64,000 nt of DNA. Origin: an uncultured Chitinophaga sp. (GTDB lineage Bacteria; Bacteroidota; Bacteroidia; 2-12-FULL-35-15). The stretch spans positions 5,160-69,159 of the forward strand of contig CAYWAV010000005.1 of assembly GCA_964456225.1 (NCBI GenBank), given 5' to 3'. This document shows positions 1 through 64,000 of this stretch, piece by piece. Each line of letters opens with the position of its first letter. The stretch's first letter is position 1. The notes below the pieces were generated by a model. The model had not been told where the DNA came from, did not search any database, and was given only the letters and a program-made list of their open reading frames with translations. A program made the position numbers and the translations under genes.

Positions 1-5
1 AAAAC

Positions 6-1283
6 ATGAAGGAGCTGGTAAATGCTTTGGAAGATTATTCAAAAGCGATTCAGCTTTCTCCTTATGATGCTACTTATTATATCGAAAGGAGTAAATTGTA
101 TGACGATATAGGCGAAGATAAACGAGCTATAGATGATTGCAGCAAAGCAATTAGTATTGATCCAACTAAACCAGAAGCATATTATAATAGAGCCAGAGCA
201 GCATACGATATGCCAAACTACCAAGCAGTTATTAATGATTGCAACAAAGCACTACAATTGCGACCAGACGATTATGAATCATTGATTTTGCGTGGGAATG
301 CTCTTGATTATTCTAACAGATTTGAAGATGCAATAAAAGATTACGACAAAGCAATTGTATTAAAACCAACCGAAACGGAAGGTTATTTTCAAAGAGCCGT
401 TTCGAATTCAGCCAAATTTCATTTTGATGCAGCAATTTTTGATCTCACAAAAACAATGGAAATTGAGCCTAAAAATGTGAAGTTCGTAAATTACAGGGCT
501 CGTATTTATCTTGCAAAAAAAGAATATAAAAATGCGATTAAGGATGTAACACAATGCATAAAATTGCAGCCGGACAGCTCCTTTCATTACTTTTTTAGAG
601 CAATATTGAAAGATACCATTGGCGATGCCAAAGGTGCTTGTGAGGATGCGTATGCTGCTTTCAAACATCGTTCGGGTGAAGGGTATGATTATTTGAAAAA
701 TCATGATTGTAAAACTATTACCGAACAAAAGTCTTTTATTGGTCAGGATTTTGAAACAATGGCTTTTGAAACTGAAATGAAAGGAAACTTCAAAGAAGCA
801 ATGGAATTGTATAATAAATCTGTAGAAACAATTCCGGATACATTTCATGTTTATTATAACAGAGGAAAATTAAAACGTAAAATGCTTGATTATTCCGGAG
901 CTATTGCAGATTACAACATGGCTATAAAACTTAACCCCACTTTTGTTGATGCTATTGTTTCTAGAGGTGTTGCCAAAGTTTTAACAAATGATATAAATGG
1001 AGCTAAAGAAGATTACAACTTGGCTATAAAAGTAGCACCCACTTATTCTATGTCGTATTATAATAGAGGAAATTTGGAAGAAAATTTAAATAATGTTCAG
1101 GCAGCAATTGATGATTATTCTAAAGCGCTTGAATACAATCCAAATTATATCAAGGCATTGTTGGCGCGCGGCAATTTATTGGTAACTCAAGGGAAATTAT
1201 CAGAAGCATGTGAAGATTATAAGCGAGCAGAAGCTTTGGGTGATGGTTATGCAATGAGTAAACGAATGTTTAATTGTAAATAA
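6..1283 (+). CDS. TPR repeat protein (may extend upstream of the window)
   Basis: Repeated 34-aa TPR-like units (AxxYxxRA...DxxKAI). The ATG at 6 is the first codon visible in the window. Confidence 0.75.
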   Translation: MKELVNALEDYSKAIQLSPYDATYYIERSKLYDDIGEDKRAIDDCSKAISIDPTKPEAYYNRARAAYDMPNYQAVINDCNKALQLRPDDYESLILRGNALDYSNRFEDAIKDYDKAIVLKPTETEGYFQRAVSNSAKFHFDAAIFDLTKTMEIEPKNVKFVNYRARIYLAKKEYKNAIKDVTQCIKLQPDSSFHYFFRAILKDTIGDAKGACEDAYAAFKHRSGEGYDYLKNHDCKTITEQKSFIGQDFETMAFETEMKGNFKEAMELYNKSVETIPDTFHVYYNRGKLKRKMLDYSGAIADYNMAIKLNPTFVDAIVSRGVAKVLTNDINGAKEDYNLAIKVAPTYSMSYYNRGNLEENLNNVQAAIDDYSKALEYNPNYIKALLARGNLLVTQGKLSEACEDYKRAEALGDGYAMSKRMFNCK

Positions 1284-1335
1284 TTTTTTATTGAAAATAA
1301 AGCAGTAAATTAGTTTGGAATTAAAAAACTACACA

Positions 1336-1716
1336 ATGAAAAAAAATATCCTGTTTGCTTTTTTGATTTTTTTATCTGCAATTGTTGTTGGGCAAGACAA
1401 ACAAAATATAAAAGTGGTAACCAATTCGGACCCTTCTTTCCCTAAAGGTGATAATGCTTTGTATACTTATGTTTATATGAATTTAAAATATTCTGAAGAA
1501 TCGAAAAAAAAATATGTTGCAGGGGAAGTGACGCTGAGCTTTGATGTGAAATCCGATAGTACAGTAACGAATGTGATAGTGATAAGCGGTGTTGGCTCTG
1601 GAGTAGATGAAGAAGTGAAAAAGTTAATTCAAACATTAAAATTCAGTCCGGGTTTTCAAAATGGAACAGCCATTAAAATGAATACGATGTATACATTCCC
1701 AATTAAAGCTCATTAA
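1336..1716 (+). CDS. Short TonB C-terminal-domain protein (signal-anchored)
   Basis: N-terminal hydrophobic segment MKKNILFAFLIFLSAIVVGQ, then a TonB-C-like block (PSFPKGDNALYTYVYMNLKY..GEVTLSFDV..). No Pro-rich spacer. The internal ATG at 1336 is preferred over the ORF start at 1315. Confidence 0.55.
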   Translation: MKKNILFAFLIFLSAIVVGQDKQNIKVVTNSDPSFPKGDNALYTYVYMNLKYSEESKKKYVAGEVTLSFDVKSDSTVTNVIVISGVGSGVDEEVKKLIQTLKFSPGFQNGTAIKMNTMYTFPIKAH

Positions 1717-1721
1717 CCTCC

Positions 1722-2765
1722 ATGAGATTTATTTTTGTATTGTTATTTCTTTCTGTTTATTCCTTTGTTTATGGGGGCGACAGGCATCGCAAACATGATA
1801 CGCTTCATGTCTACAATAAAATAGATACTACTTATATTGAAAGTTATAGAGATTGGCTGAATGCAAAATTGATAGGAGTTGTACGCACCAATAAATTCAG
1901 TATTAAGGACAATATTACTCAGAACACATTAGAGTATAGTATTAATACCAATGCTAATATGGGATTAGGAATGAGTTTTAAAGGCATTGGTTTTGAATTT
2001 CAATTCAATCCTCCAGGTTTAAATAACGATGATCACAAGTTTGGTGCTTCTACACAACTTGCGTTTGCAACAAATGCCAATGGAAGAAGATTTATCTATG
2101 ATGTTTTTTATCGTTACAATCAGGGGTATCATACAACGTCAACTTATAAAGTCCCTAACGATACAGGTTTTACTATGGAACATATTTATCGTGCCGATAT
2201 AAAAAATACAAACATTGGTGCTGAGTTGGTTTATGTTGTTAATAACAAAAGATTTTCTAGTTCTGCTCCCTATAATTTAACACAAAGACAGAAGAAAAGT
2301 GCTGGCTCATTACTTATAGGAACTTTTGGTTCGCTGTATGCCATTGATGCTGATTCATTAATTTTTCCTGATTCTTTAAGGTATCAATTTAAAGAAGAAG
2401 TTCAATTCAAAAGTGCTGGAAGTTATACTTGGGGTATTTCTTGTGGTTACACGTATACCCTGATATTTGGTAAAAATTGGTTCGTGAACTTGTATACTTT
2501 ACCAGGATTGGCAGTTCAGCAATATTATGCTACAAATGCTTACGATCAAACCTCTCATTCTAACACTTCAATTGGAGCATCGTTGCAATCTCGTTTTTCC
2601 CTAGGATACAATAAAAAAAGATATTTTATCGGAATTTCTTGGACCAATACTCAGTATTTCGTTAATAACGATGTAAGGTCGTCTTTGAATTATAAAAACG
2701 GCTGTTTCCGTTTTTATTACGGTCATCGTTTTGATTTAAGAAAGGTATTGAAAAGAAGATTGTAA
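1722..2765 (+). CDS. Hypothetical secreted/outer-membrane protein (DUF4421-like, tentative)
   Basis: Signal peptide, Tyr/Asn/Gly-rich beta-strand-like composition. The family assignment is from memory only. Confidence 0.5.
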   Translation: MRFIFVLLFLSVYSFVYGGDRHRKHDTLHVYNKIDTTYIESYRDWLNAKLIGVVRTNKFSIKDNITQNTLEYSINTNANMGLGMSFKGIGFEFQFNPPGLNNDDHKFGASTQLAFATNANGRRFIYDVFYRYNQGYHTTSTYKVPNDTGFTMEHIYRADIKNTNIGAELVYVVNNKRFSSSAPYNLTQRQKKSAGSLLIGTFGSLYAIDADSLIFPDSLRYQFKEEVQFKSAGSYTWGISCGYTYTLIFGKNWFVNLYTLPGLAVQQYYATNAYDQTSHSNTSIGASLQSRFSLGYNKKRYFIGISWTNTQYFVNNDVRSSLNYKNGCFRFYYGHRFDLRKVLKRRL

Positions 2766-2767
2766 AA

Positions 2768-5245
2768 TTATTTCTTTTTACTCACAATTTCAAACTGCTG
2801 AATAATTGATTCTCCTTCTTCATCTACTAAGGTAAGTGTGTGAACGCCTTCATCAGGTGCAAGGCCCATTTGATGATTGCTTTGAGTTGTTCCTAAGAAT
2901 AACCCATCCAGATGCCAATAGATAAGTGTATTGCCTTTGCGATGTGCTACTTGGAAAATAGTTTTTCCCAATGATCCATCAATTTCTACAGGAACATATA
3001 TTTTACTGAATTGCTTTGGATAAATAATCTCCATGCCATTCAAGCCTGTTGTTTCACAATCGCCCCGTAATGGTGGTATTTCTTTATAATTCGTATTTTT
3101 TGATTTGTAATACCATTCCATCGCAGGAGGCAGTACAAACCAACTAATGTGTTTCATTTTATTCACATCTTCACAATTGCTATTTACACGATAGGTTTCG
3201 CTTGCATCCAAATGTATTAACCGATGGTATTTGCAGGGTTCTGTTCTCAATCCATTTTTTGGAATCCAAACTATGTCAACTGGTGCACAAATATCCGTTG
3301 CTCTACTACCACTTTGTTTACAAAGTTTTATTTTCTCCATTTCATCGTAAGGTGGAGTGAACCATTTGCTTGGTTTTAAAACACTAAAAATGTCGAAGAG
3401 GATTGGAGCGGCAGTTTGTAATCCAACCAATCCAGGACGACCTTCACCATCAGCATTTCCAACCCAAACACCAACTACATATTTAGCCGTAACTCCAACG
3501 GCCCAACCATCTCTGTATCCAAAACTGGTTCCTGTTTTCCAAGCTACTTTTGAAGAAGATGTATATTGTTTCCAGCCAGCATCTTCATCTGGTCGAGCTA
3601 CTTCAACCATTGCTTCGAATGTGAAGTAAATGGATGCCGCATCAATTATTGAAGTGCTTTCTAAGTCAGGACTTTTTTCTTCTTGATTGATATAATAAGG
3701 CGGATGGAAATCATTTTTATCATACTTTCCATTGTATTTAGTGTAATGATTTAATGTTCGTGCCATGCTTGCATACATCCCCGTAATATCCCAAAGTTTT
3801 CCTTCCGCACCTCCTAATATTACAGATAATCCATAATGGTCTGGGCTTTTGGTTAAAGTTGTCATTCCGTATTTTTTGAGATTGTAGTTAAATTTTTCAA
3901 TGCCATAGTTTTGTAACATGCGTACAGCAGGAATGTTCAAACTTCTTGCCAAGGCACGTTTGGCGGGAACAGCGCCATCAAATGTTTGATTGTAATTCTG
4001 CGGTGCATAACCAGCAATTTGTGTTGGAATATCAGGAACTAATGTTGTAGATAATATTTCACCATCGTTCAACATGCCCGCGAATAAAAATGGTTTTAAT
4101 ATACTTCCTGTACTTCTTGGCGCAGCAATAACATCTACATCTCCTTCATACTCAGGCTTTCCTTTGTTTGATGTATTCCCAACATATGCTAATACTTTTC
4201 CGGTATTTACATCCAGTACAATTGCACAGGCATTGTGAATTTCATTCCCTCGTAAAATTTTATGATGATTTTCTATGATTGTATTTACACGTTCTTGCAG
4301 ATGTCCGTCAATGGTAGAAGAAATTCTTTGTCCTGAAAAATTTTCTTTTGCAGCTCTTTGTAATAAGTGTGGCGCTATTTGCGGGATGGAATGTGGCTTT
4401 CCTGGTAGCGGTTCTTGTTTGCTTAAATCACACGTTTCTTTATCAATTATTTTAGCAACAAACAATTGGTCCAACAAACGATTTCGTTTTTTTAATAATC
4501 GTTCTTGGTTTTTTCCCGGATAAATTAAACTGGGCGCATTTGGCAAAACGGCTAATGTTGCTGATTCTGCCCAAGATAATTTTGATGGCTCTCTACCAAA
4601 ATAACGCCATGAAGCGGCATCAATACCTACCACGTTGCTTCCAAATGGAGCATTTGATGCATATAAAGCAAGTATTTCTTTTTTTGAATAACTGAATTCT
4701 AGTCGTGTTGCGATAATAGTTTCAATTATCTTTTCGAAGAAAGTACGCTTTTGTCCTTTTCTCGACATGCGAATTACCTGCATAGTAATTGTACTTCCAC
4801 CACTAACTGTTCGTTTTGCTTCAATGTTTTGTTTTGTTGCTCTGATAATTGCTGTAGGACTTAGTCCCCAATGCGAATAAAACCCTCTGTCTTCAAACTG
4901 AACTAGACAATGAATAAATTTTTGCGGTAATTTTTTTGTTAAAGGAAACCTCCATTGTCCATCATCTGCAATTTTAGCGGCTAATAATTCTCCTTTACTA
5001 TCTTCCAGTATTGTGCTTGTTTTGCTTTTGAAAAGAGGGGAAGGTAAACAGAAACAATACCAGATAAAAAGGATGAATAGAATAATTGAATAAATTCCTT
5101 TTTTTGTTTTTAAAAATTGCAATATGGAAGGAATTATTTTCAAATAACTTTTATGAGGTAGAATTTTTATTCGATAATTCTTTGCGTAATTGGCGGGCAG
5201 TTTTTTTGCTGCCATCATGACTCCATCCTGGAGGTCCGAATACAT
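2768..5245 (-). CDS. pbpC: Penicillin-binding protein 1C (transglycosylase/transpeptidase)
   Basis: GT51 motifs (FEDRGFYSHWG, RxxGGSTITMQ), a transpeptidase region, a PbpC-type C-terminal domain and an N-terminal TM. Start is ambiguous: ATG at 5245 or 5218 overlaps the upstream gene by 68-95 nt. An in-frame TTG at 5143 would avoid the overlap. Confidence 0.85.
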   Translation of the reverse strand: MYSDLQDGVMMAAKKLPANYAKNYRIKILPHKSYLKIIPSILQFLKTKKGIYSIILFILFIWYCFCLPSPLFKSKTSTILEDSKGELLAAKIADDGQWRFPLTKKLPQKFIHCLVQFEDRGFYSHWGLSPTAIIRATKQNIEAKRTVSGGSTITMQVIRMSRKGQKRTFFEKIIETIIATRLEFSYSKKEILALYASNAPFGSNVVGIDAASWRYFGREPSKLSWAESATLAVLPNAPSLIYPGKNQERLLKKRNRLLDQLFVAKIIDKETCDLSKQEPLPGKPHSIPQIAPHLLQRAAKENFSGQRISSTIDGHLQERVNTIIENHHKILRGNEIHNACAIVLDVNTGKVLAYVGNTSNKGKPEYEGDVDVIAAPRSTGSILKPFLFAGMLNDGEILSTTLVPDIPTQIAGYAPQNYNQTFDGAVPAKRALARSLNIPAVRMLQNYGIEKFNYNLKKYGMTTLTKSPDHYGLSVILGGAEGKLWDITGMYASMARTLNHYTKYNGKYDKNDFHPPYYINQEEKSPDLESTSIIDAASIYFTFEAMVEVARPDEDAGWKQYTSSSKVAWKTGTSFGYRDGWAVGVTAKYVVGVWVGNADGEGRPGLVGLQTAAPILFDIFSVLKPSKWFTPPYDEMEKIKLCKQSGSRATDICAPVDIVWIPKNGLRTEPCKYHRLIHLDASETYRVNSNCEDVNKMKHISWFVLPPAMEWYYKSKNTNYKEIPPLRGDCETTGLNGMEIIYPKQFSKIYVPVEIDGSLGKTIFQVAHRKGNTLIYWHLDGLFLGTTQSNHQMGLAPDEGVHTLTLVDEEGESIIQQFEIVSKKK

Positions 5246-6044
5246 ACATGAACTTCGCTTTTAAACTGGAAGGCTTTTTTAAATCCTGGCCCATATTTAT
5301 CCACTCATGAAAAACCATTTTAAGTGGATGATGTGTTTTAATATTTTCAGTTAATCCGTAAACAACATTTTCTTTTTCATCTTCTGCCACAAATGTTCCA
5401 AACAGTTTATCCCAAATGATAAATACCATGCCCATGTTTTTGTCAAGATACTTTACATTGCTGGCGTGATGAACCCTGTGATGTGACGGGGTAGACATAA
5501 AATACTCTAAAAAACCAAGTTTCTTTACTGTTTTAGTATGAATTAAAATTCCATATATCTGCGTTGCAGAATAAATAAACATAATGTCGATTCCTTTAAA
5601 ACCTAAAAATGCAAGTGGAATAAAATAAATAAAACGATACAAAGGTTGAAATACAGATGAGCGAAAGCCTACCGTTAAATTAAATTCCTCTGAAGAGTGA
5701 TGTGTAACATGTACAGCCCAAAACATTCTGGAATAATGATCTACACGGTGTAACCAATAATACATAAAATCTTGCGTAACTAATAATATGCTCCAGTATG
5801 CATATTGATTGTTTATTTCAACAAATTTGAATTGGTAGAAATAATTTAAAATAAACAAGCATACACCGCGTACAAGAATATCCAATCCTAAATTTAATGA
5901 TGTGAGGTAAATATTAGCTAATGTTCCTTTAACCGAATAGTAATTTTTGTGATGCAGGTAGCTGAATAAAATTTCAGCTCCAATTACAATGGCATAAATT
6001 GGAGTGGTGATGGCAATCAGTAGCGCTTCTCTGAATTCGTTCAT
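5151..6044 (-). CDS. Sterol desaturase / fatty acid hydroxylase superfamily membrane protein
   Basis: His boxes HRVDH, HVTHH and HHRVHH with multiple TM segments. Confidence 0.8.
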   Translation of the reverse strand: MNEFREALLIAITTPIYAIVIGAEILFSYLHHKNYYSVKGTLANIYLTSLNLGLDILVRGVCLFILNYFYQFKFVEINNQYAYWSILLVTQDFMYYWLHRVDHYSRMFWAVHVTHHSSEEFNLTVGFRSSVFQPLYRFIYFIPLAFLGFKGIDIMFIYSATQIYGILIHTKTVKKLGFLEYFMSTPSHHRVHHASNVKYLDKNMGMVFIIWDKLFGTFVAEDEKENVVYGLTENIKTHHPLKMVFHEWINMGQDLKKPSSLKAKFMYVFGPPGWSHDGSKKTARQLRKELSNKNSTS

Positions 6045-6062
6045 ACTACAAAAGTATATAAA

Positions 6063-6096
6063 AAAGCCATCACGCTAAAAGCGTGATGGCTTTTTA
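6063..6096. terminator. Bidirectional rho-independent terminator
   Basis: GCCATCACGC-taaaa-GCGTGATGGC, a perfect 10-bp stem flanked by A5 and T5 runs. It lies downstream of the 6112..6939 gene. Confidence 0.75.
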
Positions 6097-6111
6097 GGAA
6101 AACTAATTTTA

Positions 6112-6939
6112 TTAACGGATTAATACCTTTTTTGTATAAACGATGTTTTCTTGTGAAATTGTAACAAAATAGATTCCGGCAGTTTCTTTAGATAAATCAA
6201 TGGTGTTTTCTTTGTTGTTTAAACCAGCTGAATATACTTGCTGTCCAATTGAATTCGTAATCTTAACATCCGCATTCACTAATTTTGCTGTTAAGAAATG
6301 AATCATAATGTTTTTATTTGAACTAAAAACGGAAGTAGTGGCAGACATAGCGCTTTCATTTATTCCTACAGGCATTTCTCCGGCAAGAATATATGCATTT
6401 GGAATCGAATTATATGCATAATCTTTAATGGTAAACTGGCTTGCCGTGGCGTCAACATCAAATCTCGCCCAACCATAATGCAATTGTGCCCCAATATAAA
6501 ATTGCAAGCCAACAAATTTATCTGTTTGTCCGATAAAGTTTCCATAGCTAGAACTTGATCCAAAATAACTAGCCATCGACTGGCTGGATCCAAAGTTAAA
6601 TTGTAGGGTTGATTTTATGGTGTCTCCAGAGTTAAGTGCAAAGGGGTAAACATAAGCTCCAACCGTATCTCCCGCAACGCCATTAGCTCCTGTTGGACTG
6701 ATTGCAACTTGTTGTGAAGTATAAGAAGAAGATGTTCCTATATTTAGTTTAATTGTATAATCAAAAACACCACCATTGTCTAAATCCAGATTATATAAAT
6801 TCCCTCCTATATTAATAGTAGAATCAGGGTTTATATCTGAATATATGATTTGTGCATCAGCTTGTGAGCTCATCAATGCAATTGATCCCGCTAAGGCAGA
6901 ATACGATTTTAACTTATTATTTAATGTAGGAGTATTCAT
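6112..6939 (-). CDS. Secreted protein with T9SS C-terminal sorting domain
   Basis: Signal peptide (..ALMSSQADAQ). The C-terminus VKITNSIGQQVY...GIYFVTISQENIVYTKKVLIR is typical of a type-A Por CTD. N-terminal domain is unknown. Confidence 0.7.
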   Translation of the reverse strand: MNTPTLNNKLKSYSALAGSIALMSSQADAQIIYSDINPDSTINIGGNLYNLDLDNGGVFDYTIKLNIGTSSSYTSQQVAISPTGANGVAGDTVGAYVYPFALNSGDTIKSTLQFNFGSSQSMASYFGSSSSYGNFIGQTDKFVGLQFYIGAQLHYGWARFDVDATASQFTIKDYAYNSIPNAYILAGEMPVGINESAMSATTSVFSSNKNIMIHFLTAKLVNADVKITNSIGQQVYSAGLNNKENTIDLSKETAGIYFVTISQENIVYTKKVLIR

Positions 6940-6979
6940 TTTTATTATTGTTTATCAAAGATAATAAAAATTATATGTT

Positions 6980-9535
6980 TTAAGAAGATTTTTTATTTCT
7001 ATAAAGTAAAGGTTCGACACTTTTTATCATGTTGTTTATATTTAGTTCTGCAGCCAAAAAAAAAGATAAATTTTCAGCAATTTCCGATGGATTTTCAATT
7101 ACATCTTTATAGGATACGTGCATGACTTCAAATTGCGGATGGTTCTGAATCCACGAACGGGTTTTTTCTAATTGTTTTATAAATGTATTTGCTAAAACAG
7201 TTGGATATGTTTTCTTCTCAATATCTGACACTTTTCCGAGCATAATTTGTTGTGATTGGATAATTTCCTCCATTTCACGCTCCATAAAAATTACTTTATA
7301 TTGATAGTTAGCTGGTAAATATTGCAGTAATTGACCAATTACTTTTATTACTTTATTCTGACCTTCATTTATCCAAGAATTATCTTTCGCTAAATTTTTT
7401 ACTTTTTGATATTCTAAATATCCTTTAGGATTATTTTCGTCTTCTGTTCTTATGTTATCAGTTAAAATATCTAATCCGCCTGCCTGTAGCATCTGCATCA
7501 TCATTGATGTTCCCGAACGCGGCAAACCCGAAACAATCGTAATAGTGCCTTTAATGTTATTTTTTATAAATGCATTGTGCTTTTCTGCTTCTTCTAAATT
7601 CATAACATTGTTAGTATATAATTTTATCAGATAACTGTGTGCTTTTCTATTGCCCGGTTGAAATGTTGTAACTACTTTAAATGCTTCTACTGCTCTCTCG
7701 TACATTTCTAAACGATAGAACGCTTCTCCTAAAAAATAATGTGCCAGTGGGTTATTGAAGACAAGTGAAACAGAACTTAGTAAATGATCCAAGGCCTTTT
7801 CTAATTGATCTTGACGTAAAAGGGCAATTCCTATTCCCATATGTGCACCAGCATTTTCTGGATCTATTTCTATTGCTTTTTCAAATGCGGTTTGTGCATC
7901 CTTCCATTCTTTGAGTTTAACAAACGCTTCACCAATTTTAACATGTAAGGTTGGCATGTGAGCAATTGTTTTCATTGCTTTTTTGAAAAGCTCCAATGCT
8001 TTTCTGGGTTTGTTTTGAGAGACTAAAAAAACGCCTTCTAAATAGTCTAGTTGTGGCAACTCTTTTTGATCTAGTTGTTTTATTTCTTCAATTACAGAAA
8101 TGCAAGCATCAAATTTTTTTAATTTTTGCAAGCATTCAATGTATTTTAATCCATACCGGGCAACTGTAGGCGATTGCGTGTAAAGTGCTTCTAATATAGG
8201 TTCTGCAAGACTAACTTGTTCTTTATATAAATAAATGCGTGCTAAATTAAATTGTGTTTCATTTACGACTTTCTCCACAGTTTTTGAGCTGTCTGCTGAT
8301 GGTGCTTCCACATAGCCCAATTCAATTAATTGTTTTAATGCTTCTTGAGCAGCCAATGGATCTTGTTGCAATTCTTTTGGATGATTACCAGAATTTCCTT
8401 CAATATTTTCCCAACTATCTATATAAGAAGGGGTAATTTTTTTATCGAATACTTGCGTTAATACTTTTCCATCCATGTCTTTTCCAACCGGCAAACCAAA
8501 AAGCGTTAATATGGTGGGAGTAATATCCAATAAAGTAGCGCCATAAATGCGTTCATCTTTATTTATGTTGGGACCCGAAATACAAAACATTCCAACTTGT
8601 CTATGCTCCAATGCAGGTGCCATTGGTTCTGTTGGTAGTCGTTTTGGACGAAGATGGTCAGAATGAAAACCATGGTCCGAAAGAATAATTATTGTTGCAT
8701 CCTTACCGGCAAGTTTAATGTATCGTTCCAACATCATATCATGAAAACGATAAATACCGTTGATAATATCTTTGTACAAGTCAAATTTTTCATCTGAAAT
8801 CCCCTGCATCTGAGGCGGGTGATATCTCATAAAAGCATGACTCATATGATCAATTGTATCAAAATAAACCGCTGTTAAATCCCATGGTTCGTTTTCCATT
8901 AGCCATGTTGCCGCACCATGAATGGATGCACATTCCGAAAGATTTTTTGCTAGCACAACTAAACTTTTATCTTTTTCCTGATCTACTAAATGTGCTTTTG
9001 GAACAAAAGGAAGGATGTGTTCTGAAGTCAATTCGGTAGGATGTACTCTATACTCTGAAATTATTTTTGCTAATGACTCAGGGAACACTGTGCTGTCCTT
9101 CATTTTCCAATCCTCTATTTTTTCACTAGTTATTTTTTGAAAAAAATTGGAAACCATTACTCCATTGATAGGTTCTGCAGGATTGCTAGGCCACCAACCT
9201 ACGATATTTGATTTTAAATTATTTTGTGATAAAATATTCCATAGTGCTTTACATTTTCTGCTTGTGGAAGTAACCGGACGAATCTCCATTTTATCGGGAA
9301 CGGGCTCGGTAAAATTTAATATGCCGTGTTTATCTCCCATTTTACCTGTTGCAATGGAGGTCCATAAAATAGGTGATAAAACAGGATCAAGAGTTGCGAT
9401 ATCACCCATCGTTCCTTTGTTGATTAATGATTCTAATGAAGGCATAAGTCCTGCATCCAGCAAAGGATTGATGATTTTCCAATCTGCAGCGTCCCAGCCC
9501 AGTACCAACACTTTTTTGGCCAACCGCTCATTCAT
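6980..9535 (-). CDS. Tri-domain fusion: NPP/alkaline-phosphatase-family phosphodiesterase + TPR region + sulfotransferase-like domain
   Basis: N-terminal metal-ligand and nucleophile motifs GWDAADW, SPILWTSIATG, ILSDHGF and HMSHAF. Helical TPR-like repeats across aa ~430-640. C-terminal PRSGTS P-loop-like 5'-PSB motif with a Stf0-like tail. No signal peptide. Confidence 0.8.
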   Translation of the reverse strand: MNERLAKKVLVLGWDAADWKIINPLLDAGLMPSLESLINKGTMGDIATLDPVLSPILWTSIATGKMGDKHGILNFTEPVPDKMEIRPVTSTSRKCKALWNILSQNNLKSNIVGWWPSNPAEPINGVMVSNFFQKITSEKIEDWKMKDSTVFPESLAKIISEYRVHPTELTSEHILPFVPKAHLVDQEKDKSLVVLAKNLSECASIHGAATWLMENEPWDLTAVYFDTIDHMSHAFMRYHPPQMQGISDEKFDLYKDIINGIYRFHDMMLERYIKLAGKDATIIILSDHGFHSDHLRPKRLPTEPMAPALEHRQVGMFCISGPNINKDERIYGATLLDITPTILTLFGLPVGKDMDGKVLTQVFDKKITPSYIDSWENIEGNSGNHPKELQQDPLAAQEALKQLIELGYVEAPSADSSKTVEKVVNETQFNLARIYLYKEQVSLAEPILEALYTQSPTVARYGLKYIECLQKLKKFDACISVIEEIKQLDQKELPQLDYLEGVFLVSQNKPRKALELFKKAMKTIAHMPTLHVKIGEAFVKLKEWKDAQTAFEKAIEIDPENAGAHMGIGIALLRQDQLEKALDHLLSSVSLVFNNPLAHYFLGEAFYRLEMYERAVEAFKVVTTFQPGNRKAHSYLIKLYTNNVMNLEEAEKHNAFIKNNIKGTITIVSGLPRSGTSMMMQMLQAGGLDILTDNIRTEDENNPKGYLEYQKVKNLAKDNSWINEGQNKVIKVIGQLLQYLPANYQYKVIFMEREMEEIIQSQQIMLGKVSDIEKKTYPTVLANTFIKQLEKTRSWIQNHPQFEVMHVSYKDVIENPSEIAENLSFFLAAELNINNMIKSVEPLLYRNKKSS

Positions 9536-9704
9536 TTTTAGAAGTATTTTTTTGTTTTGATTGAAGCTCTTCTCGCTTTTTTTTCCACGCTTTTATTCCC
9601 ACTGCTCCTAATGCAAGTAGCCCCAGTGAGCCATCATAAGGAATTTCAACAGCGTTGATAATTTTTGTTGAAGCAGAATTTATAGAATTATTTTTCTTCC
9701 TCAT
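9528..9704 (-). CDS. Small membrane peptide (58 aa), translationally coupled to the downstream fusion gene
   Basis: [58 protein letters not shown]. Contains one TM helix followed by a KKKRE basic cluster. Its stop overlaps the next start as ATGAATGA. The longer ORF reaches 9791 and the start is uncertain. Confidence 0.35.
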
Positions 9705-9906
9705 TTTTTTTGCTGTAAAAATATGGTTTTTCAGGAAGATTTGCCATGAAACCCTTGATTTAAGGTGTATTTTAGACTCGTTTATTAACAAAATGCCCGT
9801 TTTTCAACAATTTTACAATTTTTTTGCCTCAAAACTTGCCTTGTGTATGTTTTCTGCATTACATTCGTTATATAAATTAATGTTTAACCCAAAAAAACAA
9901 AACAAG

Positions 9907-10182
9907 ATGAACAAAGCAGAATTAGTTGATGCAATCGCAGCAGAAACAAAATTAACAAAAGCTGATGCTGGAAGAGCATTAGAAGCATTCGTTAACGCAA
10001 CAACAAAAGCACTTAAAAAAGGTGATAGAGTTGCATTAGTAGGATTTGGTTCTTTCTCAGTTTCTAAAAGAGCTGCTAGAAATGGCCGTAATCCACAAAC
10101 AGGAAAAGCTATTAAAATTGCTGCTAAAAAAGTAGCAAAATTTAAAGCTGGAGCTGATTTAGCTAAAACAGTTAACAAATAA
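9907..10182 (+). CDS. hup: HU family DNA-binding protein
   Basis: [29 protein letters not shown]...[22 protein letters not shown], a canonical 91-aa HU. The upstream part of ORF 9655..10182 is rejected. Confidence 0.9.
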
Positions 10183-10195
10183 TTTTGTCAACTAG

Positions 10196-10232
10196 AAAAA
10201 GCCCTCTTGCTTTTAGCAAGAGGGCTTTTTTA
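10196..10232. terminator. Bidirectional rho-independent terminator
   Basis: GCCCTCTTGC-tttta-GCAAGAGGGC followed by T6. It sits between the convergent hup and 10236..10721 genes. Confidence 0.75.
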
Positions 10233-10235
10233 TTT

Positions 10236-10721
10236 TTATTTATTTGTTGTTTTTATTATCCCCATTTTCGGTTCGTATTTTATTGTGTCAATATGTTCTT
10301 CTTTTTTGATGGTATCTTTTAACATTACTTCTCCTAAGGTTCTTTCTATTTCAATATCTCCCACCAAATGATTTTCGGTAGTTCTGCAACTAAACAAGCT
10401 TGTTCCGAAAGCGAAAAATAATGCAATTGCAAATGCTTTTCTGTAAGAAATATTTTTTGGTAAAAGATATAAAGGGATATTTATATTGAATGCGCTTTTT
10501 GGTTTTTCATCTAATTGAATTGTATTAAATCGACCGCAAACTTTCTTGTCGCTATTTTCTAATAAAGTGTTTTTAATTTCTTCGGGAGATTTGTTTGTAA
10601 AATCTACTACTGTTTTGCAACACTTTCCACAAAACGAACCTTGCTGATTAGGAGTCATTTTGTTCCAATCTTCATGACATGGTTTTGGGATGCTGATTCT
10701 TATTTCATTTGAATTTTCCAT
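10236..10721 (-). CDS. Hypothetical protein with N-terminal Cys-rich (zinc-ribbon-like) motif and a TM segment
   Basis: CHEDWNKMTPNQQGSFCGKCCKTVVDF (C-x17-C-x2-CC) and VCGRF, plus hydrophobic FAIALFFAFGTSLF. Confidence 0.55.
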   Translation of the reverse strand: MENSNEIRISIPKPCHEDWNKMTPNQQGSFCGKCCKTVVDFTNKSPEEIKNTLLENSDKKVCGRFNTIQLDEKPKSAFNINIPLYLLPKNISYRKAFAIALFFAFGTSLFSCRTTENHLVGDIEIERTLGEVMLKDTIKKEEHIDTIKYEPKMGIIKTTNK

Positions 10722-10899
10722 TTGATAGCATTTTTGCTATAAATGATGTAATCAGGATTGAAATTCCATAAAATATTCTTTGTTTTTAAAAAAAACCGAT
10801 TAATAAGGATTTAATTTAGATAAACCCTAACTAAATTTAATACAAATTGTTTGGGATTATCAGTAATTGCTTTTACTTTAGCGCCTCTAAAAACTACTA

Positions 10900-12864
10900 T
10901 TGAAAAGACATTCCTACATAGTATTCATTTTTTGTTTTGTCACATCTTTTGTTTCTGCACAAAAAGATGCTACAACGGATAGTTTATTAAACTTATTATC
11001 ACAAAAAATCACAGATACCACTAAAGTAAATGTGCTGAATGATCTAGCACAAAAAGTAGTAGATTTTCCTGATAGTAGTTATAGGTATGCATCCGTTGCA
11101 TTAGAATTAGCTCAAAAAATTAATTTTAAAAGAGGGTTGGCTAGATCATATTCCAGAATGGGAGAAGTGTATAACGCTAAAGGAAATTATAATCTCGCAC
11201 TAAAAAATTTACATGAATCATATCGTATTTATGATGAACTGGGAAATAAAAAACGCATGAGTATTGTAATGAATTCAATCGGAAATACACATTTGGGAAA
11301 TAGAGATAACAATAAAGCATTAGAGTCATTTAGGAAGTGTTATCAAATAGGTCTGGAAATAAATGACAATACGTCTTTGGCTCTTTCCTCTTTTGGGGTC
11401 GGCAATATTTTTGGAGAATTGGGTATAATAGATAGCGCTACAAAATATCTTAATTATGCATTGTCTGCTTTTTCCAAAGAAAAAAACAAGTATGGAGAAG
11501 CAATGACATTCGCCTTGATTGGTCAGTTGGAAAACAGAGAAAAAAAGTATGCCGAGTCTTTGCATTCTTTGAACAAATCGATGAAGCTGTTTAAGGAGAT
11601 TAATCAAATGTATGGTGTTGGTGTCGTGTCTCAGTCGCTAGGAAAAACCTATTATGATAGTGGTGACAATAAAAATGCATTGAAAAATTATTTAGAGGCA
11701 TTTGATGTTCATTTAAAACGGAATGCTTTTGACAATATAAAAGAAACTTGCCAAGAAATTTCGTTGGTTTATAAAAAGTTGGGCGATTACAAAAGCTCTC
11801 TTGCATACCATGAGTTGTATGTATTTTATAAGGATTCAGTATTTAATGAAAAAAGTAGAAAACAGCTTTTGGAGATTGAAACACAATATCAAACTCAGAA
11901 TAAAGAAAAAGAAATACAGCTCAAAAATTTGGAGTTGGAAAAATCAAATGATGCTATAAAAAGCAGGACAATTATTTTGTTTGTCTTTATTTTTGTTTCA
12001 TTGATTTTTTTGATAATGGCTTTTTTTGTTTACAAACAATACAAGCAAAAGAAAATTGCCAACATCAGAATAATGAAGCAGAAAGATGTTATTGAGGCAA
12101 AAAACAAAAGTATTACTGATAGTATTCGCTATGCACAATATATTCAAGAATCAATATTGCCCGATGATGATATGACTTATTCTCTTTTGAGAGAATCATT
12201 TGTTTTGTACATGCCTAAAGATATTGTAAGTGGAGATTTTTATTGGATTGTTGCGTCTGAAAGCTATGTGTATGCTGCTGTTGTTGATTGTACAGGGCAT
12301 GGAGTGCCTGGCGCTTTTATGAGTATGGTTGGATATAATTCTTTAAAGAATGCCATTAAACAGCTAAAAACACCAGATACTTCTCAAGTACTTTCATTTT
12401 TACAGCAAGAGGTTAGAGAGTTGTTTAAACACAATTATAATAGTACAAATGTGCGTGACGGGATGGATCTTTCATTGATACGTATTGATAGAAAGAACAT
12501 GAAATTGCAGTTTTCTGGTGCAAACAATCCTCTTTGTTACGTGAGGGATAATACGTTTATTGAGTGCAAAGGTGATAAGGTTGCAATTAGCGCACACACC
12601 GAAAACAGGAACACTGTTTTTACTCAACATGAAATAGATATTAAAAAAGGAGATGCTCTTTATTTATTTAGCGATGGATATGTTGATCAGTTTGGTGGTC
12701 CGAAAGGAAAAAAATTTAAGTACAAGCAATTTCAACAGATGATTTTGAGTGCGGCTCATTTGCCTATGAATGAACAGAAAAATTTATTTCAGAAAATAAT
12801 CAAAAAATGGCAAGGTGATTTGGAGCAGATAGATGATATTTTAGTCCTAGGATTAAAAATTTAA
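10900..12864 (+). CDS. TPR-repeat sensor / SpoIIE-type PP2C serine phosphatase
   Basis: Signal peptide, TPR repeats, a single TM (IILFVFIFVSLIFLIMAFFVY) and a C-terminal PP2C/SpoIIE block (DIVSGDFYW..DCTGHGVPGAFMS..FSDGYVDQFGG). The apparent start codon is TTG. Confidence 0.85.
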   Translation: MKRHSYIVFIFCFVTSFVSAQKDATTDSLLNLLSQKITDTTKVNVLNDLAQKVVDFPDSSYRYASVALELAQKINFKRGLARSYSRMGEVYNAKGNYNLALKNLHESYRIYDELGNKKRMSIVMNSIGNTHLGNRDNNKALESFRKCYQIGLEINDNTSLALSSFGVGNIFGELGIIDSATKYLNYALSAFSKEKNKYGEAMTFALIGQLENREKKYAESLHSLNKSMKLFKEINQMYGVGVVSQSLGKTYYDSGDNKNALKNYLEAFDVHLKRNAFDNIKETCQEISLVYKKLGDYKSSLAYHELYVFYKDSVFNEKSRKQLLEIETQYQTQNKEKEIQLKNLELEKSNDAIKSRTIILFVFIFVSLIFLIMAFFVYKQYKQKKIANIRIMKQKDVIEAKNKSITDSIRYAQYIQESILPDDDMTYSLLRESFVLYMPKDIVSGDFYWIVASESYVYAAVVDCTGHGVPGAFMSMVGYNSLKNAIKQLKTPDTSQVLSFLQQEVRELFKHNYNSTNVRDGMDLSLIRIDRKNMKLQFSGANNPLCYVRDNTFIECKGDKVAISAHTENRNTVFTQHEIDIKKGDALYLFSDGYVDQFGGPKGKKFKYKQFQQMILSAAHLPMNEQKNLFQKIIKKWQGDLEQIDDILVLGLKI

Positions 12865-12928
12865 TTAACCCCGTATCTTTTTTTTTCATTTCCGTTATAC
12901 AATTATCTAACTAAAAACGGAGGTCAAA

Positions 12929-13810
12929 ATGAAAAAATTAGTTTCTCTCTTACTTATTCTTTTTTGTTTATTGCTAAAAGGTTATGCATTTGAAAATGAT
13001 ACAACCAAGAGTAAGGTTCTTGGGCCATCAAAGTATCCTGATTTGTCTTATATAAAAGACAATACACGTAGTAAAGAAGTGACTCCTTATCCTTCTTTAA
13101 GAGAAGCAGATGTTATGTGGAGCAAAAGAGTTTGGCGAGTAATCGACTTAAGAGAAAAAATGAATCATCCTTTATATTATCCTGATTCACCTGTGTTGGA
13201 TAGGAAGAGTTTATTTGATGTGATTTTGGATGGTGCTTTAAACGGAGGGAAAATAACCTGTTTCGATAATGCGGCTACAGATGATCAATTCCGCTACGAA
13301 ATGACAATGACGGAGGTTGCTATGAGAATGAATCCATCTGTAACAAAAATGATAGAACGAATTGAAGAACAAGGTGTTTTTGACCCCGTGGATATTCCTG
13401 AACCTATAACTACAGCACAAGTTTGGAAGTATTGGGTGAAAGAAGATTGGTTTTATGATAAACAAAGATCAGTTATGGATGTACGAATCATAGGACTTTG
13501 TCCGTTAATAGAGAAAGTTTCCGAGTCTGGAGAGCATTTAGGTGCAGATAAACCCCTTTTCTGGATCTATTTTCCAGAAGCTCGTCCGGTGTTCGCAACT
13601 TCAGAAGTCTTTATGCGAAATAATGACGCTGAAAGAAGAACACTGGACGATATCTTCTGGAAACGAATGTTTTCAAGTTATATCCGAAAAGAAAGCAATG
13701 TGTACGACAGAGGAATTTACGATTACAAAGTGGGATTGGAACAACAATTAGAGTCAGAACGTGTAAAGAATGACATCTTTATTTACGAACACGATTTGTG
13801 GCATTTTTGA
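12929..13810 (+). CDS. GldN/PorN-like periplasmic protein (tentative), found without gldKLM
   Basis: Signal peptide. The motif ADVMWSKRVWRVIDLREKMNHPLYYP resembles the conserved GldN signature, recalled from memory rather than confirmed. The gene itself is high confidence; the family call is moderate. Confidence 0.45.
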   Translation: MKKLVSLLLILFCLLLKGYAFENDTTKSKVLGPSKYPDLSYIKDNTRSKEVTPYPSLREADVMWSKRVWRVIDLREKMNHPLYYPDSPVLDRKSLFDVILDGALNGGKITCFDNAATDDQFRYEMTMTEVAMRMNPSVTKMIERIEEQGVFDPVDIPEPITTAQVWKYWVKEDWFYDKQRSVMDVRIIGLCPLIEKVSESGEHLGADKPLFWIYFPEARPVFATSEVFMRNNDAERRTLDDIFWKRMFSSYIRKESNVYDRGIYDYKVGLEQQLESERVKNDIFIYEHDLWHF

Positions 13811-13818
13811 TTCTTCGG

Positions 13819-13865
13819 CTACGCTCAGTATGACAATCAATAAGGCCACACTGAGCGTAGTTTTA
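13819..13865 (+). terminator. Stem-loop terminator
   Basis: CTACGCTCAG...CTGAGCGTAG, a 10-bp stem with a 22-nt loop, followed by TTTT. Confidence 0.5.
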
Positions 13866-13869
13866 TTTA

Positions 13870-15111
13870 TTATGCTTTTTCTTCCCAAATCATGCATAAG
13901 TTTACAATTGTAGCAACTGCCTTTTCCATATCCTGCACACTTACCCATTCGTGTTTGGAGTGGAAGGCGTGTTCGCCAGCAAAAATATTTGGACAAGGCA
14001 ATCCCATATAGGAGAAACGGGAGCCATCTGTTCCTCCTCTAATGCTTGACAACACTGGCTCAACGCCTGCTCTTTTAATTGCTTCTAAAGCATTGTTTAC
14101 AATCTCTGGATTTTTATCCAACACTTGTTTCATGTTTCTGTATTGTTGCTTTACAATAAAATCGAAAGTTGAGTGCGGATAGTTTTTAATTATTTTTTCT
14201 GTCAATATTTTTAGAAAATCTTCTTGTGTTTTTAGAGTCTCTTCATCAAAAGCACGAATAATAAATTGCAAAGTGGTTTCTTCGATTCCTCCAGAGATAC
14301 TTACAGGATGAACGAATGGTTCTTTCTTCTCTGTTGATTCCGGACTCATTTTGTCTTTAGGTAAAGCGGCAACAATTTCACCTGCAATTTTAATAGCACT
14401 TTCCATTTTGTTTTTTGCAAATCCTGGATGTGTACTAACTCCATGAATATTGATTGTTACGCCATCGGCAGAAAACGTTTCATTTTCAATATGTCCTAAT
14501 TCTTCTCCGTCAATGGTGTAACCAAAATCGGCTCCCAATTTTTTCATGTCTGCTTTGTCAGCACCTCTTCCAATTTCTTCGTCAGGAGTAAACAATATTT
14601 TTATGGTGCCATGTTTTAGTTCGGGATGTTTCATTAAATGATTTGCTGCATCCATAATTTCGGCTACACCTGCTTTGTTATCTGCGCCAAGCAATGTTGT
14701 TCCATCCGTTGTGATAATATCGTTTCCAATTTGTTTTGTTAAAGAGGGATGTTCGTGCACACGAATAACCTGTGTTTTATCATTTAACAGAACAATGTCT
14801 TTTCCATCATATTTTTTATGTACTTGCGGGTTTACATCTTTACCAGAACAGTCGGGTGATGTGTCCATGTGAGAGCAAAAACAAATGACAGGAACTTTTT
14901 TAGAAGTGTTGCTAGGAATGGTTGCGTATATATAGCCGTGTTCATCCATGTGGGCATCCGTAATGCCCATTTCTAATAGTTCTGCAACCAATATTTTTCC
15001 TAAATCCTTTTGTTTCATTGTGGATGGACAAGTAGGAGAGGAAGGATCACTTTGTGTGTCTATTTTAACGTATTTTAAAAACCGTTCGGTAACTGTATGG
15101 TTGATTATCAT
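13870..15111 (-). CDS. pepT: Peptidase T (tripeptide aminopeptidase, M20B)
   Basis: MIINHTVTERFLKYVKIDTQSD...CSHMDTSPD...GADNKAGVAEI...TPDEEIG, the PepT family signature. Confidence 0.9.
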   Translation of the reverse strand: MIINHTVTERFLKYVKIDTQSDPSSPTCPSTMKQKDLGKILVAELLEMGITDAHMDEHGYIYATIPSNTSKKVPVICFCSHMDTSPDCSGKDVNPQVHKKYDGKDIVLLNDKTQVIRVHEHPSLTKQIGNDIITTDGTTLLGADNKAGVAEIMDAANHLMKHPELKHGTIKILFTPDEEIGRGADKADMKKLGADFGYTIDGEELGHIENETFSADGVTINIHGVSTHPGFAKNKMESAIKIAGEIVAALPKDKMSPESTEKKEPFVHPVSISGGIEETTLQFIIRAFDEETLKTQEDFLKILTEKIIKNYPHSTFDFIVKQQYRNMKQVLDKNPEIVNNALEAIKRAGVEPVLSSIRGGTDGSRFSYMGLPCPNIFAGEHAFHSKHEWVSVQDMEKAVATIVNLCMIWEEKA

Positions 15112-15184
15112 TGCTTATTGAATTTGGAATAAATTATATCACGAATTACACTATTTTTGGGCAATATTCAAAATAAAATAGGGC

Positions 15185-15649
15185 ATGAAATACAAACGTT
15201 TAGAAAGTGCTGAGCTGAAAGAATTAGAAAAAGAATTCATTCATTTTCTTTCCTCTGCACAAATTACGGGAGCGGATTGGGAAAAGATGAAAGCGACTGA
15301 AAAAGAAAAGGCTGAAGAGTTGATTGAGGTATTCAGTGATTTGGTATACGAAAAAGTAATGAGCAAAATAGACTACCTAGAATACAGAGATAGTAAGTCA
15401 TTAAACATATTCCATTTGACAAATGATAGAATTGTTTTGGTAGGTTTAAGGGTGAAGGAGAATCAGAGCTTGGATTTAATGGCCGACAATGTATTTGAGC
15501 AATGGAACCAAAGTAGTATGAATGCTGTTAACCTAGTTAAAATAGAAAAGGGGTATTTAAAAGAAAGAGGAGTGGAAGTATTTGAGCTATTGCAAACAGG
15601 GTGTTTTATAACAGATGGTAGATTGTATAATTTATTGAAAACGTTATAG
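15185..15649 (+). CDS. Hypothetical cytoplasmic protein
   Basis: 154-aa ORF with no recognised motifs. Divergent from pepT. Confidence 0.55.
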   Translation: MKYKRLESAELKELEKEFIHFLSSAQITGADWEKMKATEKEKAEELIEVFSDLVYEKVMSKIDYLEYRDSKSLNIFHLTNDRIVLVGLRVKENQSLDLMADNVFEQWNQSSMNAVNLVKIEKGYLKERGVEVFELLQTGCFITDGRLYNLLKTL

Positions 15650-15651
15650 GC

Positions 15652-15888
15652 TTAAGCACGGGAATTGGAAGTGCGAGCAACTTTACCTGCTTTTTTCAAA
15701 CTACCGTTGTTGTTATTCAAACCAGGTGAAGGAATTATTTTAAAAATAACGATGTTACTTTTGGTTGTAACAATAGAGTCGCTTCCTTTAGGAATAGGCT
15801 TATTCAAGTCGCCAGTATTTTTTGAATAACCGGCACTTGCGATAGTTAAAAAAAGGGATGTTAGAACAAGTTTTGAAAAAGGGCTCAT
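15652..15888 (-). CDS. Small secreted hypothetical protein
   Basis: 78-aa ORF with a clear signal peptide (LVLTSLFLTIASAGYS). No homology recognised. Confidence 0.4.
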   Translation of the reverse strand: MSPFSKLVLTSLFLTIASAGYSKNTGDLNKPIPKGSDSIVTTKSNIVIFKIIPSPGLNNNNGSLKKAGKVARTSNSRA

Positions 15889-15980
15889 TTTTCAGTTATT
15901 TATAATCAAAAATAAAACATTTTATCGGTAAGAGCAATAAATTTATTTGCTTTGGCATTAATTAACATAATAAAAACAAA

Positions 15981-16006
15981 AAGGGGGCTTTTGCCCCCTT
16001 TTTGTT
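15981..16006. terminator. Bidirectional rho-independent terminator
   Basis: AAGGGGGC-tttt-GCCCCCTT with T-runs on both sides. It lies immediately downstream of the 16008..18737 gene. Confidence 0.7.
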
Positions 16007-16007
16007 T

Positions 16008-18737
16008 TTATTCAGAAATGATTAATTTCTTAGTAATGCTCGTATTGTCAATAGTAAACTTAACAAAATAAATACCTCCGACTAAATTCAGTTCATGTTT
16101 TGAAATTTGAATTGAATAATCGCCTTCAGCCTGATTACTATTATTTACTTGCATAATCTTTTTACCTAATACGTCTACTAATTCAATTCTAACATCACCC
16201 TTTGTATTTAAGTGATAAGAAACTGTAGCAGCATTGTTTGTTGGGTTAGGGAAGATAGAAACAGTTGCAGCATCTAAAGCATTTTCATCTACACCTAAAA
16301 CAGCTGTGATGTTAATATCATCAATGTAAATGCTGTTACTATAATTACCTGAAGTATATTCAAATTTAAAGCGTGTATTTGCAGATGCGAAAGTTCCTGG
16401 AACAGATACCGTATGATATGCCCATTGACTAGCACTTGTTGGTACAAATTCTTCAGGATGGTAGCTGTTATTTATTAATGAAGCGTTAGCGGTTCCTGTT
16501 CCTAGAAAAGTAGGAGTGCGTGGATTCCATGTTGCACCACAATCGTTTGATGAATAAACAATAAGCTTATCAAGAATGTCGACTGCATTGGTTGCTTTAG
16601 TAGCAGCCGCGCATCTGAATGATAACACAATACTGCTCATAAAGGATAAGTTATAAGATGGAGAAATTAATTGATCAACATCATCGCGGTAGTTATAATA
16701 TGCATTCATTACGATACTGCGAGAACCTGTATATGCAGCAGTGTTATTAATCCACCATGTTCTACTGTTCATGTCCAAATCGTTCACATTCCATAGGCTG
16801 TAGAAAGATGTTGGGTTTTCAAAACCTTCTGAAAAAGTACCCGGTACTTGAGCGAAATTGTCAGAAACATAGATAAAGTTATTTTTTGTAACAGTAGTAG
16901 AACCCGCACCACCAGAACCTGTTACTGTTAAAGTCACATCATAACCTCCAGGAGTATTGTAAACAATTGTAGGGGAAGCAGAAGTTGATGTAGCTGGTGT
17001 TCCGCCAGGGAAGCTCCATACATACGTTGCTGTTGTTCCTACAGATAAATTTAAAACATTTGGAGTGAATGCGATATTTGCTCCTGGACAAATCATATAA
17101 TCATCAGCATAAAAGTCTGATGTTGGTGTACAAGGAGGGTAAGTACCTCCGTCAGTACCTGTTGCAATTAAATTGGAAGTAATCAACAAATTACTTCTTT
17201 GAGCAATTGGACTTTCTGCTGAAGCTCTCATTCTTGCAATCTGTCCTGCAGTAAACATGTAAGTACAGCTTGAGTAGTCCATGTAATTTGTAATGTTTTC
17301 TGCATCACCGAATGTTCCTGTTAATACAACATTGTCGATGCTAAACCCTCCAATAGTATCCTCAGCATTGAAGCCATAAATACGGAAAGTGATAGGGCTT
17401 GATGTTCCTGTAAATCCTGCTCCGCTTAATGTAACTCTGCTTCCAGTGATGCTGATTGTGGTATCAAAATTACAAAAGAATACGTTTCCTGTTTGAACAC
17501 TCAAATTCGGATTAGTAGGACTAATAGAAGAAGGTAAGTTTGTTAAGTAGCTACCTCCAACATTTGAACGAACAGCATAAGTTCTTACACCCGTTGAGTC
17601 GCGTTGAAAGCCAAATGTTAATGAAGTTAAAGACATTGCAACATTAGGATTCGGTGTAACAGTGAACTGATAATATTTGCCCGTGTTAATAGCTCCTGTT
17701 AAAGACGCATAAACCGTTTCACCATTTGCTGCTCCTGTGCCCCAATCACTATAGTTGAACATATTTGCAGAAGAGGAATTTGAAGAAACACCTGTTGCAG
17801 TGAAACTAGAAAATGTCATTGAAGAATCTGCAACATAAGGTGCAGAAGTCGGATCTGTTGTTCCAGAACCTGTTGTAACACCAGAAAATGCATATGTTGA
17901 AGTTAATACTGTGTTGTCGCAAAAGAAATCGTATGCAGGACAAGTAGAAAAGTGTCCTTTTGTAATAGGTGTATCATTTACATTGTCGTCACCACAAACG
18001 GTAGCAACTTGTGTATTTCCCCAAGTATGCTCTAAACCTAACCAGTGACCAACTTCGTGAGTTAGTGTTCGTGATGTTCCGTTTACCTGATCCGATCTCA
18101 TGATAACTCCATCAGAAGGAAATCCAAAAGTATTAACAGAAGAAGGGAAAGTTGCATAAGCAAGAACCAAACCTACTGTACCTGGATCAACTTCAAGTGT
18201 ATTGATCACCCAAACATTGAAATATTTGTCGCGAGGCCATTGATTTAATTTTGAGCGCTCACCTGCATTTAAAGTTTTGTGAGAATAAATACGTTCGATT
18301 CCGTTTGTGCAATTTCCATTGGGATCAAGTTTTGCCAATTTAAACTGGATAAGCGCATCGCCTCCTATTGATTGGAAATAGGGAGGGTTTGACGTGAAGT
18401 CTGTATTTAATTTAGCGAAATCCGTATTTAATCGGTTTACCTGAGCAATGACACTTGCATCGGAAACATTCTCCGTTCCGTTGATATGAATAATATGGAA
18501 AACAATTGGAATGGTATAAAGCGTTGTGCTTCGGGTTCCTTTTTGATTAGTTGCTTGTGTAAGAGAGTTAACATAATCAATATATGCTTGTCGAAGTTCT
18601 GGGTGCTGAAGCATCATTTCTTCATTTTTCTGATCTGTTCCGCAAGGAATATTAGGGTCTTGTGCTTTAGCAGTATTGATTTGTGCAAGACAAATAACAG
18701 CACTTAACAGAGCAAGTTTTAAGTATTTTGATTTCAT
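16008..18737 (-). CDS. M43 (pappalysin/ulilysin-type) zinc metalloprotease with T9SS C-terminal sorting domain
   Basis: Signal peptide MKSKYLKLALLSAVICLAQINTAKAQ. HEVGHWLGLEHTWG zinc motif. Type-A CTD GGIYFVKFTIDNTSITKKLIISE. The ATG at 18737 is preferred over the ORF start at 18794. Confidence 0.8.
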   Translation of the reverse strand: MKSKYLKLALLSAVICLAQINTAKAQDPNIPCGTDQKNEEMMLQHPELRQAYIDYVNSLTQATNQKGTRSTTLYTIPIVFHIIHINGTENVSDASVIAQVNRLNTDFAKLNTDFTSNPPYFQSIGGDALIQFKLAKLDPNGNCTNGIERIYSHKTLNAGERSKLNQWPRDKYFNVWVINTLEVDPGTVGLVLAYATFPSSVNTFGFPSDGVIMRSDQVNGTSRTLTHEVGHWLGLEHTWGNTQVATVCGDDNVNDTPITKGHFSTCPAYDFFCDNTVLTSTYAFSGVTTGSGTTDPTSAPYVADSSMTFSSFTATGVSSNSSSANMFNYSDWGTGAANGETVYASLTGAINTGKYYQFTVTPNPNVAMSLTSLTFGFQRDSTGVRTYAVRSNVGGSYLTNLPSSISPTNPNLSVQTGNVFFCNFDTTISITGSRVTLSGAGFTGTSSPITFRIYGFNAEDTIGGFSIDNVVLTGTFGDAENITNYMDYSSCTYMFTAGQIARMRASAESPIAQRSNLLITSNLIATGTDGGTYPPCTPTSDFYADDYMICPGANIAFTPNVLNLSVGTTATYVWSFPGGTPATSTSASPTIVYNTPGGYDVTLTVTGSGGAGSTTVTKNNFIYVSDNFAQVPGTFSEGFENPTSFYSLWNVNDLDMNSRTWWINNTAAYTGSRSIVMNAYYNYRDDVDQLISPSYNLSFMSSIVLSFRCAAATKATNAVDILDKLIVYSSNDCGATWNPRTPTFLGTGTANASLINNSYHPEEFVPTSASQWAYHTVSVPGTFASANTRFKFEYTSGNYSNSIYIDDINITAVLGVDENALDAATVSIFPNPTNNAATVSYHLNTKGDVRIELVDVLGKKIMQVNNSNQAEGDYSIQISKHELNLVGGIYFVKFTIDNTSITKKLIISE

Positions 18738-18869
18738 GTTGGTATGGATTAGATTATCTATTGCAATATTAATGAAAAATAGTGTAAAAAGCAAGGAGAC
18801 TTTTCAAGTGGTCAAAATTGCTAGATAAGTGGTTGTTTTTTAGTTAAATCGGGTTTGTTTCAATAAAAA

Positions 18870-18898
18870 AAGGCCCCGAAAATACGGGACCTTTTTTG
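18870..18898 (-). terminator. Terminator hairpin (minus strand)
   Basis: On the minus strand: GGUCCCG-uauuuu-CGGGGCC (one G-U pair) followed by U7. Downstream of the 18920..21685 gene. Confidence 0.5.
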
Positions 18899-18919
18899 AA
18901 AAATAGTATTAAAATAATG

Positions 18920-21685
18920 TTACTCAGAAATTACTAATTTTTTAGTAACAGCTGCATTGTCGATTGAAAACTTAACGAAATAAACACCATTTTGCAAATC
19001 TAGTGCTTGCTTAGAAATTTCAAAAGTGTAGTGACCTTCTACTTGACTAAGGTTGTTTACTTCCATTATTTTTTTACCTAAAACATCCACTAAGCTAATT
19101 TTAACATCTCCTTTTTTATTCAATGTATAAGAAAGAGTTGCAGTTTGACCAGTAGGGTTAGGGTAGATAGAAACATTTGCTTCATTCAACGTTTGGTCTG
19201 TAATTCCCAATACACCTGTCATGTTAATGTCATCAATGTATATGCTGTTACTTTCGTTTCCAGTAGTATACTCGAATTTAAAACGAGTATTTGCAGTTTG
19301 TGCACCAAAAGGAATAGGAACTGATTTAAGAGCCCATTCACTTGTAGAAGCTGGCACATATTCTTCAGGGTGATAGCTGTTGTTAATTAATGATGTAGCA
19401 GCTGTTCCTGTTCCTGTAAAAGTTCTGATATTAGTCCAAGTAGCTCCACAAGTTGTAGAATAAGAAACTACTAACTTGTCATTCATGTCTGCAGCAGTTG
19501 TTGCATTTGTTGCAGCAGCACATCTGAACGTAAGTACTGGACTTGTAATGAACATTAAATTGTAAGATGGAGAAAATAATTGGTCTACATCGAATGCATA
19601 GTTGTAATATGGATTCATCATAACGCTATGTGTTCCACTGTATCCAGCTGCTCCAGTATACCACCACGTTCTTAAATTGTTATCCAAATCTTTGCTGAAC
19701 CAACGAGAGTAATATTCGGTAGCATTTTCAAAGTCTTCAGTGTAGGTATTGCTTACTTGAGCAAAAGCATCAGATACATAAATATAGTCTGTTTTTGTAA
19801 TAGAAACGGGTGCCATTGAACCGCCTGTTATTGTAATTGTTAATGTTACAGGGTAAGAGCCAGGTGTGTTGTAAGTAATTATAGGAGAAGGGAGAGTTGA
19901 TGTAGCAGGTGTTCCGCCAGGGAAAGACCAACTTTGTGTAGTAGCTACTGAAGCATAAATTGTTCCGAATGCAGCAGTGATGTTAGCAACATTTTTTGTA
20001 AATGTTACTGTATTGCCAGGACAAACCATCGTTCTGTTTGCGTAAAAATCAGGAGATGGAGAACAAGTATCTGTTAAATCATCAACACCTGTTGCGATTA
20101 AGTTTGGCCCAATCCATAAGTTGTTTCTAGCAGCCATAGAAGCTTCTAAAGCTGAACGCATACGGGTTTTTTGATCTTTCGTATACATTTTAGAGCAATA
20201 AGAATACTCCATATAGTTTTCTACGTTTTCAACTATTCCATGAGTTCCGGTAAACGCTATATTGTCAATTCCGAATGTTCCTGTTGAATCTTCAGCATTC
20301 CAACCATAAATTCGGAATGTTCTGGAAGTGTTGTTGATATTGGTAAATGAAGCACCACTTAAAGTGATTTTACTACCTACCATTGAAATGGTTGTATCGG
20401 TATTGATGAAAAAAACATTCCCCGATTGTACACTCAAATTTGGGTTTGAAGGAGTAATGGTTGCTGATAAATTTGCAACATAGCTATCAGCGCTTGAACG
20501 AACAGCAAATGTTCTAATTCCGTTTGTGTCGCGTTTAACATTAAATGTCATTCCTGTCATTGTTAATGCTTGTGCCAAGTCAGGAGTAATTGTAAATTGA
20601 TAATATTTTCCTGTATTGATAGCACCAGTTAACCCTGCAAAAGATGTTGCTCCATCCAAAGCACCGCTGTCCCAGTCTGAAAATTCAAACATGGCTGCTG
20701 TTGAAGAATTCGCAGACAAGCCAACTGCAAGAGGGTTGCTAAATGTAATTGCTGAATCAGTTGCTTCTGGAGCGATGGAAGGGTCTGTTGTTCCTGATGT
20801 AGTTGTTACGCTTCCAAAAGTGTAAGTGCCGGTTAAAGCTTTAGAGTCACATTCAAAATCGAATCGGTTACTACAAGTGTTATGGCCAGCGGTTAAAGGC
20901 GTATCAGTAACACCTTCATCACCACAACCTACTTCAGGATCATTGGTTGAGCCCCAGCAATGTGGTAAGTTTAACCAGTGTCCAACTTCATGTGTCAATG
21001 CTCTTGATTGACCAACAGTTCCTGTTCCGATGCTGCCAATATAGTTGTGTATAATAATAATTCCATCAAATGGCTCCATGTACCAAGGGTCAGAACCTGA
21101 AGGGTAATATGCATATCCAGCTGTTCCAACACTTTCCATTGTGCGAATTACCCATACGTTCAGGTATTTATCACGAGGCCATGGATTTAATTTCGAGAAA
21201 TCATTTGCATTGTCTGTTTTGTGAGAATAAATTCTATCAATTCCATTTGTGCAATTTCCGTCAGGATCTAATTGTGCTAAACGGAATTCGATTCTTGAAT
21301 CGGTTGCAATTGGCTGAAAAGGGGCTACGATTGCGGATGTGTCTGCATTTTTTTTACGAAAATCACGATTCAAGATGTTTACTTGATCTAAAACCTGTGC
21401 ATCAGAAATGTTTTCTGTCCCGTTTAAATGTAATACGTGAAAAACAATTGGAATAGTAATAACATAGTTGCTATCAAGCGAAGCTGATCTGTTTTCTTTG
21501 ATTTGTTTTTCCAGTAAAGCATTATAATCTGCTTCAGCTTGTGCTATCTCAGGGTGCTGAGCTAACAATTTGTTATGCATTTGAGTTGTTCCGCATTTGT
21601 ATTCGCCCTGAGCGAAAGTGCTAGTGTTGCTTACAAAGCAAAAAATAGATCCTAGAAACAGATAAGTAAGTAAATTTTTTTTCAT
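18920..21685 (-). CDS. M43 zinc metalloprotease with T9SS CTD (tandem paralog of 16008..18737)
   Basis: HEVGHWLNLPHCWG. C-terminus GVYFVKFSIDNAAVTKKLVISE. Same architecture as the downstream paralog, about 50% identity by eye. Confidence 0.8.
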   Translation of the reverse strand: MKKNLLTYLFLGSIFCFVSNTSTFAQGEYKCGTTQMHNKLLAQHPEIAQAEADYNALLEKQIKENRSASLDSNYVITIPIVFHVLHLNGTENISDAQVLDQVNILNRDFRKKNADTSAIVAPFQPIATDSRIEFRLAQLDPDGNCTNGIDRIYSHKTDNANDFSKLNPWPRDKYLNVWVIRTMESVGTAGYAYYPSGSDPWYMEPFDGIIIIHNYIGSIGTGTVGQSRALTHEVGHWLNLPHCWGSTNDPEVGCGDEGVTDTPLTAGHNTCSNRFDFECDSKALTGTYTFGSVTTTSGTTDPSIAPEATDSAITFSNPLAVGLSANSSTAAMFEFSDWDSGALDGATSFAGLTGAINTGKYYQFTITPDLAQALTMTGMTFNVKRDTNGIRTFAVRSSADSYVANLSATITPSNPNLSVQSGNVFFINTDTTISMVGSKITLSGASFTNINNTSRTFRIYGWNAEDSTGTFGIDNIAFTGTHGIVENVENYMEYSYCSKMYTKDQKTRMRSALEASMAARNNLWIGPNLIATGVDDLTDTCSPSPDFYANRTMVCPGNTVTFTKNVANITAAFGTIYASVATTQSWSFPGGTPATSTLPSPIITYNTPGSYPVTLTITITGGSMAPVSITKTDYIYVSDAFAQVSNTYTEDFENATEYYSRWFSKDLDNNLRTWWYTGAAGYSGTHSVMMNPYYNYAFDVDQLFSPSYNLMFITSPVLTFRCAAATNATTAADMNDKLVVSYSTTCGATWTNIRTFTGTGTAATSLINNSYHPEEYVPASTSEWALKSVPIPFGAQTANTRFKFEYTTGNESNSIYIDDINMTGVLGITDQTLNEANVSIYPNPTGQTATLSYTLNKKGDVKISLVDVLGKKIMEVNNLSQVEGHYTFEISKQALDLQNGVYFVKFSIDNAAVTKKLVISE

Positions 21686-21839
21686 TATCGTATTGATTTC
21701 GTTGGTTGTATAAATTGTAAATTACTAGAGGCAATATTAAGCATAAAAATAAAAAAAAGAAAGCTTTTTTTAGATTGCTTATCCTTTTTTATTAAGCGGT
21801 TGATTTTTAGGGAAAACTGGTAGGAAAAACAAGAAAAAA

Positions 21840-21861
21840 GGAGCCATTGGCTCCTTTTTTT
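21840..21861. terminator. Bidirectional rho-independent terminator
   Basis: AAAAAAGGAGCCAtTGGCTCCTTTTTTT, downstream of the TonB-dependent receptor gene. Confidence 0.65.
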
Positions 21862-21878
21862 GTTAGTATTCACTTTTG

Positions 21879-24179
21879 TTATAATTTTATTCGGATTGCG
21901 CCCATAATATTTCGCCCAGGAGAACTTATTCCAGATGCAAACATTCTATAATGTACATCAAAAAGATTTTCAATTCCTACGTTGATCGTTACATTTTTTG
22001 TAACATGGTAAGCAGTTTTAATATTGAATGTTACCCATCCTGGCATATAACCGTTCACAGGATCAGCAGAATATTGTGCATTGTCTTCACCACTTTTGCT
22101 GTAATCTCTTCCAATTTTTGCAGCGCTGTAACGGGCATAAATTTCACTTTCAAATTTTTTGAAATGATACATAATACTTGTTTGTCCGAACATTGGCGGA
22201 ATGTGATCCAAAGGAACAATTGTATCATGGTTGGAAGTTGTGCTTGTGCCTGGCAACTCCTGACGGGACTGTCCAAGCGTATAAGAAACCGATGTTTTAA
22301 AAGAAACGTTTTGAGAAAAATCCGCTGTTATTGCACCGTAAAAGCCTTGAACAATAGCTTCATCTACGTTTTGAGATGCAATGACTTGGCTCAAAGTACC
22401 ATTAAATAGTAAGGAGTCCTTTCCTTCATACTGGAACGCTTTTGCAACAATGGCATTTTTTAGCAATGTATAATGGTAATTTGCTTCGAACTTAACTTTA
22501 TTGTCCATAATAGTAGTTGCTAATCCTCCTTCAATGTTATAAGCATATTCCGGTTTTAAAGCGGCATTTGGAACAACAACAATTCCTGGTGAGGAATCAA
22601 ATACTTTGCTCATATCATCCACATTTGGTGCTCTAAATCCGGTTGAGCCTAAAATGTGAAAACGAACATTTATTTCAGGCATCATGATTAAGGCTAGGTT
22701 GCCATTCAGTGCATTGTTTGTTTGTGAAACGGATGTAAAAGGGAATTGAAAATTGGATACTGCCGAATTGGTATCAAAATTACATGTAAGAGAAGTGTAT
22801 GAATAACGTAAGCCATCCGACAAAATAAATTTCTCGTTTATTTCCCAGCTATGTGTTAAATAGGCGCCAATGTTCATAGTTTTACTACCACCATTTGCGT
22901 AGCGTGTGTCGGCAGGTGTTGTTGATGCTTCACCAGAATAAATATTTGTTTTAGTTGCAGTAGATGTTACTTTATTACTAACTACTTCAACACCGTAACT
23001 CAGTTCATGCTTTTCTTTTACTTGTTTCCTTAAATCCGCATTTAATGAGTAAATAGTTACTTTTTCTAAATTCACAGTTTTGAAATTGCTGCCACTGCCA
23101 CTGATATAATCGGTGCTGAATCTTCTGCTGAATCGCTCTTGAGTAATGTCTTGATAAGCTGCAGTAATACGCATATTATCAACAAATTTGGAATCCGTTC
23201 TGATAATTGCATATAAGGAAGTCAACATTCTGTTTTGCGGACCATAACCATTTTCAGCAAACTTTAAATTTGTACCACTATATTCTGTCAAACGATCATA
23301 TCTGTTAATTTCCGATGATGAAGAATATTGAAAGTTTAATCCGAGTCTAAAATTATCGTTTACTTTATAAAGTAGTTTTTCCATGAAATCCACTTGAGAA
23401 TAACCACTGCGTTTTTGAATATTGGTATTGTTGTTTTTGATCATACTGTCGGCATTTCCTGCGGCATTCATTCCAACATAATATTCACATCTGCCAAAAG
23501 AAGGGTCTGGTGTGCGGGCATATCCTGTTCGTAAATCATCATAATCACTATAGGTGATACTGGTTAACGATGCCAGTTTTTTAAACCCTATGTTAAAATC
23601 AATATGCCCCGTTTTTTCCTGATTGGCACTTGCATAACGTAATGCAGAATTTAATTTAAAATTCATTTTTTCGTTTCCGAAAAGAGGATTCTTGGTATAG
23701 AAATGCATCACACCTCCCAATGCATCACTGCCATACATTACAGAAGAAGGGCCATAAATAATTTCTGTTCTATCCAACATTGCATTGTCGATTGTAATAA
23801 CATCTTGCAAATGTCCGCCACGATAAATAGCATTGTTCATGCGTACTCCATCCACTACAATTAGTACTCTGTTTGCTTCGAAACCTCTGATAATTGGACT
23901 TCCGCCACCACCTTGGCTTTTTTGAACCATAATGTTCCCTGTGTTGGCAAGCATGTCGGCCGAGGTTTGAGAATTGGATAGTTCCAGATCTTTTGCTTTA
24001 ATAATATCGATGCTATAAGGGACATCTGATTTTTTTTCTTCTGATTTATTTGCAGAAAATACTACTTCATTTAAATTGATGAGTTTATATAATGTAGTAT
24101 CTGTTGCAGTAGGTTCTTGGGCGGATACAGTTGTAACTGAAATGATTCCCAAGATACTTCTAAGTAATATCTTTTTCAT
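21879..24179 (-). CDS. TonB-dependent outer-membrane receptor
   Basis: Signal peptide. Plug-domain motifs (SPIIRGFEANRVLIVVDGVRMNNA, EIIYGPSSVMYGSDALGGV) and a long beta-barrel. Confidence 0.85.
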   Translation of the reverse strand: MKKILLRSILGIISVTTVSAQEPTATDTTLYKLINLNEVVFSANKSEEKKSDVPYSIDIIKAKDLELSNSQTSADMLANTGNIMVQKSQGGGGSPIIRGFEANRVLIVVDGVRMNNAIYRGGHLQDVITIDNAMLDRTEIIYGPSSVMYGSDALGGVMHFYTKNPLFGNEKMNFKLNSALRYASANQEKTGHIDFNIGFKKLASLTSITYSDYDDLRTGYARTPDPSFGRCEYYVGMNAAGNADSMIKNNNTNIQKRSGYSQVDFMEKLLYKVNDNFRLGLNFQYSSSSEINRYDRLTEYSGTNLKFAENGYGPQNRMLTSLYAIIRTDSKFVDNMRITAAYQDITQERFSRRFSTDYISGSGSNFKTVNLEKVTIYSLNADLRKQVKEKHELSYGVEVVSNKVTSTATKTNIYSGEASTTPADTRYANGGSKTMNIGAYLTHSWEINEKFILSDGLRYSYTSLTCNFDTNSAVSNFQFPFTSVSQTNNALNGNLALIMMPEINVRFHILGSTGFRAPNVDDMSKVFDSSPGIVVVPNAALKPEYAYNIEGGLATTIMDNKVKFEANYHYTLLKNAIVAKAFQYEGKDSLLFNGTLSQVIASQNVDEAIVQGFYGAITADFSQNVSFKTSVSYTLGQSRQELPGTSTTSNHDTIVPLDHIPPMFGQTSIMYHFKKFESEIYARYSAAKIGRDYSKSGEDNAQYSADPVNGYMPGWVTFNIKTAYHVTKNVTINVGIENLFDVHYRMFASGISSPGRNIMGAIRIKL

Positions 24180-24219
24180 TTTATAGTTTTTTTAAATTTG
24201 ACGGAATAAAAAATTCTGT

Positions 24220-24237
24220 TTCAACAGATCTGTTGAA
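24220..24237. promoter_or_regulatory. 18-bp perfect palindrome (candidate operator) upstream of the TBDR gene
   Basis: TTCAACAGATCTGTTGAA centred about 50 bp upstream of the TBDR ATG. A third half-site-like copy TGTTGAAAC lies at 24253-24261. Confidence 0.35.
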
Positions 24238-24396
24238 CGCTGCTTGCTCTATGTTGAAACATCTTACAAAAAATAGCATTAATTTTTGTGATGTTTTAAA
24301 ATAGCAATGAACCCTAAATCAATAGCCACTTAGACAAAGAGACGTATGCCTTTGCTAGGAAAACTAAACAACATTTAATTTTTGATTCAAAGAAGA

Positions 24397-24927
24397 TTAT
24401 ACAAATTCGGGAGGAGGTGATTTTGTTTCCTGAAATTCTGACAAATAAATTCTTGTGGAAAAGGAAAAATAAACTTGCGTTGAAGCGTTTTGAAATCCAA
24501 ACCCATAGGAGTTGGAAAAATAAATTTTCACAACATGATCGTTTAGCTTTTTAGTAGGGGAGTTTTTTTTAGAATTTTCTGAAGCAATAAAACTAGTTAC
24601 ATAATCATCTAAACTTGCAAATAAATTGCGCTCCTTTTTGTCATCAATACAATAATAAATAATGGAGTTTGGTGTTTCTTTTGTTTTTACAACATCAAAT
24701 AAGTGATCGGAGTAATAAAACTCTTTATTCTCTTTTTCCCAGTGAATATTTTTGATATCACTTTTGTTGATCTCGATAGCAATTAATTCTGCTTGTGGTA
24801 CTGTCAGTTTTAGGCGAGTCTTAATTTCTTTTCTAACTTCTGTTTGAGCAATCTTAAACACAATGAAGTACCCAACGGAATTGAATAAGAAAATGGCAAG
24901 CAGAGAGAAAACAGCTAATTTTTTCAT
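24397..24927 (-). CDS. Hypothetical membrane-anchored protein
   Basis: MKKLAVFSLLAIFLFNSVGYFIVF N-terminal anchor. No recognised domain. Confidence 0.55.
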   Translation of the reverse strand: MKKLAVFSLLAIFLFNSVGYFIVFKIAQTEVRKEIKTRLKLTVPQAELIAIEINKSDIKNIHWEKENKEFYYSDHLFDVVKTKETPNSIIYYCIDDKKERNLFASLDDYVTSFIASENSKKNSPTKKLNDHVVKIYFSNSYGFGFQNASTQVYFSFSTRIYLSEFQETKSPPPEFV

Positions 24928-25039
24928 GGTACATTGCAAATGTAATTATTTACTTTTTGAAAACAAATTCTGTCTTTTTGTCGTTTTAATACTTTGGTAC
25001 AAACATTGACTCTGGAAAAACCATTATATTTATCTGATT

Positions 25040-25738
25040 ATGCGGAATACCACATCGAAATTATTTTTTAGCATTTTATATCCTTCCTTGTTTGTGTTGG
25101 TGCTTTGGGGTGTAAAGCTATTTGAAATTGTAGAGCGGGTGAATTTGTCGTGGTATGGCTTGTATCCCAGACGAATGGATGGTTTAATCGGAATTGTTAC
25201 TTCTCCGCTACTGCATGGTGATTTGCCTCATTTGATTTCAAATACGCTTCCTTTAATGGTGTTAGGGCCCATCATCTTTTATTTTTATAGAGGCATTGCT
25301 TTTAATGTTTTCTTTTGGGTTTATCTTATGACGGGTGTTTGGGTTTGGGCGGCAGGTGGCGATGCTTATCACATTGGTGCAAGCGGAATTATTTATGGCT
25401 TTATTACCTTTTTGTTTTTTAGTGGAATTTTTCGGAGAGATACTCGATTAATGGCTTTGTCTTTATTTGTCACATTTTTATATGGTGGAGCTGTTTGGGG
25501 TGTTTTGCCTTTCCAAAAGGGAATTTCTTGGGAATCTCATATGCTAGGCGCGTTGGCAGGATTAATAACGGCTTACAATTTTAGAAAAGAAGGCCCGCCT
25601 CCCCGTAAATATGATTTCGGTGATGAAGCAGAAAATGAAAAAATTGATGTCAGTGGAGATGAACAATTCATCCATGAAGAAGAAGCGCCTACTCAAGTAA
25701 ATGTGAATTATACTTTTATCGAGAAGGATAAAGAATAA
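25040..25738 (+). CDS. Rhomboid family intramembrane serine protease
   Basis: LLHGDLPHLISN, GASGIIYG (GxSG catalytic Ser) and HMLGALAGL (catalytic His) in a polytopic membrane protein. Confidence 0.75.
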   Translation: MRNTTSKLFFSILYPSLFVLVLWGVKLFEIVERVNLSWYGLYPRRMDGLIGIVTSPLLHGDLPHLISNTLPLMVLGPIIFYFYRGIAFNVFFWVYLMTGVWVWAAGGDAYHIGASGIIYGFITFLFFSGIFRRDTRLMALSLFVTFLYGGAVWGVLPFQKGISWESHMLGALAGLITAYNFRKEGPPPRKYDFGDEAENEKIDVSGDEQFIHEEEAPTQVNVNYTFIEKDKE

Positions 25739-25834
25739 TTAATTTGCTGGCAACCTGCTACGTTCTAAAGGTTTATTTTACCTACCTTTGCGCCTTCTAA
25801 AAATAAATTTAGAAGCTTAATCATCCTATTTGTC

Positions 25835-27778
25835 GTGAATTATTTATCAGTAGAATCGGTTTCCAAATCATTTGGTGTTAAAGCATTGTTTGATAAAATT
25901 AGTTTTGGTTTAAACCAAGGCGATCGAATTGCATTGATTGCAAAGAATGGTGCCGGAAAATCGACACTGTTGAAAGTGCTTGTTGGAAAAGAGATTGCTG
26001 ATGAAGGGAGTGTTACTTTTCGTAAAGATATTGTAGTTACTTACCTTGATCAAAATCCCATTTTGAATGAAAATGATACCGTATTAGAAGCGATTTATAA
26101 GTCGGACAATCCCATGTTGAATGCTGTGAGAGATTATGAAGAAGCATTGTTGGAGTTTGAAAAAGAGTACAATGATACTACTTCTGCAAAGTTAGAAACA
26201 TGTACAGCTCAAATGGACAAGCTGGATGCATGGGGATTTGAAGCAAAGGTGCAAGAAGTTTTGCAACGGTTAAAAATTGCTTTTTTGGACAAACAAATTG
26301 GGACATTATCGGGTGGACAAAAAAAGCGAGTTGCTCTAGCAAAAGTATTGATTGATGAACCACACTTATTAATTTTAGATGAACCAACCAATCATTTGGA
26401 TGTGGAAATGATCGAATGGCTAGAAAATTATCTGGTTTCTAAAGACATGACATTGTTACTGGTAACTCACGATCGTTATTTTTTAGATAGAATATGTAAT
26501 GAGATAATAGAAATTGATGCGGGTAAAATACATCATTACAGAGGCGATTTCCAATATTATGTGGAAAAGAAAGCCGAACGAGAAGCAATGGAAGGCAGTG
26601 AAATTGACAAGGCAAAAAATTTATTCAGAAGAGAGTTGGAGTGGGTAAGAAAAATGCCCAAAGCACGCGGAACAAAATCAAAAGCTCGATTAAATGCTTT
26701 TGAAGATACCAAGGATAAGGCTTTTAGTGGAGTAGTGGAAACCAAATTGGAATTGGGTGTGAAGATGAGCAGAATTGGTGGAAAAATTTTGGAATTTAAA
26801 AATATCAAGAAAGCTTTTGGGGAAACAAAAATCGTCAATGATTTTTCTTACATCTTTAAAAAAGGAGAAAAAATTGGAGTGATAGGAAAAAATGGCGTTG
26901 GTAAATCTACGTTTTTGAATATGATTATGGGTTTGGAAAATCCTGATTCGGGAGATATTCAAACGGGAGAAACAATGGTGTTTGGTTATTATTCTCAAGA
27001 AGGGTTAAAACTCACGGAAGACAAACGTGTTATAGAAGTAGTGAAAGACATTGCTGAATTTATTCCTTTGGCAGATGGTTCTAAGTTATCTGCATCGGGC
27101 TTATTGACTAAATTCTTGTTTCCACCGGAAGTGCAATACAGCATGGTTTCCAAATTAAGTGGAGGTGAACGCAGACGGTTGTATTTGATGACCATTCTTA
27201 TTAAAAACCCTAACTTTTTAATTTTAGATGAGCCCACCAACGATTTGGATATTGTTACGTTAAGTGTGTTGGAGGATTTTCTTACAAACTTCCAAGGCTG
27301 TGTATTAATTGTAACGCACGATCGTTATTTTATGGACAAGATGGTGGATCACTTGTTTGTGTTTGAAGGAGCAGGCGTATTGCGCGATTTTCCTGGGAAT
27401 TATACAGAGTATCGCGATAAAAAAGAGTTGGAAGATAAAGCGGCTTCAAAGAGTGAACAGAAAACTGTTTCTGAGCATAAAGTTGTTTCAGTTAAAGCTG
27501 AAAATACTTCGACTACCCTGCCGGCAGGTAAGGCGATCAGTGTGACAAAAGAAGCAGCTCCGAAAAAGAAATTAAACTTTAAAGAAAAACTGGAATACAA
27601 TCAATTAGAAAAAGAAATTGCGAATTTAGAATCTGAGAAAGAAAAAATAACTGCATTGCTAAATTCGAGTTCCGATAATCATGAAGATGTTGTGAAGTGG
27701 AGTGAACAAATGGGAACAATCATTTCTAAACTGGATGAAAAATCACTTAGGTGGTTGGAATTGAGTGAAGGTGTTTAA
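25835..27778 (+). CDS. ABC-F family ATPase (tandem ABC domains, no TMD)
   Basis: Two Walker A (GKNGAGKST, GKNGVGKST), two signature (LSGGQKKR, LSGGERRR) and two Walker B motifs, plus a C-terminal coiled coil. Confidence 0.9.
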   Translation: MNYLSVESVSKSFGVKALFDKISFGLNQGDRIALIAKNGAGKSTLLKVLVGKEIADEGSVTFRKDIVVTYLDQNPILNENDTVLEAIYKSDNPMLNAVRDYEEALLEFEKEYNDTTSAKLETCTAQMDKLDAWGFEAKVQEVLQRLKIAFLDKQIGTLSGGQKKRVALAKVLIDEPHLLILDEPTNHLDVEMIEWLENYLVSKDMTLLLVTHDRYFLDRICNEIIEIDAGKIHHYRGDFQYYVEKKAEREAMEGSEIDKAKNLFRRELEWVRKMPKARGTKSKARLNAFEDTKDKAFSGVVETKLELGVKMSRIGGKILEFKNIKKAFGETKIVNDFSYIFKKGEKIGVIGKNGVGKSTFLNMIMGLENPDSGDIQTGETMVFGYYSQEGLKLTEDKRVIEVVKDIAEFIPLADGSKLSASGLLTKFLFPPEVQYSMVSKLSGGERRRLYLMTILIKNPNFLILDEPTNDLDIVTLSVLEDFLTNFQGCVLIVTHDRYFMDKMVDHLFVFEGAGVLRDFPGNYTEYRDKKELEDKAASKSEQKTVSEHKVVSVKAENTSTTLPAGKAISVTKEAAPKKKLNFKEKLEYNQLEKEIANLESEKEKITALLNSSSDNHEDVVKWSEQMGTIISKLDEKSLRWLELSEGV

Positions 27779-28072
27779 TTATAAAACCACTTTTTGTTCA
27801 ACACTCCAAGCTTCTGCTTTGGCGACAAATAGCACTTTTGTTTTTGCCCACACATCTGCAAATACATCCGAATTCCGATAGTTGTTCAAATCATTTTCTG
27901 ATCCCCAGTAACTATAAGTAAAAAAGATGTTTGGGTTGGTCACATCATTAAGTAATTCCAAGTGTGAACAACCTTCCATGTTTCGGATGAGGTGTTTTGA
28001 TTCATTAAAAATTTGCTGAAATTCTCTTGTCTTTTCAGGATGAAAAGTCATTTTTACAATTCGGATAATCAT
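27779..28072 (-). CDS. Antibiotic-biosynthesis-monooxygenase (ABM) domain protein
   Basis: 97-aa ferredoxin-like ABM pattern (MIIRIVKMTFHPEK...YSYWGSENDLNNY). Confidence 0.65.
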   Translation of the reverse strand: MIIRIVKMTFHPEKTREFQQIFNESKHLIRNMEGCSHLELLNDVTNPNIFFTYSYWGSENDLNNYRNSDVFADVWAKTKVLFVAKAEAWSVEQKVVL

Positions 28073-28827
28073 TGAAAACGGATGGTTATAGAATCGTTTA
28101 GCTTTAAATTAAGCATGCTGTTTGCCCTGTCGCTATTCATCGCAATTTCTAATTGACTGGCTGAGTTGAAGAGTGCGAGTATTTCCCCTTCCGGTACATC
28201 ATTATAGGTTTTGCTTACTTTATCGATTTTATATCTGGCAAATTCAATTTCAAATTCTCTTCCTTTGCCAACTTGATTAAATAGATTTTGAGTGATGTTG
28301 CACATTACGTTTCCATAAGAATCAATGTACTCTACAGTTCCTCGAATCATGTCACCCATTGTAGCTGCCCTGAAAGGCATTCTTTCCAATAAATTTTCTT
28401 TAGGTTTTCCGAGTTCTTCCATTTTGCTTCCATTAGCCATAGCACTGGCAACCACAGCAAAAACATCGCGGCTAGGAAAAGTAGAAACGGTATCTGGTAG
28501 TTCAATTATTTTTTCAATTGCGGTATCCAAAAAAGAGAAAATTCCATTGTCGGCACTTATGAAATAATGCCCATCCGAACAAACAATTACATGTGACGAT
28601 TGGCTATTTTGTTCTGCTTTAATTCCAATTATATGAATGCTTCCTTTTGGAAAACTAGCATAGGCATTTTTAACAATATAGGCGGCATCCTGAATGTTGT
28701 AAGTGGGAATTTGATGTGAAATATCAACAATAGTAATGTTGGGGACACGGCTAAGTATAGAGCCTTTTATGGAACCAACGTAATGGTCTTTCAATCCTAA
28801 ATCAGTAGTAAGAGTGATGATGGCCAT
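28069..28827 (-). CDS. SAM hydroxide adenosyltransferase family (DUF62; fluorinase/chlorinase-like fold)
   Basis: MAIITLTTDLGLKDHYVGSIKGSIL N-terminus and overall length. Overlaps the ABM gene by 4 nt, consistent with an operon. Confidence 0.7.
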   Translation of the reverse strand: MAIITLTTDLGLKDHYVGSIKGSILSRVPNITIVDISHQIPTYNIQDAAYIVKNAYASFPKGSIHIIGIKAEQNSQSSHVIVCSDGHYFISADNGIFSFLDTAIEKIIELPDTVSTFPSRDVFAVVASAMANGSKMEELGKPKENLLERMPFRAATMGDMIRGTVEYIDSYGNVMCNITQNLFNQVGKGREFEIEFARYKIDKVSKTYNDVPEGEILALFNSASQLEIAMNSDRANSMLNLKLNDSITIRFQ

Positions 28828-28942
28828 TTGTTAGTAAATTGTGACTTTTTCGGTTTCTGTTTAACCCTAAGAATACACAAAAATATGTTATTTTCGTGCT
28901 TTCTGATAAAAAAAACATTTTTTATTTAATACCATTATCAGC

Positions 28943-29890
28943 GTGAGCGAAAAGAAAATACTTCTGGAAGACATTGCACCTATTAATCTGTATGGTGTAA
29001 ATGACTCTAAATTGGAGCTGATAAAAACACGTTTTCCAAAATTAAAAATTGTTGCAAGAGGTGAAACCATTAAGGCGAGTGGGGATGAGGAGGAGTTGAA
29101 TCAATTTGAAATGGTAATCAATATTTTGATTGCGTATTACAACCGTTTTGGAAATCTTACAGAAAACGCCATAGAACAAATTTTAAACGGAAGAGCAAAG
29201 CGCAATGGAAGCCCTGAAAGTGTAGGCGCTGCTGAGGATGTAATTGTGTTTGGAAACAGTGGATTGGTTGTAAAAGCAAGGACAGAGAATCAACGTAAAA
29301 TGGTGGATGCAATCATCAAAAATGATATGCTCTTTGCTGTTGGTCCGGCAGGAACTGGCAAAACCTATACTGCAGTTGCATTGGCAGTTCGTGCATTGAA
29401 AAATAAAGAAGTTAAAAAAATAATTCTGACACGCCCAGCTGTTGAGGCAGGAGAAAATTTAGGATTTTTGCCCGGAGATATGAAGGAGAAGCTAGATCCA
29501 TACATGCAACCCTTGTATGATGCATTGGGTGATATGATTGCTCCTGAAAAATTATCCTATTATCTCGAAAATAGAATTATCCAAATTGCTCCCTTAGCAT
29601 TTATGAGAGGAAGAACGTTGGACAATGCTTTTGCAATTTTAGATGAAGCACAAAATGCTACTGAAGGACAATTAAAAATGTTTCTTACACGAATGGGTGC
29701 TTCAGCAAAATTTGTGATTACAGGTGATATGACACAAATTGATTTACCCAAACATCAACCATCGGGTTTGCCACAAGCAATACGATTATTAAAAAATGTA
29801 GAAGGTATTACAATTGTTGAATTGGATGGAACAGATGTTATTCGTCATAAATTGGTGAAAAAGATTGTTGAGTTGTATGATGCGAAATAA
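28943..29890 (+). CDS. phoH: PhoH-like ATPase
   Basis: GPAGTGKTYTAVALAV, ILTRPAVEAGENLGFLPGD and DEAQNAT. The apparent start codon is GTG. Confidence 0.85.
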   Translation: MSEKKILLEDIAPINLYGVNDSKLELIKTRFPKLKIVARGETIKASGDEEELNQFEMVINILIAYYNRFGNLTENAIEQILNGRAKRNGSPESVGAAEDVIVFGNSGLVVKARTENQRKMVDAIIKNDMLFAVGPAGTGKTYTAVALAVRALKNKEVKKIILTRPAVEAGENLGFLPGDMKEKLDPYMQPLYDALGDMIAPEKLSYYLENRIIQIAPLAFMRGRTLDNAFAILDEAQNATEGQLKMFLTRMGASAKFVITGDMTQIDLPKHQPSGLPQAIRLLKNVEGITIVELDGTDVIRHKLVKKIVELYDAK

Positions 29891-29965
29891 AAGCTTAAAA
29901 AGAGGAAGTTAAAATTCAAAAAATAATTCTAAAATTCAAAAAATCTATAAATCTAAAATTTACAA

Positions 29966-30907
29966 ATGGAAGCGATAACAGAAACTAAATTTAATTTTCC
30001 GAAACAAAAAAGTTTTTATAAAGGAAAGGTGCGTGATGTATATAATATTGATGACAAACAATTGGTAATGGTAGTGAGCGATCGCATCTCTGCTTTTGAT
30101 GTTGTTTTGCCAAAAGGTATTCCTTATAAAGGACAAGTATTAAATCAAATAGCTGCAAAGTTTTTAAAAGCAACAGAAGATATTGTCCCAAATTGGGTGA
30201 TTTCGGTTCCTGATCCAATGGTAACAGTGGGATTGTTTTGTGAACCTTTTAAAGTTGAAATGGTGATTCGTGGTTATTTGTCGGGTCACGCATGGCGCGA
30301 ATATAAATCAGGAAAGCGAATGGTTTGCGGGGTTGCTATGCCGGATGGGATGAAAGAGAATGATAAATTTCCTGAGCCACTTCTTACTCCAACAACAAAA
30401 GCTTCTGTAGGTCATGATGAAGATATTTCTAGAGAAGAAATTTTAAAGCAAGGAATTGTTTCAAAAGAAGATTATGAGCAATTGGAAAAGTATACTCGTG
30501 CAATTTTCCAAAGAGGAACTGAAATAGCCGCTAAAATGGGTTTGATTTTAGTAGATACTAAGTATGAATTTGGTAAAAAAGATGGAATTATTTACTTAAT
30601 TGATGAAATTCATACACCTGATTCTTCCCGTTATTTTTACAAAGAAGGATATGCTGAAAGACAAGCAAAAGACGAAGCACAAAAACAATTGTCGAAGGAA
30701 TTTGTTCGAGAATGGTTAATGGCAAATGGTTTTCAAGGAAAAGATGGACAAAAAATTCCAGAGATGACACCTGAAATAATCGCTTCAATATCTGATAGAT
30801 ACATTGAGCTTTATGAAAATATTGTCGGAGAAAAATTTGTGAAAGCGGATGTAACAAATGTTGTTAAACGGTTAGAAACTAATATTAATAGCTTTTTACA
30901 GCAATAA
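29966..30907 (+). CDS. purC: Phosphoribosylaminoimidazole-succinocarboxamide synthase (long form)
   Basis: [17 protein letters not shown] and typical SAICAR synthetase motifs. Confidence 0.9.
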
Positions 30908-30927
30908 GGAACTTGTCTCATTTTTTT

Positions 30928-30969
30928 AAATCCTTCACGCATTCAGGAATGTTTGAAGGATTTATTTTT
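30928..30969 (+). terminator. Rho-independent terminator of purC
   Basis: AAATCCTTCA-15 nt-TGAAGGATTT followed by a T-rich tract. Confidence 0.6.
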
Positions 30970-31058
30970 AATTTAAACGTTTAATAATTTTGATTTTAGG
31001 ATAGGCTTACTATATTTACGAAACAATCAAATAGTATAAATCTTAAAAACTTAAAATT

Positions 31059-31565
31059 ATGGCTAAAGGCACAGTAAAGGGAATTCCCACAACAACACCA
31101 ACACCAGTTAAAACGTCAATAACCGTGGAATACGATACCGCTAAAAACACAGGTGCAACTAGCTACGAAGCGGCTACTCCTGTTGGAAGTGTTGTAAAAG
31201 GACAAATTACAGATAGTCAAACCAAACTAGATATTGATTTTGAGCAATCATTTGGAATTGAGATTGGTTTAGCGAATGGATTGAAAGTAAGTTATGAAGT
31301 TGTAACTATTAATGGTAAAACGATTGCTAACTCTGTTAAACTTCTAGAAAGAGGAGAGATTCAAACTATTAATGCGACAAACGATGGAGGTACTTTGTTG
31401 GATAAAGCTACTAATGTTGTTATTCCATTTGCACAAACGTATTGTAAAGAATCAGGTTTTGTTATTCCTTCTCAAGGTGTAAAAGGGTCGATTGTTTCAT
31501 TTGAAAGAATCATTGATCCTAAAACTGCTTCTTTTATTGCTGTTTGTCTTGATTTAAAAAAATAA
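31059..31565 (+). CDS. Hypothetical protein (168 aa, no signal peptide, beta-rich composition)
   Basis: Clean ORF between two stem-loops. Thr/Val/Gly-rich. No recognisable motif. Confidence 0.5.
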   Translation: MAKGTVKGIPTTTPTPVKTSITVEYDTAKNTGATSYEAATPVGSVVKGQITDSQTKLDIDFEQSFGIEIGLANGLKVSYEVVTINGKTIANSVKLLERGEIQTINATNDGGTLLDKATNVVIPFAQTYCKESGFVIPSQGVKGSIVSFERIIDPKTASFIAVCLDLKK

Positions 31566-31583
31566 ACATTTAAATTAATTAAA

Positions 31584-31613
31584 CCGGACGATGGAAGTCG
31601 TCCGGTTATTTTA
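31584..31613 (+). terminator. Stem-loop (terminator or attenuator) directly upstream of the next gene
   Basis: CCGGACG-atggaagt-CGTCCGG followed by TTATTTTATT. It ends 4 nt before the ATG at 31617. Confidence 0.5.
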
Positions 31614-31616
31614 TTC

Positions 31617-33614
31617 ATGACTCTCCATTTTAGAAAATTATCTTTATTGATATTGCTGCTATTAATAGCGGTTAGGCCTGTTGTTGCCCAAGCAAATATC
31701 GATTCCATTCAGAAATTGGTAAATGTAAAAACGGGAAAAGTGAAATTCAAGTATTTACTCAAACTTTCAGAAACCAATCGTGCAGCTGGGCGTTATGATA
31801 TTGCGTTGATTTTTGCTAAACAATTGTTGGAATTGTCAATTTCCGATACTTCTCTTCATGATGAGCAAAGTGCATGTTTTGAATTAGGGGCAATTTACCA
31901 GAACAAATTTGAATTTGATAAATCGCTTAAATATTATTTAAAAGCAAGCGAATTGTACGAACAGGAAAACATCTTGGCTGGTTTGGCAACTGTAAAGAAT
32001 AATATTGGTGAAGTGTACAGGCATATGAGAAACTATCCGAACGCCATTGAGTATATGAATGCGGCTTTAGAAATTAATAAGAAACTGGAGAATCCTGCAG
32101 GTATTGCCTTTTCTGAAAATGGCTTGGGAGCTGTTTATTATGATATGAATGAATTGGAAAAGGCAGTTGTGTATTTTAAATCTGCTTTGATTTACTATAA
32201 ATTAAATAGAGAATTTACAAATGTTGCCCTTTCACAAAACAATATTGGGAGCATTTATAATGAATTAGAAAAGTATCCAGAAGCAATTGCAAATTATCAA
32301 GCTGCAATGGCTGTTTTTACTCAATTGAATGACAGTGTTAACTATGCAATGTGTCTTGCAAACGTTGGTAATGTCTACAACATTATGGGTGATTACAAAA
32401 AAGGAATTGAATGTTCCTTATACGCATTGGCAATTTCAACTCGATTAAACGATCGGTTTAATATCGCAGCTTGTTATGTGTTTTTAGCAGAAGGCTATCA
32501 GTTTTCAGGTGATTATAAACATGCTTTTGAATACCAAACCAAATTGCTGAATTTGAAGGATACAATTTATGATTTGGAAACAAATCAGAATATTGCCGAA
32601 ATGCAAACACGATTTGATACAGAGAAGAAAGAAAAAGAAAACCAAATCTTAAAGCAAGAAAATGATTTGCAAATCTTGAGCATTAATAGGCAGAAGATTA
32701 TTAATTATTCTGTTTCATTAGGTTTATTACTTGTTTTAGGCTTGGCATTTTTTATTTACAAGGGATACAAACAAAAGCAAAAAGCCAATCTTCAATTGGA
32801 AGAAAAGAATCTGTTAATTGAAGAAAAAAACAAAATTGTAGAGGAAAAGAACAAAGATATAACAGACAGCATTCGTTATGCAAAACGTTTACAAACAGCT
32901 ATTTTAAAACCTGAGAATACACTTTCAAGCTATTTTGACGATGGTTTTATTTTATTTAAGCCAAAAGATATTGTGAGTGGAGATTTTTATTGGTTCGAGA
33001 AATTTGGAAATCTTTCCTTAATTGCTGCCGCTGATTGTACCGGACATGGTGTCCCCGGAGCATTTATGTCGATTATCGGTTGTAATTTATTGTCGCAGGC
33101 TGTAAATGAATATGCTATTACACAACCTGCTGCTATTTTAAATTCTATCAATAAAGGCTTAACTAAAGTGCTGCAGCAAAAAGGCGATGCCGATTCTTTT
33201 GTAACAGATGGAATGGACATTGCACTTTGTTCTTTTGATACTGAGAAAATGTTGGTTGAGTATTCCGGAGCTTTTAATCCAATGTGGCTTATTAGAAATG
33301 ATGAAGTGATTGAATTTACCGCGGATAAATTTCCTGTAGGTGCTTTTATTGATAGTCAAGTTCGAATTTTTAATTCACACAAGGTTCCTGTTCAAAAAGG
33401 CGATATGATTTATATGTTTTCAGATGGCTATGCCGACCAGTTTGGTGGACCATTGGGTAAAAAATTCAAATATAAACCGCTGCAGAAAATATTGTTAGAT
33501 ATTTATAAAAAGCCAGCAAATGAACAACGAACAATATTGAATAAGGCATTTGAGAGCTGGATTGGCAATCTGGAACAAATTGACGATGTTTTGATAATAG
33601 GAATACGCATTTAA
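31617..33614 (+). CDS. TPR-repeat sensor / SpoIIE-type PP2C serine phosphatase (paralog of 10900..12864)
   Basis: Same architecture as 10900..12864: signal peptide, TPR repeats, one TM and the PP2C block DIVSGDFYW..DCTGHGVPGAFMS..FSDGYADQFGG. Confidence 0.85.
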   Translation: MTLHFRKLSLLILLLLIAVRPVVAQANIDSIQKLVNVKTGKVKFKYLLKLSETNRAAGRYDIALIFAKQLLELSISDTSLHDEQSACFELGAIYQNKFEFDKSLKYYLKASELYEQENILAGLATVKNNIGEVYRHMRNYPNAIEYMNAALEINKKLENPAGIAFSENGLGAVYYDMNELEKAVVYFKSALIYYKLNREFTNVALSQNNIGSIYNELEKYPEAIANYQAAMAVFTQLNDSVNYAMCLANVGNVYNIMGDYKKGIECSLYALAISTRLNDRFNIAACYVFLAEGYQFSGDYKHAFEYQTKLLNLKDTIYDLETNQNIAEMQTRFDTEKKEKENQILKQENDLQILSINRQKIINYSVSLGLLLVLGLAFFIYKGYKQKQKANLQLEEKNLLIEEKNKIVEEKNKDITDSIRYAKRLQTAILKPENTLSSYFDDGFILFKPKDIVSGDFYWFEKFGNLSLIAAADCTGHGVPGAFMSIIGCNLLSQAVNEYAITQPAAILNSINKGLTKVLQQKGDADSFVTDGMDIALCSFDTEKMLVEYSGAFNPMWLIRNDEVIEFTADKFPVGAFIDSQVRIFNSHKVPVQKGDMIYMFSDGYADQFGGPLGKKFKYKPLQKILLDIYKKPANEQRTILNKAFESWIGNLEQIDDVLIIGIRI

Positions 33615-33709
33615 GTCAATCTCTTCCACTCATCAGGTTAAAATCACCTTCAGTGTAATACTTTCATTTTGGTTCTGCTTTACTACTTAAATTTGCTTAC
33701 AACAGAATC

Positions 33710-36148
33710 ATGAAAAAACCAATACTCTTTTTTGTTTTATTATTTTCTGTATCTGCATATGCGCAAGAACGTAAAAAAATAACCGCATCACGTGTTGAGC
33801 AATCCCCAAAAATTGATGGAGTTTTAGATGATGAGGCTTGGAAAATGGCAGAACCTGCAAGTGATTTTATTCAGAGAGCTCCCAAACCCGGACAGCCATC
33901 CAAACAAAAATCAGAAGTAAAAATTGTATATGATAATGTTGCGATTTATATCGGAGCGATGCTTTATGATACAAGTGCGGACAGTGTTTTAAGGGAGTTG
34001 AGTGAGCGTGATAATGAAGCCAATGCAGATCTTTTTGGATTGATAATCGATACGTATAATGATGATATCAACGGATTTGGTTTTTTTATTACGGCTGCTG
34101 GTGTGCAAATTGATGCAAGGTATTCAGCAGAAGGACAAGATTTTAATTGGAATGCAGTTTGGCAAAGTAAGGTTGAAATTGTCAATGACGGTTGGATTGC
34201 AGAATTTAAAATACCGTATTCAGCCATTCGCTTTTCAAAAGATTCTATTCAGGATTGGGGAGTAAATTTTATTCGTAAAACCAGAAGAACAAGAGAAGAT
34301 GCTTTTTGGAATAATGTAAATCCTTCTGTGAATGGTTTAATTAATCAGTTTGGTGATATAAAAGGAATATCGAATATCCAATCTCCTTTACGTTTATCAT
34401 TGTCGCCTTACATTTCTGCTTATGCTGAAAATTACCCATACAATGTTTTAGGGAAGAGTAATAATTCTTATTCGCTAAATGGTGGTATGGATATTAAATA
34501 CGGTATCACAGAAAGTTTTACGCTGGATATGACTTTGGTTCCTGATTTTGGTCAGGTACAAAGTGATAATAGAGTTTTGAATCTTTCAGCCTTTGAAGTA
34601 CAATACAATGAAAATCGTCAATTTTTTACGGAAGGAACTGAGTTGTTTTCAAAAGGCGGACTTTTTTATTCGAGGAGAATAGGTGGCACTCCAATTGATT
34701 ATTATGCTCCGTATTATCAGCTTGGCGAGGGAGAGTTTGTAAAGGATAATCCGAGTAATACACAATTGTACAATGCAACAAAAATTTCAGGACGAACCAA
34801 TAGCAATTTAGGAATAGGTGTATTCAATGCCACTTCTGCTGATACCTATGCAACAATTTCTGATTCATTAGGAAATAATAGAAAAGTAATGACGCAGCCC
34901 TTGACGAATTACAATATTTTGGTTTTCGATCAGGCTTTAAAAAACAATTCATACATCAGCTTGATCAATACCAACGTTACCCGAAACGGAAGTTACTATG
35001 ATGCAAATGTTACAGGTACAACATTCAAATTCATGGAAAAAAGTAATACTTACGGATTTGACGGAAATGCTGCTGTGAGTCAACTTTATTTTTCTGATTC
35101 AGCAAAACCCTTGTTAGGTTATACTTACAACGTATATGTTGGGAAAGTAAGCGGAAAGTTTCGTTACAATATTAATGCAAATGTAAAAAGCGATAAATAT
35201 GATCCTAACGATATGGGAATATTATTTATCAATAATACTATCGAAACATCTCTTAATCTGAGTTATAATCGTTTTGAACCTAAAGGCCGATTAAATTCCT
35301 ATAATGTTTCAGGTGGCGTTGGTTATTCGCGTTTATTTAAACCAAGTTTTCTTTGGAATTTTAATATTTATGGTGATGCCTACTTTTTATTCAAATCTTT
35401 TTTGTCGGTTGGAGGAGGAGTAAATCTGGAGCCAATTATTACTTACGACCATTGGGAACCTCGTGTACCAGGCCATTATTACATCTACCCGAAAGATTAT
35501 TTAGGCTACTCTTGGTTTTCTTCAGATTATAGAAAACGTTTTGCTTTGGATGGTCGCGTGAGATACAGATATTTCGAAGAAAATAACCGTTTTAATATTG
35601 CCTTTGGTTTAGCGCCTCGTTTCAGAGTAAATAATAAACTTTCGTTTAATTATGATTTTGATAGAGATTATATCAACGATGATATTGGTTTTGTAAATTA
35701 TGATGGCTATAATGAAGTTATCACATTTGGAAGAAGAAATGTAACCACTATACAAAACACGTTGAATGCGAGTTATGTTTTTACAAATAGAATGGCGCTC
35801 TCATTGAGAGGTAGACATTATTGGTCGAAGGCCGAATACCAGCAATACTATGTTCTTGGAGATAAAGGCTTGTTGTTTGATCATCCATTGTATTTCGGTA
35901 ACTCGGATGTTAACTTTAATGCATTTAATATTGATTTGGTTTACAGATGGCAATTTTTGCCGGGAAGCGAAATGAATTTTGTATGGAAACATGCTATTTA
36001 TACTCAAGGTGATGTGATTGTACAACATTTTACTGATGACATAGATTTGACTTTTAATTCTCCGAAATCAAATAGCTTTTCAATAAAAATTTTATACTAT
36101 TTGGATTCTTCCATTTTAAAAAGGAAAAATAAAAGAGTAACTTCGTAA
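33710..36148 (+). CDS. CBM9-like / DUF5916 family large secreted protein
   Basis: Signal peptide. The N-terminal KIDGVLDDEAWKMAEP...NWNAVWQSK pattern is typical of CBM9-like domains. The remainder is a long beta-rich region. Confidence 0.65.
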   Translation: MKKPILFFVLLFSVSAYAQERKKITASRVEQSPKIDGVLDDEAWKMAEPASDFIQRAPKPGQPSKQKSEVKIVYDNVAIYIGAMLYDTSADSVLRELSERDNEANADLFGLIIDTYNDDINGFGFFITAAGVQIDARYSAEGQDFNWNAVWQSKVEIVNDGWIAEFKIPYSAIRFSKDSIQDWGVNFIRKTRRTREDAFWNNVNPSVNGLINQFGDIKGISNIQSPLRLSLSPYISAYAENYPYNVLGKSNNSYSLNGGMDIKYGITESFTLDMTLVPDFGQVQSDNRVLNLSAFEVQYNENRQFFTEGTELFSKGGLFYSRRIGGTPIDYYAPYYQLGEGEFVKDNPSNTQLYNATKISGRTNSNLGIGVFNATSADTYATISDSLGNNRKVMTQPLTNYNILVFDQALKNNSYISLINTNVTRNGSYYDANVTGTTFKFMEKSNTYGFDGNAAVSQLYFSDSAKPLLGYTYNVYVGKVSGKFRYNINANVKSDKYDPNDMGILFINNTIETSLNLSYNRFEPKGRLNSYNVSGGVGYSRLFKPSFLWNFNIYGDAYFLFKSFLSVGGGVNLEPIITYDHWEPRVPGHYYIYPKDYLGYSWFSSDYRKRFALDGRVRYRYFEENNRFNIAFGLAPRFRVNNKLSFNYDFDRDYINDDIGFVNYDGYNEVITFGRRNVTTIQNTLNASYVFTNRMALSLRGRHYWSKAEYQQYYVLGDKGLLFDHPLYFGNSDVNFNAFNIDLVYRWQFLPGSEMNFVWKHAIYTQGDVIVQHFTDDIDLTFNSPKSNSFSIKILYYLDSSILKRKNKRVTS

Positions 36149-36181
36149 TGCCGATGCAGAAATCATGGCACAAGTATAAAG

Positions 36182-36544
36182 ATGCTATTCAAAAAACAAA
36201 CTACCTGGATTAAATTGTTTGCTTCACTTGAGGCAGCCAACAACAGAATAGCCGTTGGGAAAGTTTCAACCATTGAAGTTGGAAAGAAAAAAGTATGTGT
36301 AGCCCATACTTCCGAAGGTTTTTTTGCCGTTAATGATAAATGCCCTCACAACGGAGCGTCATTAGGTAGTGGTTTTTGCACTGATCAAGGAAGTGTAGTA
36401 TGTCCTGTCCATCGTTATCATTTCGATTTAAAAACAGGAAGAGCCAAAAGTGGCTTAGGCGACTTTGTGCAACCATATCCTATTGAAGTTCGTGAGGATG
36501 GCGTTTTTATTGGATTCGAAGAAACAGTTTGGAATTTGTTTTAA
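36182..36544 (+). CDS. Rieske [2Fe-2S] domain protein (NirD-like small ferredoxin)
   Basis: CPHNGASL ... CPVHRYHF (CxH...CxxH). Confidence 0.75.
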   Translation: MLFKKQTTWIKLFASLEAANNRIAVGKVSTIEVGKKKVCVAHTSEGFFAVNDKCPHNGASLGSGFCTDQGSVVCPVHRYHFDLKTGRAKSGLGDFVQPYPIEVREDGVFIGFEETVWNLF

Positions 36545-36729
36545 TGGGCTAGTCTACCACTCCGCTCAGACTTATACTCAATGTTTACGTTCAGTCTCAT
36601 TGTACAACACTGATCGGATTCGAAGTGTTTAGAAACTCACACAGAATATTTAATTATTTTCAATCTCTCATGTATCTTCATGCAATTTCTCCGTTATAGG
36701 AATAAAGTTCTTAAAAAAAGGAGGCCCAA

Positions 36730-37590
36730 ATGAAATCGTATCACCCAATTAGTTTTCTGTTGATTGCTTTTAGTCTTAGCGATGTACCTGTGTTTGCAAA
36801 TGCTGTTCTATCTATTGAAGAAGCTGCAAAAAAAGGTTTTGTAAAATTGTTTATTAAAAGTAAAGGTGGTTATACCGGAGAGGTAGTAGAAATGAAAGTG
36901 CAAAATTTGACCAATCGAAAATTAGATTTAAGAATTGAGGCAGGAAGAAGATTGGATTCCAAACAACAAAATGAACAGGATATTTTGGTAACGAGAGAAC
37001 AAGAAATTTTTGTAAATGCCAATCAAACAAAATGGTTCAATGTAACTGGAATGTGTTGTCAGGCACATAATAACGCTCCAACTATTAAACATGAATATTT
37101 TGTCGGAAAATTAGCGGATAGCACACTGATTAAGTTGGCAATGTATATCGATAAAAATAAATACTATTCAAATTATTCGGCACAACAATCGGTTTGGGTA
37201 GTCTCTGATGATAATTCAATTGGAAGTATTGATGATAGTGATAAAGAAGTAAAAAATAATTTGAGAACATTTGTTTCCAAATTAACAGGCAAGGTTATTC
37301 CACCTTATGATGTAAAATATCAAAGCGGGAATGATGGAAGTGCAATGGGAAGAGCGGTTCGTATAGAAGGCGTGTTTGATTATTCCTTGCCAATGGCTTG
37401 TCATTCAACAATGGCTATATACAATGAGCGCGGAGAAATAGTACAACTCATTTTCGAAAACTTGCAAAGTAATAGAGGTGAGTATAAACATTATTATACC
37501 TTCAGAACAAAAGATTTGCCTCAAGGAACGTATTATGCAAGAGTAAATGCAGATGGGATGTTGCAGAAGGAAATGAAGATTGAGTTTTAG
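36730..37590 (+). CDS. Hypothetical secreted protein, possible T9SS CTD
   Basis: Signal peptide. The C-terminal ~80 aa (GTYYARVNADGMLQKEMKIEF) are CTD-like. Confidence 0.5.
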   Translation: MKSYHPISFLLIAFSLSDVPVFANAVLSIEEAAKKGFVKLFIKSKGGYTGEVVEMKVQNLTNRKLDLRIEAGRRLDSKQQNEQDILVTREQEIFVNANQTKWFNVTGMCCQAHNNAPTIKHEYFVGKLADSTLIKLAMYIDKNKYYSNYSAQQSVWVVSDDNSIGSIDDSDKEVKNNLRTFVSKLTGKVIPPYDVKYQSGNDGSAMGRAVRIEGVFDYSLPMACHSTMAIYNERGEIVQLIFENLQSNRGEYKHYYTFRTKDLPQGTYYARVNADGMLQKEMKIEF

Positions 37591-37687
37591 ATGGTGATTC
37601 CGAAATTTGCTCGCAGACCTGCCAGCCTGCTGGCAGGCAGGTTTCGCGGCTCTCTTGTTTGGTTCGATGATTTGTGAGGTCAATTTA

Positions 37688-38260
37688 TTAACTTATCGGA
37701 GGCCAAATGCTACTCAAGGAAGGGTTTTCTGGCATATACACAACCCAAAGTTTGTCGCCAATAGCTTTGCTTAAATTCGTTCTGTCAAAAATATTTCCTA
37801 CATCGCCTGAATATTTTTGTCCGCCAGCCTCAAAAGTAAATTCAATAATAAATGGTGATTGATTGTTTATTTTTTTAGTAAAGTCTTGTCGGATATTTGT
37901 TATTTCGCCAATAGTTGATGTTCCTTGTTCCAATGGGATTAATTCGTTGTTGGCATCTTTTATTCCTTTTCTCCAAAGAAAAATACCTATGATTGGAAAG
38001 ATAATTGACCAAAAAAAAGGGATTGTGAAAACAATACCCAAGATGGTCATAATATTATTAGTGTACTTTACTCGTTTAATAAACTTTTTAGGCAAAAGAC
38101 GAGGAACAAGAGGTGGCTTAGGGCCAAGTTCATTTGTGCCTCGTTGATATTCTAAGCTCCCACCACAATTATCACAATTAGATAAAACGGAACTTGAAAA
38201 CTGTGATTTACACCAAGGACACTTGATTATATAACTGTTTTGTCTTCCTGTTTGTATCAT
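37688..38260 (-). CDS. Zinc-ribbon / TM / DUF3592-like membrane protein
   Basis: CPWC...CDNC N-terminal zinc ribbon, a TM helix and a C-terminal beta domain. Confidence 0.55.
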   Translation of the reverse strand: MIQTGRQNSYIIKCPWCKSQFSSSVLSNCDNCGGSLEYQRGTNELGPKPPLVPRLLPKKFIKRVKYTNNIMTILGIVFTIPFFWSIIFPIIGIFLWRKGIKDANNELIPLEQGTSTIGEITNIRQDFTKKINNQSPFIIEFTFEAGGQKYSGDVGNIFDRTNLSKAIGDKLWVVYMPENPSLSSIWPPIS

Positions 38261-38273
38261 TTATTTATAAGTT

Positions 38274-39128
38274 TTATTTTCCAAAATACTCTTCAAAAGA
38301 AAATGCTTCTTTCAATCGAACACCTTTATCCGTATTTTGAACAGTACAGCATTGGTTAACTGAATCATGTTCTAAGAATAAAACAAATTCTTCATCTGCA
38401 GCAAGTTTTAAAAACTTTTCTTTTTCTGTGAGTGTAAGAAGTGGGCGAGTGTCATAACCCATCACATAAGGTAACGGAATGTGTCCAGTTGATGGAAGCA
38501 AATCAGCCATAAATGCAATTGTTTTTCCTCTGTATTTAATCTGTGGAATCATCATTGCATCCGTATGTCCACGCATATAACTTAAAGAAATATTTTCTCC
38601 CAATTGTTTGCTGTTTTCTCCGTCTATAAATTTTAATTGTCCGCTTTCCTGTATTGGCAGAATATTCTCTTTTATAAAGCTAGCTTTTTCTCGATTGTTT
38701 GGCTTTGTTGCCCATTCCCAATGCTCGGCATTACTCCAATAGGTTGCATTTTTAAATGCCGTTTCAAATCCTGTTTTTTCTTTGTTATGCTTAATGCTTC
38801 CTCCACAATGATCAAAATGCAAATGCGTTAAAAACATATCCGTGATATCATCGGAGCTAAAGCCAGCTGTTTTTAGTGAACTTTCTAATGTGTCGTTTCC
38901 ATTTAAAAAATAGTGACTGAAGAACTTAGCATCTTGTTTGTTGCCAATTCCATTATCAATCAATGTTAAACGGTTTCCATCTTCAATAAGTAAACAACGC
39001 ATTGCCCAATTACAAAGGTTGTTTTCATCGGCCGGATTTGTTTTATTCCACAACGATTTAGGTACAACACCAAACATAGCGCCACCATCTAATTTAAAAT
39101 TTCCTGTATTTATTACGTGTAACTTCAT
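38274..39128 (-). CDS. MBL-fold metallo-hydrolase
   Basis: THLHFDHCGG metal-binding motif and downstream His/Asp ligands. Confidence 0.8.
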   Translation of the reverse strand: MKLHVINTGNFKLDGGAMFGVVPKSLWNKTNPADENNLCNWAMRCLLIEDGNRLTLIDNGIGNKQDAKFFSHYFLNGNDTLESSLKTAGFSSDDITDMFLTHLHFDHCGGSIKHNKEKTGFETAFKNATYWSNAEHWEWATKPNNREKASFIKENILPIQESGQLKFIDGENSKQLGENISLSYMRGHTDAMMIPQIKYRGKTIAFMADLLPSTGHIPLPYVMGYDTRPLLTLTEKEKFLKLAADEEFVLFLEHDSVNQCCTVQNTDKGVRLKEAFSFEEYFGK

Positions 39129-39185
39129 AATACAAATAACGAATTTTACTAATTTACTAATCTATATTTTATATTCAACCTTCAA

Positions 39186-39887
39186 TTATTTAATTGCCAC
39201 ACTAGCCTTTACAACCTTTGTTTGTAAGCCACAACCGCTGTATTTTTTATCATTTAATTGAACTTGAACTGAAAAGTCATATTGACTATCAATAGCACCG
39301 TTGCATTTTTCTCTTTTTATGATGACTGTGATTTTGTTTTCTCCGTCAGTTGATGAGTATGTACTTGAACCATTTTTAATTTCTGGTTTTGCATAAACAA
39401 AATGAGTTGTTTTTTGCTCCATTGGATTGTAGAAGTCAATTAAATCTTCATTCTTTGAAATTTGAACAATCCAAAAAGGTTCAAATCCTGTGCACCAATA
39501 ATCAGACTCAACGCAATTGTTTTTGTAGTTTTTTTGTTCTGCTTTAATGTTATTGCTGTAAGTTATCGCATTCGGATCGTTAGGGTCGATGCTTGCATTC
39601 ATTTCAATATAGATGGCTTCATCTGAATATGCATTTGGTAATATTAAATTGTAAAGAGAATCAACTATGCTTGTGTTTTTAAGTAAAAACAACCCTCCGT
39701 TTTCACAATCTAAAAAGTTAGATTGATGTGAACGATATAATCCTTTAAATTGTTTTATTTCAGATTTCGTTTCTCTACCAATTTTAATACTGTCTAATTG
39801 TAAAGACGTTTTATTTTCTGGACTTGTACTTAAATTACATGCCGAGAAAAGCATGACAACTGAATATAATAAGATTGTGTTTTTCAT
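39186..39887 (-). CDS. Hypothetical lipoprotein
   Basis: Lipobox ..MLFSAC and several conserved-looking Cys residues. Confidence 0.55.
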   Translation of the reverse strand: MKNTILLYSVVMLFSACNLSTSPENKTSLQLDSIKIGRETKSEIKQFKGLYRSHQSNFLDCENGGLFLLKNTSIVDSLYNLILPNAYSDEAIYIEMNASIDPNDPNAITYSNNIKAEQKNYKNNCVESDYWCTGFEPFWIVQISKNEDLIDFYNPMEQKTTHFVYAKPEIKNGSSTYSSTDGENKITVIIKREKCNGAIDSQYDFSVQVQLNDKKYSGCGLQTKVVKASVAIK

Positions 39888-39950
39888 ATGTTTAAAAAAT
39901 AAAATCTCGCCCCGAGCTTTCGGTGCGGGACATATTTAAAATGTTGTTTT

Positions 39951-40586
39951 TTAATATTTACTTTTCCAATTTTTATATTCGGATGCATCAATTTGTCTTA
40001 AGATAGCTTTAATAGCTCCTGCCCAATAATTTTTCATTCCAATGCCTGCTGCTTTTCCGGTCATTTTTTCGCATACTAAAACCTTTTTAGTAGCAATGTC
40101 AAAGAAAACTACGTATAAAGAAGCCATTTGTGTTGTTTTATTAAAGTTCTCAATTACCATTGATACTCCAATTCCCTGTTTTTTTACATCTGCTTTATAG
40201 TTTTTAACCATTGCATCTACCGCTGATTTATCAATTGTTCCTTCGTTATAAACCATGCATGCATCCACATCTATTTTAGTGTTCAATTCATTGATGGACT
40301 TTAAATCGTAAAGAACATTGTCTTTTCGAAATACTTTTTTGAAATCAAAATGTTGTGGTTCATTCGCGATTAAAGCGTTCCAACTTGGAATCCATTTTGT
40401 TTTCATATCAGAACCTGTTGCAGGGGCTATTCCTGCACCTTGATCAAATGCTCCAACAAATTTTGCTTTTGTAAAATCCAATCCAAACCAAACAATTTCG
40501 GTAGAGGATAAAGCTGATTTTGCATCTTGTGCTTTTGCAATTGTTCCGCTAGCAATGACCAGCAACGATAAAATTATTTTTTTCAT
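39951..40586 (-). CDS. Hypothetical periplasmic protein
   Basis: Signal peptide MKKIILSLLVIASGTIAKAQ. The internal ATG is preferred over the ORF start at 40616. Confidence 0.55.
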   Translation of the reverse strand: MKKIILSLLVIASGTIAKAQDAKSALSSTEIVWFGLDFTKAKFVGAFDQGAGIAPATGSDMKTKWIPSWNALIANEPQHFDFKKVFRKDNVLYDLKSINELNTKIDVDACMVYNEGTIDKSAVDAMVKNYKADVKKQGIGVSMVIENFNKTTQMASLYVVFFDIATKKVLVCEKMTGKAAGIGMKNYWAGAIKAILRQIDASEYKNWKSKY

Positions 40587-40608
40587 ATTCGTGTTAATTT
40601 TAATATTA

Positions 40609-43080
40609 TTATTCAATGATTAACATTTCAACGCGTCTGTTTTTCTGACGACCTGTTTCTGTTTTATTATCAGCAATTGGTTTTTTAGAACCGAACCATT
40701 CAGCTTTAAATCTATCAGCTGCAATGCCCTTGCTTACTAAATAATTTTGAACTGCTTTCGCACGTTTTTCTGATAATTTCAAATTTTTCGCTTTGTCACC
40801 TTGACTATCAGTATGCCCTGAAATTTTCAATCTCCATAACGGTTTTTTAGCCATTAAAGCTGCTAATTCATCCAACGAAGTAAGTGATTCAGGTTTGATA
40901 ACATCTTTTGCAGTTGCAAATTCTAAGTTATCAAATGCTTTTTTCAAGACTTCTTCTTCTTCTTTGTTTAACTTAATAGCAACATCTTTGTTGTCTTCTG
41001 GCTTCAATTTGTTGTCAACTACTTTTAGTACAATAAAACGGAAGTAGCGATCTTTCTTAGCATCTCTGATTGCTTTTTTAGCAATCCCGCCTACTACAAC
41101 TTTCACTTCAGTGTAAACTTCGGTGTTCTCACCTTCTAAGCTGAATATTACTAATTCGTCAGCAGGAAGTTCATCAAAGTTGAAACTGCCATCTTTTGCT
41201 TGAACTGCAGTTCTTAAAGTGTTGCCTTGTGAATCAATCAAAATTAATTTCACTTCAGGGCAACCATTGTTGGTTACAGGACCTGGTTTGTCAGGACACT
41301 CGTCTTCTTTATCCATCACGCCATCAGCATCTCTATCAGGGCAACCTTTGAATTCAGGTAATCCTGCTTCATCCGGACAATCATCTTCTTTGTCCATGAT
41401 TTTATCTCCATCTTTATCAGGGCAACCATTAAATTCTGGAATACCTGGATCATCCGGGCAAGCATCTTGTTTATCGATAATCTTATCTCCATCTCTATCA
41501 GGGCAACCTTGGAACTCAGGCATTCCTGGTTCATCCGGACAAGCATCATCTTTATCTTGGATATGGTCACCATCACGATCTGGACAACCTAGGAATTCCC
41601 ATGTTCCCGGAACTTCTTTACATTTATCTTTTTTGTCAGATACTTTATCTTTGTCTTTATCTCTTGGTCTGCGATACATGATTGGGATTTTCAACATTGC
41701 ATACGCATCCGCTCCGTAAATTTTACTGTTCGTAATCCATGGACCTAAGCTGTTTGTTCCAACAATCAATGGTCCGACTCGTAGTGCAATACCGGCTTTA
41801 AAATTTCCGGTTAAATCATAAGAGAATGGTAGGAATGCTCCGAACCACTTATGATCCCATCTTGGAGTAATACTAAATGTTGTAAGATCGTGTACTTTTT
41901 CTGCATCTTTTTTGAAGCGAGGCGACCAATATGCCGTGAAGTTTGCATAAAAATCTTTATGAATGTGATAATCTACTTGCAAGGCAAGTGCCGTAGGTAG
42001 ATTCATTCTATAATATTCATCTCCTTTGTTCATTGGGTAGTTAGCATTCAAGAGACTATCGAAACTATCGAATGAATTTACGCTATCAAATTCATGAAGG
42101 TTCCAGAGATTAATATCTGCCGTAAAGTTTCTTGAGTAAGTTCCTTTTTTGAATTTTGCATAACCAATATCTACAGCAGAAAGACCAACTTTTAATTTGT
42201 ATTTATTTTGATCTCTTCTCCACAATCCTGTTTCGCCATCCATATCATATTTGAATGTTTCAAAATCAGGACGGAATTCATAAACTACACCAAGGTCAAG
42301 TCCCCAAGAGAAGAGAGACGTGTTTTTAAATCCGGGTTCAATTTTATCTCCTTCATAAGTGGAAGAGTGGCCATAACTTACATCGGAGTGAAAAAGGGAA
42401 AGGGTGGTATCATTTGTAAAATTGTAATCAAGATCTCTAATGTTCATATATGCAGATTGAATCCCTTGAATATATTTTACAGTTATACCGGCTTTGAAAG
42501 CATGTGCTCCATCGTCTTTAAATACATGGCCGTAACAGAGTGCGTACTCTGCCCATGTCATTGTTTGTGCGCTAAAATCCTGATTGCTATGTCTCTGAAG
42601 CCACAGTGATGAATCTAGCAACTCGCTGTAGGCCAGTTTAGCCAATTCAGGTTCTAGTCCGTCCACATTGATGATTGTCCGCACTTTCGTCTTTAATGCA
42701 AATGCATTTTTTTGATTGATGCTTATCAGAAATGATGGGCCATAGATTTGATTGGAAAAATAAAGCGACTTATTAATATTGTTATTACGAGGAGTCAGAT
42801 AATGTTCTCTGAATAGTGTATCATCAAAAGCAAAATAATGCCCGTGTTTGTCTTTTTTTAGGGCACTTCTATCCATTCCAACGTAATTGTTGTATAGCCC
42901 TATGCTAACACCGGCAAGGCAGATGTCTGTTTTGTATCGACTATCAACAACATTTGCAGGGTTTAAGTCCGTTCCCGTTACTCCGGAATAATTACTGTTG
43001 ATATATCCAAGAAAATCTTGTGCAAAAGCAGAGCTTGTTGCCAATACTACAGACGCAAGTAATAAAGTGATTTTTTTCAT
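40609..43080 (-). CDS. OmpA-family outer-membrane protein with thrombospondin type-3 (TSP3) calcium-binding repeats
   Basis: Signal peptide, an N-terminal porin-like region, about 7 DxDxDGxxDxxDxCP repeats, and a C-terminal OmpA domain (SGHTDSQGD...NRRVEMLI). Confidence 0.85.
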   Translation of the reverse strand: MKKITLLLASVVLATSSAFAQDFLGYINSNYSGVTGTDLNPANVVDSRYKTDICLAGVSIGLYNNYVGMDRSALKKDKHGHYFAFDDTLFREHYLTPRNNNINKSLYFSNQIYGPSFLISINQKNAFALKTKVRTIINVDGLEPELAKLAYSELLDSSLWLQRHSNQDFSAQTMTWAEYALCYGHVFKDDGAHAFKAGITVKYIQGIQSAYMNIRDLDYNFTNDTTLSLFHSDVSYGHSSTYEGDKIEPGFKNTSLFSWGLDLGVVYEFRPDFETFKYDMDGETGLWRRDQNKYKLKVGLSAVDIGYAKFKKGTYSRNFTADINLWNLHEFDSVNSFDSFDSLLNANYPMNKGDEYYRMNLPTALALQVDYHIHKDFYANFTAYWSPRFKKDAEKVHDLTTFSITPRWDHKWFGAFLPFSYDLTGNFKAGIALRVGPLIVGTNSLGPWITNSKIYGADAYAMLKIPIMYRRPRDKDKDKVSDKKDKCKEVPGTWEFLGCPDRDGDHIQDKDDACPDEPGMPEFQGCPDRDGDKIIDKQDACPDDPGIPEFNGCPDKDGDKIMDKEDDCPDEAGLPEFKGCPDRDADGVMDKEDECPDKPGPVTNNGCPEVKLILIDSQGNTLRTAVQAKDGSFNFDELPADELVIFSLEGENTEVYTEVKVVVGGIAKKAIRDAKKDRYFRFIVLKVVDNKLKPEDNKDVAIKLNKEEEEVLKKAFDNLEFATAKDVIKPESLTSLDELAALMAKKPLWRLKISGHTDSQGDKAKNLKLSEKRAKAVQNYLVSKGIAADRFKAEWFGSKKPIADNKTETGRQKNRRVEMLIIE
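41285..41645. repeat. Tandem ~81-nt coding repeats (TSP3 units) inside the OmpA-family gene
   Basis: Repeated catccggacaa/gcatc...tatcagggcaacc units. They produce the spurious SGQP-repeat ORF on the opposite strand. Confidence 0.6.
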
Positions 43081-43119
43081 ACGGTTGGGTGTAAATTTTA
43101 CCGAATAAAGATATGAAAA

Positions 43120-45858
43120 TTACTTCAATTGGTATACAAAAATAGAATTTTCGGAGCTTCCGGTAATAAGGTTGTAATGTCCTTCGCTATTCATATCGCC
43201 AATGGAGAATGCGGTTTTTCCGTTTAATGGAAATCCTTCAAATAAAGAACCGTTGTTATTAAATAAAAAGAGCTCATTTGATTCTTCTGCAGCAACTCCG
43301 AGCAACGCATTTCCATCCGGAAATAAGAAAAATTGCGGAGTTTGTGATATTTTATTTTCAAAATTATATTTAAAAAGTAGTGATTTGTCTTGCGAAAAAA
43401 CTTTTAATTCATTTCTCGTTAAAAAGATAAACTCTTTAGTTTTATCATTATTAATATCTTTTAAATCGAAGTATGGAGTAGTTTCAAAATCTTGAATCTT
43501 GATACTTTCTTTATGATTTGCCAGATTTATTTTTATGATGTTTCCGAGTGTGTCGGCAGCAATTAAATACGTTTTAGTATAATCTTTTCCTGACTCAACA
43601 AAGAAATTTCGTATTCCTTGTTCCATTCGTTCTTTCATATTTACTTTAACATCGCCTTTTCTGTCTAAGATGTAAATTTTTCCTTTAACATCAATTGCAC
43701 ATAAATGATCTTTGTTGTTGGCGATAAAATACTGTACAGGTAAAAATACCTGATCAGTTGTTTTATCAAATGCAAATGCTGTTACTTGTTCGCCATTGGC
43801 TTTATAACATACAATACGTTTGTTTTCTGTAGCAATAAAAATGCGGTAGTCACGATTTTTTTCATAATCCATAACCGAAATTGCATTTGTGGCTGGTGAT
43901 CTAAGCTTGATTGGGAATCCATCCATAATATTTCCGTTTCTATCAAACAGATAAATGAGAGAGCGTGTATTGAATAACATTTGAAGCTTATCATTTTTTA
44001 AAACATCAACCTGAATCACATCACTCATTATTTTTTCATTCAATTGTTTGGTCCAGATAATTTTTCCGGTATTGCTAATAAGATAAATTTTATTAGCATC
44101 ATCCTGAACAAACACTTCTTTCCCGTTTGTTTTGTGATTTATAAGTAAGTAGGGTCTGCTGCTGATGGTTGTGTCTAGTTTGCTCTCCCAAAGAGTTCCT
44201 GTTTGTTTTTTTTGTTCAGGATTGTATTTTAAATAAATATTGCTGTAGAACAATTTATTGTTTGCTGAAAACTGGATGCCAACAGCCTCGAATTTCTTCA
44301 GTAAATCTTCTTTTAAATTTAACTCATTGGCTAACTCTTCCTTAATAAATTTGTTGTAAACATTTTTAGACCGAGCAATTGCATTGTATAAATAAATGTT
44401 TGATTCAGCAGAGATGTTTTCAGAAAACGCTTTGTAATTTTTATCGTTGGACAATGTTTTGTGACTTTCTATTTCATCTAAATAATATTTTAAAGCAGCT
44501 GAAGTGTTTGCAAACACAATGTAATTGTCTATAGATGTAAAGTAGTTTGCTTTGATTTTTTCGAATTGCTTTCCTAATAAATTCGGTAAAAGATTTTCGA
44601 TGTTCAGTAGGTTGATCTTATATCCTTTGTAAGATGACGAATCTTTGCTTTCTTCTCTGCCAGTATTTACACTTAGCTCATTTAATGTATTAATTGCTTC
44701 TTCTATATTGTTTGAGCGGATGATGGCGTAGGAGTTGTTGGCAAAATTACTATTCTCAGGCTCTGTAATTACCAATGCCATTTCATTGTCCATCCAGCTT
44801 AACATCTGTTCTTCAATATCCGTTTTATATTGTTGGTTAATTTTCTGAATGAATGTATTGTATTCTATTATACGATTTTTTGCTTTTAAATAATTTTTGT
44901 AATCTTCGTGATATGTTTTTACATCACTTATTCCTAAAAATAAAAAAGCAGAAACACTTGAAGGAATAATTTTTATCACTTCTGCTTCTTGTGGTTTTTG
45001 TTTGTTGAATAAACTCAAAAAACGTTTGCTCGAATCATTTGCCGATGTAAACCCGGAAAGTATTAATGCATTTGGTTTTATTGATATATCCCAGCTCGAA
45101 CAATCAGCAAAATTGGATAAGGTTAAAAATGTTTTTTCGGATGTTGGAAATAAAGCAGAAGCAGAGAGCTCAGCAATCTTTTCGTAATTGATGTAAATGT
45201 TTGCATCAACATTTTTACCTGCTGTGCGAATGACTTTGCTGAAATTTTTATCGTTATTTAAAGATTTTCCTGATTTCAGCTGGCGGATAGAAGTTTGTAC
45301 AAGCTCTTGATTAATACTCATAATTAAAACACCATTAACGATGGCGCAATAAAAACTGTTTGATTGGTTGGTGGCAATTGAATTAATAGTTTCTCCTTCA
45401 AACTCTGAAGTAAGGGCTGGTAGTTTTTTGAACTGTATTTTTTCTTTTAAATAATCTTCTATGCTGCTTTTGTAAGTCAGGTTGGGCAGACTATAAATAT
45501 AAAGCAGATCAAAATTGTTTTTGCCGGTTGTGTGTGCAGAAATATAAATGGAATGTTCGTCAAGCAGCTGTGATATTTCCGGAGCGGATTGTAGGATGGA
45601 ATCAAAATAGATTCCTTGTCGGTTTATTTTAGAAATGATCTCGGTACCCAGCAACTCTTCCCACATGATATTGGTTTGTGATAATTTTTTCCAGGTGCTT
45701 TTAGATTGTTTGCTTTCAAAAATAATGGCGGCATCAATTGGAATGGCATTTATTCCTTCGCTGATCGGTACCAGGGATTCTTTGGTGTGAAAAAACCAAT
45801 ACCCTCCGCCAATAAGAATAGCAGAGATAACAATTCCGAAGATGATATTTCTTGTCAT
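43120..45858 (-). CDS. Large N-terminally anchored hypothetical protein (DUF3352-like N-terminus; C-terminal beta-propeller-like region)
   Basis: N-terminal TM IIFGIVISAILIGGGYWFF and a 912-aa length. No catalytic motifs recognised. Confidence 0.6.
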   Translation of the reverse strand: MTRNIIFGIVISAILIGGGYWFFHTKESLVPISEGINAIPIDAAIIFESKQSKSTWKKLSQTNIMWEELLGTEIISKINRQGIYFDSILQSAPEISQLLDEHSIYISAHTTGKNNFDLLYIYSLPNLTYKSSIEDYLKEKIQFKKLPALTSEFEGETINSIATNQSNSFYCAIVNGVLIMSINQELVQTSIRQLKSGKSLNNDKNFSKVIRTAGKNVDANIYINYEKIAELSASALFPTSEKTFLTLSNFADCSSWDISIKPNALILSGFTSANDSSKRFLSLFNKQKPQEAEVIKIIPSSVSAFLFLGISDVKTYHEDYKNYLKAKNRIIEYNTFIQKINQQYKTDIEEQMLSWMDNEMALVITEPENSNFANNSYAIIRSNNIEEAINTLNELSVNTGREESKDSSSYKGYKINLLNIENLLPNLLGKQFEKIKANYFTSIDNYIVFANTSAALKYYLDEIESHKTLSNDKNYKAFSENISAESNIYLYNAIARSKNVYNKFIKEELANELNLKEDLLKKFEAVGIQFSANNKLFYSNIYLKYNPEQKKQTGTLWESKLDTTISSRPYLLINHKTNGKEVFVQDDANKIYLISNTGKIIWTKQLNEKIMSDVIQVDVLKNDKLQMLFNTRSLIYLFDRNGNIMDGFPIKLRSPATNAISVMDYEKNRDYRIFIATENKRIVCYKANGEQVTAFAFDKTTDQVFLPVQYFIANNKDHLCAIDVKGKIYILDRKGDVKVNMKERMEQGIRNFFVESGKDYTKTYLIAADTLGNIIKINLANHKESIKIQDFETTPYFDLKDINNDKTKEFIFLTRNELKVFSQDKSLLFKYNFENKISQTPQFFLFPDGNALLGVAAEESNELFLFNNNGSLFEGFPLNGKTAFSIGDMNSEGHYNLITGSSENSIFVYQLK

Positions 45859-45933
45859 TTACACTACTAAATTAGGTAAATGGAGTGCTGATATCCCCTT
45901 ATTTGGATGTATTTACTAACAACGAACTGCTAA

Positions 45934-46533
45934 TTAAAGTTCCAGCTTCAGCTGGTCAGGTAATTGCTTAAAGCTGGTACGATGATGAATAGTTATTCCG
46001 TGTTGTTGAATGGCTTTGCGGTGACTAGCGGTTGCGTAAGCACGATTATGGAGCCAATCATAGTGTGGAAATTCTTCATGTAATTCATCCATCAAATCAT
46101 CGCGGTAGGTTTTTGCTAAGATAGAAGCTGCAGCAATGCTTAAATAAATTCCATCACCTTGGATGATGCAATTGTGTGGGATGCTTTTGTATTTCTTAAA
46201 ACGGTTTCCATCAATAAGGAGACTTTCAGGAACGGTTTTTAATTGATCCAATGCGCGATGCATTGCTAAAAAAGATGCATTTAGAATATTTATTTCGTCA
46301 ATTTCTTCTACACTTACTATTCCTACAGCCCATGCAATAGCAGATTCTTCAATAATCGGACGTAATTCTTTTCGCTGTTTATCGGTTAATTTTTTTGAGT
46401 CGTTTAATAATTTATTTTTGAAATTTTTAGGAAGAATTACAGCTGCTGCATGAACGGGTCCTGCTAAACAGCCTCTTCCTGCTTCATCGCAGCCGGCTTC
46501 AATTAGTATTTTATTTAAATATTTTTTAAGCAT
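45934..46533 (-). CDS. rnhB: Ribonuclease HII
   Basis: [14 protein letters not shown] active-site motif. The start at MLKKY (46533) abuts the upstream gene's stop. Confidence 0.9.
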
Positions 46534-47653
46534 GCACCGTTTTTTCAATACTTTGCCACAATGCTTCGGCCGTTTTATCCCAACTAAAATCAAGTTTTCT
46601 TTTTCTGCCTTTTTCAATCAATGTCTTTCTCATATCCGCATCTTTAAAAAGATAAATCATTGCATTGCTGATAGAATCAACAGAGAACGGATCTACTAAA
46701 AGAGCCGCGTCTCCAGCAACTTCAGGCATAGAAGTGATGTTGCTAGTGATAACTGGAGTGTCGCAATTCATCGCTTCCAGTATCGGAATTCCAAATCCTT
46801 CGAAATAGGGAATGTAGGTCATTGCCAATGCAGAAGCAATTACATGATGTAATTCGGTTGAATGTAAGCGACCAGTAAAAATAACATCCTCTTTAAATTT
46901 CATATTCAGGTAAGTGTTTTTTATGTCACTCGTCCAGCGGTATTTTTCTCCCACAATTATTAATTTCACCTCATTCTTTTCACTTGTTTTAAATTTATCG
47001 AACGCTTCAAATAAGCGTGATATATTTTTGCGTGGGTGCAATGCGCCAACAAATAAAAAGTAATCGCAATTGTTTGTATAAGTTTGTTTTGTTTTTAATT
47101 GTAATTCTTTATTGATGGGACTGTACAATTCGTTGCAGCCATTGAATACAACATCAATCAGTTTTCTATCTATGTTATAACAATTGGCGATGTCGTTTTT
47201 AGAAAATTCCGAAACAGTTGCAATTCTTGTTGCTTTGCGAGCGAACTTTGGAAAAAAATGTTTGTAATATTTTCTGACAATCCAAGAAACATCTTTTGGA
47301 TGGTGTTCAAAATTTATATCGTGAATTACTGCTAATTGTTTGCAATTTGCCTTTAGCGACATATATCCATCCGGTGAAAGAAATAAATCAGGCTTATACT
47401 TATTTAAAAAACTAGCAACAGAAAATTCGAACCACCAATAAAATAGAAAAGGGTGACGTGCAGGAGGTGATAAAATGAGTGGTGTTACATTGTCAAAAAA
47501 AATAAAATCTTCATCAAAATCCCTATCGAACAGAAAAACAAAATGGTGCTCCGGATGATCTTCGGTAATACGCTTCAGCGTTTCAAACGTGAACCATCCG
47601 ATTCCTTCGAGCTTGTTTTTGATCAATAATCTTGTATTTACTACTATTTCCAT
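46526..47653 (-). CDS. GT4-family glycosyltransferase
   Basis: [21 protein letters not shown]...[13 protein letters not shown], a GT-B GT4 signature. Confidence 0.85.
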
Positions 47654-47817
47654 AAATTACACGAAACTCTTTGTCGCTCCATTACTTTTTGCACGCAGAT
47701 CACACAGATTTACGCGGATAAAATTAGGGAATAAGATGAACCCAAAAAGAATCTGCGAAAATCCGCGAGCCTCTTTAGCTACGAAATTACGTAAAAAATC
47801 ATACTTTTACAGCCCGA

Positions 47818-48558
47818 ATGAAAAACGCGATAAAATATATCTTACACAAACTGCTAGGGTTTAAGAATTATCTTTTCATTTTCTCATTGTACAAGATACT
47901 CACATTGAGGAAAGACAAAAATGAAAAAGATTTTTTTGCATTTCTGCACTTGCTTCCTGCTAACACTACTGTATTAGATATAGGAGCAAATATTGGAATT
48001 ATGACGGTGCATCTTGCTCGAACGGTAAAAGGGGTTGCTGTTTATAGTTTTGAGCCAATGCCTAATAATATTGTTGCATTTAAACGTATTATCAAGTATT
48101 TTAAATTGGATAATGTGAAATTATTTGAGATCGCTTTAGGCAATTCAGAAGGGGAAGTGGAAATGGTGATGCCCATTATTTCAAATGTAAAGATGCAAGG
48201 GTTGAGCCATGTTGTACACGATTCTATTCCTGAAAATAATGAAGGAGAGAGAATTCAGGTTCCATTGAAAATGTTGGACAACATGATTGAACTCACAAAT
48301 TGTCCAAAGCGTATCAGCGGAATTAAAATTGATGTTGAAAATTTTGAGTTTTTTGTTTTAGATGGAGCAAAGCAGTTGATCGCAAAAAACAGACCTGTTG
48401 TTTATGCCGAATTGTGGGAAAATGAAAACAGAGAAAAATGTTTCGAGCTTTTTAAGTCATTGAATTATAAGACAATTGTTGTAGTTGACAAGAAAGCCGT
48501 GGAGTTTGATAAAACGATACACAAAACTCAAAATTTTATATTTTTATCAAAGTCTTGA
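47818..48558 (+). CDS. FkbM-family SAM-dependent methyltransferase
   Basis: VLDIGANIGIMTVHLAR SAM-binding motif and typical FkbM length. Confidence 0.75.
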   Translation: MKNAIKYILHKLLGFKNYLFIFSLYKILTLRKDKNEKDFFAFLHLLPANTTVLDIGANIGIMTVHLARTVKGVAVYSFEPMPNNIVAFKRIIKYFKLDNVKLFEIALGNSEGEVEMVMPIISNVKMQGLSHVVHDSIPENNEGERIQVPLKMLDNMIELTNCPKRISGIKIDVENFEFFVLDGAKQLIAKNRPVVYAELWENENREKCFELFKSLNYKTIVVVDKKAVEFDKTIHKTQNFIFLSKS

Positions 48559-48582
48559 GTTTATAATTAATTACATTTAAGA

Positions 48583-50070
48583 ATGCAAAAGAAATTTCTA
48601 ACCAACTTAGGGTTAATTTTATCTTTGAATTTACTAATCAAGCCGATTTATATTTTCGGTATTGAAAAAGCGGTTCAGGAGCAAGTTGGTACCGCAGATT
48701 ATGGAATTTACTTTGCGATTTTAAACTTTTCTTTCCTTTTAACAATCGTTCTTGATTTTGGAATTACCAATTTCAATAACAAGAACATTGCACAGAATAG
48801 CCATCTGTTTACAAAGCATTTTTCCAGTTTATTTACCCTCAAATTGATCCTAGCGGTTATTTACATCATTATTGTGGTTGTAATGGGTTTGGTAGTTGGT
48901 TACGACTCCAGATTAATGAAGTTATTGCTGATTCAGGGTTTCAATATGTTCCTTGTCTTTTTTATCAATTATTTGCGCTCAAATCTAGCCGCATTGCACC
49001 TTTTTAAAACGGATGGAATTATATCTGTGATGGATCGTTCAATACTCATTGTAGCAGGTATTTTTTTACTCAACTCCGGTGTTTTGTATTCCGAAAACGG
49101 CATCATGTATTTTGTATACATGCAAACCTGTTCTCTGTTGCTGACCACTTTCATTGCTTTTTTTATCATTGTTAAAAAAACACATTCTTTTAGATTTAGT
49201 TGGAACTGGCCGTTTTCTTTGATGATCTTGAAAAAAAGTTTTCCTTTTGCCATTCTTACTTTATTAATGTCGTTCTACAACCGTATAGATTCTGTTATGA
49301 TTGAACGGATGCTGCCCGATGGAGATGTGCAGTCAGGTATCTATGCTCAGGGTTTTCGTATTTTGGATGCTACAAATATGATTGCGTTTCTTGTGGCTGG
49401 AGTTCTTTTGCCCGTTTTTTCCAGAATGCTTAAACAAAACGAGTCAGTTGAATCACTTGTAAAATTAATAAGCACTCTTCTTTTAACTCCGGCAATTGTT
49501 ATTGGTGTTGGGTGTGCATTTTACAATACGGAGTTAATTGGCTACTTGTATTATAAAGGCATTGATAAAATAATAAATGCTGAAGAATTGGCTACAGCAA
49601 CACTGCATTTAAGAGAGTCGTCTAAAATATTTAGTTTGTTGATGCTAAGTTTTATTGCCGTGTCAACTTCCTATATTTATGGGACATTGTTAACAGCAAA
49701 TGGGAATATGCGCCAAATGAATTATATGGCTGCATCTGGTATGATTTTGAATATCGTTTTCAATTATATCTTGATTAGGCAATTTGAGGCGTATGGTTCA
49801 TCCATTTCAAGCATGACTACCCAGTTTTTGACCGCAATCATTCAGGTTGCTATTGCCCAAAAGATATTCAAATTCAAAATTAATTACCGCTTAATTAACA
49901 TGTTTATAACCTATTTAGTGGGCGTAATCGCAATAAATTATGGTACTAAAATGCTTCCTTTTGATTGGATGGTAAGTTTTGCCATAATGGTTATTTCTTG
50001 TGGCTTATGGGCTTTTATAACGGGTATTGTCAGCATAAAATCAATGTTTCGACTGCTTAAATACGGATAA
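48583..50070 (+). CDS. Polysaccharide biosynthesis protein / oligosaccharide flippase (Wzx-like, MOP superfamily)
   Basis: About 12 predicted TM helices with the typical Wzx N-terminus. Confidence 0.8.
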   Translation: MQKKFLTNLGLILSLNLLIKPIYIFGIEKAVQEQVGTADYGIYFAILNFSFLLTIVLDFGITNFNNKNIAQNSHLFTKHFSSLFTLKLILAVIYIIIVVVMGLVVGYDSRLMKLLLIQGFNMFLVFFINYLRSNLAALHLFKTDGIISVMDRSILIVAGIFLLNSGVLYSENGIMYFVYMQTCSLLLTTFIAFFIIVKKTHSFRFSWNWPFSLMILKKSFPFAILTLLMSFYNRIDSVMIERMLPDGDVQSGIYAQGFRILDATNMIAFLVAGVLLPVFSRMLKQNESVESLVKLISTLLLTPAIVIGVGCAFYNTELIGYLYYKGIDKIINAEELATATLHLRESSKIFSLLMLSFIAVSTSYIYGTLLTANGNMRQMNYMAASGMILNIVFNYILIRQFEAYGSSISSMTTQFLTAIIQVAIAQKIFKFKINYRLINMFITYLVGVIAINYGTKMLPFDWMVSFAIMVISCGLWAFITGIVSIKSMFRLLKYG

Positions 50071-50149
50071 TACGGATGTTTAGCCTCTTTGGTATTTTAC
50101 TGAAAATGTAACCGATCAGAGGCGTGCAATCTGCATTTACCATTACTAA

Positions 50150-50179
50150 TTGTGAATTGTCCTTTGGACTAATTCACAA
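50150..50179. promoter_or_regulatory. 30-bp nested perfect palindrome upstream of the Wzz-like genes
   Basis: TTGTGAATT-GTCCtttGGACt-AATTCACAA with no following T-run. Candidate operator or attenuator. Confidence 0.3.
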
Positions 50180-50264
50180 AAAGAAATGGTATAACCCGCT
50201 TAAAATTGGGCAGTTTGCCATTTTTTTCTAATTTTGTTGTCCCATATTCAAATTATACTCATTT

Positions 50265-51317
50265 ATGATGGACAACAAAGTTCAACCAGCATCGGATTTC
50301 AATTCATTTAATGTATTATATTTTCTATACAGATGGCGTAAACAACTCATTATAGTTGGTGTAGCTGCATTTATTATTTCTTGTGTAGTAGCTCTTACAA
50401 TCAAAGAAAAGTATAAATCAACGGTTATTTTGTTTCCTGCTACAACAAACTCAATCTCAAAGGCCCTTTTGACAGAGAATAACGCAAAGCAAGAAGACGT
50501 TTTGCAGTTTGGTGAAGAAGAAGAGGCGGAGCAAATGCTTCAAATCCTTAATTCAGATGAAATTCGTTCCAAAGTTTGTGAGAAGTACAAGTTAATGGAA
50601 CACTATGGAATAGATTCAACTGACAAATTGAAACGTACGAAGCTATTTGATGAGTTTCAAAGCAATATAACTTTTAAGCGTACTGAGTACATGTCTGTAA
50701 AGATTGAAGTAATGGACAATGATCCTGAATTGGCAGCAGTTATAGCAAATGATATTGCTGCTTTACACGATTCAACAAAAATCAGAATCCAAAAAGACAG
50801 AGCAATGCGCTCATTGAAAATTGTTGAGCAGGAATATCTTCAGAAAGTACAGGATGTAAAAGCAGGTGTTGATTCTATGCAGGTTTTGAACAGCTATGGT
50901 ATTTACGATTATGAGTCTCAATCTGAAGTAACAACGGGACAATATGCTATTGCATTGGCAAAAGGAGATCAACGTGCCGTTAATTTATTGGAAGAAAAAC
51001 TTAAAATTATTGGGAAGTATAGTGGAGCTTATGTCTCTTTGAGAGAGAATCTTTACATGCAGCGTAAGCAGTTGAATTTACTAAAAACAAAGTATGAAGA
51101 AGTAAAAGTGGATGCAACAGAAGTGTTGCCTCAGAAATTTGTTGTTAGTAACGCATTTCCTGCAGAAAGAAAATCATATCCTGTTCGTTGGGTTATTGTT
51201 GTCGTTTCAACTTTCGCAACATTATTAGCGGCTATCATAGCCATTTTGCTGTTTGAAAACTTGCGACTAATTAGTAACGAGGTCAGAGGCAGTGCAAAAA
51301 CAACAACAACCGAATGA
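50265..51317 (+). CDS. Wzz-like polysaccharide chain-length determinant (co-polymerase) protein
   Basis: N-terminal TM, a long helical periplasmic region and a C-terminal TM (WVIVVVSTFATLLAAIIAILLF). Confidence 0.6.
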   Translation: MMDNKVQPASDFNSFNVLYFLYRWRKQLIIVGVAAFIISCVVALTIKEKYKSTVILFPATTNSISKALLTENNAKQEDVLQFGEEEEAEQMLQILNSDEIRSKVCEKYKLMEHYGIDSTDKLKRTKLFDEFQSNITFKRTEYMSVKIEVMDNDPELAAVIANDIAALHDSTKIRIQKDRAMRSLKIVEQEYLQKVQDVKAGVDSMQVLNSYGIYDYESQSEVTTGQYAIALAKGDQRAVNLLEEKLKIIGKYSGAYVSLRENLYMQRKQLNLLKTKYEEVKVDATEVLPQKFVVSNAFPAERKSYPVRWVIVVVSTFATLLAAIIAILLFENLRLISNEVRGSAKTTTTE

Positions 51318-51461
51318 ATACGGAAACCTGTTTTAACTCAAGAAGTAAATACAAAGAAAGCAGGAAATTTAATAATTGAAAAGGTAAATGATTTTAAAGA
51401 GAATATTTTAAAATCAACGATTTTTAAACAGGATATTGTAAAACCGACACTTAAAAATATA

Positions 51462-52403
51462 ATGTCAGAATACAGAGAAACTAGTTACAATTTTATCCAA
51501 CTGATAATAAAAAAGAAGATTCATTTTATTATCGTAACGTTAGTTGCAATAGTTGTTGCATCCTTGTTTTCAAGTGCATGGTTTATGAAACCAAGGTACA
51601 AGTCATTTGCGATTATATACCCTTCAAACATTACACCTTATAGCGAAGAAAGTGCATCAGAGCAATTGTTGCAATTGTTTGGTTCCTCCGACATTCGTAA
51701 TGCTGTAGTAAAGAAATTTAATTTGTATACGTTTTACAAAATCGATTCTGCTGATAAGTCGGCTAGTGTTAAGATGATGAACATGTATGAGTCAAGAGTG
51801 GAAGTTAGTCGAACACAATATGAATCGGTTGAGATATCGGTATCAGACGAAGATCCTAAAAGAGCAAGTGGAATGGTGGAAGAAATTATCCATGCGATGA
51901 ATTTAAAAGCAAGAGAACTGCAAAGAGAAAAAACAAAAGAGGTTGAGGTCGTGATTAAAAATCAGCTGGATCTGAAAAAGCGCAACGTTGATTCTGTTGA
52001 TGCCCGCTTGCATGAACTACGTGTGAAATATCAATTGTTTGATTACGATATGCAGGTAAAAGAGGTAACAAAGAGTTACTTGAAAGCAATAGCAGCAGGT
52101 GGAAAAAATTTAAAAGAGATTGATACAATGATGCGTAATCTCGAAGAAAAAGGGGGGGAATATTTTCAGTTACAAAAAACATTAAAAGTATTGCTCGAAA
52201 GTTACAATGCTACAAAACTGGAATACGATGTGGTAATCAAAGATTTAAATAAAGAGCTTACCTACGCAAATGTTATTACAAAGCCGGCACCGTCCTATGT
52301 CAAAGCTTATCCTGTTCGTTGGTTAATAGTGTTGGCTTCTGTTGCTTCATCCAATTTATTGCTTTTTATTTTATTTATCGTTTTAGATAATAGAAAAAAA
52401 TAA
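51462..52403 (+). CDS. Wzz-like chain-length determinant protein (tandem paralog)
   Basis: Same N-TM / coiled-coil / C-TM topology, with a shared YPVRW motif near the C-terminal TM. Confidence 0.6.
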   Translation: MSEYRETSYNFIQLIIKKKIHFIIVTLVAIVVASLFSSAWFMKPRYKSFAIIYPSNITPYSEESASEQLLQLFGSSDIRNAVVKKFNLYTFYKIDSADKSASVKMMNMYESRVEVSRTQYESVEISVSDEDPKRASGMVEEIIHAMNLKARELQREKTKEVEVVIKNQLDLKKRNVDSVDARLHELRVKYQLFDYDMQVKEVTKSYLKAIAAGGKNLKEIDTMMRNLEEKGGEYFQLQKTLKVLLESYNATKLEYDVVIKDLNKELTYANVITKPAPSYVKAYPVRWLIVLASVASSNLLLFILFIVLDNRKK

Positions 52404-52412
52404 TCATAACTC

Positions 52413-53852
52413 TTGTTAGAACAAAAAAATATAAAATGGGTTTACGCCTTAAGTATAGCATTTATACTTATTAATGCAGTATGCACATTTTTTGAATTTT
52501 ACTATTTTAATCTTATTCCTGCCGTTATACTTGTTCTTTTATTAGCACTATTTTCTTTAGATAAATTAATTTTATTTGTTGTTTTTCTTACGCCTCTTGC
52601 AATAAATATGCAAGATATTGATGGCGGTTTTGGTTTGAGTTTACCAACAGAACCAATTATTTTTGGTATAATGATGGTTTTTGTTTTCAAGCAATTGCAT
52701 AGTAATACTATGGAAGCAAAGCTAATGAGGCATCCTGTAACCATTGCTATCCTCATAAATTTAGCTTGGATATTTGTTACTTCAATTACAAGTGACTTGC
52801 CGGTTGTCTCCTTTAAATTTTTAATTGCCCGCTTGTGGTTTATAATAGCATTTTATTTTTTAGGAACGCAACTTTTCAAAAAATTCAACAACATTAAAGT
52901 TTTTACATGGTTATACATTATTTCTTTTTCCATCATCATTATTTATACATTATACAATCATGCTTTGGTGAATTTTGATGAAAAAATTGCAAATTATATC
53001 ATGTCACCATTCTATAACGATCATACGGTGTATGGGGCAATGTTGGCAATGTTTTTGCCGCTGTTGGTTTTTTATACCATGAATAAAAAATACAGCGGAA
53101 GCATCAAATTTGCTGCGTTTTTGTTTTTGATTCTATTCATTGTAGCACTAGTGTTTTCATATACACGTGCAGCGTGGGTGAGTTTGGTTATCGCACTATT
53201 GGCATACATCCTATTATTATTGAGAGTTCGATTCAGAACAATTTTAATTGCTTTTTTTGGACTTTGCCTCATTGCAATCGCATATCAGACAGAAATTGTA
53301 ATGAAGCTGGAAAAAAATCGACAAGATGCTTCTCAAGATTTTAATGAGCACATCGAGTCGATTTCAAATATTTCTACCGATGCATCTAACCTTGAACGTT
53401 TGAACAGGTGGAATGCAGCTTTTAGAATGTTTAAGGAGCGACCAGTTTTTGGTTGGGGACCGGGAACATATAGTTTTGAATATGCACCTTTTCAACATGC
53501 TCACGAGAAAACAATTATCTCCACCAATATGGGTGATAAAGGAAATGCTCATAGTGAGTACATCGGACCATTATGTGAGTCGGGTGTGCTGGGGGCTTTG
53601 ACTTTTATTTTTATTGTGATTGTTGTGCTTGCCACAGGTTTTAGATTATACTATACTGTAAAAGAAAATGAAGTCAAAAAAATGGTGCTCGTGATTTTGT
53701 TAGGATTTATAACCTACATTGTTCACGGTGGATTGAATAACTTCTTAGATACAGATAAGGCTTCTGTCCCTTTCTGGGGATTTGTTGCAGCACTTGTTGC
53801 AATTGATTTATACCATAAAAATGGTGTAGAGGAAGAAAAAATGGAAGGCTAG
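52413..53852 (+). CDS. O-antigen ligase/polymerase family protein (Wzy/WaaL-like)
   Basis: Polytopic membrane protein with the Wzy_C-like block FSYTRAAWVSLVIALLAY and periplasmic loop NRWNAAFRMFKERPVFGWGPG. Confidence 0.75.
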   Translation: MLEQKNIKWVYALSIAFILINAVCTFFEFYYFNLIPAVILVLLLALFSLDKLILFVVFLTPLAINMQDIDGGFGLSLPTEPIIFGIMMVFVFKQLHSNTMEAKLMRHPVTIAILINLAWIFVTSITSDLPVVSFKFLIARLWFIIAFYFLGTQLFKKFNNIKVFTWLYIISFSIIIIYTLYNHALVNFDEKIANYIMSPFYNDHTVYGAMLAMFLPLLVFYTMNKKYSGSIKFAAFLFLILFIVALVFSYTRAAWVSLVIALLAYILLLLRVRFRTILIAFFGLCLIAIAYQTEIVMKLEKNRQDASQDFNEHIESISNISTDASNLERLNRWNAAFRMFKERPVFGWGPGTYSFEYAPFQHAHEKTIISTNMGDKGNAHSEYIGPLCESGVLGALTFIFIVIVVLATGFRLYYTVKENEVKKMVLVILLGFITYIVHGGLNNFLDTDKASVPFWGFVAALVAIDLYHKNGVEEEKMEG

Positions 53853-55075
53853 AAAATTTTAATACTAAACAAAGCGATATCATCAATGTATGGACGGCTT
53901 TGTTTATAATTCATCACCGTTTCCATAATTTTAACATTCAACTCCATCATATTCAATTTCGGATGGGTTTTTACAAGTTCTTTTAAAGAATCAATTCCAA
54001 AATCTTCTCCTTTATCGTTTTCCAATTCGGTTAAGCCATCCGTATAGCATACAATAGTTGTCCCCGGAGAAATGTTTACAATCCCTTCTTTTATTTTATC
54101 AATTTCATCAAACATTCCCAATCCTGTACAACCTATTTTTAATGTACTCACTGAATTGCCGGATGCCATTAACGGTGGATTGTGAGCGGCATTTACGTAG
54201 GTAAGTGTTCTGGTAACCAAATTGTATTTTGCTATAAAAAGAGTAATGAATTTTTCTCCTTTTGCATTGGCCATTACTTTTGCATTCAATTCTTTTACTA
54301 ATTCAGTAAGTGAAGAAGTGTGATTGAACAAAACACGAAGATTTGCCTGAAAATTCGACATTAATAAAGCTGCTGCAACTCCTTTTCCCGAAACATCAGC
54401 AACACAAAATGCACATTCATTTTCGTTCAGCCACATAAAATCATAATAGTCGCCACCCACTTGTTGATGCGGTAAATAGAATGCTGCCGTATCAATATTT
54501 TTATCTCGAGGCAATGAACTCGGGAAGAGCATGGATTGCATTTCGGAAGCCAATTCCAACTCTTTACGCATCGCAGCCTGACGAATGGTGTCTCGAGCTA
54601 ATTTTTTATTTTCTATCGCTACCACAATGATGCTAGTAAGCGTTTGAACGAAAGGTAAATGTTTGATTGCCGGACTAACTTCTACTTTGTCTTCCAAATC
54701 GCCAATCAATACATAAGCCAATGGATGTGATTTATGAAATACAGGAATTACAATTTCAAATGCTTTGCTTAATCTTTTTTGTGAAAAATTAATGGTTCCA
54801 ATTTCTGTGATAGATAAAAGATCGCGTTCTACATTAATATCATTGTATTCGTCTCCAACTCCATATTTTAAAATACATTTCCATGTATCGTTCTCATTGC
54901 TGAAGAGCACAAGTTTCCCAATGTTCAATTGCTTTTCTAAAACTTCTTCAAAAATTTCAAGGAGTTGCTCTGTAGAAAAGTTATTGTTAATCGCTTTAGT
55001 GATTTCCAACAACGAATTAAGTTTGATATCCTTAACTCTTTTCGAAAGATTTTTATTTGTTGGAGTGATTGACAT
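53849..55075 (-). CDS. GAF-domain / SpoIIE-type PP2C serine phosphatase (RsbU-like)
   Basis: N-terminal GAF-like region followed by a PP2C block (GGDYYDF..CVADVSGKGVAAALLMS..YTDGLTE). Confidence 0.8.
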   Translation of the reverse strand: MSITPTNKNLSKRVKDIKLNSLLEITKAINNNFSTEQLLEIFEEVLEKQLNIGKLVLFSNENDTWKCILKYGVGDEYNDINVERDLLSITEIGTINFSQKRLSKAFEIVIPVFHKSHPLAYVLIGDLEDKVEVSPAIKHLPFVQTLTSIIVVAIENKKLARDTIRQAAMRKELELASEMQSMLFPSSLPRDKNIDTAAFYLPHQQVGGDYYDFMWLNENECAFCVADVSGKGVAAALLMSNFQANLRVLFNHTSSLTELVKELNAKVMANAKGEKFITLFIAKYNLVTRTLTYVNAAHNPPLMASGNSVSTLKIGCTGLGMFDEIDKIKEGIVNISPGTTIVCYTDGLTELENDKGEDFGIDSLKELVKTHPKLNMMELNVKIMETVMNYKQSRPYIDDIALFSIKIF

Positions 55076-55184
55076 AAATTGTTTTTACAAAAGCAAATTT
55101 ATAGTAATTAAGCGGTGTTGATGATAAATTTAGACAAAAAAAGGATACGCTACGATGTAAGCATAAAATGCTTCCCATTAAAAA

Positions 55185-55269
55185 CTGTCATGCCGTGCTA
55201 CGACACCGCATCGAATCAATGTTAGCAGTTTTTAACCAGCGGATCCCGTGTCGAAGCAGGGCATGACAG
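55185..55269. repeat. Small inverted-repeat element (22-bp imperfect arms, 41-nt spacer)
   Basis: CTGTCATGCCGTGCTACGACAC ... GTGTCGAAGCAGGGCATGACAG, 20 of 22 positions complementary. The GTCATgCCGTGCTA core recurs at 60362-60375. Confidence 0.45.
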
Positions 55270-55282
55270 TTAATAATAATTG

Positions 55283-56218
55283 TCATTCTTTTGCTATCTT
55301 CTTTATCAAATCAGGCAGCATTTTTAAAGCGGCTACTTCTTTCATTTTCGCTCGTGCTTCACCTGCCGGAGAACCAAAGTATGTTTTGCCTGCAGGAAGG
55401 TCTTCTCCCAAGCCTGATTGACCAAGTAATACAGAGCCTTTTCCTAATTTAACATCACTACGAACTCCCGATTGTCCCCATAATGTTACTCCGTCTTCAA
55501 GTACAACTACACCAGCAACAGCAACATGAGCTGCGATGAGGCACATCTTTCCAATATGTGTATCGTGTGCAATTTGCACATGATTATCGATTTTAGTTCC
55601 TGCACCAATTATTGTATCTCCCGAAACACCTTTGTCGATAGCACACACAGCGCCAATCTCTACATTGTCTTCAATGATTACGCGTCCACAACAAATCATT
55701 TTATCAAAAAAATCTGCACGTTTTTTATAATAAAATCCATCGGCTCCAATCACCGTATTGGCATGAATTATAACATTGTTACCTAAGTGGCAATTGTCGT
55801 AAATCACCACATTTGGATGAATCACACAGTTTTCGCCAATGGTTACATTGTTGCCCAAATAAACACCTGGCATAAGGATACTGGTTTTACCCACTTTGGC
55901 CGTTTCTGCAATTTGTTTATTCGAATAGCTGATGGGCTGAAAATGAAGTACCAGTTTATTGTAATCTCTGAATGGATTATCTGATATTAATAATGCTTTG
56001 CCTTCTGGACAAGCTACTTTTTTGTCGATAAGGATAGTGGTTGCTTTTGATAATAAAGCTTTGTCGTAGTATTTTGGATGATCTACAAAAACAATATCAC
56101 CGCTCTCCACCATGTGAATTTCGTTAAGACCAGTAATAATGTGATCAGGGTCTCCTTCAAATTCGCAAGGAATCAATGCGGCTATGTCTTTTAACTTGTA
56201 TGCTGATGGTAGTTTCAT
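55283..56218 (-). CDS. lpxD: UDP-3-O-acylglucosamine N-acyltransferase
   Basis: Typical LpxD N-terminal domain followed by left-handed beta-helix hexapeptide repeats. Confidence 0.85.
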   Translation of the reverse strand: MKLPSAYKLKDIAALIPCEFEGDPDHIITGLNEIHMVESGDIVFVDHPKYYDKALLSKATTILIDKKVACPEGKALLISDNPFRDYNKLVLHFQPISYSNKQIAETAKVGKTSILMPGVYLGNNVTIGENCVIHPNVVIYDNCHLGNNVIIHANTVIGADGFYYKKRADFFDKMICCGRVIIEDNVEIGAVCAIDKGVSGDTIIGAGTKIDNHVQIAHDTHIGKMCLIAAHVAVAGVVVLEDGVTLWGQSGVRSDVKLGKGSVLLGQSGLGEDLPAGKTYFGSPAGEARAKMKEVAALKMLPDLIKKIAKE

Positions 56219-56509
56219 TTTTTTTGATTGTATAACTCAAATATAATAATTATTTGTGATTGCTGGCGGTATGGTTCATATAAACTATGAGGAATAGGAG
56301 CGCAGGCGCACAATGATTTTTGTGATTAAAAATGACACAATAGAACGCAGATTCTCATAATCAAAAGGACTTTTTCTGTGTGTTTTGATTTTTTTTTAGG
56401 ATTTAATTGCCTTTGGCAATTGGATCGGGTAATTCATTATTTAATAATATTCAAGAGTTGAGAAGGAAAAAAGAAAATGGAGTGAGAATATTATTCTTGC
56501 GAAGCTATT

Positions 56510-56545
56510 CCCCTCTCCTTTGGAGAGGGGTTAGGGGAGAGGTCA
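56510..56545. repeat. GC-rich hairpin repeat (CCCCTCTCC-ttt-GGAGAGGGG + TTAGGGGAGAGG) downstream of efp
   Basis: Perfect 9-bp stem. It belongs to the PLSFGEGLGVR-type intergenic repeat common in Bacteroidetes, and a second copy lies at 61801-61840. Confidence 0.5.
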
Positions 56546-56549
56546 GAGG

Positions 56550-57110
56550 TTATTTCACACGCTCTACATAAGAATTTGTACGAGTATCAATTTTAATTTT
56601 TTCGCCTTCATTTACAAATAAAGGAACGTTAACTACTGCACCTGTTTCCATAGTAGCAGGTTTTAATGTATTAGTTGCCGTATCACCTTTTACGCCCGGT
56701 TCAGCATAAGTAATCATTAATTCAACAAACACTGGTGCTTCTGCAAGAATGGGATCTTCACCTTCAAAAGTAACTTTAATTTCCATTCCTTCTTTTAAGA
56801 ATTTAATGGAATCACCCAATAAAAATGCAGCAATGTGTATTTGTTCGTAAGTGGCATTGTCCATTACCACAATAAATTCTCCTTCCGGATAAATAAATTG
56901 CATTTGTTTAAATTCCACACGAACCACTTCAACTGCTTCACCTGCGCGGAAACGGTTTTCCACAATTTTCCCGTTTTTTAAGTTGCGCATACGAGCTTGG
57001 TAAAATGCACGTAAATTTCCGGGTGTACGGTGTTGGTATTCTTCTATTCTACAAAGTTCTCCGTTAAAACGGATTACTGAACCTACGTTGATGTCGCCTG
57101 AATTTGCCAT
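56550..57110 (-). CDS. efp: Elongation factor P
   Basis: Full-length EF-P (MANSGDINVGSVIRFNGE...). Confidence 0.95.
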   Translation of the reverse strand: MANSGDINVGSVIRFNGELCRIEEYQHRTPGNLRAFYQARMRNLKNGKIVENRFRAGEAVEVVRVEFKQMQFIYPEGEFIVVMDNATYEQIHIAAFLLGDSIKFLKEGMEIKVTFEGEDPILAEAPVFVELMITYAEPGVKGDTATNTLKPATMETGAVVNVPLFVNEGEKIKIDTRTNSYVERVK

Positions 57111-57133
57111 TTTTATTTAATTGAAATATTGTT

Positions 57134-57153
57134 CCGAAGGAACCCCTTCGGGG
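57134..57153. terminator. GC hairpin (CCGAAGG-aacc-CCTTCGG) downstream of the ABC ATPase gene
   Basis: 7-bp stem with a weak A/T tract. Could be a terminator or a 5'UTR structure of efp. Confidence 0.3.
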
Positions 57154-57244
57154 TAAGATTGATAAATTAGTTTAATGCTTTTAAAATTGCTTGACAAATA
57201 TAGGGTTTATGGGCTTAAAAGCAAATAATGAATTTAGAAATAAA

Positions 57245-57883
57245 CTACTTATAATCTTCTATTTGCAGTTGCTTATTACAAAAAGGATATTCAGACTCTT
57301 GTTGGTTGGAAGCTACAATGATTAAACGGCTTTTTGAATGCTCAGTCACTAATTTTTGATACCAATCAATTGCTTTTTTATCCAAATTGGAAGTAGGTTC
57401 ATCCAATAATAGAAGAGGAGTATCCGCTAGAATAGCCAATGCCAAACGCAATCGTTGTTTCATTCCAGATGAATAATATTTTAATTGTTTGTCTTTTGAT
57501 TTTTCTAAACCTGTTAACTCAATAATTTGTTGAGTGTTAAGTCCAGATTGAAAATGTTTGAATTTTGATTGAAATTCAATGGATTCAGTCAGTGTGAATT
57601 CCTCAAACAAATCGAGGTAAGGAGCGCAAAAACTTAAATGAGTAAAAATATTTTCAACATCAACACTGTTTTCTTCTTTTGACTTTTGACTTTTGACTTT
57701 GTACTTTATGTCCCCTTCCGAGTTCATTAGGTTTCCTGCAATTACTTGTAAAAGGGTTGATTTTCCGGAACCATTTGAGCCTAAAATAACATAGTTGTTT
57801 TCTGAAGTAAATTCGTAATTAATCTTACGAAAAATCCATTCGTAATTGTAACGTTTGCCTATGTTGTTTAAAGAAATAGTCAA
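57245..57883 (-). CDS. Stand-alone ABC transporter ATP-binding protein with degenerate H-loop
   Basis: Walker A GSNGSGKST, signature YSSGMKQRL, Walker B LLLLDEPT and D-loop SNLD. The H-loop position reads IIVASNQ with no His. An internal insert KYKVKSQKSKEENS is encoded by heptamer repeats at 57675-57705. Confidence 0.8.
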   Translation of the reverse strand: MTISLNNIGKRYNYEWIFRKINYEFTSENNYVILGSNGSGKSTLLQVIAGNLMNSEGDIKYKVKSQKSKEENSVDVENIFTHLSFCAPYLDLFEEFTLTESIEFQSKFKHFQSGLNTQQIIELTGLEKSKDKQLKYYSSGMKQRLRLALAILADTPLLLLDEPTSNLDKKAIDWYQKLVTEHSKSRLIIVASNQQESEYPFCNKQLQIEDYK

Positions 57884-57922
57884 TTAAGTTAATTAGGTTA
57901 TGAGGTTTTTGCAACTCCTTTA

Positions 57923-57995
57923 TTCTCGACTCCGCTCGAATTGACAGGTATTTAAAATTCGAACAGAAACTTTGAACTTTCAAACTTTGAACTTT
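57923..57995. repeat. Intergenic repeat fragment plus two tandem 14-bp direct repeats
   Basis: TTCTCGACTCCGCTCGAATTGACAGG matches 60455-60480 at 24 of 26 positions. AAACTTTGAACTTT occurs twice at 57967-57995. Confidence 0.4.
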
Positions 57996-57996
57996 T

Positions 57997-58770
57997 CTAG
58001 GAAATCCCCCGCATAATTCCATCTTTCGATTCGTTGATGAAAGTTACAATCTGAGTTTTTTCAGGAGATGCCGGAGCTTCTTGTTCTATTACTGCCAAAG
58101 CATTGGTAACATTGTGTCCTTTTACATAAAGTGTACGGTAAATATCTTCAACAGCTAAAACAGTTTCATTAGAAAAACCTCTTCTGCGCATACCAACCGA
58201 ATTGATTCCAACATATTGCAATGGTTCACGAGCGGCTTTTGTATAAGGAGGAACATTTTTACGAACCAATGAACCACCAGTAATGAAAGCATGCGCTCCT
58301 ATTCGAACAAACTGCTGAACAGCCGCTAATCCTTCCAAAATAACCCAATCTTCGATGGTTACGTGCCCCGCAAGGTTCACACTGTTTGCGATAATGATGT
58401 TGTTTCCTAAAATACAATCGTGTGCAACGTGAACATAAGCCATTAATAAACAATTGTTGCCAATTGCTGTTTTCATTTTATCCGTTGTTCCTCTGTTGAT
58501 GGTGCAACATTCGCGAATAGTAGTGTTATCCCCTATTTCGGTTGTTGTGTCCTCCCCATTAAATTTAAGATCTTGTGGAATAGCAGAAATAACTGCTCCC
58601 GGGAAAATGCGACAGTTTTTACCGATGCGTGCTCCAGCGAAAATGGTTACGTTTGGACCAATCCAAGTTCCATCACCAATTTCAACATTTTCATCAATGA
58701 ATGAGAAAGGAGAAATAACTACGTCTTTTCCGATTTTTGCTTTAGGGTCAATGTGACTTAAGTTGCTCAT
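57997..58770 (-). CDS. lpxA: Acyl-ACP--UDP-GlcNAc O-acyltransferase
   Basis: Hexapeptide-repeat LpxA of typical length with the C-terminal helical domain. Confidence 0.9.
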   Translation of the reverse strand: MSNLSHIDPKAKIGKDVVISPFSFIDENVEIGDGTWIGPNVTIFAGARIGKNCRIFPGAVISAIPQDLKFNGEDTTTEIGDNTTIRECCTINRGTTDKMKTAIGNNCLLMAYVHVAHDCILGNNIIIANSVNLAGHVTIEDWVILEGLAAVQQFVRIGAHAFITGGSLVRKNVPPYTKAAREPLQYVGINSVGMRRRGFSNETVLAVEDIYRTLYVKGHNVTNALAVIEQEAPASPEKTQIVTFINESKDGIMRGIS

Positions 58771-58771
58771 A

Positions 58772-60187
58772 CTATGCTGTTGCTACTGCTTCTTTTTTAG
58801 GTTCTTTGTCTTTTATAATCTGAGCCAACATAGTTGCTTCGGTAACTTCTTTTCCATTCACATAGCCAATACCGCGCATGTTCACTAATCCTCTTCTAAT
58901 CGGACTTTCAAGTGTTAATTGAAAAACAATAGTATCACCAGGAATTACTTTTTGTTTGAATTTTACACCATCAATTTTCATGAAATAAGTGCTGTAATAT
59001 TCCGGATTTTGAACTTGCGATAAAGCAAATATTCCACCCACTTGCGCCATCGCTTCTATTTGCATAACGCCAGGAAAAACAGGGTTGTCAGGAAAGTGTC
59101 CTTGAAAGAAGGGTTCGTTTAATGTTACGTTTTTTACTCCAACAATGCTACTTGCATCCATTTCTAATATCTTATCCACCATTAAAAAAGGATAACGGTG
59201 TGGTAACATTTTTGAAATGTCATTTATGTCGTAAAGTGGTTTTTTACTCAAATCGAAATATTTTTCTTTCTTCTTCGATTTAATAAGTTCTTTTATTTTT
59301 TTAGCAAAAGCAATGTTGCCTGCATGTCCCGGACGACCAGCTAAAATGTGCATTTTCAAAGGAACTCCAACCAATGCTAAATCTCCGATGATGTCTAATA
59401 ATTTATGTCGAGCAGGCTCGTTGAAAAAATGAAGAGTGGTATTATTTAAAACACCTTTGCCTTTTACTTCAACATCTTCACGGTGAAATACTTTTTGAAG
59501 ATGAGCAATTTGTTCTTTCGAAACTTCTTTATCAACCAAAACAATTGCATTGTTCAAATCTCCGCCTTTAATTAAATCGTGAGCTAACAAAGCTTCCAAT
59601 TCATGCAAGAAAACGAATGTTCTGCAAGGAGCAATTTCGGTTTTGAATTCGCCAATATGATACATGGAAGCGTGTTGTGTTCCTAAAACTTCGGAGTTGT
59701 AATCCACCATTACCGTTACTCTGTTAGCATTTTGAGGAACAGCAAGCATTTCTACTTTTTTAATCGGGTCTTCGTATGTAAGTGTTTCTGTTAACTCAAA
59801 GTAAATACGTTCAGCATCTTGATCAACAGCACCAACTTCCTCTAAAACTTTTACAAATGGCATAGAACTTCCATCCATAATTGGCATTTCTGGACCATCC
59901 ATTTCCATCATCACATTGTCAATTTCCAAGCCTACCAAAGCTGCTAAAACATGCTCCGTAGTGTGAATTCGAGCTCCGTTTTGTTCTAAAGTGGTTCCAC
60001 GAGAAGTATCCACCACATTGTCTACATCTGCATTAATAATAGGATTGCCGGGTAAATCAACTCGTTGAAATTTATATCCGTGATTTTCGGGAGCAGGACG
60101 AAATGTTAAATTGGTTTGTTTCCCTGTATGTAAGCCAACACCTGAAATGGTGACAGCTGCTTTTATAGTTCTTTGCTTTACGCTCAT
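58772..60187 (-). CDS. lpxC/fabZ: Bifunctional UDP-3-O-acyl-GlcNAc deacetylase / 3-hydroxyacyl-ACP dehydratase
   Basis: N-terminal LpxC (ISGVGLHTG..HTTEHV) and C-terminal FabZ hot-dog domain (HRYPFLMVDKI..FFQGHFP). This fusion is typical of Bacteroidetes. Confidence 0.9.
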   Translation of the reverse strand: MSVKQRTIKAAVTISGVGLHTGKQTNLTFRPAPENHGYKFQRVDLPGNPIINADVDNVVDTSRGTTLEQNGARIHTTEHVLAALVGLEIDNVMMEMDGPEMPIMDGSSMPFVKVLEEVGAVDQDAERIYFELTETLTYEDPIKKVEMLAVPQNANRVTVMVDYNSEVLGTQHASMYHIGEFKTEIAPCRTFVFLHELEALLAHDLIKGGDLNNAIVLVDKEVSKEQIAHLQKVFHREDVEVKGKGVLNNTTLHFFNEPARHKLLDIIGDLALVGVPLKMHILAGRPGHAGNIAFAKKIKELIKSKKKEKYFDLSKKPLYDINDISKMLPHRYPFLMVDKILEMDASSIVGVKNVTLNEPFFQGHFPDNPVFPGVMQIEAMAQVGGIFALSQVQNPEYYSTYFMKIDGVKFKQKVIPGDTIVFQLTLESPIRRGLVNMRGIGYVNGKEVTEATMLAQIIKDKEPKKEAVATA

Positions 60188-60360
60188 AATTTTAGTTCAA
60201 TTGTTCACTGGTGCATTAGTTTGTTGGTGGAGTTGCACTCAATATTATTCCAATAAGCTATTTTTAACTAGCTTCAAATGTAGCAAAATATTGCTAATTA
60301 TTATGCTGTGAATAGCTTTTTTTGAAGATAGCTTTTGCAAGGGAATATCTCAGTTCTAAT

Positions 60361-60490
60361 CGTCATCCCGTGCTATCCTTCGACTTCGCTGTGGACAGGC
60401 TCGGGATCTCATTGTTGTGGCACAATTCCTAACAAGGGGAATTCGCCCATTCGCTTCTCGACTCCGCTCGAAGTGACATGCTCAGGGTGG
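60361..60490. repeat. Composite intergenic repeat element (~130 bp)
   Basis: Shares CGTCATCCCGTGCTA with 55189-55200 and TTCTCGACTCCGCTCGAAGTGACATG with 57923-57948. Contains an internal hairpin AATTCC...GGAATT. Confidence 0.45.
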
Positions 60491-60528
60491 CAGCAAGGAA
60501 TGGCATTTTATGAAAGTGTTTTCGTTTA

Positions 60529-61758
60529 CTACTTGGGATAACAGAGGTAATGCTTCTTCACGGTCTTGGACAAAACATCAATACTCAACTGGTCAGATGC
60601 ATCTGCAATGTCGGATACACTTCCATCTTTAAATAAAATATTGATTCGGATTTTATCAGCACGATAGGCATCGTTGGTTACAATGCCTCCAAATACAAAA
60701 TAGTTGACTTCTTTATCATTCAACTGAAATCTCTTCTTAATGTCTTGCTTAATCAACTTTATTTTATCGTCCTTAAAAGCTTGATTTTGTAGTTCTACTT
60801 TAAATAGTTTGCGGTCTACCAATTGTTTGCAAAGGCTGGAAAGTACATTGTCGCTATGATTTACCCATACTTTTATAGAGGTCATGATGTCGTAATCATC
60901 TAATTGAGCAAATGTGTCAAGTAGTTTCGGACTCTTTTTAAAATCGGTTTCACTGTATTTATTATACAAAAATGTTTTTAATGCAGGAGTACAAAAGAGT
61001 TCAACTTTCTTTTCTGCTAATTCTTTTGCACGCTTCAAAATATTTACCAATAGGCTTTCTGCACTTAAAACGGTTTTATGCAAATACACTTGCCAATACA
61101 TTAATCTACGGGCAATGATAAATTTTTCAATCGAATAAATTCCTTTTGCTTCTATGGCTAATTGGTCGTTCACCACATTCAGCATTTTAATAATTCTGTC
61201 GGAACTCACTACACCTTCTGAAACTCCGGTGAAAAAACTATCGCGGTTCAGATAATCTAAACGATCCATATCCAACTGACTGGATACCAATTGATGCAAA
61301 AATTTCTTTTTGTATTTATTTTGAAAAATGTTGATTGCTAAAGTTAGTTTTCCATTGAACTCCTTGTTCAATCTGCTCATAAAGAGTTCAGAAATATCTT
61401 CATGTGTCACATTGTTTACGATGCTATGTTCCAAGGCATGAGAAAAAGGACCATGACCAATATCATGTAACAAAATAGCAATAGTAACTCCCGTTGCTTC
61501 TTCCTCTGTGATTTCATGGCCTTTTGAGCGAATTACATCAATGGCTTGACCCATTAAATGCATCGCACCCATCGCATGATGAAAGCGTGTATGCAATGCT
61601 CCTGGATAAACTAAGTTAGTTAATCCCAACTGCTTAATTCTTCTTAAGCGTTGAAAATAGGGGTGATCAATCAGATCGTAAATTATTTCATAGGGAAGAG
61701 ATACGAAACCATAAATAGGATCGTTAAAGATCTTCAACTTGTTTGAGAATGAGTTCAT
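60529..61758 (-). CDS. HD-domain phosphohydrolase (dGTP triphosphohydrolase-like)
   Basis: HTRFHHAMGAMHL and LLHDIGHGPFSH HD motifs. The ATG at 61758 (MNSFSNK) is preferred. Confidence 0.8.
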   Translation of the reverse strand: MNSFSNKLKIFNDPIYGFVSLPYEIIYDLIDHPYFQRLRRIKQLGLTNLVYPGALHTRFHHAMGAMHLMGQAIDVIRSKGHEITEEEATGVTIAILLHDIGHGPFSHALEHSIVNNVTHEDISELFMSRLNKEFNGKLTLAINIFQNKYKKKFLHQLVSSQLDMDRLDYLNRDSFFTGVSEGVVSSDRIIKMLNVVNDQLAIEAKGIYSIEKFIIARRLMYWQVYLHKTVLSAESLLVNILKRAKELAEKKVELFCTPALKTFLYNKYSETDFKKSPKLLDTFAQLDDYDIMTSIKVWVNHSDNVLSSLCKQLVDRKLFKVELQNQAFKDDKIKLIKQDIKKRFQLNDKEVNYFVFGGIVTNDAYRADKIRINILFKDGSVSDIADASDQLSIDVLSKTVKKHYLCYPK

Positions 61759-61800
61759 CTTTGCAAAGATAACACCTAAGAATATAAAACAGACCACTTA

Positions 61801-61840
61801 ATCCTCTCTTTTTTCAAGGAGAGGGAAGGGTGAGGTTTTA
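61801..61840. repeat. GC hairpin repeat (CCTCTC-N-GAGAGG + GAAGGGTGAGG), second copy of the 56510 element
   Basis: CCTCTCttttttcaagGAGAGGGAAGGGTGAGG in the divergent promoter region between the HD gene and porX. Confidence 0.4.
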
Positions 61841-61933
61841 CAAAAGGCTGTTTAATATTCTTAGTAGTGTTAATTTATCTTTTTTTAACAGGATAGGCAG
61901 ATTTAATTTTCTAACTTTATAAACTCAATTTAT

Positions 61934-63496
61934 ATGATATTTATGGAAAAAATTAGCGTTTTGTGGGCAGATGATGAAATTGATTTATTAAAACCACATA
62001 TTTTATTTTTAACGGACAAAGGATACGACATTACTACGGCTACTAGCGGTGATGAAGCCTTGGAGTTGATAGAAAAAAGTAATTTCTCAGTTGTTTTGCT
62101 GGATGAAAATATGCCCGGACTCTCCGGTTTAGAAACCTTAAATCGACTAAAATTAAAACGTTCCGACCTTCCTGTGATTATGATCACTAAAAGTGAAGAG
62201 GAGTATTTGATGGAAGATGCGATTGGTTCAAAAATTTCGGATTATCTGATTAAGCCTGTTAATCCGAATCAAATATTACTTTCTCTAAAAAAGACTTTAG
62301 ATAACAAACGTTTGATAAGTGAGAAAACGACTTCTAATTACCAACAGGAATTCCGTCAAATAGGAATGACAATGGGTGATAGATTGGATTGGCCGGCATG
62401 GGTAGAGGTTTATAAAAAATTAGTTTATTGGGAGCTGGAGCTGGATACCAGTAAGGATGAGAGCATGATTGGCATATTGAAGATGCAGAAAGAAGAAGCC
62501 AATAAGCTTTACGGAAAATTTATAGAAAACAATTACATCGGTTGGTTGAATGGTAAAACACCTAATCCACCTTTGTTCTCACATACAATTTTTAAAGCAA
62601 AGGTTGCTCCATTATTGGATAAACATGAAACAACTTTTGTGGTGTTGATTGATAATTTGCGTTACGATCAATGGAAAATGATTCAACCGATTGTTGCAGA
62701 ATATTTTAAAGTGGAGCAAGAAGATTTGTACAGTGCAATTTTGCCAACAGCCACACAATACGCTCGTAACGCCTTTTTTGCAGGATTAATGCCAAGTGAA
62801 ATTGAAAAACGTTTCCCTAAATTGTGGTTGAACGATGAGCAAGAAGGTGGAAAAAATATGCACGAAGAAGAATTGCTTGCTGAACAATTAAAGCGTTTGG
62901 GTAAAGATGTTAAGATGAGTTATAATAAAATTACCAATCATGCGGCAGGTAAACGCTTGTCGGAAAACATGGGTAATTTGATGCAGAACAAATTGAATGT
63001 GATTGTGTATAATTTTGTGGATATGCTTTCACATGCCCGTACAGAAATGGAAGTGATTCGTGAGTTGGCAGATGATGAAAAAGCTTACCGTTCTATTACT
63101 GTGTCATGGTTTGAGAATTCTCCTTTGCACGATATCATTAAACAAATTGCTGCAAAAAAATGTAAGTTGGTAATCACTACCGATCATGGAACAATTAAAG
63201 TTTCGGAGCCATCAAAAGTAGTTGGGGATAAAAATGTAAATACAAATTTGCGCTATAAACAAGGTAAGAGTTTGGATTATGTGAAGAAAGATGTGTTTGA
63301 AGTTAGAAATCCGGCTGATGCATTTTTACCAAAGCAACATGTGAGCAGCGCATTTGTATTTGTGAAAGAAGACAAGTTTTTTGCTTACCCGAATAACTTC
63401 AATCATTATGTTGGGTATTACCGAAACACCTTTCAGCATGGTGGTTTGAGCTTGGAGGAGATGATCATTCCTTTTATAACTCTATCAGCAAAATAG
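61934..63496 (+). CDS. porX: Response regulator with PglZ (alkaline-phosphatase-like) effector domain, T9SS regulator PorX type
   Basis: N-terminal CheY-like receiver (VLWADDE..D..MPGLSGLE..KP). The C-terminal ~350 aa PglZ-like domain and the ~520 aa length match PorX. Confidence 0.7.
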   Translation: MIFMEKISVLWADDEIDLLKPHILFLTDKGYDITTATSGDEALELIEKSNFSVVLLDENMPGLSGLETLNRLKLKRSDLPVIMITKSEEEYLMEDAIGSKISDYLIKPVNPNQILLSLKKTLDNKRLISEKTTSNYQQEFRQIGMTMGDRLDWPAWVEVYKKLVYWELELDTSKDESMIGILKMQKEEANKLYGKFIENNYIGWLNGKTPNPPLFSHTIFKAKVAPLLDKHETTFVVLIDNLRYDQWKMIQPIVAEYFKVEQEDLYSAILPTATQYARNAFFAGLMPSEIEKRFPKLWLNDEQEGGKNMHEEELLAEQLKRLGKDVKMSYNKITNHAAGKRLSENMGNLMQNKLNVIVYNFVDMLSHARTEMEVIRELADDEKAYRSITVSWFENSPLHDIIKQIAAKKCKLVITTDHGTIKVSEPSKVVGDKNVNTNLRYKQGKSLDYVKKDVFEVRNPADAFLPKQHVSSAFVFVKEDKFFAYPNNFNHYVGYYRNTFQHGGLSLEEMIIPFITLSAK

Positions 63497-63534
63497 GTTA
63501 CGGATAGCTAATCAAAACGAATTTGCGAATTTGT

Positions 63535-63894
63535 ATGAAATATTTAGTTTTTGTTTTTATTTGTGTTCTATTTTACAGCTGCGATCCGTATTATAAACTT
63601 CAGTATTGTGTAAAAAATCAAACGACTGATACAGTGTATGTAAAATATAAAAATTTTCCTGATAGTTTAAGAGTGATTTCTCCAGGTGCTTTGTGTGTAT
63701 TGCAAACAAAGTCGGGAGTTGGGTATGCCAAAGAGAAATACAAAAATCAGGAGTTTCAGAATTGGTTTGCTGAAAATTCTATTTTAGTAAAAAAGACAAA
63801 AGAAAATTCGATAAAAAAAGTTTCGGAAAGCAGTTGGAAGTATGAGGGAACAAGAGTTCATGGCGGCAATGCAGTGCTTTACGTAAAAAAATGA
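63535..63894 (+). CDS. Hypothetical lipoprotein
   Basis: MKYLVFVFICVLFYSC lipobox. Confidence 0.5.
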   Translation: MKYLVFVFICVLFYSCDPYYKLQYCVKNQTTDTVYVKYKNFPDSLRVISPGALCVLQTKSGVGYAKEKYKNQEFQNWFAENSILVKKTKENSIKKVSESSWKYEGTRVHGGNAVLYVKK

Positions 63895-64000
63895 TGGCTT
63901 CTTTTTTAACAATAAATAATCTTTCCGAATTGTCGGCTGTTGCCCAAAAGTTGATTAAGGCTTTTGACGATAAAAAAGTTATTGCTTTTTCAGGAGAAAT
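63891..64000 (+). CDS. tsaE: tRNA t6A biosynthesis protein TsaE, 5' fragment (continues past window)
   Basis: MMASFLTINNLSELSAVAQKLIKAFDDKKVIAFSGE matches the TsaE N-terminus up to the P-loop. Its start overlaps the upstream stop. Confidence 0.45.
   Translation, partial: MMASFLTINNLSELSAVAQKLIKAFDDKKVIAFSGE

Follow-up and report, generated by a model that had tools for sequence, protein, structure and literature searches.

A conserved gene module with a phosphoesterase–TPR–sulfotransferase fusion enzyme, a micro-protein and a T9SS cargo family: a candidate polypeptide sulfation system

Gene content of the locus

In the window, i.e., the whole stretch of 64,000 nucleotides analyzed, three genes deduced from the ORF list follow each other on the minus strand, encoding a 58-aa micro-protein (ATG start, 9528..9704), an 851-aa enzyme (6980..9535) and a 275-aa T9SS cargo protein (6112..6939). 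The micro-protein ORF, which the mechanical ORF list lengthens to 87 aa by starting from a TTG at position 9791, sits in a divergent intergenic region of 380 nt. Its stop overlaps the enzyme start by 8 nt (ATGAATGA, 9528..9535, minus strand), in line with the translational coupling proposed in the initial annotation, while enzyme and cargo genes are separated by 40 nt of sequence. An intrinsic-terminator-like hairpin (6061..6095, minus strand; 16-bp stem with 7 GC pairs, then a T-run) closes the three-gene unit, and no comparable hairpin was found between the three genes on this strand. The lack of a strong terminator between the genes corroborates the operon-like link of enzyme and cargo.

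The cargo, also encoded on the minus strand, consists of a signal region (aa 1–30, cleavage A|Q), an uncharacterized N-domain (aa 31–205; 6325–6849) and a type A C-terminal sorting domain (aa ~208–275) evident from Por_Secre_tail matches, with scores of 34.4 bits for PF18962 and 40.8 bits for TIGR04183. Beyond the sorting domain, the protein gave no match in Pfam, NCBIfam or PDB.

Domain architecture of the fusion enzyme

Existing annotation describes the enzyme only as "alkaline phosphatase family protein". It lacks a signal peptide, and its matches to PF01663, TPR models and PF13469 agree with the earlier assignment of phosphodiesterase-type, TPR and sulfotransferase domains. From its sequence, a cytoplasmic protein is predicted that combines a two-metal phosphoesterase, a seven-repeat TPR superhelix and a PAPS-dependent sulfotransferase. 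The previously highlighted motifs GWDAADW, ILSDHGF, DHMSHAF and PRSGTS were all found, with key residues invariant in 80 homologues (43–100% identity). Since this set shows no variation at any candidate metal ligand, at the nucleophile or at the PAPS-motif residues, both enzyme domains are taken as catalytically competent.

The N-terminal NPP-like domain of the alkaline phosphatase superfamily (aa 1–415; 8291..9535, minus strand) matches PF01663 at 84.8 bits and has Ser54 as predicted nucleophile and D15, D229, H233, D287, H288 and H311 as predicted metal ligands. With NPPs (Xac NPP, ENPP4/6/7) and PhnA it shares PF01663, the two-metal ligand set and a "TG...HGI" motif past the nucleophile. 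When the register is counted backwards from the conserved TG, Ser54 (LSPILW) and not Thr59 aligns with the nucleophiles Thr64 of PhnA and Thr90 of NPP, contradicting the Thr nucleophile initially proposed; the enzyme thus bears Ser where NPP and PhnA have Thr. In addition, the phosphoryl-contacting Asn of NPP is replaced by Gly in 65 of the 80 homologues. Unlike NPP and PhnA, the enzyme is predicted to be cytoplasmic, has no signal peptide, carries a helical insertion at about aa 130–215 and is joined to TPR and sulfotransferase domains.

The TPR region (aa 416–660; 7556..8290, minus strand), deduced from Pfam, AlphaFold and Foldseek, comprises 14 helices arranged as seven TPR-like repeats. 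Numerous TPR models have hits between aa ~430 and 640, AlphaFold places the helices at 416–660, and the best Foldseek matches are consensus TPR proteins and the TPR superhelices of OGT and SPINDLY. Mean conservation is lowest here, at 0.51; the catalytic domains reach 0.71 and 0.61. OGT, SPINDLY and HMW1C represent a class of enzymes combining a TPR (or all-alpha) domain with a transferase and having proteins as targets. As in these systems, the transferase domain directly follows the superhelix; in contrast to them, the catalytic domain is of the sulfotransferase and not of the GT41 glycosyltransferase type, and an additional phosphoesterase domain as well as a dedicated micro-protein are present.

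For the C-terminal domain (aa 661–851; 6983..7555, minus strand), the comparison with sulfotransferase models suggested in the initial annotation resulted in a PF13469 (Sulfotransfer_3) match of 32.7 bits, above the gathering cutoff of 27, and a weak match to PF00685 (Sulfotransfer_1), whereas the Stf0 family models gave no hit at E ≤ 0.1; the assignment as Stf0-type is accordingly abandoned. In common with PAPS sulfotransferases (SULTs, TPST, RaxST, NodH), the domain possesses a 5'-PSB loop (PRSGTS, P672 to S677) and a 3'-PB Arg...Ser motif (R753...S761), and R673, T676, S677, R753 and S761 are invariant in the 80 homologues. A profile search against PDB retrieved cytosolic SULTs, including SULT1 structures, across the 3'-PB region (E 0.003–0.3) and TPSTs at the 5'-PSB loop. 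Compared with known PAPS sulfotransferases, however, this domain of about 190 aa is highly compact, matches solved structures at E 0.003 or weaker and is placed behind TPR and AlkP-type domains.

Conservation of the module and nature of the micro-protein

In the species-genome collection, the enzyme fusion family has 550 matches or more, and fusion, micro-protein and secreted family are encoded in hundreds of Bacteroidota, mostly uncultured. No Pfam or NCBIfam family covers the fusion or the peptide and no literature on the fusion was found, consistent with the earlier view of an undescribed family; the conserved set of fusion enzyme, tiny partner and secreted family is so far undescribed and unstudied. 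As to the adjacency of the three genes elsewhere, a point raised in the initial annotation, they adjoin in most other genomes. Peptide, enzyme and cargo stay syntenic while the remaining neighbors vary among loci, confirming an arrangement beyond chance, and the three genes are one conserved module.

Comparison covered 81 loci, i.e., 80 homologous loci (77 with micro-protein) plus the window. Homologues of the cargo N-domain are encoded within 6 kb of the enzyme at 61 of them, in most cases right after it in the same orientation and often as tandem paralogues of 2–6 copies. The neighboring cargo belongs to one specific family with an uncharacterized N-domain, although this family, with 4124 matching cluster representatives in a large library, is far larger than the enzyme's neighborhood. 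At about 20 Bacteroidota loci, the module has no T9SS cargo nearby, and the peptide–enzyme pair also occurs in Thiotrichaceae, where the inspected loci likewise lack one, which excludes the cargo as a universal acceptor. The peptide–enzyme pair is the conserved core of the module, and the T9SS cargo link, though genuine, is lineage-specific.

A peptide HMM finds a single micro-protein copy immediately upstream of the enzyme gene, in the same orientation, at 78 of the 81 loci. In 75 of 77 cases, the end of its ORF falls within a range from 133 nt ahead of the estimated enzyme start to 19 nt past it; an overlap is usual, and the one of 8 nt recurs in three Thiotrichaceae loci (L081–L083). Three in-frame fusions to the enzyme (P0107, L067 and P0246) use the variable, K/E-rich tail of the micro-protein as linker. 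The conserved core of 25 residues is gap-free and opens with [IV]; it is preceded by a variable N-terminus and followed by a K/E-rich C-terminal tail. No Pfam domain was detected in 258 small "hypothetical" homologues. Hence, the 58-aa ORF is a genuine gene. Its shortness, its position in the divergent intergenic region and an annotation as "hypothetical" at most could have pointed to a non-coding artefact placed there by chance, an explanation of practically nil probability that is refuted by the comparative data: the core persists at these loci across phyla, always as a single copy directly upstream where found, and has been fused to the enzyme in three lineages.

For the natural fusion P0107, AlphaFold models the peptide motif as two short helices with a break instead of one long helix, at a pLDDT of 83–90 even though this region is covered by two sequences only, while the linker reaches about 50. 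Mutual information computed across the columns of peptide and enzyme did not reveal clustering by domain, a point against the reading that follows. Because of the single upstream copy, the kept overlap, the three in-frame fusions, the P0107 model and the poor suitability as transmembrane segment detailed below, the micro-protein most likely acts as a soluble partner that stays tightly bound to the enzyme and amounts to a split-off N-terminal helical element of it, with binding deduced from these features.

Possible acceptors and proposed working

A different role of the micro-protein would be that of a sorting-signal-like membrane anchor (N-terminus out, C-terminus in) tethering the enzyme to the inner membrane, where a lipid- or undecaprenyl-linked envelope precursor might be modified, for example, the glycolipid that becomes linked to type A T9SS cargo. 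Its core indeed resembles PEP-CTERM/PFE-CTERM signals in the succession of Pro/Glu motif, Gly/Ala/Leu-rich hydrophobic run and basic cluster, models of this type match repeatedly (PFE-CTERM 14/32, XDP1 12/32, PEP-CTERM 10/32), the orientation in natural fusions fits a cytoplasmic enzyme, and 13 of 62 homologues attain a 15-residue Kyte-Doolittle (KD) value of at least 1.6. Yet every score stays below cutoff (best 18.3 versus 24), the motif does not form the C-terminal end of a signal-peptide-bearing protein, no exosortase gene is found nearby, and the run is too short and carries charge: the 19-residue KD median is 1.19, with only 2/62 homologues reaching 1.6, and a charged or His residue interrupts the hydrophobic segment G13..W28 in 55/62. 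Both flanks of the run are basic, and since this includes the N-terminal one, neither topology is favored. Considering also the two short helices modeled and a sequence conservation far beyond the need of an anchor, this role appears unlikely; the "small membrane peptide" of the initial annotation is not upheld, and the micro-protein is probably not a membrane peptide.

Alternatively, the micro-protein could be the acceptor itself, its core serving as TPR-bound leader and its tail or flank being sulfated or otherwise modified in a RiPP- or RaxX/RaxST-like manner. In Xanthomonas oryzae, RaxST sulfates the ~60-aa RaxX; the sulfated Tyr of RaxX is conserved, its leader is cleaved off, and a type I system with genes in the vicinity exports it. 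The similarity lies in a cytoplasmic PAPS sulfotransferase, here predicted, with genetic linkage to a ~60-aa peptide and secretion; a small ORF directly upstream of a predicted modifying enzyme with peptide-binding-type TPR, a conserved core with variable flanks matching leader/core logic, and a Tyr beside Asp in the window peptide (IPYDGS) fit as well. However, RaxST has neither TPR nor AlkP domain, the Tyr is not conserved, the core lacks an invariant hydroxyl residue (Ser14 is Ala or Asn in 7/62 homologues), the tails are low-complexity K/E/Q sequences serving as linkers in the natural fusions, the peptide bears no signal peptide, and the loci lack a conserved protease or exporter gene in their vicinity. 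Such a function is quite improbable, and the micro-protein is probably not a substrate. Doubtful, too, is action on a cytoplasmic small molecule, nucleotide or glycan, with the cargo genes as merely co-regulated neighbors. The peptide–enzyme pairs without cargo, transferase-domain profile matches to cytosolic small-molecule SULTs and the preference of NPP-like domains for mostly nucleotides or lipid head groups agree with it, whereas the cargo adjacency across orders with recurrent tandem expansion argues for a functional tie, a seven-repeat TPR beside a catalytic domain is typical for protein-directed enzymes, and conserved small-molecule or glycan biosynthetic genes are absent near the loci. 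With such an acceptor, the cargo might bind the sulfated product extracellularly, and the TPR region could serve oligomerization or micro-protein binding.

Overall, we tentatively propose, at somewhat less than even odds, that enzyme and micro-protein form a PAPS-dependent polypeptide sulfation complex with the cargo as likeliest acceptor in Bacteroidota. A polypeptide acceptor is favored by the TPR superhelix directly N-terminal to the transferase, the OGT/SPINDLY fold matches and the low TPR conservation, and PAPS use by the 5'-PSB and 3'-PB motifs together with an APS kinase gene (PF01583, 218 bits) within one or two genes of the enzyme in 4 of 80 loci, directly adjoining it in L020 and L042. 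The cargo link is favored by the N-domain frequency of 61/81, the differing other neighbors and the missing strong terminator. We infer the polypeptide nature of the acceptor, its identity with the cargo and the chemical role of the phosphoesterase. In this sulfation complex, the polypeptide would be bound via the TPR superhelix, modeled on OGT and SPINDLY, and sulfated in the cytoplasm with PAPS as donor, while the phosphoesterase domain might contribute a coupled reaction at a phosphoester, which would either clear away PAP, the inhibitory product, or strip phosphate from the acceptor. As a point against PAP removal, NPP-type enzymes cut diesters and pyrophosphates, and removal of the PAP 3'-phosphate needs a different bond to be cleaved. 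In Bacteroidota, the acceptor would most plausibly be the co-transcribed T9SS cargo family in its form before secretion; Sec and T9SS could then export the sulfated protein.

The transferase-domain profile matches are to small-molecule SULTs and have weak E-values, which speaks against polypeptide sulfation. RaxST–RaxX and HMW1C–HMW1 are precedents for cytoplasmic modifiers of secreted products, HMW1C being encoded together with its secreted adhesin substrate HMW1; we know of no bacterial precedent for sulfating a Sec substrate before export. Modification of co-encoded secreted proteins by bacterial sulfotransferases has been predicted (Iyer et al., 2010; PMC2938197).

The three-gene locus and its small upstream gene

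On the minus strand of the window, the ORF of the 851-aa enzyme (6980..9535) is preceded by a small ORF with its stop at 9528, encoding 58 aa when read from the ATG at 9704 or 87 aa from an upstream TTG, and is followed by the ORF of a 275-aa type IX secretion system (T9SS) cargo protein (6112..6939). The stop of the small ORF overlaps the enzyme start by 8 nt (ATGAATGA), and a spacer of 40 nt separates the enzyme gene from the cargo gene. The initial annotation had placed the three genes on one strand, with the small ORF overlapping the enzyme start and the only strong terminator 3′ of the cargo gene. The former is confirmed by ORF list and sequence, the latter by a hairpin scan: a terminator-like structure (16-bp stem, 7 GC, T-run) is found at 6095..6061 (-), and none comparable occurs on the same strand between the three genes. 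The cargo gene of this genome, encoding a secreted product, is predicted to be co-transcribed with the enzyme and micro-protein genes. An Rfam scan of 5900-10400 gave no match above threshold, and the PADLOC defence models returned a trivial TPR match only.

For tracing the 58-aa micro-protein, 80 loci with enzyme homologues and the window were searched by regular expression and then with an HMM based on 62 cores aligned without gaps. Exactly one copy, on the strand of the enzyme and directly upstream of it, was found in 77 of the 80 loci as well as in the window. In 75 of these 77, the end of the ORF falls in the span from 133 nt before to 19 nt after the estimated start of the enzyme, most commonly a few nucleotides inside the enzyme gene, and an 8-nt overlap is seen on the Thiotrichaceae contigs as well. 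The small ORF is a genuine conserved gene, and its coupling to the enzyme, proposed from the window alone, is borne out. On both sides of the gap-free 25-residue core of the peptide, whose consensus opens with [IV], the sequence is variable: the N-terminus often reads x-T-x-D-G-x-x-F-x-I-P, and the tail is rich in K/E/Q and 15-60 residues long. The motif occurs in 258 database proteins of 50-80 aa, among them a near-identical 58-aa protein; all are named hypothetical, and a Pfam domain is assigned to none. The micro-protein exemplifies conserved small ORFs in "intergenic" DNA that are missed or left unnamed.

In three independent sequences (proteins P0107 and P0246, the latter a fragment, and the enzyme of locus L067), the peptide is fused in frame to the enzyme, with the motif at the enzyme N-terminus and the charged tail serving as linker. 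Homologue searches with the fused N-terminus mostly returned contig-end fragments, P0246 being the extra fusion found in this way. L067 and a second locus, L021, belong to one MAG (JAAFIA01), in which the enzyme is encoded twice, once with a fused and once with a separate peptide. Synteny that is nearly obligate, together with translational coupling and repeated fusion, is the classic signature of a subunit, and the micro-protein is best read as an N-terminal element split from the enzyme. An AlphaFold model of P0107, whose alignment took only one further fused fragment (P0246) as MAFFT scattered the short peptides, gives the motif a pLDDT of 83-90 from two covering sequences and the linker about 50, an appearance suggestive of a docked element. 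In APC-corrected mutual information between peptide core positions and the 851 enzyme columns (62 pairs), no usable signal emerged, the top 100 pairs falling on the AlkP, TPR and sulfotransferase domains 42, 37 and 21 times (expected 49, 28 and 23). Where no peptide is encoded near the enzyme, in loci L030, L041 and L053, the enzymes do not deviate at any highly conserved position.

The initial annotation had taken the small product for a membrane peptide, which could not be upheld. For the best 19-residue Kyte-Doolittle window, the median is 1.19 and a value of 1.6 is reached in only 2 of 62 peptides, a charged or His residue lies within G13..W28 in 55 of 62, both flanks are basic, and in the P0107 model a break divides the motif into two short helices where a single long helix would be expected of a membrane span. 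The micro-protein accordingly does not fit a single-pass membrane protein, with an uncharged hydrophobic segment of about 19 residues. Sub-threshold matches to sorting-signal models were obtained for PFE-CTERM (14/32 peptides), XDP1 (12/32) and PEP-CTERM (10/32). Membership of the PEP-CTERM or PFE-CTERM groups is dismissed, as the best scores stay below cutoff (18.3 vs 24 for NF050011; 14 vs 20.7 for PF07589), the motif is located mid-protein, or N-terminally in fusions, rather than C-terminally, and a signal peptide is missing; the matches are taken to reflect similar composition, with a Pro/Glu motif, a G/A/L run and a basic cluster. A RiPP or RaxX-like precursor, with a conserved acceptor residue and processing or export genes, is likewise disfavored: no hydroxyl residue is invariant in the peptide core (Ser14 is Ala or Asn in 7/62, and the Tyr of the window peptide is not conserved), and no protease or transporter gene is conserved across the 80 neighborhoods.

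Predicted domains of the enzyme

The three-part architecture proposed earlier was recovered in family-model searches, with PF01663, TPR models and PF13469 all matching. The AlkP core fold is present, and Phosphodiest (PF01663) matches aa 9-291 at 84.8 bits (cutoff 23). The six-ligand pattern of the AlkP superfamily (D, D-x3-H, D-H, H) is present as D15, D229, H233, D287, H288 and H311, kept in at least 79 of 80 homologues, with H311 assigned as metal ligand from motif and invariance rather than from coordinates. The Thr nucleophile (Thr59) previously assumed has to be replaced: the invariant Ser54 (80/80) sits where the NPP nucleophile aligns, since Thr64, the nucleophile of phosphonoacetate hydrolase, lies opposite Ser54 and the register relative to NPP, counted backwards with the conserved TG as anchor, leads to this residue, too. 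Whereas a Thr nucleophile characterizes the NPP subfamily, alkaline phosphatase employs Ser, as matched by Ser54. The enzyme is therefore a member of the AlkP superfamily with an NPP-like fold, but not a canonical NPP, and a phosphoesterase as predicted from these motifs.

A dozen Pfam TPR models match between aa ~430 and 640. At the C-terminus, Sulfotransfer_3 (PF13469) scores 32.7 bits (cutoff 27), an annotation precomputed for nearly all full-length homologues listed, and Sulfotransfer_1 (PF00685) matches weakly (18.5, below the cutoff of 22). An assignment to the Stf0 type could not be sustained, as no Stf0 model appeared among the Pfam and NCBIfam matches at E ≤ 0.1. Neither the PRSGTS loop (672-677) nor R753-x7-S761 varies among 80 homologues, and the two align to PKSGTT and RNxxDxxVS of SULT1 structures. 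The C-terminal profile matches cytosolic sulfotransferase structures weakly (E 0.003-0.3), the alignments crossing the 3′-phosphate-binding R-x7-S, and also tyrosylprotein sulfotransferases at the PRSGTS loop. With the 5′-phosphosulfate loop and the 3′-phosphate Arg...Ser, the enzyme has the sequence features of PAPS sulfotransferases and is predicted to be one, fused to an AlkP-type domain and TPRs. A fold search was dominated by AlkP and TPR folds, and no sulfotransferase folds were among its best 50-60 matches.

The confident AlphaFold model of the enzyme (pLDDT 84.8, pTM 0.71; built on 26 homologues) consists of an alpha/beta domain (aa 1 to ~415), 14 consecutive helices forming seven TPR-like repeats (aa 416-660) and a compact alpha/beta domain (aa 664-851). 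Because the first beta-strand begins at residue 8, a signal peptide could not be accommodated, which supports the cytoplasmic location originally proposed; the predicted use of PAPS would require it in any case. Across the 80 enzymes, D15, S54, D229, H233, D287, H288 and H311 of the phosphoesterase and R673, T676, S677, R753 and S761 of the transferase are invariant or nearly so, and the TPR is the least conserved domain. Hence, both catalytic domains are under selection to work, and the locus encodes a cytoplasmic enzyme with two intact catalytic centers and a TPR array, translated together with a micro-protein.

Cargo family and distribution

The cargo protein bears a type A T9SS sorting domain (PF18962, 34.4 bits vs 27; TIGR04183, 40.8 vs 23), its profile also matching solved T9SS C-terminal domains, and a signal region with A|Q cleavage as read from the sequence, so that Por_Secre_tail and N-terminal Sec signal are combined as in type A cargo. 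For its N-domain (aa 31-205), no match was found in Pfam, NCBIfam or PDB sequences, and the family counts 4124 cluster representatives in a large library. In 61 of 81 loci, homologues of this N-domain (E 1e-16 to 1e-105) are encoded no more than 6 kb from the enzyme, mostly directly 3′ of it in the same orientation at a distance of 30-110 nt, and frequently as two to six tandem paralogues; six are found in locus L025. Together with the peptide counts, this substantiates the adjacency of the three genes across genomes that had been put forward as a check. As the remaining neighbors of the enzyme change between lineages, the link is to this specific cargo family and not to T9SS sorting domains in general. 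The family shows an invariant Tyr within the signal region (KLKxYSALAG; window 6850-6939(-), alignment A8) and a conserved mature N-terminus, Q-I-x-Y-T-D-x-N-P-D. Such conservation is unusual for a signal peptide, and the region could be a recognition or modification site. A profile-profile comparison of peptide and cargo for mimicry of the signal region gave no similarity.

In three gammaproteobacterial loci, of Thiotrichaceae (L081-L083), peptide and enzyme are encoded and cargo is not nearby; peptide and enzyme together therefore constitute the conserved core, and linkage to cargo is a feature of Bacteroidota and Chlorobiota. HTH_Rpn_C and reverse-transcriptase genes follow the pair in these loci, and AAA-ATPase/PD-(D/E)XK genes occur in locus L047, which suggests a mobile or recently transferred context. 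Locus L071 has a second enzyme copy of 818 aa between cargo paralogues. At 4 of 80 loci, which represent at least three lineages, an APS kinase gene is located within one or two genes of the enzyme (L020, 8604-9161; L042, 5216-5803; L063, 5283-5819; L064, 2833-3375), directly adjoining it in L020, where PF01583 matches at 218 bits, and L042. This fits PAPS use or supply. No APS kinase gene is present in the 64-kb window.

Among the matches listed from a protein database, more than 120 full-length homologues of about 850 aa share the three domains at 51-89% identity and are named only "alkaline phosphatase family protein", "hypothetical protein" or "predicted AlkP superfamily phosphohydrolase/.../TPR". 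A one-genome-per-species collection holds at least 550 stretches encoding an enzyme relative. Carriers are nearly all Bacteroidota MAGs (Chitinophagales, Flavobacteriales, Bacteroidales, Saprospiraceae, Vicingaceae), with a few in Chlorobiota and Thiotrichaceae/Ca. Halobeggiatoa. Full-text literature searches uncovered no account of the fusion, the peptide motif or COG3379-TPR-sulfotransferase proteins. The three-domain combination, the near-obligate micro-protein and the tie to a single T9SS cargo family are undescribed; the component parts are of known kinds, and their assembly is new. The module is widespread, with both catalytic centers strictly conserved and a partner micro-protein outside the domain databases.

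Possible working of the module and neighboring genes

In the reading that we tentatively favor over its rivals, enzyme and micro-protein would form a complex sulfating a polypeptide before export, with a coupled phosphoesterase step. The micro-protein would bind the enzyme, and the TPR superhelix may present the polypeptide to the sulfotransferase, like in OGT, SPINDLY and HMW1C. Sulfation with PAPS would occur in the cytoplasm ahead of export, and the phosphoesterase domain might remove PAP or dephosphorylate the acceptor. Cytoplasmic modification of later-secreted proteins is known from HMW1C-HMW1 and RaxST-RaxX. For sulfotransferases encoded beside secreted proteins, predictions have been made by Iyer et al. 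(2010; PMC2938197). However, the cargo cannot be a universal acceptor, NPP-type chemistry is not an obvious route to removal of the 3′-phosphate of PAP, and the closest sequence matches of the transferase domain are small-molecule enzymes. Small-molecule or nucleotide chemistry, with the cargo merely co-regulated, is nevertheless considered unlikely; even then, a sulfotransferase joined to an AlkP-type phosphoesterase and the split or fused micro-protein element would be new and testable. Similarly doubtful is an envelope lipid or glycan as acceptor with the micro-protein as membrane anchor, against which its low hydropathy, internal charges, basic flanks and broken helices argue. Still less probable is the micro-protein itself as acceptor, given the lack of an invariant hydroxyl residue in its core and of linked processing or export genes, and a tail that is simply a linker in natural fusions.

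Returning to polypeptide sulfation, a more specific version, which we regard as rather improbable, would be a new cytoplasmic protein-sulfation system in which the micro-protein subunit activates or specifies the enzyme and dedicated secreted proteins, in Bacteroidota the T9SS cargo, are sulfated prior to export. The phosphoesterase would then serve to recycle PAP or to exchange phosphate for sulfate on the acceptor. To our knowledge, protein and peptide sulfation, well known in eukaryotes, is almost unknown in bacteria, with RaxST-RaxX as main example. If true, this version of the reading would provide the first link between a bacterial sulfation pathway and type IX secretion. Any polypeptide acceptor would represent a new post-translational modification in Bacteroidota surface biology and provide the T9SS field with a concrete hypothesis testable by mass spectrometry.

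Besides, a stand-alone GldN-like protein (12929-13810 (+); PF19841, 240 bits), homologous to a core T9SS/gliding component, is encoded about 3 kb from the module and adjoined by a TPR plus SpoIIE-type phosphatase gene (10900-12864 (+)), both syntenic with the module in its closest relatives only. Divergent from the module is a gene for an HU-family DNA-binding protein (9910-10182 (+); PF00216, 112.7 bits), followed by a hairpin with a 17-bp stem (10195-10231) that could terminate in both directions. Beyond the terminator at 6095..6061, an OlsE-like fatty-acid hydroxylase (5151-6044 (-); PF04116) and a PBP1C-type penicillin-binding protein (2768-5245 (-)) are encoded, their ORFs as mechanically listed overlapping by about 95 nt (5151-5245) and both genes being syntenic with the module in about 10 close relatives only. 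A 161-aa Cys-rich protein (10236-10721 (-); cluster c16) with CxxC pairs toward the N-terminus, a mid-protein hydrophobic segment and no Pfam match also occurs in a few relatives, where its gene again lies upstream of the module.
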